In this document: positions 1 to 5,671 of the stretch, one piece after another | How positions within the stretch are numbered: the first letter of the stretch is position 1 | Layout: the number at the start of each line of letters is the position of its first letter | Made by a program: the position numbers and the translations under genes | The notes under the pieces: generated by a model | What the model saw: the letters and a program-made list of their open reading frames with translations, nothing else | What the model was told of the DNA's origin: nothing | Database searches by the model: none | Source of the DNA: a virus | Taxonomy: Duplodnaviria; Heunggongvirae; Uroviricota; Caudoviricetes | Length of the DNA stretch: 5,671 nt | Reading direction: 5' to 3' (one strand) | IMG/VR virus record: IMGVR_UViG_2703718781_000017

Positions 1-407
1 TCTGGCAGCCTGAGTTCACAGATAAAACACTCTCCAGGAAACCCGGTGCGGTTCCTCCGGTAGGCGGTGGCCGTGCTGTCACACGCCCCTTTCAGGCGTT
101 CACGTTCAAAATTCAGCACCACGGCCAGATTGTCATATTCCTGTACCAGCTCCCGGCGTGCCACGCGCTCAATGTGGCGCTGTTTCAGCTCGTCGCTCAG
201 GACACCACCGGCTGCACGAAAGGCCGTGCGCCAGTCGTCAGCATCGTTTCCGTCGGCCTGCGTCAGCGCATTTTTTTCCTGCTCTGCCCGTTCAATGGCC
301 GTGACGGTCTCATCCATCAGGCGGGCGTTCTCAAGATGAGCGACTCTGGCCTTTTCCAGTTGTGCCAGTGCGGGTTGCAGATATTCAGGGATGGTGTTGT
401 CAGACAT
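1..407 (-). CDS. Hypothetical protein, N-terminal 135 codons only (gene continues past the left window edge); possibly the first gene of a divergent late-type operon
   Basis: Reverse-strand frame is open with no stop from the window edge to the ATG at complement 407..405; product begins MSDNTIPEYLQPALAQLEKARVAHLENARLMDETVTAIERAEQEKNALTQ. GAGGAG Shine-Dalgarno (complement of 415..420) lies 7 nt upstream of the ATG. Absent from the ORF track because it is truncated. Charged, helix-prone composition. Family not recognised. Confidence 0.6.
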   Translation of the reverse strand, partial: MSDNTIPEYLQPALAQLEKARVAHLENARLMDETVTAIERAEQEKNALTQADGNDADDWRTAFRAAGGVLSDELKQRHIERVARRELVQEYDNLAVVLNFERERLKGACDSTATAYRRNRTGFPGECFICELRLP

Positions 408-479
408 TTTCCGGCTCCTCGTCACTTCAGGTTAAGAAAATTGTGACGTACACCGGACAACAACACGACGCATTGCAGA

Positions 480-497
480 TGTGCCAGCCCTGACACA
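480..497 (-). promoter_or_regulatory. TGT-N12-ACA dyad, candidate activator site of a P2/P4 late-type promoter driving the reverse-strand gene
   Basis: TGT at 480..482 and ACA at 495..497 with a 12-nt spacer. The dyad centre (about 488) is ~55 bp upstream of a predicted reverse-strand start near 433, with a weak -10-like CACAAT (complement of 440..445) and the ATG at 407. This geometry matches Ogr/Delta-activated late promoters (established knowledge). A second TGT-N12-ACA lies at 442..459. The motif is short and about one chance occurrence is expected in a window this size. Confidence 0.3.
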
Positions 498-576
498 GGA
501 GACTCATCCTCAGACCGGCAAGCCAGGAAAAGGTCGCAGGAAAAACCGGCTTACTGTTTGTTTTTTTATATTTTAC

Positions 577-680
577 TGTTCACCTCTGTTCACCTTAATA
601 AAAAAGATAAGTAATACAGTAAGTTAAATGGTGAACAATCGCAGTAATGACTGTTCACCGTCTGTTCACCACTGTTCACC
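577..680. repeat. ori-like iteron cluster: six copies of the octamer TGTTCACC (five direct, one inverted)
   Basis: Exact TGTTCACC at 577..584, 587..594, 652..659, 663..670 and 673..680; inverted copy GGTGAACA at 630..637. The cluster sits in an AT-rich intergenic region with a T-run at 553..568. The same octamer recurs downstream of the primase gene (5391..5671). In P4 the alpha protein binds this type I iteron at ori and crr (established knowledge). Confidence 0.75.
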
Positions 681-682
681 CG

Positions 683-771
683 TTGATGGGCTTTTTGTGC
701 TGTTTATTACTTTTTATTTTTATTAATTCACTGAAATAAATAAGAAAAAACAATTTGTATTTCACTATAAT
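683..771 (+). promoter_or_regulatory. AT-rich candidate promoter region for the AlpA gene
   Basis: Strongly AT-rich stretch immediately right of the iterons, with a perfect TATAAT at 766..771. No convincing -35 hexamer at 17 bp spacing, so exact promoter placement is uncertain. Confidence 0.3.
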
Positions 772-958
772 TTTTTCCAGCTCCTTCCAGAGCGTTTTAA
801 AGCTATCTGGCGCTGATGTACAAAAAACGCACAGCCATTGTAAGGCTGCCGGAACAAATCCCCCCTGTTGCGTCTGCCAAAAATATTCACAAAATAAAGC
901 GCTACCCGAAGCCGGACGGACTTATCCGGTGCTGTATGGACATTAACGAGGTAGCCCG

Positions 959-1225
959 ATGCAAGCTGTTTTTTCTTCCCCGTCTCCCGCCCCTGTGACG
1001 CCACTGATGCCGCTGCCGGACATCACGCAGGAGCGTTTTTTACGTCTGCCGGAAGTGATGCACCTGTGCGGCCTGTCACGCTCGACCATCTACGAACTCA
1101 TCCGTAAGGGGGAATTTCCGCCGCAGGTGAGTCTTGGCGGTAAAAATGTGGCCTGGCTGCACTCTGAAGTCACCGCATGGATGGCCGGCCGCATTGCCGG
1201 ACGCAAACGGGGGTATGACGCATGA
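959..1225 (+). CDS. alpA: AlpA-family phage/island transcriptional regulator (helix-turn-helix, excisionase-like fold)
   Basis: Translation contains the hallmark AlpA motif [52 protein letters not shown] at 947..950 sits 8 nt upstream of the ATG at 959. An alternative start at the in-frame ATG 1007 would give the more typical ~72 aa length but lacks a Shine-Dalgarno. Stop TGA at 1223..1225. Confidence 0.85.
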
Positions 1226-1260
1226 TGATGCCCGCTCTGCAAAAACTCCCTTTTTCTGGC

Positions 1261-1290
1261 TTGCCTTTTTCCGGCATTTGCGGATATAGT
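1261..1290 (+). promoter_or_regulatory. Candidate sigma70 promoter in the leader downstream of alpA
   Basis: TTGCCT at 1261..1266, an 18-bp spacer, then TATAGT at 1285..1290. Predicted start near 1297. Sequence-only prediction. Confidence 0.3.
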
Positions 1291-1353
1291 CTTTCCGTTG
1301 CCGCAAAATCGGCAGCCGGGCGTGAGAACCCGTGTAGCTCGAAGGCGACATAT

Positions 1354-1375
1354 GACGCGCCATGCGTCTTTTTTT
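1354..1375 (+). terminator. Short hairpin plus T7 tract: candidate weak intrinsic terminator or attenuator
   Basis: GACGC (1354..1358) pairs with GCGTC (1364..1368) around a 5-nt loop, followed by seven T (1369..1375). The stem is only 5 bp. An outer pairing GCGACA (1345..1350) with TGTCGC (1377..1382) encloses the hairpin and T tract, suggesting alternative folds. It could terminate alpA transcription or a ~80 nt transcript from the 1261..1290 promoter. Confidence 0.35.
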
Positions 1376-1507
1376 GTGTCGCAATCAACGCCACAGAGCG
1401 CCAGATTATGGTGTGGCGTGTGGTTTGCCGTGCAGGTATGATCCTGTTCGCAATCGCATGTTATGCCACTGAGTCAATGGTAGCTCAGGCGGGGCAGCCT
1501 CCGGGCT

Positions 1508-1535
1508 GGCCGGTATTCTTCGAGGCCGGTATTCT
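1508..1535 (+). repeat. Perfect 12-bp tandem direct repeat GGCCGGTATTCT (period 16 bp)
   Basis: GGCCGGTATTCT at 1508..1519 and again at 1524..1535. It lies in the leader upstream of the first cassette gene and is followed by a 9-bp-stem hairpin (GCTATCGCC 1549..1557 pairing with GGCGATAGC 1576..1584) just before the ribosome-binding site of the 1615 gene. Confidence 0.8.
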
Positions 1536-1614
1536 CACCCCCGTCTGGGCTATCGCCATCGAGCGTGAGAACTCCGGCGATAGCAGTTATTTGCTACTCG
1601 AAGGAGGCTGCCTT

Positions 1615-1812
1615 ATGGCTACAACCCTTACCCCCTCACACCCTGAATTTGTCTTTGTGTTTGCGGCTGTCCGTCGCGCAGACCGTCATCCCCGTATCTG
1701 TATGCTTCGCACCGTCGCCGGTGATGAACGCAGTGCCCGCCGTTCCCTTGTCCGTGACTATGTGCTCTCCCTTGCTGCCCGTCTGCCGGTGGTGGAGGTG
1801 TCCCGTGCGTAA
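1615..1812 (+). CDS. Small hypothetical protein (65 aa), first gene of the alpA-to-primase cassette
   Basis: Strong AAGGAGG Shine-Dalgarno at 1601..1607 sits 7 nt before the ATG at 1615; stop TAA at 1810..1812. Product is [65 protein letters not shown]. Small proteins in this position of P4-like islands are often annotated as Icd-like, but I cannot confirm homology from sequence alone. The ORF-track version 1222..1812 would cross the promoter and terminator-like leader features and is unlikely to be translated in full. Confidence 0.6.
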
Positions 1813-2092
1813 TAAAAAAGCCCCTCAGACCGTCTCAGCGCGTCATGACGCCCGTGAACACCTCAGCATTGAGGCTTACCATAAGCTCAACCGCGCCAGC
1901 GCCGTATCCCAGTTTGTTGGGGGTGATTTGATTCACCGTGAACTCTCCGGCCTGCATCAGCTCTACATTCCGCATATTTTCAGCTACCTGAATGAAGATA
2001 TTGATTTTGTGCTGAATGAACTGAAAGCCAAAGGCCTGTGCCGCGATTTTCTCGCCCAGCAGAAAGACCGGGGAGACAGGACGCATGTTTGA
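1805..2092 (+). CDS. Hypothetical protein (~95 aa), probable GTG start, translationally coupled to the upstream gene
   Basis: GGAGG at 1794..1798 sits 6 nt upstream of GTG at 1805, which overlaps the TAA stop of the previous gene. The frame stays open to TGA at 2090..2092 and contains no in-frame ATG after 1805. The only ATG-initiated version (1565) would overlap the 1615 gene out of frame for 240 nt. Product is [95 protein letters not shown]. Confidence 0.5.
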
Positions 2093-2540
2093 TTTTCCCC
2101 AGCCCGGTGAGATTTACCGTTCTGCCGGTTTTCCCGATGTGGCCGTGGTCGGCATTCTGGAAGACGGTATTCCGTGGGAAATGCCGTACCGCTGCCCGGA
2201 AATTGTCTGGAACCCGTACCGCCGTAAATTCAGTATCCTTGTGCGTATCCTCGCTGACGGACGCACCACAGACATCCCGCTGGGGCGTTTTCTGCGGGAA
2301 TTTACCTGTGACCGTCCTGACCTGTTTAAACGCAGCCCCGTAAACCGGCATGCGGTACTGAAAGAAATGGCCGGAGACCCGGAATTACAGAAATGGCGGG
2401 AAAAATATCTGGATATTTACCCGCAGGACACTGTTCCGGTCAGCCGGGCAGCACCGGTGGCGCGGGAATGGCGGGAAATTCCCCGCACGGAGCCTGACCC
2501 GGAAACCACCCCGGATAACAGTTACCGCAATTATCTGTAA
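2085..2540 (+). CDS. Hypothetical protein (151 aa)
   Basis: ATG at 2085 overlaps the stop of the previous gene by 8 nt (ATGTTTGA), with GGAGA at 2071..2075 upstream. Clean 151-codon frame ending TAA at 2538..2540. Product begins [63 protein letters not shown]. No domain recognised by eye. Confidence 0.65.
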   Translation: MFDFPQPGEIYRSAGFPDVAVVGILEDGIPWEMPYRCPEIVWNPYRRKFSILVRILADGRTTDIPLGRFLREFTCDRPDLFKRSPVNRHAVLKEMAGDPELQKWREKYLDIYPQDTVPVSRAAPVAREWREIPRTEPDPETTPDNSYRNYL

Positions 2541-2568
2541 TTAAAAAACGACCCCCGAAAAATTAAAT

Positions 2569-2608
2569 GTGCGTATTCGCGCAGGGATACGCACGTCTTC
2601 AGGAGACG
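2569..2608 (+). promoter_or_regulatory. Tandem hairpins or inverted repeats in the intergenic gap between the 151-aa and 63-aa genes
   Basis: GTGCGTAT (2569..2576) pairs with ATACGCAC (2587..2594) around a 10-nt loop; immediately after, CGTCT (2594..2598) pairs with AGACG (2604..2608) around a 5-nt loop. No U tract follows, so this is not a canonical terminator. Candidate operator, RNA processing site or internal regulatory element. Confidence 0.35.
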
Positions 2609-2675
2609 CAGATATACCTTATCAGTTAATGCAACCGGCACGGAATGCAGTCATCTGTCACAGGGAGAAAAGCAA

Positions 2676-2867
2676 ATGAAAACACCCTTACCGCCCGTCT
2701 TACGCGCTGCCCTTTACCGTCGCGCTGTCGCCTGTGCCTGGCTGACCGTGTGCGAACGTCAGCACCGCTACCCGCATCTCACCCTTGAGTCACTGGAGGC
2801 GGCCATCGCCGCTGAGCTGGAAGGCTTTTATCTGCGCCAGCACGGTGAGGAAAAGGGCGTCAGATAG
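2676..2867 (+). CDS. Small hypothetical protein (63 aa)
   Basis: GGGAG at 2663..2667 sits 8 nt upstream of the ATG at 2676; stop TAG at 2865..2867. Product is [63 protein letters not shown]. Family not recognised. Confidence 0.55.
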
Positions 2868-2890
2868 CCTGTGCCCTGCTGGAAGATTTA

Positions 2891-2995
2891 ATGGAATCCG
2901 GCCCCCTGAAGGCCGCGCCGTCGCTGTCCTTTCTCGGGCTGGTTGTGATGGATGAACTCTGTGCCCGTCACATAAAAGCGCCGGTACTGCACTGA
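2891..2995 (+). CDS. Possible 34-codon upstream ORF whose stop overlaps the primase Shine-Dalgarno (speculative)
   Basis: ATG at 2891 to TGA at 2993..2995 ([34 protein letters not shown]). The stop abuts the AAGGAG at 2995..3000 that serves the primase ATG at 3010. No good ribosome-binding site of its own. Could be a leader peptide, a coupling ORF or non-coding. Confidence 0.2.
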
Positions 2996-3009
2996 AGGAG
3001 AACAACACC

Positions 3010-5343
3010 ATGAAAATGAACGTAACCGCCACCGTCAGCCATGCGCTCGGCCACTGGCCGCGTATTCTCCCGGCGCTGGGGATTCAGGTGCTGAAAAACC
3101 GTCATCAGCCCTGTCCGGTCTGTGGCGGGAGTGACCGCTTCCGTTTTGATGACAGGGAGGGGCGCGGCACCTGGTACTGCAATCAGTGTGGTGCCGGTGA
3201 CGGCCTGAAACTGGTTGAAAAGGTGTTTGGTGTTTCCCCGTCCGACGCGGCCGCAAAGGTGGCTGCCGTGACCGGCAGCCTGCCCACGGCTGACCCGGCA
3301 GTGACGGCCGCCGCCGGCGCTGAAACAGACGCTGCCCGGAAGAACGCCGCCGCACTGGCACAAACCCTGATGGCAAAAACCCGTCCCGGAACCGGTAACG
3401 CCTACCTGACCCGCAAGGGCTTTCCCGGCCGGGAATGCCGGATGCTGACCGGCACACACAGAGCCGGTGGCGTGAGCTGGCGCGCCGGTGACCTTGTGGT
3501 GCCACTGTATGACGACAGCGGCGAACTGGTTAACCTTCAGTTAATCAGTGCTGACGGCCGTAAGCGCACCCTGAAAGGCGGACAGGTCAGGGGCACCTGT
3601 CACACCCTTGAAGGACAGAATCAGGCCGGAAAACGTCTGTGGATAGCGGAGGGATACGCGACCGCACTTACCGTACATCACCTGACCGGTGAAACGGTGA
3701 TGGTGGCGCTTTCTTCCGTGAACCTCCTTTCTCTGGCCAGCCTTGCCCGGCAGAAGCATCCGGCCTGTCAGATTGTCCTTGCCGCAGACCGTGACCTCAG
3801 CGGTGACGGCCAGAAAAAAGCCGCCGCAGCCGCAGATGCGTGTGAGGGCGTTGTTGCCCTGCCGCCGGTCTTCGGTGACTGGAATGATGCCTTCACGCAG
3901 TACGGCGGGGAGGCCACCCGTAAGGCCATTTATGATGCCATCCGGCCACCGGCTGAAAGCCCGTTCGATACCATGAGCGAAGCGGAGTTTTCCGCCATGA
4001 GTACCAGCGAAAAGGCCATGCGTATCTATGAGCATTACGGCGAGGCGCTCGCGGTCGATGCCAACGGCCAGCTTCTGTCCCGCTATGAAAATGGTGTCTG
4101 GAAGGTGCTGCCGCCACAGGACTTTGCCCGGGATGTGGCCGGGCTGTTTCAGCGTCTGCGCGCGCCGTTCTCCTCCGGGAAGGTGGCCTCCGTGGTGGAC
4201 ACCCTGAAGCTGATTATTCCGCAGCAGGAAGCCCCCTCCCGCCGCCTGATTGGCTTTCGTAACGGCGTGCTCGACACGCAGAACGGCACGTTCCACCCGC
4301 ACAGTCCGTCACACTGGATGCGCACCCTGTGCGATGTGGATTTCACCCCGCCGGTGGACGGTGAAACGCTGGAGACCCACGCCCCCGCGTTCTGGCGCTG
4401 GCTTGACCGTGCCGCCGGTGGCCGTGCGGAAAAACGCGACGTGATTCTGGCCGCACTGTTTATGGTGCTGGCAAACCGCTACGACTGGCAGCTCTTTCTG
4501 GAGGTGACCGGTCCCGGCGGCAGCGGCAAAAGTATCATGGCCGAAATAGCCACCCTGCTGGCCGGGGAGGATAACGCCACGTCGGCCACCATCGAGACGC
4601 TGGAATCCCCGCGTGAACGTGCCGCGTTAACTGGCTTCTCACTGATACGCCTGCCGGACCAGGAAAAATGGAGCGGCGACGGAGCCGGACTCAAGGCCAT
4701 CACCGGCGGCGATGCGGTGTCCGTTGACCCGAAATACCGGGATGCGTACTCCACGCATATCCCGGCGGTGATTCTGGCCGTGAACAATAACCCGATGCGC
4801 TTCACCGACCGCAGCGGCGGCGTGTCACGCCGGCGGGTGATTATTCACTTCCCGGAACAGATAGCCCCGCAGGAGCGCGACCCGCAGCTTAAGGACAAAA
4901 TCACCCGCGAGCTGGCGGTCATCGTGCGTCACCTGATGCAGAAGTTCAGCGACCCGATGCTCGCCCGGTCACTGCTTCAGTCCCAGCAGAACTCAGACGA
5001 GGCACTGAACATCAAACGGGATGCCGACCCGACGTTTGATTTTATCGGCTATCTGGAAACCCTGCCGCAGACCAGCGGCATGTATATGGGGAACGCCAGT
5101 ATCATCCCGCGTAATTACCGTAAATACCTCTATCACGCCTATCTGGCCTACATGGAGGCAAACGGCTACCGGAATGTACTCAGTCTGAAAATGTTCGGGC
5201 TGGGGCTGCCGGTGATGCTGAAGGAATACGGACTGAATTACGAGAAGCGCCATACCAAACAGGGGATACAGACCAACCTGACGCTGAAAGAGGAAAGCTA
5301 CGGCGACTGGCTGCCAAAATGTGACGACCCTGCAACAGCCTGA
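3010..5343 (+). CDS. P4 alpha-type multifunctional replication protein: primase (zinc ribbon plus Toprim), helicase with P-loop NTPase, and C-terminal origin-binding region
   Basis: 777-codon ORF with AAGGAG at 2995..3000, 9 nt before the ATG. Zinc-ribbon signature CPVCGG-x18-CNQCG (aa 35..60, nt about 3112..3189). Toprim motifs WIAEGYATAL (Glu 214, nt about 3649) and AADRDLSGDG (Asp 260 and 262, nt about 3787..3795). Walker A GPGGSGKS at aa 501..508 (nt 4510..4533). The C-terminal ~150 aa are unassigned and by analogy with P4 alpha should bind the TGTTCACC iterons. Stop TGA at 5341..5343. Confidence 0.95.
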   Translation: MKMNVTATVSHALGHWPRILPALGIQVLKNRHQPCPVCGGSDRFRFDDREGRGTWYCNQCGAGDGLKLVEKVFGVSPSDAAAKVAAVTGSLPTADPAVTAAAGAETDAARKNAAALAQTLMAKTRPGTGNAYLTRKGFPGRECRMLTGTHRAGGVSWRAGDLVVPLYDDSGELVNLQLISADGRKRTLKGGQVRGTCHTLEGQNQAGKRLWIAEGYATALTVHHLTGETVMVALSSVNLLSLASLARQKHPACQIVLAADRDLSGDGQKKAAAAADACEGVVALPPVFGDWNDAFTQYGGEATRKAIYDAIRPPAESPFDTMSEAEFSAMSTSEKAMRIYEHYGEALAVDANGQLLSRYENGVWKVLPPQDFARDVAGLFQRLRAPFSSGKVASVVDTLKLIIPQQEAPSRRLIGFRNGVLDTQNGTFHPHSPSHWMRTLCDVDFTPPVDGETLETHAPAFWRWLDRAAGGRAEKRDVILAALFMVLANRYDWQLFLEVTGPGGSGKSIMAEIATLLAGEDNATSATIETLESPRERAALTGFSLIRLPDQEKWSGDGAGLKAITGGDAVSVDPKYRDAYSTHIPAVILAVNNNPMRFTDRSGGVSRRRVIIHFPEQIAPQERDPQLKDKITRELAVIVRHLMQKFSDPMLARSLLQSQQNSDEALNIKRDADPTFDFIGYLETLPQTSGMYMGNASIIPRNYRKYLYHAYLAYMEANGYRNVLSLKMFGLGLPVMLKEYGLNYEKRHTKQGIQTNLTLKEESYGDWLPKCDDPATA

Positions 5344-5350
5344 CCCACCT

Positions 5351-5375
5351 GACCGGCATCTGCCGGTCTTTTTTT
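5351..5375 (+). terminator. Rho-independent terminator of the primase operon
   Basis: GACCGGCA (5351..5358) pairs with TGCCGGTC (5361..5368), a GC-rich hairpin, followed by seven T (5369..5375). It starts 8 nt after the primase stop codon. Confidence 0.8.
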
Positions 5376-5390
5376 ATCCCTGAATTCCCC

Positions 5391-5671
5391 GAAGGTGAAC
5401 AATCCACTGTTCACCCTTCACCGTATATTCACCCGTTATCACACTGAAATTAAAAGAGAAAAACGAAAGGTGAACAGTGTGAACAATCAAATCAAAAAAA
5501 ACTTTTTTCTTCCGGTGTGATTTCAGCACGGGAAATTAATCCCCTGCACAAGTCACACCGGCAGAATGCCGGAGGTGAAGAATCGAATGTTCACCCTTCA
5601 CCCATTATTCACCACCTATCACTATGAAATAAAATGAGAAAACAGAAAGGTGAACAGTGTGAACAGTTCTT
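5391..5671. repeat. crr-like cis replication region: two ~100 bp imperfect direct repeats spaced 180 bp apart, each carrying TGTTCACC and GGTGAACA iterons
   Basis: Unit 1 (5391..5488) and unit 2 (5571..5668) align at roughly 80 percent identity with a 180-bp offset. Exact octamers: GGTGAACA at 5394..5401, 5469..5476 and 5649..5656; TGTTCACC at 5408..5415 and 5588..5595. Degenerate copies include CTTCACC, ATTCACC, GGTGAAGA and GTGTGAACA. A GC hairpin precedes each unit (5351..5368 and 5558..5572). The window ends inside or just after unit 2. Confidence 0.75.

What the first reader, a model, noticed from the sequence alone, without database searches (positions are those of the whole stretch)
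442..497. Two TGT-N12-ACA dyads in the divergent region suggest an Ogr/Delta-type late promoter for the reverse-strand gene
The dyad at 480..497 is centred ~55 bp upstream of a plausible reverse-strand start (~433) that has a weak -10 (CACAAT) and no good -35, which is the architecture of P2/P4 late promoters activated by zinc-finger Ogr/Delta proteins. If real, the truncated gene at 1..407 heads a helper-activated late operon, analogous to P4 sid-delta-psu, divergent from the alpA-primase operon with the iterons between them. The second dyad at 442..459 could serve the opposite direction or be coincidental.
Basis: partly seen in the sequence, partly recalled or inferred. Interest (0 to 1): 0.4.

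Follow-up and report, generated by a model that had tools for sequence, protein, structure and literature searches.

The report
Known P4 satellite late promoter Psid

Summary
Both TGT-N12-ACA dyads are present at 442-459 and 480-497. Two in the 153-bp sid-proximal segment is about 40 times the chance expectation (P~0.001). Window 408-628 is 100% identical to phage P4. The reverse-strand gene is sid, which heads sid-delta-psu in P4 and in the closest prophage (99.9% identical). This is therefore the P4 late promoter Psid.

Across 90 distinct sid upstream regions (Sid 55-100% identical), the distal dyad is always present. Its distance to a CA(C/G)AAT -10 hexamer never changes, which puts the dyad centre at about -55. 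No sigma-70 promoter is detectable on that strand.

The proximal dyad is centred at about -18 and overlaps the -10 hexamer. It occurs only in the P4-type clade, whose Delta has two zinc-finger domains. It does not serve the opposite direction: the divergent PLL promoter has its own dyad at 839-856.

In this window sid is broken after codon 117 by an IS629-type end, so the operon is disrupted while the promoter is intact.

Verdict: observation confirmed, interpretation supported, already known, low interest.

The parts
1..54 (.). Terminal about 54 nt of an IS629/IS1203-type (IS3-family) insertion sequence that abuts and interrupts sid
   Evidence: Hits to IS629 ends and transposase regions in Stx phages and to IS1203-family elements on plasmids at 96.6%. 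Identity to sid of P4 and of the O145 prophage begins at window 54-56.
57..407 (-). sid (capsid size-determination scaffold), codons 1-117 of 244
   Evidence: Translation. The P4 records annotate it as the sid gene product. There is no Pfam family for Sid.
414..419 (-). Shine-Dalgarno GAGGAG of sid
   Evidence: X02534 annotates a potential Shine-Dalgarno sequence at 1497-1499, which equals window 416-418. GAGGAG is conserved in the upstream alignment.
433..433 (-). Inferred Psid transcription start (A on the minus strand)
   Evidence: Inference only: it lies 7 nt downstream of the -10 hexamer, and this start puts the distal dyad at -64..-47, as at P2 PO and PP with their annotated starts. Not measured here.
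440..445 (-). -10 hexamer CACAAT of Psid
   Evidence: CA(C/G)AAT lies at an invariant offset (+52 from the dyad start) in 90/90 unique sid upstream regions, while the hexamer-to-ATG distance varies from 27 to 33 nt. No sigma-70 -35/-10 pair is found on this strand.
442..459 (.). Proximal TGT-N12-ACA dyad, centred at -17.5; its ACA half overlaps the -10 hexamer. Probable second Delta site.
   Evidence: Present. It is perfect only in the P4-type clade (36 of 90 unique sequences). Elsewhere the hexamer is CAGAAT, so the half-site reads AGA. It co-occurs with the two-domain Delta.
457..468 (-). Block TCG(T/A)GTTGTTGT in the -35 region (-35..-24): ten of its 12 columns are invariant across all clades, and it does not match TTGACA
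   Evidence: Conservation line of the 60-sequence alignment and the sigma-70 scan.
480..497 (.). Distal TGT-N12-ACA dyad, centred at -55.5: the Ogr/Delta activator site of Psid
   Evidence: Present in 90/90 unique sid upstream regions, with TGT and ACA invariant and the centre of the spacer variable. Its spacing to the -10 hexamer is fixed. Its position matches the annotated activator sites of P2 PO and PP.
522..537 (.). Conserved block GCCAGGAAAAGGTCGC upstream of the dyad (about -89 to -104); function unknown
   Evidence: The cores ACCTTT and CTGGC are invariant or nearly so in all clades.
577..680 (.). P4 ori type-1 iterons (6 copies of TGTTCACC) between the two divergent late promoters
   Evidence: One search found 11 copies in the window against 0.27 expected. 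P4 annotates them as ori type 1 repeats.
839..856 (.). Third TGT-N12-ACA dyad: the -55 site of the divergent late promoter PLL (start inferred near 902-903, + strand)
   Evidence: TGT and ACA are invariant in all 55 distinct P4-type vis upstream regions, while 4 spacer positions vary. The inferred start lies about 390 nt upstream of the PLE -10 found at 1285-1290.
959..1225 (+). vis / orf88 (AlpA-family regulator and excisionase), first gene downstream of PLL
   Evidence: Pfam Phage_AlpA, E=7e-21. P4 annotates it as ORF88.

Best explanation
Window 408-560, read on the minus strand, is Psid, the late promoter of a P4-type phage satellite. It drives sid-delta-psu.

The promoter has a weak -10 hexamer (CACAAT, 440-445) and no usable -35, so RNA polymerase needs an activator. 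The activator is a zinc-finger protein of the Ogr/Delta family: either the helper phage's Ogr or the satellite's own Delta. It binds the distal dyad TGTGTCAGGGCTGGCACA (480-497, centred about -55) and recruits polymerase through the alpha subunit. Transcription then starts near 433, 26 nt before the sid ATG.

The proximal dyad (442-459, centred about -18, overlapping the -10) is most likely a second, P4-clade-specific Delta site used by the two-domain Delta.

Shown here: identity with P4, gene content, the invariant dyad and dyad-to-hexamer spacing, and the absence of a sigma-70 promoter.

Inferred from the literature or from memory: activator binding, the alpha-subunit contact, the exact start site and the role of the -18 site.

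In this copy an IS629-type element cuts sid after codon 117. The promoter is intact, but its transcript runs into the IS.
For: - **Identity with P4.** Window 56-1295 is 95.6% identical to P4 X51522/X02534, over the sid, ori and ORF88 annotations. Window 380-706 is identical except for 3 nt in sid and 1 nt at 629, and both dyads are identical.
- **Gene order.** P4 has sid-delta-psu downstream. The prophage in E. coli O145:H28 differs from window 56-5671 by 3 substitutions and 1 deletion, and it carries Sid (244 aa), Ogr_Delta (166 aa) and Psu.
- **Chance.** P is about 0.001 for two dyads in 153 bp.
- **Comparative footprint.** In 90 unique sid upstream regions from 148 IMG/VR loci plus the window, the distal dyad is present in 90/90. 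TGT and ACA are invariant and the spacer centre is variable. CA(C/G)AAT sits exactly 52 nt from the dyad start in 90/90, although the leader length varies.
- **Position.** The P2 RefSeq record annotates activator sites and transcription starts. The PO/PP site lies at -64..-47, the same position as the Psid dyad with +1 at 433.
- **No sigma-70 promoter.** The scan finds none on the minus strand in 380-1300. It does find PLE on the plus strand.
- **Literature.** Ogr binds inverted repeats centred at about -55 and needs a contact with the RNA polymerase alpha subunit (PMC3152322). TGT-N12-ACA is given as the P2 late-promoter consensus (PMC3931495). Ogr trans-activates P4 delta, psu and sid (PMC7552001). 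psu-delta-sid lie under one promoter, citing Reiter et al. 1998 on the sid promoter (PMC13586616).
- **Proximal site.** All 68 loci with a two-domain Delta (162-166 aa) have both dyads. Of 68 loci with a one-domain Delta (75-87 aa), 67 have only the distal dyad.
Against: - No transcript, footprint or reporter data were or could be produced here. The start at 433 is inferred from the hexamer and the -55 rule, which is partly circular.
- The primary P4 promoter papers could not be read: Dale et al. 1986, Van Bokkelen et al. 1991, Julien & Calendar 1995, Reiter et al. 1998. The statement that Delta footprints a second site at -18 in Psid is therefore my recollection, not a verified citation.
- Neither P4 GenBank record annotates the late promoters.
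- The link between the proximal dyad and the two-domain Delta is confounded by phylogeny. It amounts to essentially two clades, with one recombinant exception, L066.
- The perfect proximal dyad differs from the non-P4 state by a single base inside the -10 hexamer, so it could be a by-product.
- The perfect pattern is not itself diagnostic. None of the four P2 late promoters has a perfect TGT-N12-ACA at its annotated activator site.
- In this window the operon is disrupted, so the promoter may no longer matter to the host element.
Confidence: 0.93

Rival explanations
1. Only the distal dyad is a working activator site. On this view the proximal TGT-N12-ACA is a coincidence: a conserved TGT in the -35-region block happens to pair with the CACAAT variant of the -10 hexamer.
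For: The TGT half sits inside the TCGxGTTGTTGT block, which is conserved in all clades regardless of the dyad. The ACA half exists only because the hexamer is CACAAT rather than CAGAAT, a one-base difference. The proximal dyad has little symmetry beyond TGT/ACA, whereas the distal one is TGTGYCAG-N2-CTGRCACA. L066 combines the P4-type promoter with a one-domain Delta.
Against: I recall that Julien & Calendar 1995 reported a Delta footprint centred at -18 in Psid, and Reiter et al. 1998 describe complex control of this promoter. Neither paper could be read here. The dyad co-occurs with the two-domain Delta in 68/68 loci. Two perfect dyads in 153 bp have P of about 0.001.
Confidence: 0.2
2. Both dyads are chance matches to a short motif, and the gene is read from an ordinary constitutive promoter.
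For: The motif specifies only six bases. Two further matches in the window (1333-1350 and 5320-5337) have no evident promoter role.
Against: P is about 0.001. The distal dyad is present in 90/90 diverged relatives at a fixed distance from the -10 hexamer. No sigma-70 promoter is detected. The sequence is identical to the characterised P4 locus.
Confidence: 0.02
3. The dyads are binding sites for another satellite protein rather than for Ogr/Delta. Candidates are Vis/AlpA or the alpha replication protein at the adjacent origin.
For: The region lies next to ori and to the vis gene. From memory, Vis is reported to modulate both late promoters. A conserved block at 522-537 is unexplained.
Against: The alpha iterons are a different motif (TGTTCACC) and start at 577. 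The dyad matches the annotated activator sites of P2 late promoters in both sequence (TGTGTCAG...) and position, and P2 has neither vis nor alpha. The same motif recurs at the right distance upstream of PLL.
Confidence: 0.03

Closest known systems
Bacteriophage P4 Psid (sid-delta-psu late promoter; X51522 about 9490-9582)
   Same: It is base-for-base identical over window 408-628, including both dyads, the CACAAT hexamer, the Shine-Dalgarno sequence and the sid start. The neighbours are the same: ori iterons, PLL, vis, the CI RNA immunity region, alpha and crr.
   Different: Here sid is cut after codon 117 by an IS629-type element. The stretch upstream of PLL (window about 706-822, P4 'ori type 2 repeats') is a different allele. 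orf106 carries a frameshift.
Phage P2 late promoters PP, PO, PV, PF (Ogr-dependent)
   Same: The dyad sits at -64..-47 from the annotated start, the left half-site TGTG(T/C) is shared, and none has a -35 consensus. The literature describes activation by Ogr-family zinc-finger proteins through the RNA polymerase alpha subunit (PMC3152322).
   Different: The P2 sites are imperfect: PO/PP and PF match 5 of 6 positions (CCA instead of ACA), and PV has N11 or N14 spacing. Each P2 promoter has a single site, with no second dyad at -18. They drive structural genes rather than hijacking genes.
P4 PLL (late promoter of the vis...alpha operon)
   Same: It has a perfect TGT-N12-ACA at the same inferred distance from its start (839-856, start about 902-903) and a TGTTG motif in the -35 region. 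TGT and ACA are invariant in the P4-type clade.
   Different: It has a single dyad and faces the opposite way. It carries an upstream helper-Cox-responsive region (PMC3936717). In diverged satellites the dyad spacing appears to be N13 or N11 rather than N12.
sid promoters of diverged P4-like satellites with a one-domain Delta (75-87 aa; I recall phiR73 as being of this type)
   Same: They share the distal dyad (TGTGCCA-N4-TGCCACA), the same dyad-to-hexamer spacing, the same -35-region block, and sid followed by delta.
   Different: Their hexamer is CAGAAT, so there is no perfect proximal dyad, and their Delta has one zinc-finger domain instead of two.

Membership tests
[quoted passage not shown] | Inverted repeat of the TGT-N12-ACA type centred about 55 bp upstream of the transcription start | tested here: met
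   The dyad 480-497 is centred 55.5 bp from the inferred start at 433, the same position as at P2 PO/PP with annotated starts. The start itself is inferred, not measured.
[quoted passage not shown] | Recognisable -10 element but no functional -35 consensus (activator-dependent) | tested here: met
   CACAAT lies at -12..-7. No sigma-70 -35/-10 pair is found on the minus strand, while PLE is found on the plus strand by the same scan. The hexamer is fixed relative to the dyad in 90/90 relatives.
[quoted passage not shown] | Drives a late (morphogenesis or helper-exploitation) operon | tested here: met
   The downstream gene is sid. delta and psu follow in P4 and in the nearest prophage. In this window only sid codons 1-117 remain before the IS.
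[quoted passage not shown] | Transcription requires Ogr/Delta and its contact with the RNA polymerase alpha C-terminal domain | not testable with these tools
   Literature only (PMC3152322; PMC7552001). No expression data are available here.
Phage P4 Psid specifically | Sequence identity and synteny with the P4 sid upstream region | tested here: met
   Window 408-628 is 100% identical. The whole window is collinear with P4 from sid to crr.
Phage P4 Psid specifically | Second Delta-binding site centred near -18 (recalled from Julien & Calendar 1995 and Reiter et al. 1998) | tested here: inconclusive
   A perfect dyad is centred at -17.5 and is restricted to the clade with the two-domain Delta. 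Binding was not tested, and the primary papers were not readable.

The most novel reading that the evidence does not exclude
Promoter architecture and activator architecture may have co-evolved in P4-like satellites. Elements whose Delta is a tandem fusion of two Ogr-like zinc-finger domains carry two dyads in Psid, at -55 and -18. Elements with a one-domain Delta carry only the -55 dyad, and the two states differ by a single base in the -10 hexamer (CACAAT against CAGAAT). If real, the two-domain Delta would bridge both sites, giving the satellite an activator-promoter pair tuned to itself rather than to the helper's Ogr. This may already be covered in part by Reiter et al. 1998, which I could not read.
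Probability: 0.3. Interest if true: 0.3.

Novelty: already known. Interest (0 to 1): 0.08.

Why it matters
The finding has little importance as a discovery. Psid is one of the classic activator-dependent phage promoters, and this exact sequence occurs in 983 of 5,426 complete E. coli genomes.

It is useful in three smaller ways:
- It validates the first-stage reader, who correctly called the promoter type, the operon type and the divergent layout from raw sequence.
- Neither P4 GenBank/RefSeq record annotates Psid or PLL, so automated annotation would miss them.
- The comparative data give a clean phylogenetic footprint of the promoter: an invariant dyad and an invariant dyad-to-hexamer spacing across Sid proteins down to about 55% identity.

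The comparative data also raise a testable hint that the -18 site goes with the two-domain Delta.

Tried and rejected
- **Literature.** I tried to read the primary papers: PMID 7601839, PMC177091, PMC207153, PMC107552, PMC372931, PMC3518693 and PMC4836473. None is held. Searches for Psid/PLL text returned only secondary mentions.
- **Genome scan.** A genome-contig scan with P4 Sid returned one near-identical locus and was not informative. The first viral-contig scan returned almost only P4-identical loci. A second scan led by a diverged Sid gave the useful set.
- **IS/sid junction.** I looked for the exact junction in complete E. coli genomes and found none. I therefore could not extend leftward in the true source. 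The nearest relatives have an intact sid.
- **Promoter annotation.** I checked NC_001609 for promoter features and found none.
- **Other dyads.** The matches at 1333-1350 and 5320-5337 might have been further sites. The first lies inside the isrK/immunity RNA region and the second inside the alpha coding region, and neither has promoter context. I treated both as chance.
- **Proximal dyad serving PLL.** Rejected on distance (about 450 bp) and because PLL has its own dyad.
- **Perfect pattern in P2.** I expected the P2 promoters to show a perfect TGT-N12-ACA. They do not, so exact pattern matching is neither necessary nor sufficient for membership.

Full report
**Observation.** The window reads TGTGACGTACACCGGACA at 442-459 and TGTGCCAGCCCTGACACA at 480-497. 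Both are exact TGT-N12-ACA dyads. The whole window holds five such matches against 1.26 expected. In 20,000 dinucleotide-preserving shuffles, the 153-bp sid-proximal segment 408-560 holds two against 0.052 expected (P=0.0012). The 551-bp intergenic region holds three against 0.21 expected (P=0.0012).

**What the locus is.** Window 56-1295 matches phage P4 (X51522, NC_001609, X02534) at 95.6% identity, over the features annotated as sid, origin of replication and ORF88. A direct alignment shows that window 380-706 is identical to P4 except for three bases in sid and one at 629. Both dyads, the CACAAT hexamer and the ribosome-binding site are unchanged.
- The P4 records place delta and psu immediately after sid.
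- The rest of the window is collinear with P4:
  - six TGTTCACC origin iterons at 577-680
  - vis/orf88, an AlpA-family protein, at 959-1225
  - the immunity RNAs: Rfam c4-a1b1, isrK and C4 at 1284-1560
  - Ash/epsilon-type genes
  - the 777-aa alpha primase-helicase
  - the crr iterons at 5394-5656
- The closest complete relative is a prophage of E. coli O145:H28. It differs from window 56-5671 by three substitutions and one single-base deletion. It encodes Sid (244 aa), an Ogr_Delta protein (166 aa) and Psu in that order.

The finding therefore lies in Psid, the late promoter of a P4-type satellite.

**State of this copy.** Window 1-54 is not sid. It matches the ends of IS629/IS1203-type elements, and identity to sid begins at 54-56. 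Sid is thus cut after residue 117 of 244. No complete E. coli genome in the collection has this junction. The 55-nt stub is what a short-read contig end inside a repeat looks like; that reading is an inference. Whether the rest of sid, delta and psu survive beyond the IS cannot be told from the window.

**Comparative test of the promoter.** Two scans of IMG/VR with Sid alignments gave 155 loci with Sid 55-100% identical to P4.
- From 148 of these loci plus the window I extracted the 200 nt upstream of the sid start. This gave 90 distinct sequences.
- The distal dyad is present in 90/90, 85-91 nt before the ATG.
- In the alignment, TGT and ACA are invariant. The flanking G/C extend the motif to TGTG(N)CA-N4-TG(N)CACA, and the centre of the spacer varies freely.
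- A CA(C/G)AAT hexamer lies exactly 52 nt from the first base of the dyad in 90/90. The distance from the hexamer to the ATG varies from 27 to 33 nt.
- The dyad and hexamer therefore behave as one unit that is independent of the coding region. This is the behaviour expected of a promoter with an upstream activator site.
- A start 7 nt after the hexamer (window 433, an A) centres the dyad at -55.5.
- The sigma-70 scan finds no -35/-10 pair on that strand. It does find the constitutive early promoter PLE on the other strand.
- The -35 region (window 457-468) is a block, TCG(T/A)GTTGTTGT, in which ten of 12 columns are invariant. It does not resemble TTGACA.

**Comparison with P2.** The P2 RefSeq record annotates activator-binding sites and transcription starts for its late promoters.
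- Aligned on those starts, the PO/PP site occupies -64..-47. This is exactly where the Psid dyad falls with +1 at 433, and it begins with the same TGTGTCAG.
- None of the four P2 sites is a perfect TGT-N12-ACA. PO/PP and PF end in CCA, and PV has a different spacing.
- Psid is therefore a better match to the consensus than the helper's own promoters.
- The literature I could read states three things. Ogr binds inverted repeats centred at about -55 and needs a contact with the alpha subunit of RNA polymerase (PMC3152322). TGT-N12-ACA is the P2 late-promoter consensus (PMC3931495). Ogr trans-activates the P4 genes delta, psu and sid (PMC7552001).
- A 2026 paper cites Reiter et al. [quoted passage not shown]
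- The primary papers were not available.

**The second dyad.** The first option is wrong.
- The divergent late promoter PLL lies far away and has its own perfect dyad at 839-856. That dyad is centred about 55 bp before an inferred start at 902-903, roughly 390 nt upstream of PLE.
- TGT and ACA of the PLL dyad are invariant in all 55 distinct P4-type sequences, while four spacer positions vary.
- The proximal Psid dyad is centred at -17.5, and its ACA half is part of the -10 hexamer.
- It is perfect only in the P4-type clade (36 of 90 distinct sequences). Elsewhere the hexamer is CAGAAT and the half-site reads AGA.
- I recall, but could not verify here, that Julien and Calendar (1995) footprinted Delta at -55 in all P2 and P4 late promoters and at a second site near -18 in Psid.
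- Consistent with a Delta-specific role, all 68 loci whose Delta has two zinc-finger domains (162-166 aa) have both dyads. Of 68 loci with a one-domain Delta (75-87 aa), 67 have only the distal one; the exception is L066.
- This association rests on essentially two clades, so it is a lead and not a demonstration.

**Mechanism.** The steps below are marked as shown or inferred.
- Shown here: the element is Psid by identity and synteny; the -55 dyad and the -10 hexamer form a conserved unit; there is no -35.
- From the literature: an Ogr-family zinc-finger activator, from the helper or from the satellite, binds the dyad and recruits RNA polymerase through the alpha subunit, which turns on sid-delta-psu late in helper infection.
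- Inferred: the start at 433, the use of the -18 site by the two-domain Delta, and read-through into the IS in this copy.

**Verdict.** The element is already known, and it is identical to the type example. Interest is low.

Noticed in passing
window 1-57: The window starts inside the terminal about 54 nt of an IS629/IS1203-type element that interrupts sid after codon 117. No complete E. coli RefSeq genome has this junction. The stub length suggests that the window is a whole short-read contig ending in a repeat.
   Followed up: partly
window 839-856: A third perfect TGT-N12-ACA lies about 55 bp upstream of the inferred start of the divergent late promoter PLL (about 902-903). TGT and ACA are invariant in 55 distinct P4-type sequences while the spacer varies. 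Diverged satellites show a dyad with N13/N11 spacing at the same place.
   Followed up: partly
window about 706-822: This is the only strongly diverged stretch relative to P4 in the intergenic region. It replaces the P4 'ori type 2 repeats' (CTTTAAGTGG-like, the region where P2 Cox is reported to bind upstream of PLL) with unrelated sequence. Both alleles occur among otherwise P4-identical IMG/VR loci, which suggests a swappable helper-response cassette.
   Followed up: partly
window about 2850 (orf106 / DUF5375, 2676-2996): A single-base deletion relative to the O145:H28 prophage frameshifts orf106, leaving a 63-aa ORF instead of 106 aa. Together with the IS in sid, this suggests that the element is decaying.
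   Followed up: partly
window 522-537: The block GCCAGGAAAAGGTCGC, about 89-104 bp upstream of the inferred Psid start, has a core that is invariant or nearly so across all satellite clades examined. Nothing is annotated there, and its function is unknown (possibly a regulator site).
   Followed up: no
window 457-468: The -35 region of Psid is the block TCG(T/A)GTTGTTGT (minus strand), with ten of its 12 columns invariant; it does not match TTGACA. A similar TGTTG motif sits in the -35 region of PLL (window 866-870).
   Followed up: no
L066 (IMG/VR), sid at about 2501-3232 and the ORF after it: This looks like a natural recombinant. It has a P4-type sid and a two-dyad Psid, followed by an 81-aa one-domain Delta of the diverged type. 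It is the only exception to the association between two dyads and the two-domain Delta.
   Followed up: no
window 1284-1560: Rfam finds the P4 immunity RNA system: c4-a1b1 targets (1284-1336), isrK (1297-1374) and the C4/CI antisense RNA (1473-1560). The fourth TGT-N12-ACA (1333-1350) lies inside this region and looks coincidental.
   Followed up: partly
L005 (P2 NC_001895) 3057-3087, 10239-10266, 17555-17583: None of the annotated P2 activator-binding sites contains a perfect TGT-N12-ACA. An exact-pattern search would therefore miss the helper's own late promoters while finding the satellite's.
   Followed up: yes

Follow-up and report, generated by a model that had tools for sequence, protein, structure and literature searches.

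The octamer cluster upstream of alpha as the probable ori1 of a P4-family satellite prophage

A dense cluster of short identical repeats in an intergenic region of a viral genome raises the question whether it constitutes an origin of replication and, if so, to which type of replicon it belongs. The locus discussed here lies at 577-680 of a stretch of 5,671 nucleotides (IMG/VR record IMGVR_UViG_2703718781_000017), which was analysed as a whole and is referred to as the window. By direct search the octamer TGTTCACC was found exactly at 577, 587, 652, 663 and 673 on the plus strand and at 630 on the minus strand, i.e., six times in 104 bp, and the initial annotation, which had described five direct copies and one inverted copy, was accurate in every detail. 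Judged from the sequence comparisons described below, the cluster is very probably the ori (ori1) of a P4-family satellite prophage, forming the upstream half of a bipartite origin with the initiator gene alpha and the downstream region crr as its partners.

Iteron clusters on both sides of the alpha gene

The window contains eleven exact copies of TGTTCACC, all of them in the two clusters, while 200 dinucleotide-preserving shuffles gave 0.27 ± 0.53 copies and at most three; the count is far beyond chance, as had been claimed. A tolerance of one mismatch brings five more copies in the downstream cluster and, elsewhere in the window, just four scattered singletons. The expectation that the octamers are confined to the two loci was borne out in 45.6 kb of E. 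coli O145 chromosome, where 11 of 11 exact copies lie in ori and crr and none was found in the about 34 kb of host DNA flanking the near-identical O145 prophage. As an 8-mer is expected by chance about 100-200 times per 5-Mb genome, it is the clustering and not the uniqueness of the octamer that constitutes the meaningful signal.

Megablast against phage records aligned window 56-5671 in a single piece and in reverse orientation to the complete P4 satellite phage genome (X51522 / NC_001609) with 97.3% identity. The earlier proposal of a P4-type two-site replicon, with ori and crr flanking the primase gene, is therefore more literally true than had been assumed, since the window itself is a P4-family element and its octamers are in register with the annotated P4 repeats. 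In X51522, a rep_origin ("origin of DNA replication") is annotated along with six features named "ori type 1 repeat", and a constant offset of 1635 separates the latter, in the oriented P4 locus (L001), from the six window octamers. Type 1 iterons 1 and 2 are located at 577..584 and 587..594 (plus strand; L001 2212-2219 and 2222-2229), the inverted iteron 3 at 630..637 (minus strand; L001 2265-2272) and iterons 4, 5 and 6 at 652..659, 663..670 and 673..680 (plus strand; L001 2287-2294, 2298-2305 and 2308-2315). The start-to-start spacings are 10, 43, 22, 11 and 10 bp, and the values of 10, 11 and 10 bp place the tandem copies about one helical turn apart. Iterons 2 and 3 are separated by an AT-rich spacer of 35 bp (595..629, 86% A+T), which is identical to P4 in 34 of 35 positions and conserved across the alpha relatives. 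Together, the six iterons and the spacer form the ori1 core (555..681, plus strand), which lies inside the X51522 rep_origin, is conserved in the MAFFT alignment described below and is one base off P4.

This base, a G to T change at window 629, is the sole difference from P4 over 400-705 in a pairwise alignment. The cluster occupies the place of P4 ori1 between sid and vis (ORF88), and the homologous stretch in P4 is spanned by the rep_origin feature. An alignment to the P4 reference, which had been suggested earlier, thus agrees at both sites, with the constant offset and the single substitution at ori and an identical first repeat at crr. The statement that the origin is defined by sequence alone has to be corrected accordingly: it is homologous to an origin that has been annotated in P4, from which its conserved core departs by a single substitution. 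A consensus terminator scan additionally flagged the minus strand at 659-630, and the stretch 570-690, folded as single-stranded DNA, is slightly more stable than shuffled sequences (z = -2.15). That iterons 3 and 4, being inverted, serve as a hairpin or terminator was rejected, as the arms are the iterons themselves, the loop is variable among relatives and there is no convincing T-run; the hairpin is treated as a by-product of iteron orientation.

The recurrence of the octamer downstream of the primase gene, about 4.8 kb from the ori cluster, was likewise confirmed, with five exact copies within 5394-5656, the first of which begins 51 bp past the stop codon of the 3010-5343 reading frame. 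The alpha transcription terminator (5351..5375, plus strand; 'talpha' in X51522, L001 6997-7021; identical to P4) is followed by two direct repeats of 120 bp. The first crr repeat (5389..5508, plus strand; L001 7035-7154) is identical to P4 and contains exact iterons at 5394 (minus), 5408 (plus) and 5469 (minus) and copies with one mismatch at 5426 (plus) and 5478 (minus), the same five sites as in the X51522 annotation. The second crr repeat (plus strand; L001 7215-7334) is covered at 5569..5671, i.e., for 103 bp up to the window end, and would reach window 5688; it contains exact iterons at 5588 (plus) and 5649 (minus) and copies with one mismatch at 5574 (minus), 5606 (plus) and 5658 (minus). 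Aligned up to 5671, it shows two substitutions compared to P4, none of them inside the iterons. Its last 17 bp lie beyond the window end, and the full crr is seen in the near-identical O145 prophage. The two repeats align with each other at 5389-5485 and 5569-5665 (97 nt, 84% identical, 180 bp apart). The ten annotated P4 crr iterons are the ten window sites found at one mismatch or fewer. Both ori and crr have been used as construct parts (PMC9942202; a 2026 bioRxiv preprint).

The gene between the two clusters, alpha (3010..5343, plus strand), encodes a protein of 777 amino acids, of which 771 are identical to P4 alpha, with a zinc-ribbon/Toprim primase, an SF3-type helicase and a C-terminal origin-binding domain (Pfam: Zn_Ribbon_Prim, Toprim_3, D5_N, DUF5906 as SF3-type helicase core, and Pox_D5). 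Residues 671-770 (5020..5319, plus strand) form a winged-helix origin-binding domain that aligns with all 100 residues of the solved structure of its P4 counterpart (PDB 1KA8; E = 1.1e-63), and all six differences from P4 alpha fall outside this domain. Alpha is a primase-helicase essential for P4 replication, and cnr is the controller of plasmid copy number (PMC8628076).

A one-mismatch octamer, TGTTCACG, is also present inside alpha at window 4779-4786. An exact minus-strand TGTTCACC is present at the corresponding place, near nt 1766 of the coding sequence, in many divergent alpha genes (L045, L050-L056, L058, L072, L075, L077, L080, L081 and L083). This could be either a codon-constrained coincidence or an internal alpha-binding site.

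Among E. coli complete genomes, the best matches are chromosomal prophages of O145:H28 strains, with 99.9% identity over window 56-5671, and at least 80% of the window is present in 961 of 5426 genomes; nearly one half of E. coli genomes reportedly contain P4-like prophages (PMC8628076). The element of strain RM9872 (NZ_CP028379) is chromosomally integrated and comprises int, a variable two-gene cargo, psu, delta, sid, the intergenic region, vis, the immunity region, epsilon, orf151, cnr and alpha. The reading frame at 959-1225, named alpA in the initial annotation, carries a Phage_AlpA domain (Pfam) and is vis, its product being identical to P4 ORF88 (Vis) in 87 of 88 residues. The P4 immunity RNA set was recovered with Rfam, i.e., the C4/CI antisense RNA at 1473-1560 (74 bits), its a1b1 target at 1284-1336 and an isrK-like RNA at 1297-1374; a sigma-70-like promoter at 1261-1290 fits the P4 early promoter. 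A reading frame at 1222-1812, called 'Icd-like' in RefSeq, overlaps the immunity RNAs in 1284-1560. Alpha genes with 98-100% identity also occur on contigs labelled as metagenome-assembled genomes of Ferruginibacter, Clostridiales, an unclassified bacterium and Ruminococcus (L004, L005, L006 and L039), which are most likely mis-binned E. coli prophage fragments.

Conservation of the iteron block and the proposed mechanism of initiation

Scanning one genome per species, we found relatives of alpha with 57-100% identity at 80 loci, in Enterobacter, Citrobacter, Klebsiella, Kluyvera, Raoultella, Pantoea, Pectobacterium, Serratia, Rahnella and others. A recurring layout of exact octamers was observed, with (+)-+++ located 1.6-2.6 kb upstream of alpha and -+-...- starting from about 60 bp past its stop codon. 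Over the 80 loci, the octamer has a density of one exact copy per 509 bp within the ori/crr zones vs. one per 12.2 kb elsewhere. Where alpha identity is at least 78% and the upstream region is included, nearly every locus has 5-7 copies in 130 bp at one mismatch or fewer. When 40 distinct upstream clusters (those of the window, of P4 and of 38 loci with alpha identities of 57-85%) were aligned with MAFFT, the six iteron positions (consensus TNTTCACY) and the AT-rich spacer sequence proved to be kept down to 57% alpha identity, and conservation collapsed directly right of iteron 6. The conserved block amounts to about 125 bp (window about 555-681).

This extent is in line with the minimal ori1. 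Deletion mapping has delimited ori1 of P4 to about 123 bp, consisting of the six iterons and the 35-bp AT-rich segment. A crr-like cluster is found 0.7-2 kb past the alpha stop codon in L011 (+735), L031 (+2072), L029 (+1288) and L034 (+684), compared to the usual distance of about 60 bp, which suggests insertions between alpha and crr in these loci.

What is observed directly is that ori, crr and alpha match their annotated P4 counterparts in sequence and that the iteron layout is kept across the relatives. From the near-identity of ori and alpha to P4, we infer that alpha would bind and initiate replication at this site; the melting point, the cooperation of ori with crr and the independence from host factors are likewise carried over from the established P4 work and would apply by analogy. 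P4 replication is theta-type and proceeds bidirectionally from ori, and the type 1 iterons are bound by alpha at ori as well as at crr. For the window element, it is proposed that the C-terminal winged-helix domain of alpha recognises the TGTTCACC iterons, so that alpha would be bound to all six sites of the ori cluster (577-680) and to the ten of the two crr repeats (5389-5671 and beyond). The duplex would then be opened by alpha, most likely at the 35-bp spacer, to which an unwinding role can tentatively be assigned, and alpha would subsequently unwind the DNA with its own helicase and prime with its own primase. Thereby, replication could start without the host initiator, helicase-loading or primase proteins.

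P4 replication is independent of host DnaA, DnaB, DnaC and DnaG. A search for the DnaA box TTWTNCACA with at most one mismatch gave no hit in 540-760, and the window-wide count of 10 is at chance level (7.5 ± 2.5). The absence of DnaA boxes near the iterons fits an origin that is independent of the host initiator, as would be expected for an initiator bringing its own helicase and primase. Cnr would normally restrain replication via alpha; in P4, Cnr inhibits replication by enhancing the binding of alpha to the iterons.

Departures from P4 and alternative readings

Apart from the origin, crr and alpha, the window copy differs from P4 at several positions. An end of an IS629/IS1203-type element (IS3 family; 95-98% match by megablast) occupies window 1-58 and interrupts sid (56-407, minus strand) at about 56, leaving about 117 of 244 codons. 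Downstream, cnr, the copy-number regulator acting on alpha (2676..2867, plus strand), encodes 63 amino acids instead of 106, as a run of five A is shortened to four (about 2851-2854), and its Pfam match to DUF5375 covers only profile positions 1-62 of 106. The run of five A is present in all six close relatives checked, among them P4, the O145 prophage and three almost identical contigs. The deletion is either a genuine frameshift of this strain or a sequencing error in the homopolymer, and unless it is the latter, the regulated plasmid-mode replicon looks defective in the window copy.

The window copy may thus be a decaying prophage though its origin, crr and initiator are intact, and the cluster could be a P4 ori by descent that is now silent, its iterons persisting for lack of time to decay. 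Such a relic concerns the activity of the site and not its identity, and we consider it rather unlikely. The broken sid, the cnr deletion that was not seen in the six close relatives and the chromosomal integration of the element in the closest genomes are what would be expected of it. The intactness of ori, crr and alpha speaks against it: these, for crr in its first repeat, and the immunity RNA set are essentially identical to those of functional P4, sid as a capsid-size gene is dispensable for replication, the cnr change affects a single homopolymer base and could be a sequencing error, and the same ori allele is found with intact neighbours in hundreds of E. coli genomes.

A further departure lies to the right of the core. 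The three 10-bp "ori type 2 repeats" of P4 (L001 2420-2449, corresponding to window 785-814) were not found in the window upon alignment to P4; they are replaced by a patch of about 45 bp (772-816) that is unrelated to P4 sequence and contains the palindrome CCAGAGCGTTTTAAAGCTATCTGG at 787-810. The two alleles occur at similar frequencies in E. coli (window type in 373 genomes, P4 type in 439 genomes) and therefore represent a common natural polymorphism. According to published deletion mapping, the type 2 repeats lie outside the minimal ori1, and they are treated as an accessory, allelic feature that is not defining for ori1. A co-variation of Vis with the patch was ruled out, as Vis is identical to that of P4 in 87 of 88 residues. 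It is conceivable, but improbable, that the segment 772-816 is a swappable regulatory cassette, which would be bound by a host or satellite factor and would tune origin firing or the adjacent late promoter; if so, the two alleles would mark functionally distinct P4 lineages. A modulation of the flanking late promoters by alpha bound to the iterons would be a weaker variant of this idea.

The latter touches on the earlier suggestion that the origin overlaps the divergent promoter region. The start codon of sid is at 407 on the minus strand, and the sid-vis intergenic region comprises roughly 550 bp. TGT-N12-ACA is the activator motif of P2/P4 late promoters, and a motif search located two such sites at 442-459 and 480-497 (minus strand) on the sid side and one at 839-856 (plus strand) on the vis side, the TGT and ACA triplets of the latter being conserved in P4; all three are outside the iteron block. 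Following the literature on P2/P4 late promoters, the former two can tentatively be assigned to Psid, with sites centred near -18 and -55 and a start near 433 (minus strand), and the latter presumably belongs to PLL reading into vis, centred near -55 with a start near 902. The distance from the iteron block to the nearest activator-type sites is about 80 bp on the sid side and about 160 bp on the vis side, and the stretch from iteron 6 to the vis-side site is the least conserved of the region, being allelic even within E. coli. The iterons share the sid-vis intergenic region with the divergent late promoters without overlapping their locatable elements, so the claimed overlap does not hold, and given these gaps the suggested coupling of replication and transcription control is speculation without sequence support here.

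The same distances bear on the reading that the iterons are mainly a transcriptional operator, at which alpha bound to 577-680 would regulate the divergent late promoters of the sid operon leftward and of vis and the left operon rightward. The cluster does lie inside the region that holds both late promoters, and on iteron plasmids the initiator bound to inverted iterons often autoregulates a promoter. This reading is nevertheless very improbable, as the block overlaps no locatable promoter element, the conserved block stops abruptly at iteron 6 and the sequence toward the vis-side promoter is the least conserved; to our knowledge, there is no published evidence for alpha acting on the sid and vis late promoters. 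That the octamers represent an unrelated dispersed repeat family or chance occurrences can be rejected, since none of the 200 shuffles exceeded three copies compared to the eleven found and the layout travels with the alpha gene across Enterobacterales.

Comparison with known replicons

The feature is already known: the prophage is of a P4 type common in E. coli, and its origin corresponds to the one annotated for P4. Work on the P4 origin and its TGTTCACC iterons, on crr and on alpha dates back to the late 1980s and 1990s, and all of them carry GenBank annotations. The discovery value of the locus is therefore little, and it mainly serves as a positive control, in which a true bipartite origin was recovered and correctly named from the DNA letters alone. 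A small comparative addition is that the iterons and the AT-rich spacer are kept as a unit across Enterobacterales, with the P4 type 2 repeats variable even within E. coli.

The closest system is the ori/crr pair of phage P4 (oriI replicon; X51522 / NC_001609 / X05623), which has the same octamer and the same number, orientation and spacing of the six ori iterons. It also shares the 35-bp AT-rich spacer (34/35), the 4.8-kb separation of ori and crr, the two 120-bp crr repeats with five iterons each, starting from 46 bp past the alpha stop codon, and an alpha protein that is 99% identical with an unchanged origin-binding domain. In contrast to P4, the window has T for G at 629, the type 2 repeats, located about 105 bp right of iteron 6 in P4, are replaced and cnr is frameshifted. 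The O145:H28 prophages (e.g., NZ_CP028379, RM9872) have the P4 gene order and, like the window, the ori allele without type 2 repeats, but their sid and cnr are intact, while the window has the IS end in sid and the one-base deletion in cnr.

Iteron-containing theta plasmids such as pSC101, R6K, F, P1 and RK2 resemble the P4-type origin in having tandem initiator-binding repeats about one helical turn apart by an AT-rich segment and in controlling copy number through the interaction of initiator and iterons. They differ in the length of their iterons (about 17-22 bp vs. 8 bp here), and the P4-type initiator possesses its own helicase and primase. Moreover, the P4-type origin has no DnaA boxes and, according to the crr annotation, depends in cis on a second iteron site at a distance of 4.8 kb. 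As in alpha, primase, SF3-type helicase and DNA recognition are combined in one polypeptide in ORF904 of the archaeal plasmid pRN1 and in poxvirus D5, with which alpha shares D5_N/Pox_D5 hits (PMC4234260). pRN1 uses a prim-pol domain and has no iterons, while P4 alpha combines a bacterial Toprim-type primase with an iteron origin (PMC4234260).

Follow-up and report, generated by a model that had tools for sequence, protein, structure and literature searches.

What is the function of the leader of about 390 bp (positions 1226-1614) that lies between the alpA homologue and the first gene of the following cassette? The DNA analyzed here (hereafter, the window) is a stretch of 5,671 nucleotides from a Caudoviricetes record of IMG/VR (IMGVR_UViG_2703718781_000017). 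A preliminary description, based on the letters of this DNA, had found in the leader a promoter-like element, a short terminator, a 12-bp tandem repeat and a hairpin, had seen no convincing protein gene in it, and had proposed that it might encode an RNA switch analogous but sequence-unrelated to the one known from phage P4. The immunity mechanism of P4 was worked out in the 1990s, and its CI RNA, 79 nt in size, is processed by RNase P and PNPase. The immunity factor of P4 is an RNA (PMC4825925, PMC10111431), which is processed from the leader transcript and pairs with the seqA and seqC sequences to cause premature termination (PMC4825925).

Homology to the immunity region of phage P4

In a search of phage records with blastn, window positions 1226-1820 matched phage P4 with 92.2% identity over all 595 bases. 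The gene order orf88, legacy cI ORF (which spans kil), epsilon, orf151, orf106 and alpha is common to the window and the P4 record. An Rfam scan of the whole window returned exactly three matches, all of them on the + strand, inside 1226-1614 and above their gathering scores; the C4 and isrK families also exceeded their gathering scores in P4 and in nine other loci. With 92% identity to P4 over 595 bases and C4 and isrK matches in both, the proposal of a sequence-unrelated switch is refuted. What holds of the original idea of an RNA switch or small RNA is that the leader encodes a small antisense RNA, processed by analogy with P4, together with targets that would control the downstream genes; its unrelatedness to P4, its division into separate devices and its non-coding nature do not hold.

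The structured leader is the already known RNA immunity switch of P4, and its RNAs are already in Rfam. We are highly confident that 1226-1614 represents the immunity region of a satellite prophage of the P4 type, with the PLE/seqA/CI/seqC mechanism and a variant b module. The present analysis contributes to this assignment the homology, the folds, the complementarities, the covariation of both and the conserved reading frame.

For the comparative part, one-genome-per-species collections were searched with the alpha primase, which gave 80 loci, including representatives of Enterobacter, Citrobacter, Klebsiella, Pantoea, Erwinia, Serratia, Pectobacterium and Dickeya. The leader was found in nearly all of the 80, and 76 leaders from Enterobacterales were aligned and used for the pair counts, which are given below as the share of alignment cells in which the two bases pair.

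Promoter, seqA RNA and terminator

The upstream part of the leader contains the following features.

1261..1290, + strand: promoter PLE (-35 TTGCCT, 18-base spacer, -10 TATAGT)
1297..1375, + strand: seqA RNA, Rfam isrK family (isrK and c4-a1b1 matches, paired hairpins)
1297-1303 with 1310-1316, + strand: seqA hairpin I
1317-1320 with 1329-1332, + strand: seqA hairpin II, whose loop carries target a1
1322-1328, + strand: target a1, GUGAGAA, in the loop of hairpin II
1338-1345, + strand: target b1, CUCGAAGG
1354-1375, + strand: intrinsic terminator after seqA (hairpin 1354-1368, then T7)

The sigma70-like promoter of the preliminary description is present at 1261..1290 and corresponds to PLE of P4, where the stretch is identical to that of the window. 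It has 9 of 12 consensus matches and is the only such site found between positions 700 and 2000. In the 1984 P4 record X02534, the -10 element is annotated at positions 660-665 of locus L002, which are window positions 1285-1290, and across the 76 loci this element follows the pattern TA.AGT with five of six positions invariant.

The RNA that follows matches the isrK model (RF01394) at 1297-1374 with 65.5 bits (gathering score 50) over model positions 1-77 of 77, the terminator included, and the c4-a1b1 model at 1284-1336 with 50.3 bits (gathering score 46.7). Its hairpins are paired in 96-100% of cells in the 76 loci. The hairpin with a T7 tract near 1354..1375 was likewise correctly recognized, and it is the conserved intrinsic terminator following seqA: in the 76 loci its stem is paired in 96% of cells, the T7 tract is invariant, and the base of the stem shows a swap between G-C and C-G (53 versus 23 sequences). 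In P4 this terminator is named t1, and by analogy a short transcript ending near 1375 is expected. The outer pairing of GCGACA (1345-1350) with TGTCGC (1377-1382), previously suggested to sequester the terminator, also exists. It belongs to the minimum-energy fold of 1340-1385 (z = -2.3) and is paired in 84% of cells in the 76 loci, with a conserved core and essentially without compensatory change.

The seqA RNA of P4 has been described as the equivalent of IsrK (PMC4825925, PMC3632133), which raises the question of whether the transcript ending at the 1375 terminator could be more than a target, namely a small RNA acting in trans, either by titrating CI as a decoy or by activating the long transcript. 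The isrK model matches seqA over its full length, the trans action of IsrK is directed at its own read-through mRNA (PMC4825925), and a transposon screen in Salmonella Typhi scored IsrK-like sequences of P4-like prophages as required (PMC3632133). On the other side, the sequence offers nothing by which a decoy could be told from a target, and a trans-acting seqA would add to the P4 model and not replace it. By analogy with IsrK, we consider such a role conceivable, if rather unlikely.

CI RNA and the 12-bp repeat

The central part of the leader is occupied by an RNA of the Rfam C4 family, composed as follows.

1473..1560, + strand: CI RNA, Rfam C4 family (74.3 bits, gathering score 45)
1478-1494 with 1539-1555, + strand: outer (closing) stem of CI, 17 bp
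1495-1499 with 1504-1508, + strand: CI hairpin 1
1509-1513 with 1526-1530, + strand: CI hairpin 2, whose loop carries b'
1517-1524, + strand: antisense segment b', UCUUCGAG
1532-1538, + strand: antisense segment a', UUCUCAC, single-stranded

CI alone folds at -48 kcal/mol (z = -5.35). Its tRNA-like fold, a long closing stem with two hairpins, comprises 27 pairs, which are formed in 99.9-100% of cells in the 76 loci, and four of the five pairs of hairpin 1 show compensatory changes. The long dyad annotated in P4 in X02534 matches the CI stem.

The direct repeat GGCCGGTATTCT is indeed perfect at 1508-1519 and 1524-1535, and direct repeats of at least 12 bp arose in only 2 of 1000 dinucleotide-preserving shuffles of 1226-1614. 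It matches "direct repeat 4/4'" of P4 in X02534. In most of the 76 loci it is not kept as a repeat, and GGCCGGT alone recurs. The repeat consists of the hairpin 2 arms, GCCGG and CCGGU, with a copy of UAUUCU after each of them, and the two UAUUCU copies lead into b' and a'. It is a by-product of a stem with the arms GCCGG/CCGGU. A protein-binding or iteron-like site was considered for the repeat and rejected, because the repetition itself is not conserved, and the two halves form the arms of a stem that is. The repeat and the 9-bp hairpin downstream of it are parts of the CI RNA and of the downstream target sequence seqC, and not devices of their own, as the preliminary description had it.

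In the spacer that precedes CI, RNAalifold predicted a hairpin (1413-1421 with 1456-1464) with many compensatory changes, and an alternative pairing of 1390-1402 with 1479-1490, which belongs to the 5' strand of the closing stem of CI; of the predicted spacer folds, only a part is formed in the window itself. These folds may represent a precursor structure that affects processing.

The downstream target seqC and the ribosome-binding site of kil

Between CI and the kil start codon lie a second pair of targets and the translation signals of kil.

1549..1584, + strand: stem-loop displaying target a2 (perfect 9-bp stem)
1565-1571, + strand: target a2, GUGAGAA, in the loop of the 1549-1584 hairpin
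1597-1604, + strand: target b2, CUCGAAGG, overlapping the kil Shine-Dalgarno sequence and complementary to CI 1517-1524
1601-1607, + strand: kil Shine-Dalgarno sequence AAGGAGG, seven bases 5' of ATG 1615

Both elements that the preliminary description had placed here are present: the AAGGAGG ribosome-binding site before ATG 1615, and a hairpin with a perfect stem formed by GCTATCGCC (1549-1557) and GGCGATAGC (1576-1584). Of 1000 dinucleotide-preserving shuffles of 1226-1614, 23 contained a perfect stem of at least 9 bp; in the 76 loci the stem of the hairpin is paired in 99% of cells, with three pairs changed on both sides. The 5' arm of this hairpin doubles as the 3' strand of the outer stem of CI, and the two folds are therefore mutually exclusive.

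A further complementarity was seen between hairpin 1 of CI and the start of kil, with 1493-1502 (GGCAGCCUCC) being a perfect 10-nt complement of 1603-1612 (GGAGGCUGCC), the stretch from the Shine-Dalgarno sequence to the ATG. This pairing is formed in 89% of cells with almost no compensatory change in the 76 loci, and it is broken in loci with a different hairpin 1 sequence.

Antisense pairing across Enterobacterales

A search for pairing between leader-derived RNA and sequences elsewhere in the element had been suggested, and such partners lie on both sides of CI: its segments a' and b' complement a1 and b1 upstream and a2 and b2 downstream. UUCUCAC (1532-1538) is the exact complement of GUGAGAA at both 1322-1328 and 1565-1571, and CUUCGAG (1518-1524) that of CUCGAAG at both 1338-1344 and 1597-1603. 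In the 76 loci the four pairings are conserved as follows.

a1:a', 99.4% of cells paired, changes on both sides in 6 of 7 pairs
b1:b', 99.0% of cells paired, changes on both sides in 6 of 8 pairs
a2:a', 99.6% of cells paired, changes on both sides in 6 of 7 pairs
b2:b', 99.2% of cells paired, changes on both sides in 6 of 8 pairs

As a control, sliding the partners by 1-3 columns left only 28-46% of cells paired. All 30 inter-segment pairs are formed in 68 of the 76 loci, and RNAalifold, working from the alignment alone, predicted the pairing between seqA and CI unprompted. The covariation analysis across homologous islands that had been proposed for the folds gave a concordant picture, with the CI, seqA and 9-bp-hairpin folds being conserved with compensatory changes. 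The three-site covariation represents an unusually clean natural data set for RNA-RNA pairing.

In one locus from Mangrovibacter yixingensis (L055), the type of the seqA targets differs from that of CI and seqC. We discount a natural mismatch in this case, since L055 and a second locus of the same species (L053) each start at the end of a contig, within one and the same repeat; L055 is probably an assembly chimera.

The same data bear on a quite different reading of the leader, in which the promoter and the terminator about 65 nt downstream of it would be a loading site for AlpA as a processive antiterminator and the structures would be terminators to be bypassed. AlpA of Pseudomonas aeruginosa has been described as a processive antiterminator, and the window has alpA directly upstream of the promoter-terminator pair, with an intrinsic terminator shortly after the promoter. 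This model, however, gives the three-way covariation of the a and b segments no role, whereas antisense pairing explains it fully; moreover, no AlpA-binding element was identified, and in P4 the read-through of late transcripts is attributed to eta translation (PMC10111431). AlpA-dependent antitermination was rejected as the main explanation, because it leaves the covarying antisense segments unaccounted for, and we regard it as very improbable. The antisense mechanism of P4 is the reading that we follow below.

Coding capacity of the leader

The genes that flank or overlap the leader are listed here together with the terminator known from P4.

959..1225, + strand: alpA homologue, equivalent of P4 orf88 (Vis) (Pfam Phage_AlpA, 74 bits)
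1222..1812, + strand: eta ORF, 196 aa, spanning the whole leader, with kil as its 3' part (last 65 codons)
1615..1812, + strand: kil, 65 aa, Icd-like cell-division inhibitor (NCBIfam phage_ICD_like, 76 bits, cut-off 25)
1615-1771, inside kil: Rho-dependent terminator timm of P4, mapped through locus L001

The preliminary description had found no convincing protein gene in 1226-1614. This is not supported, as the eta frame 1222-1812 is conserved as an open frame in 68 of the 76 loci. In these 68, the frame in phase with ATG 1615 is open upstream past the promoter; its median length is 120 codons, and the medians of the other two frames are 44 and 9. The distances from the -10 element to the ATG in the 68 loci (286, 289, 292, 295, 325 and 334) are all equal modulo three, and all their spacer indels are multiples of three. 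The stop codon of alpA, whose P4 counterpart ORF88 is annotated as an excisionase and transcriptional regulator, overlaps the start of eta in the sequence ATGA. The 65-aa kil ORF (1615-1812) is in frame with ORF 1222-1812, whose start precedes PLE, and its sequence is identical to that of P4 kil.

This arrangement agrees with that of P4, in which eta, kil, an internal constitutive promoter and translation-dependent read-through have been described (PMC10111431). There, the constitutive promoter lies inside eta and Kil is translated only on read-through, while synthesis of full-length Eta requires the upstream late promoter and is coupled to the alpA homologue, and Eta translation prevents termination (PMC10111431). 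The terminator timm is located at X51522 8365-8209 (PMC3177188). The region is both coding and RNA, and the two functions coexist.

In seven loci from Pectobacterium and Dickeya (L059, L061, L065-L069), a 1-nt gap directly preceding the kil start codon shifts the conserved long leader ORF by one base relative to the kil ATG; in these loci Eta and Kil would not be nested in frame.

A conserved long frame also invites the opposite simplification, that the region is just protein-coding (eta or the old "cI/ash" ORF) and the hairpins and repeats are incidental. Pfam Phage_ASH (PF10554) matches 1408-1812, a legacy ORF that crosses the CI RNA into kil, and coding sequences are annotated: in the P4 record NC_001609 the legacy ORF over CI (8168-8584) is still labelled "transcriptional repressor", and in RefSeq the same 196-aa ORF of E. 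coli O145 is an "Icd-like" CDS with no RNA gene annotated. Coding, however, does not exclude an RNA function. The folds and intermolecular pairings covary base by base, three Rfam structure models score above threshold, the phage_ICD_like domain covers only the Kil part of the eta ORF, and the P4 immunity factor is the RNA introduced above. We therefore consider a purely coding region extremely improbable and retain the reading as an RNA immunity region within a conserved open frame; the labels Phage_ASH, "transcriptional repressor" and "Icd-like" are probably inherited misannotations of an RNA locus. For annotation, this matters in that the CI locus carries protein labels and, in RefSeq, no RNA.

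Proposed mechanism

The course of events set out here takes processing, termination and the CI-insensitivity of late-promoter transcripts from the P4 literature. The activity of the present element as an immunity switch is put forward by analogy with P4.

PLE (1261-1290) would act constitutively and start a transcript near 1297. Its first approximately 80 nt would form seqA, with two hairpins that would show a1 in a loop and leave b1 single-stranded, followed by the terminator at 1354-1375. Transcripts reading through this site would carry the tRNA-like element 1473-1560, from which the stable CI RNA would be excised. The CI segments b' (1517-1524) and a' (1532-1538) would then base-pair, on nascent PLE transcripts, with seqA (at a1/b1) and with seqC (at a2/b2), which would favor early termination and block translation of kil, and the block of kil translation would in turn expose the Rho-dependent terminator within kil. 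P4 has a second termination site, t4, between cI and timm. With epsilon, orf151, cnr and the alpha primase kept off, the element would remain lysogenic and immune to its own kind. On transcripts from the late promoter, ribosomes would translate eta (1222-1812), coupled to alpA, through the structured region, and these transcripts would be insensitive to CI because they are translated through eta.

The b module and immunity specificity

Compared with P4, the window carries changes that are concentrated in three short stretches and are coordinated and compensatory. They concern the b module.

b1: window CUCGAAGG, P4 UUCACAGG
b': window UCUUCGAG, P4 CCUGUGAA
b2: window CUCGAAGG, P4 UUCACAGG

From these sequences we infer that the change at three sites would confer an immunity specificity different from, or narrower than, that of P4. 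Full heteroimmunity to P4 is not certain, because the a module is identical to that of P4.

The 76 loci fall into at least 7 types for a and about 13-17 for b, of which 35 combinations occur; the two modules assort almost independently, and each type is matched at its three sites. The b type of the window (CUCGAAGG in the targets, UCUUCGAG in the antisense segment) is unique among the 76. Searched as an exact 40-nt CI core, the window type occurs in 89 of 5426 complete E. coli genomes and the P4 type in 206 of 5426; about 1000 loci were found in E. coli. In those sampled genomes with two or three elements that were compared by eye, a small number, the a/b combinations always differed. Examples of elements from the same genome are L007/L018/L031 (Enterobacter chuandaensis), L012/L045 and L060/L062, and some P4-like elements within one genome have one module in common and differ in the other.

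We tentatively suggest that P4-type satellites across Enterobacterales might use a combinatorial two-module RNA "immunity code", although we hold this possibility at well below even chances. The matched a/b segments would make it simple to read off which P4-like satellites should be mutually exclusive. The a/b diversity, as well as the sufficiency of a difference in one module for heteroimmunity, may be uncatalogued so far; a large survey of P4-like satellites nowhere mentions RNA and does not discuss a/b diversity (PMC8628076). Only the b-module variant and the combinatorial diversity of a/b types are modestly new aspects of the present locus.

Other features of the element

The octamer TGTTCACC, annotated in P4 as "ori type 1 repeat", clusters in 570-680 and 5390-5660.

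577, 587, 652, 663, 673 (+ strand) and 630 (- strand): TGTTCACC cluster 1, between sid and alpA
5408, 5588 (+ strand) and 5394, 5469, 5649 (- strand): TGTTCACC cluster 2, after the primase gene

The cluster between sid and alpA is the P4 ori, and the one after the primase gene looks like the P4 cis replication region. The cnr/orf106 homologue (DUF5375, 2676-2996) has a 1-nt deletion after about position 2850 relative to the element of E. coli O145 RM9872, which is otherwise near-identical, and its frameshifted product has 63 aa versus 106 aa. Either the gene is a pseudogene or the deletion is a sequencing error, and because of the frameshift the prophage may be partly decayed. Outside the window, the RM9872 element (L083, 1030-3320) contains a DEAD/DEAH-box helicase gene and a hypothetical gene between integrase and psu, an interval known as the defence-system hotspot of P4.

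Comparison with known systems

Among related RNA systems, the linear plasmid-prophages of the N15 type (N15, PY54, phiKO2) have a small processed RNA that controls an icd-antirepressor operon. In blastn searches, PY54, phiKO2 and Klebsiella phages match window 1477-1585, i.e. CI and the a2 hairpin, at 75-84% identity, and N15 has been listed among structurally similar systems (PMC3632133). The N15-type phages are complete temperate phages with other downstream genes, in contrast to the satellite in the window.

The IsrK/STnc1160/orf45-anrP locus of Salmonella Gifsy-1 resembles the window in that seqA matches the isrK model end to end, terminator included, and in having a processed stable RNA downstream of IsrK (PMC4825925), as in the P4-type layout. 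The roles differ, with IsrK being a trans activator of its own read-through mRNA and seqA of P4 a target of CI.

With the immI region of phages P1 and P7 (c4-icd-ant), the window has in common the C4 RNA family, the arrangement of targets a1/b1 upstream and a2/b2 downstream, the position of b2 at the ribosome-binding site of an Icd-like gene (kil in the window), and the control of downstream genes through translation of the first small ORF. Using blastn, no nucleotide similarity of window 1226-1820 to P1 was detected. The immI promoter is controlled by C1, whereas PLE is constitutive, and the cargo of immI is the antirepressor Ant, whereas that of the window is epsilon and the primase: no ant gene follows the icd-like gene in the window, where the next genes are epsilon (Pfam Derepression family, 170 bits), orf151, cnr and the alpha primase. 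Functionally the region is comparable to immI, but with this downstream cargo it is not an immI operon.

The closest relative is P4 itself. Every element of its immunity region (PLE, seqA, CI RNA with seqB, seqC, kil/eta and timm) has its counterpart in the same order in the window, with the same flanking genes, the same Rfam matches, and an identical promoter, kil and a module. The b module is unlike at all three sites, by 3-4 bases each and in a compensatory manner, and the spacer before CI is 9 nt shorter in the window. A similar divergence is said to have been described by Sabbattini et al. in 1996 for the retronphage phiR73, a relative of P4 that is reportedly heteroimmune through changes in CI and its targets. 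The principle would be the same as in the window, in that concerted changes of the antisense segment and its two targets determine the specificity.

Follow-up and report, generated by a model that had tools for sequence, protein, structure and literature searches.

A four-gene cassette between alpA and the primase gene of an Escherichia coli satellite prophage corresponds to kil, epsilon, orf151 and cnr of phage P4

The left operon of the satellite phage P4 (X51522 / NC_001609) carries, in order, orf88(vis), eta/kil, the cI RNA, epsilon, orf151, orf106(cnr) and alpha. Kil is a truncated form of Eta that is translated from an internal start; the relationship between eta and Kil, the CI RNA and the coupling to alpA have been described (PMC10111431), and overexpression of P4 Kil kills the cell (literature cited in PMC10111431). 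The E protein is an anti-repressor that binds the C repressor of the helper P2 (PMC2995052; the function of epsilon is also taken from PMC7552001). Typical P4-like satellites of Enterobacterales have the core order alpA, eta/kil, cnr and alpha (Moura de Sousa and Rocha 2021, PMC8628076). In the comparison made here, the majority of these satellites had a 75-aa gene but neither epsilon nor orf151; in the P4 lineage, epsilon and orf151 are present, and a deletion of about 195 bp has removed the 75-aa gene. Related immunity regions occur in P1/P7 (immI: c4 antisense RNA, icd, ant) and in N15 and PY54 (cA-icd-ant). There, the leader of the operon itself is processed to a C4-family RNA that base-pairs at the ribosome-binding site of a small Icd-like gene, and the anti-repressor encoded downstream is expressed only if this gene is translated.

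The window examined here (the whole stretch of 5,671 nucleotides) shared the core order of the P4-like satellites, belonged with the P4 lineage in having epsilon and orf151 but not the 75-aa gene, and resembled P1/P7, N15 and PY54 in its leader-derived RNA and its target. We conclude with high confidence (probability about 0.93) that the cassette at 1615-2867 forms the central part of the left (early/replication) operon of an E. coli P4-type satellite prophage, arranged alpA(vis), eta/kil, epsilon, orf151, cnr and alpha. The genes and flanking features, all on the plus strand, were as follows.

959-1225, +, alpA / P4 orf88, a Vis-type HTH regulator (Pfam Phage_AlpA, 7.3e-21; 87/88 residues identical to P4 ORF88)
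1222-1812, +, eta, a 196-aa ORF with an N-terminal Ash-family domain, the final 65 codons being kil
1615-1812, +, ORF1, 65 aa, ATG start, assigned to P4 kil
1805-2092, +, ORF2, 95 aa, GTG start, assigned to P4 epsilon (E)
2085-2540, +, ORF3, 151 aa, ATG start, assigned to P4 ORF151
2541-2675, +, conserved leader with a hairpin, followed by a deletion remnant (from alignment with three other genera)
2676-2867, +, ORF4, 63 aa, ATG start, assigned to the 5' part of P4 orf106 / cnr (DUF5375)
2868-2995, +, out-of-frame 3' part of cnr, codons 62-106 of the intact gene, DNA 100% identical to P4
3010-5343, +, alpha primase-helicase (Pfam Zn_Ribbon_Prim, Toprim_3, D5_N and Pox_D5; phrog_2249, 6.6e-242), the last gene of the operon and the target of Cnr regulation

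When the window was compared with P4, the DNA from 1200 to 3010 was 97.0% identical with 100% coverage, and gene annotations, gene order and stop/start overlaps were equal. The sequence-only reading had described four ORFs in the slot that holds epsilon and accessory ORFs in P4, the first three of them overlapping; both points were borne out, and the slot held the very P4 genes. ORF1 and ORF2 overlapped by 8 nt at 1805-1812 (GTGCGTAA), and ORF2 and ORF3 by 8 nt at 2085-2092 (ATGTTTGA). A plausible Shine-Dalgarno sequence preceded every start, for example GGAGG at 1603-1607 for ORF1 and at 1793-1797 for ORF2. Protein identity to P4 was 99-100%: 65/65 residues in Kil, 94/95 in epsilon, 150/151 in ORF151 and 61/61 in Cnr up to a frameshift. 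Epsilon and ORF151 differed by one conservative substitution each (Q36R and E39D, respectively); the DNA from alpA to kil was somewhat more diverged, and the N-terminal part of Eta differed at many residues. Repeats of TGTTCACC, with 11 occurrences against 0.27 expected, lay at the P4 ori and crr positions and flank the region in both elements. The entire window was 99.9% identical to a P4-type prophage of E. coli O145 that encodes int, psu, delta, sid, alpA, an Icd-like protein, two hypothetical proteins, a DUF5375 protein and a primase. Whereas cnr is intact in P4, it is frameshifted in the window, which is a copy of the integrated chromosomal prophage type and not the laboratory phage. dN/dS against orthologues from other genera ranged from 0.10 to 0.32 over all four genes, a sign of purifying selection, indicating that the four ORFs are real genes and not chance. 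No evidence contradicting the P4 identification was found. Judged by their sequences, the four genes are thus already known, being near-identical copies of P4 kil, epsilon, orf151 and cnr; because of this near-identity, the operon is a textbook one in which ORF151 alone lacks a known function.

The coupled chain of the operon began at alpA, since its TGA stop (1223-1225) overlapped the eta ATG (1222-1224) in the ATGA at 1222-1225. The 196-aa Eta matched Pfam Phage_ASH (2.7e-21, residues 22-143), and the exact protein was present on 373 contigs; in public genomes it is labelled 'host cell division inhibitor Icd-like' or 'ash family protein'. ORF1 lay in frame with eta and formed its 3' end. It matched the NCBIfam phage_ICD_like family (NF033153) at 76.1 bits (cut-off 25; E 1.6e-21) and agreed with the C-terminal end of the P4 ORF at all 65 residues. 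The suspicion that an Icd-like or Ash-like protein was encoded here was therefore well founded for both ORF1 and the enclosing eta. ORF1 showed the marks of Kil, namely the family profile, nesting within eta and an adjoining C4 RNA complementary to its ribosome-binding site. Its homologues N15 gp32 and PY54 icd, found by tblastn, also adjoin C4-type RNAs. The kil dN/dS was 0.14-0.20 against orthologues from other genera. We assign ORF1 to P4 kil, which would encode an Icd-like polypeptide that is toxic when overexpressed.

It could be argued that ORF1 exists only as the C-terminus of Eta, without separate translation, and that the 65-aa gene is an annotation artefact: ORF1 lies inside eta in the same frame, and in the O145 prophage the NCBI pipeline (PGAP) annotates the 196-aa ORF only. 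However, the ATG at 1615 is preceded, 8 nt upstream, by a strong GGAGG, and that GGAGG is precisely the site complementary to the CI RNA, a complementarity that makes sense only if initiation at this ATG is regulated. The 65-aa product was moreover called as a separate protein on at least 1000 contigs, the Met and the length of 65 codons were kept in six other genera, and P4 Kil is translated from an internal start in eta (PMC10111431). We consider the artefact unlikely and retain ORF1 as kil.

The RNA and control elements upstream of kil were as follows.

1261-1290, +, sigma-70-like promoter in eta (TTGCCT, 18-nt spacer, TATAGT)
1284-1336, +, c4-a1b1, upstream target/leader element of the immunity RNA (Rfam RF03163, 50.3 bits, above the gathering score)
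1297-1374, +, isrK-like RNA, upstream leader element (Rfam RF01394, 65.5 bits, above the gathering score)
1354-1375, +, terminator-like hairpin and T-run, within the region 1284-1374
1473-1560, +, CI immunity RNA of the C4 antisense RNA family (Rfam RF01695, 74.3 bits, gathering score 45, E 1.1e-13, full-length model match)
1597-1614, +, kil translation-initiation region (seqC-type target), complementary to two CI segments and including GGAGG 1603-1607

The C4-family RNA and its target sites sit within the eta ORF. This RNA, the 196-aa eta ORF and the truncation of ORF4 had all been missed in the sequence-only reading. Pairing between CI and the kil region was found by an ungapped helix search: CI 1491-1502 (GGGGCAGCCTCC) paired with 1603-1614 (GGAGGCTGCCTT) over 12 bp, 10 of them Watson-Crick, and CI 1516-1524 paired with 1597-1605 over 9 bp. 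An RNAduplex scan gave only uninformative long-loop duplexes. The promoter at 1261-1290 was the sole promoter-like site between 700 and 3100, and a single consensus match was not above shuffle expectation; its assignment therefore rests on position and literature (PMC10111431). Its position fits a putative equivalent of the constitutive P4 promoter PLE, which drives the immunity RNA and kil.

ORF2 matched Pfam PF25738 Derepression over all 95 of its positions (1-95/95; 170.3 bits, cut-off 27; 7.7e-51). The exact allele with Q36R occurred on at least 1000 contigs, and the dN/dS of epsilon was 0.12-0.26 against orthologues from other genera. ORF2 is assigned to P4 epsilon, the predicted anti-repressor of the helper P2 C repressor. 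This sets the window apart from P1: epsilon shares no relationship with P1 Ant, and its target is the repressor of another element, the helper P2. Unlike in P1/P7 immI, a longer Ash-family ORF encloses the coding sequence of the Icd-like peptide, and the operon runs on into cnr and alpha.

ORF4 comprised residues 1-61 of a gene for 106 aa, followed by two out-of-frame residues. Alignment with P4 and O145 showed that one A had been lost from an A5 run (2851-2854), with a TAG stop at 2865-2867; in the next frame, the other 45 codons ran on unbroken to 2995, before the alpha start at 3010. ORF4 matched Pfam DUF5375 at 1.2e-33 over only 1-62 of 106 profile positions, so the match was not full-length. 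Since the DNA was otherwise identical to P4, ORF4 is a disrupted copy of cnr and not a different gene. It lay directly upstream of the alpha primase gene, a layout found in 74/80 related loci. We take orf106 to be P4 cnr, in line with the agreement between this frequency and the published one. For the family containing P4 cnr, the published frequency is 90%, and cnr is described there as controlling plasmid copy number and as sitting between epsilon and alpha (PMC8628076).

The 63-aa product might be a functional short Cnr, neither pseudogene nor sequencing error. It was called in exactly this form on 46 contigs, and its intact first 61 residues bear the best-conserved N-terminal motif of DUF5375. 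The A4 allele, however, was carried by just 2 of 1001 complete E. coli genomes with the locus, both apparently one strain; the other 999 differ from it, as do the A5-bearing P4 and O145. The same A4 allele in NZ_CM144236.1 is annotated as 'frameshifted' (a pseudogene) by the NCBI pipeline. The C-terminal half of cnr was conserved as well as the N-terminal half across genera, with a dN/dS of 0.10-0.17 for the whole gene, and the change sits in a homopolymer, a typical site of errors and slippage. A functional short Cnr is accordingly very unlikely. Because the frameshift removes the 45 conserved C-terminal residues, the cnr of the window is probably non-functional, unless a sequencing error in the homopolymer accounts for the missing A. 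We rejected programmed frameshifting at this run, because its shortened form occurred in only 2/1001 complete genomes and intact 106-aa forms predominate in public data.

Among 80 loci of related elements, kil was present in 77, cnr in 74, epsilon in 8 and orf151 in 9; kil and cnr are core genes, and epsilon and orf151 form an optional linked pair. A 75-aa gene (phrog_10110) lay between kil and cnr in 64 of these loci. In the window, alignment with three other genera placed a conserved leader and, after it, the remnant of the deletion of about 195 bp of this gene at 2541-2675. The arms of the leader hairpin were GTGCGTAT (2569-2576) and ATACGCAC (2587-2594). Folding of the region 2535-2680 gave a z of -1.2, which was not significant by energy alone; interest in it rests on sequence conservation. 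ORF2 matched the 76-aa phrog_3688 weakly, which prompted the idea that the 75-aa gene is a short epsilon homologue. This was ruled out: the 75-aa protein is phrog_10110, without a Derepression match, and against epsilon it gave a BLASTP E of 18 and an hhalign probability of 1% with family alignments. Coupling through stop/start overlaps was conserved in other genera, in keeping with the earlier proposal of translational coupling.

These distributions also bear on the idea that the slot holds a variable cassette of four accessory genes with undescribed roles in helper exploitation, host takeover or anti-defence. It is true that ORF151 matched nothing in Pfam, NCBIfam or PADLOC, that no paper on it turned up in the literature searched, and that the epsilon/orf151 part of the slot is variable, the pair being found in only 8-9/80 loci. 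However, kil, epsilon and cnr have names and roles on record in P4, so that the absence of recognisable motifs claimed from the sequence alone held for ORF151 only. Variability does not extend to kil and cnr, and, with E values up to 1 allowed, none of the four proteins matched a defence-system profile in PADLOC, leaving the suggested anti-defence role without a match. Homology to characterised P4 proteins, which had been named as the finding that would overturn the proposal, was obtained for kil, epsilon and cnr, and ORF151 was homologous to an uncharacterised P4 protein. An undescribed accessory cassette is therefore most improbable, and the middle of the P4 left operon stands as the reading of this locus.

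ORF3 matched phrog_10748 at 2e-101 with 151/151 positions covered, and the dN/dS of orf151 was 0.18-0.32 against orthologues from other genera. An exhaustive profile search of 1.84 billion representatives returned only 30 proteins, nearly all of them from the narrow ORF151 family or fragments; ORF151 is confined to a narrow family in Enterobacterales. Full-text searches for orf151, orf106 and DUF5375 matched unrelated organisms only. In a structural model of moderate confidence (pLDDT 66), residues 1-110 formed a small beta-barrel with helices, and the tail was disordered. The fold predicted by this model is a generic SH3/Tudor-like barrel only. Searches against PDB sequence profiles gave SH3-like matches to eL21 only, which were insignificant. 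The likeness to DUF1653 and to the Tudor/SH3-like barrels of CarD, Mfd and UvrD/PcrA, which are RNA-polymerase-interacting domains, was at fold level alone, with 6-24% identity, no sequence-profile match and the same pLDDT 66 model. The alignment of ORF151 proteins showed two conserved motifs, an insert GIPWxMPYRCPxxVWNPYR and a C-terminal PDNSYRxYL. The most conserved segment, residues 28-46, was a low-confidence loop in the model and has no counterpart in the CarD/Mfd/UvrD/PcrA-type domains.

orf151 lay between an epsilon-type gene and cnr in the window, in related loci (L014, L024, L040, L042 and L046) and in Serratia and Hafnia contigs. Its place after an epsilon-type gene held even in Serratia islands whose primase backbone differs. 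In one locus (L038), another small ORF occupies the epsilon slot before orf151. Translational coupling, the near-exclusive place right after an epsilon-type gene and purifying selection link ORF151 to epsilon, and we tentatively suggest, as a possibility we regard as doubtful, that ORF151 is a helper-exploitation factor acting together with epsilon. The modelled barrel, with its conserved insert and C-terminal tail, could dock onto a helper or host partner, e.g., a helper regulator or RNA polymerase.

The operon may work in the following way. In the immune state, the constitutive promoter within eta would give a leader transcript from which the CI RNA is processed (processing known from the literature). 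CI would pair with the kil Shine-Dalgarno region, for which the complementarity is present here; translation of kil would be blocked, transcription would terminate (also from the literature), and epsilon, orf151, cnr and alpha would stay silent. When transcription starts further upstream, ribosomes would translate alpA and then eta via the overlapping stop and start codons. This translation would prevent termination (anti-termination as in the literature), and the 8-nt overlaps would then lead on to epsilon and orf151. Kil would act as an Icd-like peptide, toxic upon overexpression; epsilon would bind the helper P2 C repressor, and the helper prophage would be derepressed; ORF151 may work with or alongside epsilon. 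Cnr, frameshifted in the window, would bind the alpha protein and restrain the copy number of the P4 plasmid, as it reportedly does.

The locus offers little discovery value: no regulatory operon of the founding phage satellite has been studied more thoroughly, and published functions exist for three of its four cassette genes. ORF151, by contrast, is a decades-old orphan in a model system, and its tight synteny to an anti-repressor means that a knockout or an interaction experiment on it would be inexpensive and well defined. If the rare cnr frameshift is real, this element would be expected to have lost the stable plasmid state. The comparison across genera shows that epsilon and orf151 move together, as a pair set into an otherwise conserved kil - orf75 - cnr backbone, and that orf75 was lost from the P4 lineage.

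The four small genes between alpA and the alpha primase were identified, from their identity with phage P4 and their family matches, as kil (ORF1), epsilon (ORF2), orf151 (ORF3) and a frameshifted cnr (ORF4); the sequence-only reading had presented them as an uncharacterised cassette, which proved incorrect. Its coordinates and lengths for the four ORFs were exact, as were the ORF1/ORF2 and ORF2/ORF3 overlaps, each of 8 nt (GTGCGTAA at 1805-1812 and ATGTTTGA at 2085-2092).

Small genes between alpA and the alpha primase
1615-1812, + strand, ORF1 (kil), 65 aa, ATG start
1805-2092, + strand, ORF2 (epsilon), 95 aa, GTG start
2085-2540, + strand, ORF3 (orf151), 151 aa, ATG start
2676-2867, + strand, ORF4 (truncated cnr), 63 aa, ATG start

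Phage P4 (X51522, NC_001609) was 97.0% identical to window positions 1200-3010 with 100% of the length aligned, and its annotation gave, in the same order, ORF88, a legacy 'cI/ash 137 aa' ORF, epsilon (95 aa), ORF151, ORF106 and alpha. ORF1 was the C-terminal 65 residues of the corresponding P4 ORF (65/65 identical); ORF2 differed from P4 epsilon by Q36R (94/95 identical) and ORF3 from P4 ORF151 by E39D (150/151), and ORF4 was equal to P4 ORF106 over the first 61 residues and diverged afterwards. An Icd-like or Ash-like member, suspected earlier, was indeed present: ORF1 matched NCBIfam phage_ICD_like (1.6e-21), and eta, the 196-aa ORF (1222-1812) that contains ORF1, matched Pfam Phage_ASH at residues 22-143 (2.7e-21). 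The whole of ORF2 matched Pfam PF25738 'Derepression' (7.7e-51), the sole family match of ORF3 was phrog_10748 (2e-101), and ORF4 covered positions 1-62 of the 106 in the DUF5375 profile, compared with 1-106 for the intact P4 protein. Epsilon binds the P2 C repressor, by which the helper prophage is derepressed (PMC2995052; PMC7552001). The non-conservation that the sequence-only reading had said would count against it was not seen across Intestinirhabdus, Kluyvera, Buttiauxella, Citrobacter and Cedecea, in whose orthologues the frames were kept open; dN/dS was 0.14-0.20 for ORF1, 0.12-0.26 for ORF2 and 0.18-0.32 for ORF3, and 0.10-0.17 for the intact form of ORF4 in cross-genus orthologues. 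ORF1-ORF4 are real genes.

Over its entire length the window shared 99.9% identity with a P4-type prophage in the chromosome of E. coli O145 strains; this prophage carries an integrase, a DEAD/DEAH helicase and a hypothetical protein, psu, delta, sid, alpA, an Icd-like gene, two hypothetical proteins, DUF5375 and a primase. The P4 replicon repeat TGTTCACC occurred 11 times in the window against 0.27 expected, in clusters at 577-680 and 5394-5656 that match P4 ori and crr (alpha-binding sites); the window therefore contains a complete P4-type replicon. In the O145 strain RM9872 (L003, 4874-7164), the int-psu interval, a position published as a hotspot for anti-phage defence in P4-like satellites, held two genes, one for the DEAD/DEAH-box helicase (623 aa) and one for a hypothetical protein of 140 aa. 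Three contigs filed as metagenome-assembled genomes named Ferruginibacter, Clostridiales and 'bacterium' (L004, L005, L006) encoded proteins 99-100% identical to the alpha primase of the window, an E. coli P4-type element, and their labels most likely reflect binning contamination.

Regulatory elements were located inside eta, upstream of ORF1, and the three RNA matches all fell within this long ORF.

Regulatory elements upstream of ORF1
1261-1290, sigma-70-like site just upstream of the c4-a1b1, isrK and C4 RNAs, the sole such site in the region
1284-1336, + strand, c4-a1b1 target element (Rfam, above gathering score)
1297-1374, + strand, isrK-like RNA (Rfam, above gathering score)
1473-1560, + strand, C4-family antisense RNA (CI; Rfam, full-length, 74.3 bits, gathering score 45)

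CI positions 1491-1502 were complementary to 1603-1614, which run from the GGAGG Shine-Dalgarno sequence through the base before the ORF1 ATG, and a second segment (1516-1524) was complementary to 1597-1605 in the same initiation region. The isrK-like RNA ended, between the upstream target site and CI, in a hairpin and T-run (1354-1375) resembling an intrinsic terminator. In P4 (PMC10111431), transcription from a constitutive promoter within eta ends early, and the transcript is processed to CI. Kil, a shortened version of Eta, is lethal to cells. Full-length Eta is made only when transcription comes from the late promoter upstream, with coupling to the alpA homologue; its translation prevents termination, which allows expression of the downstream genes. 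The CI/kil arrangement in the window is this circuit, and all four genes belong to the canonical left operon of P4, with its canonical immunity control by CI RNA. The alpA stop and eta start overlapped in an ATGA (1222-1225), as the circuit requires. Translational coupling therefore runs from alpA through eta/kil and epsilon to orf151, a longer chain than the one proposed earlier for ORF1-ORF3. The layout paralleled those of the P1/P7 immI operon (c4, icd, ant) and of the N15 and PY54 regions, whose Icd-like genes were matched by ORF1 in tblastn.

Genes were scored by tblastn in 80 loci anchored on the alpha primase, with one genome per species. AlpA, the Eta N-terminal part, Kil (77/80) and Cnr (74/80) were found nearly everywhere, with epsilon in only 8 and ORF151 in 9 of the 80. 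Usually kil was followed directly by a 75-aa gene, orf75 (phrog_10110; 64/80 loci), overlapping kil at its stop and cnr at its start (for example L007); its product evidently corresponds to the '75-aa protein absent from P4' described in PMC8628076. Elements with epsilon and orf151 had the order kil, epsilon, orf151, a conserved leader, orf75 and cnr; P4 and the window kept the leader and lost about 195 bp of orf75 (window 2541-2675, compared with L014 4340-4668, L024 and L046). The leader was about 90% identical across genera, above the flanking coding DNA, and with its hairpin (2569-2594) is a candidate terminator, processing site or promoter. The most divergent ORF151 homologues, from Serratia (43-46% identity) and Hafnia (62%), had a PF25738 gene immediately upstream and DUF5375 downstream. 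The Serratia islands had a different primase type (Zn_Ribbon_Prim + Toprim_3 + DUF927, about 893 aa), and the epsilon-orf151-DUF5375 block is therefore common to distinct satellite backbones. Contigs of Serratia marcescens and S. fonticola (L085, L087) carried this block in islands ordered int, alpA and a 201-aa ORF. One exception was an uncultured Cedecea locus (L038, 3496-3915), in which ORF151 was kept and epsilon was replaced by a small ORF unrelated to it. The product of this ORF may be an anti-repressor directed at another helper. This ORF also ended in ...SHV and overlapped the orf151 start.

Within cnr, which we take to be orf106, the window differed from P4 and the O145 prophage once (GAGGAAAAAGGG to GAGGAAAAGGG). 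The A run at 2851-2854 was A4 rather than A5, and this 1-base deletion frameshifts the gene to a TAG at 2865-2867; the other 45 codons continued in the next frame to 2995, 100% identical to P4. Only 2 of the 1001 complete E. coli genomes with the cnr stretch were identical to the window over it, both apparently one strain, and in one of them the NCBI pipeline labelled cnr 'frameshifted'. The exact 63-aa product was called on 46 public contigs, indicating either that the A4 allele has arisen repeatedly or that it is carried by a small lineage; it may represent a genuine but rare pseudogene, or a sequencing error that recurs at the homopolymer. The truncated Cnr is probably inactive, because the two halves of the intact protein, including the lost C-terminal one, were equally conserved across genera. 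Cnr action reportedly goes through the alpha protein, in work attributed to Terzano in 1994 and Ziegelin in 1997. The equation of cnr with orf106 was corroborated by the locus counts for DUF5375 (74/80) and ORF151 (9/80), set against a cnr-containing family in 90% of P4-like elements; P4 cnr controls plasmid copy number and is located between epsilon and alpha (PMC8628076).

Public-protein matches of ORF151 were only Enterobacterales 'hypothetical proteins', and a profile search run exhaustively against 1.84 billion representatives returned 30 proteins, nearly all from the same family or fragments thereof. In its alignment the N-terminus (MFDFPQPGE) was very conserved; GIPWxMPYRCPxxVWNPYR (residues 28-46) and, beyond a variable linker, the C-terminal PDNSYRxYL (residues 143-151) were also conserved. 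The AlphaFold model was of moderate quality (pLDDT 66, pTM 0.59), with five strands then four helices at residues 10-109 and predicted disorder at 113-151. The most conserved parts fell in a predicted low-confidence loop (28-46) and at the extreme C-terminus after the variable, predicted disordered linker (143-151), a pattern typical of partner-docking motifs. One 151-aa homologue (P0157) had systematic P-to-F/L and R-to-C/W replacements throughout, as expected from pervasive C-to-T DNA changes (damage, deamination or a bisulfite-type library) and not from evolution. On a single short contig, a 244-aa protein (P0076) joined PF25738 to full ORF151 at 99% identity, probably by a frameshift at the ATGTTTGA overlap, and three others (P0114, P0119, P0173) were ORF151 fragments fused to Pox_D5 or DUF5375 segments. 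The most reasonable guess would be a joint role of ORF151 and epsilon in helper exploitation, because orf151 is tightly syntenic with the anti-repressor gene and translationally coupled to it.

Follow-up and report, generated by a model that had tools for sequence, protein, structure and literature searches.

Satellite phage P4 has a cis replication region (crr) that was sequenced and functionally defined in 1987. The primase-helicase alpha requires this region in cis, in whichever orientation, to initiate at ori. Alpha binds the type-1 repeats of both ori and crr, and looping between the two sites has been seen by electron microscopy; a further protein, Cnr, increases the affinity of alpha for the ori and crr sites and limits copy number. 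Reports from 1987, 1993, 1995, and 2002 are said to be the joint sources for binding, looping, and the cis requirement: the first of these reportedly defined crr by its positive requirement in cis for replication, and the 1993 work reportedly found the repeats to be bound by alpha and the DNA between ori and crr to be looped. A more distant parallel may be drawn with iteron plasmids (P1 incC/incA and F incB/incC), which likewise carry a distant second cluster of initiator sites that is paired or looped with the origin by protein; however, their clusters act negatively by handcuffing, whereas crr is positively required in cis, and their initiator is a Rep protein, whereas the crr system uses a primase-helicase fusion. 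The domain architecture of alpha has been described elsewhere (PMC2777425), and a recent P4 engineering preprint calls crr "essential for … replication of DNA" (bioRxiv 10.64898/2026.03.30.715334).

The DNA analyzed in this study, a stretch of 5,671 nucleotides (here called the window), matched the P4 genome (X51522, positions 4308-9934, minus strand) at 97.3% identity over positions 56-5671 and a P4-like prophage of Escherichia coli O145:H28 RM13514 (locus L003) at 99.93% identity. From left to right, it carries the 5' part of sid on the minus strand, the P4 ori, ORF88 (AlpA-like), the immunity region with the CI/C4 RNA, epsilon, ORF151, cnr, alpha, and then crr (Table 1). The host element is a decaying P4-like prophage of E. 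coli and, unlike P4, is defective. Its sid gene is broken by an IS, and therefore the satellite would be unable to redirect capsid size; its cnr gene, which occupies a place homologous to that of P4 ORF106, is frameshifted by a 1-nt deletion in an A-run near position 2851 relative to L003. The deletion shortens the product, and the DUF5375 match spans profile positions 1-62 of 106; this could be a genuine frameshift, or else an error made in sequencing the homopolymer. In an element degraded to this extent, the crr site may never be used in the present host. The P4 immunity RNAs were all found by Rfam above the gathering score, inside an annotated 196-aa "Icd-like/Ash" ORF. Rfam matches in the window were confined to this immunity region (1284-1560), which ruled out a known RNA family in crr.

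Table 1. Features of the window, in order of position
Feature	Position(s)	Strand	Remarks
IS629-like (IS3 family) element end	1-55		Copies at thousands of E. coli places
sid, 5' part	57-407	-	Cut by IS after codon 117/244
P4 ori core	577-680	.	Six exact type-1 octamers; X51522 annotates six "ori type 1 repeat" in "origin of DNA replication"
c4 a1b1 target	1284-1336		Rfam
isrK	1297-1374		Rfam
C4/CI antisense RNA	1473-1560		Rfam
cnr (ORF106, DUF5375)	2676-2995	+	Copy-number regulator acting on alpha; frameshifted to 63 aa
alpha	3010-5343	+	777 aa, intact; zinc ribbon, Toprim primase, D5_N/SF3 helicase, C-terminal winged-helix origin-binding domain
talpha, rho-independent terminator of alpha operon	5351-5375	+	GACCGGCATCTGCCGGTC + T7; X51522 annotates "talpha"
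crr unit 1, 120-bp direct repeat	5389-5508	+	0/120 differences from P4; maps onto X51522 features
Unit 1 type-1 octamers	5394-5401, 5408-5415, 5426-5433, 5469-5476, 5478-5485	-, +, +, -, -	
CTTCACC	5415-5421		Unit 1; invariant, sixth iteron-like copy, unannotated in P4
A8-C-T6 tract	5495-5508		End of unit 1
Inter-unit spacer, 60 bp	5509-5568	.	13/60 differences from P4
crr unit 2	5569-5671 (full, 5569-5688)	+	103/120 nt in window; 2/120 differences from P4
Unit 2 type-1 octamers	5574-5581, 5588-5595, 5606-5613, 5649-5656, 5658-5665	-, +, +, -, -	First octamer is the GGTGAAGA variant

A repeat search returned one direct-repeat family in the window, in which positions 5389-5485 and 5569-5665 (97 nt, 84% identical) are spaced 180 nt apart. 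Scanning of the diagonal at offset 180 gave 81/97 matches; in 40 Markov-1 sequences simulated as a control, the mean was 47.7 (standard deviation, 1.0) and the maximum was 50. The two direct repeats 180 bp apart that had been described in the initial annotation of this stretch are therefore real. Their size and similarity had been put at about 100 bp and about 80%, which was close enough; the true length is 120 nt, and the complete units are 81% identical to one another. The proposed start at 5391 was 2 nt late. The end of the window does truncate the repeats, as had been suspected, and the 17 nt that unit 2 loses there were taken from the E. coli O145:H28 locus L003, which is 100% identical in this part.

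Judging from its alignment with P4, this repeat pair is the crr of satellite phage P4, an element that is already known and that is annotated in the P4 reference records. At the homologous stretch, X05623 twice carries the label "direct repeat 1 cis replication region (crr)," and X51522 carries the features "crr 120bp direct repeat," "ori type 1 repeat," and "cis required region for replication"; as annotated in P4, crr has ten type-1 octamers and is built of two 120-bp repeats on either side of a 60-bp spacer. A blastn alignment to X05623 had 94.9% identity over 372 nt (E = 4e-165). The comparison with P4 crr that had been recommended as a check gave a gap-free match in which unit 1 is 100% and unit 2 is 98% identical, and the term "crr-like" used at the outset was apt, since this stretch and the annotated crr are orthologs. 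The window locus also shares with P4 crr (X05623 and X51522/NC_001609) the position after talpha, the 120+60+120 plan, the ten annotated octamers, and an identical alpha DNA-binding domain.

The repeats had been placed downstream of the primase terminator, and this is where they lie: the alpha stop is at 5343, unit 1 starts at 5389, and talpha falls between them. The talpha hairpin (5351-5368) with its T7 run was the sole terminator-like site in 5250-5671. It folds at -14.1 kcal/mol (z, -5.4), and its stem is kept across genera, with 20/25 columns invariant. It coincides with the feature annotated in P4 as "talpha put. rho-independent terminator," in agreement with the proposal that the first hairpin and its T tract end the operon. 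The gap between the terminator and unit 1 has 4/45 differences from P4. It had also been proposed that a GC hairpin precedes each unit. Both hairpins exist, but the second (CCGGCAGAATGCCGG, 5558-5572), which has no T tract, sits in a 14-nt stretch that is restricted to the E. coli/P4 lineage, and it was rejected as a component of the unit. A promoter search inside crr gave one weak consensus match (5608-5635), compared with 0.4 expected.

The TGTTCACC/GGTGAACA octamer occurs in 11 exact copies in the window, compared with 0.27 expected, and none of 200 shuffles reached this number; with one mismatch allowed, there were 20 copies, compared with 5.1 expected. The exact copies are confined to two clusters, one of six in ori (577-680) and one in crr (5394-5656), where five exact TGTTCACC octamers are accompanied by five with one mismatch. 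Each unit has five to six type-1 iteron copies. An inverted pair comes first and is followed by two or three copies in direct orientation; beyond an A-rich stretch, two further copies stand in tandem on the opposite strand, and an A8/T6 tract closes the unit. The tandem block that had been pointed out previously reads GGTGAACA-G-TGTGAACA in both units (5469-5485 and 5649-5665). Furthermore, the impression that the octamers had been conserved while their flanks drifted was confirmed by a direct comparison of the two units, which differ at 1/40 octamer positions versus 22/80 other positions (Fisher p = 5e-4).

For comparison beyond E. coli, the sample comprised 80 loci with alpha relatives that were 57-100% identical, one genome per species, unselected for the repeat. 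Where alpha was at least 81% identical (approximately 45 loci), nearly all loci had one iteron cluster (TGTTCAC) at ori, approximately 1.65-1.75 kb upstream of alpha (approximately 2.5 kb in some loci), and one downstream of alpha, which begins 60-80 nt after the alpha stop. Where alpha was less than 80% identical, the ori cluster was often kept and the downstream crr-type cluster was mostly undetectable, with L081 and L061 as exceptions; therefore, either the requirement does not extend to all elements or the site has been relocated or altered in these.

Two-unit crr regions were aligned from 16 elements with alpha identities of 83-100%, drawn from Escherichia, Enterobacter, Citrobacter, Klebsiella, Raoultella, Atlantibacter, and others. 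In the annotated octamers, the majority-base fraction was 0.97, which exceeded the 0.85 of the other unit positions (p = 5e-6); the latter in turn exceeded the 0.51 of the spacer (p = 5e-15), and the fraction fell to 0.41 past unit 2. The CTTCACC motif and the closing A-run/T-run of each unit were invariant. The octamers are the most conserved columns, a pattern that points to purifying selection focused on them and bears out the initial suggestion of selection on protein-binding sites. The GGTGAAGA variant was kept as the first octamer of unit 2 in 16/16 elements; therefore, the duplication is older than these lineages, and selection has kept both paralogues, which agrees with the earlier view that the duplication is not recent.

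Many relatives have a single-unit crr, and the pair as such is therefore dispensable. In L005, in which alpha is 99% identical, one hybrid unit at +34 to +118 after alpha joins the head of unit 1 to the tail of unit 2, the product of a clean 180-bp deletion through recombination between the units; in L007 and L013, a decayed unit 2 is still present. The flavor of the iteron (…CACC versus …CACT; TGTTCACC or TGTTCACT) co-varies between ori and crr, with a Spearman coefficient of 0.81-0.84 (n = 23, shared ancestry uncorrected), as would be expected if one protein reads both sites. We also observed one lineage (L014, L040, L046, L028, L053, and others) in which TGTTCACT replaces TGTTCACC in ori and crr.

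The alpha protein of the window has a Pfam profile of zinc ribbon, Toprim, D5_N/SF3 helicase, and Pox_D5-type C-terminal domain, and its residues 671-770 are 100% identical to PDB entry 1KA8 ("putative P4-specific DNA primase"), the crystallized P4 origin-binding domain. Based on the identical sites and the identical binding domain, we infer that alpha binding and ori-crr looping occur in the window element as well. It is postulated that the C-terminal winged-helix domain of alpha would bind the iterons of crr and the same iterons in ori, which lies 4.7 kb upstream, and that alpha at crr would contact alpha at ori, with the intervening DNA looped out. Without this contact in cis, alpha would fail to open ori; opening would lead to theta replication in both directions, either once the element has excised or while it persists as a plasmid. 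Cnr would modulate the contacts between alpha and DNA, and copy number would thereby be limited. We are highly confident that this locus is the crr of a P4-type satellite prophage and that it is bound by alpha, looped to ori, and needed in cis; none of the sequence data contradict this explanation. The two sites resemble each other in having the same TGTTCACC iteron for the same alpha domain and in the co-variation of its flavor. They differ in that the six iterons of P4 ori are arranged differently and are accompanied by type-2 repeats and by an AT-rich region in which replication begins, whereas crr carries no start-site annotation. In the window element, crr marks a replication module that is cis-complete, with ori, alpha, and crr intact, in a prophage without sid and probably without cnr.

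It can be envisioned instead that crr is mainly a negative iteron bank that controls copy number by titrating alpha or by handcuffing ori with the help of Cnr, and not an activator of initiation. The layout resembles that of iteron plasmids, with a second iteron cluster outside the origin, and cnr lies within the same operon; in addition, there are at least 10 alpha sites in crr versus six in ori, and natural one-unit variants, including the 180-bp deletion in L005, would make the number of sites tunable. However, the P4 records and, reportedly, the literature since 1987 define crr by a positive requirement in cis, and deletion of crr has been reported for P4 to abolish replication, not to raise the copy number. 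A mainly negative role is consequently improbable in our view, but activating and negative roles of crr are compatible with each other.

The sequence past the window was available from L003, in which the remaining 17 nt of unit 2 come first, followed by an AT-rich stretch with ATGTATAAGGATGTGTATAA-type repeats; repeats of this type likewise follow crr in other elements. Approximately 143 nt of att-arm sequence come after unit 2, and the prophage ends approximately 160 nt past the window: other P4-like copies are homologous up to about extended coordinate 5831, and the match to argO begins approximately 360 bp further on. The initial annotation had suggested that a further unit, or an integrase or packaging gene, might lie just beyond 5671; there is no third unit in L003, nor do packaging genes follow, and the prophage carries its integrase at the opposite end. 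A search of the 18.8-kb L003 locus found no tRNA gene as an integration target near the prophage end. The window element thus differs from P4, which uses leuX, in adjoining argO with no tRNA gene nearby. In L003, positions 1-19 and 9773-10370 show a P4-like prophage integrated next to argO. The approximately 360 bp that separate argO from the end of the element carry a hypothetical-ORF annotation and are present at full length in only 20 genomes.

Homology to P4, like that among P4-like elements, stops exactly at the T-tract that ends unit 2 (equivalent to window position 5688; L003 position 9789). Past this point the sequence is unrelated to that of P4, and the window element has a different att/int module. 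Within E. coli, at least four unrelated downstream att/int-side modules follow an unchanged unit 2 (loci L085-L094). The post-alpha sequence is 328 nt long in the window and 329 and 349 nt long in the short contigs L004 and L006, respectively, and all three end within approximately 20 nt of the unit-2 junction. The end of the window is probably an assembly break at a mosaic junction, and the position of crr at such a boundary would explain where the contig ends.

Since no conserved block lies between crr and the att region, the repeats might be taken for integrase or excisionase arm sites of attR, or for packaging signals, at the prophage end. However, P4 annotates separate "attP arm sequence repeat" features at least 120 bp past crr, and P4 cos is located elsewhere. 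The octamer is the iteron of ori, and its flavor changes together with that of ori; the unrelated att modules that come after an unchanged crr mean that there is no co-variation of crr with the integration module. This reading is very unlikely.

Matches to crr were found in 1094 of 5426 complete E. coli genomes (it was absent from 4332), all of them chromosomal and none on plasmids, and a query that combined the alpha C terminus with crr matched 1081 E. coli genomes. Where it is present, crr occurs once per P4-like element. Ten copies were sampled evenly along the identity ranking of the E. coli matches, and all ten lie approximately 170 nt after a CDS annotated as "primase-helicase zinc-binding domain-containing protein." Many dispersed copies with no gene link, as in REP- or ERIC-type families, are not what was found; crr is linked to the primase gene and is no generic repeat. 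The notion of a generic intergenic (REP/ERIC-like) or chance repeat unrelated to the primase, which the initial annotation had named as the finding that would undo it, is refuted by the diagonal matches far above the simulated maximum, by the set of matching genomes, which is the same size as that for alpha and has no copies on plasmids, by the ten of ten sampled copies directly after the primase-helicase gene, and by the place after alpha kept in other genera, and we found no evidence in its support.

The spacer is the sole fast-evolving part of crr, with 13/60 differences from P4 versus 0 to 2/120 in the units. In the window, an inverted repeat (5507-5533/5540-5566) forms an almost perfect quasi-palindrome with 27-nt arms, centered on ATTAAT, which is much stronger than the palindrome of P4: with a folding energy of -33.7 kcal/mol, the window allele reaches a z of about -6 to -7, compared with about -1.6 to -1.8 (close to random) for the P4 allele. 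Within E. coli alleles, z ranges from -1.6 to -7.3, and the window allele (at least 99% identity) is present in 42/982 E. coli genomes. The spacers of 14 elements from other genera are unrelated in sequence and gave no folding signal (z, -1.2 to +0.7), and a conserved RNA or DNA hairpin as a general feature of the spacer was rejected on these values. The E. coli spacer alleles resemble mosaics of two arm types, including a 4-nt inversion (GTGC/GCAC).

Besides its role in replication, crr might be a fixed anchor of mosaic evolution in P4-like satellites, an idea that we put forward tentatively and consider rather doubtful. The units would remain constant while their neighbors are swapped, with the att/int module switching at the last T of unit 2, and the spacer palindrome would be either a scar left by such exchanges or the active site at which they occur, with template switching and homologous recombination between units as candidate processes. 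A minor "primase-att" defense hotspot of P4 has been reported in a paper that makes no mention of crr (PMC13586616), and the position of cargo between alpha and crr corresponds to this hotspot. If crr does act as an anchor, the hotspot would be a crr-flanked cassette site.

The identification of crr in this window adds little in itself, and its practical value is one of annotation. Of possible interest for satellite evolution and defense hotspots are the iteron-focused selection, the old duplication with its one-unit variants, the co-variation of ori and crr flavors, and crr as a mosaic boundary and cargo flank. In other genera (including L011, L034, L037, and L030), cargo genes of 1-2 kb lie between alpha and crr. 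Five loci (L031, L033, L035, L056, and L029; approximately +150 to +2100 after alpha) have cargo that is bracketed by crr units, and the motifs at the cargo junctions are conserved in these bracketed loci, with ATCAGACCGCT on the left and CCTGTACCTATAGCCTGCGGA on the right. When ten crr-adjacent cargo proteins of other genera were analyzed with PADLOC, there was one strong match, to an AriA/OLD/GajA-like ATPase in L030; the cargo of L033 gave a weak match to PD-T7-1.
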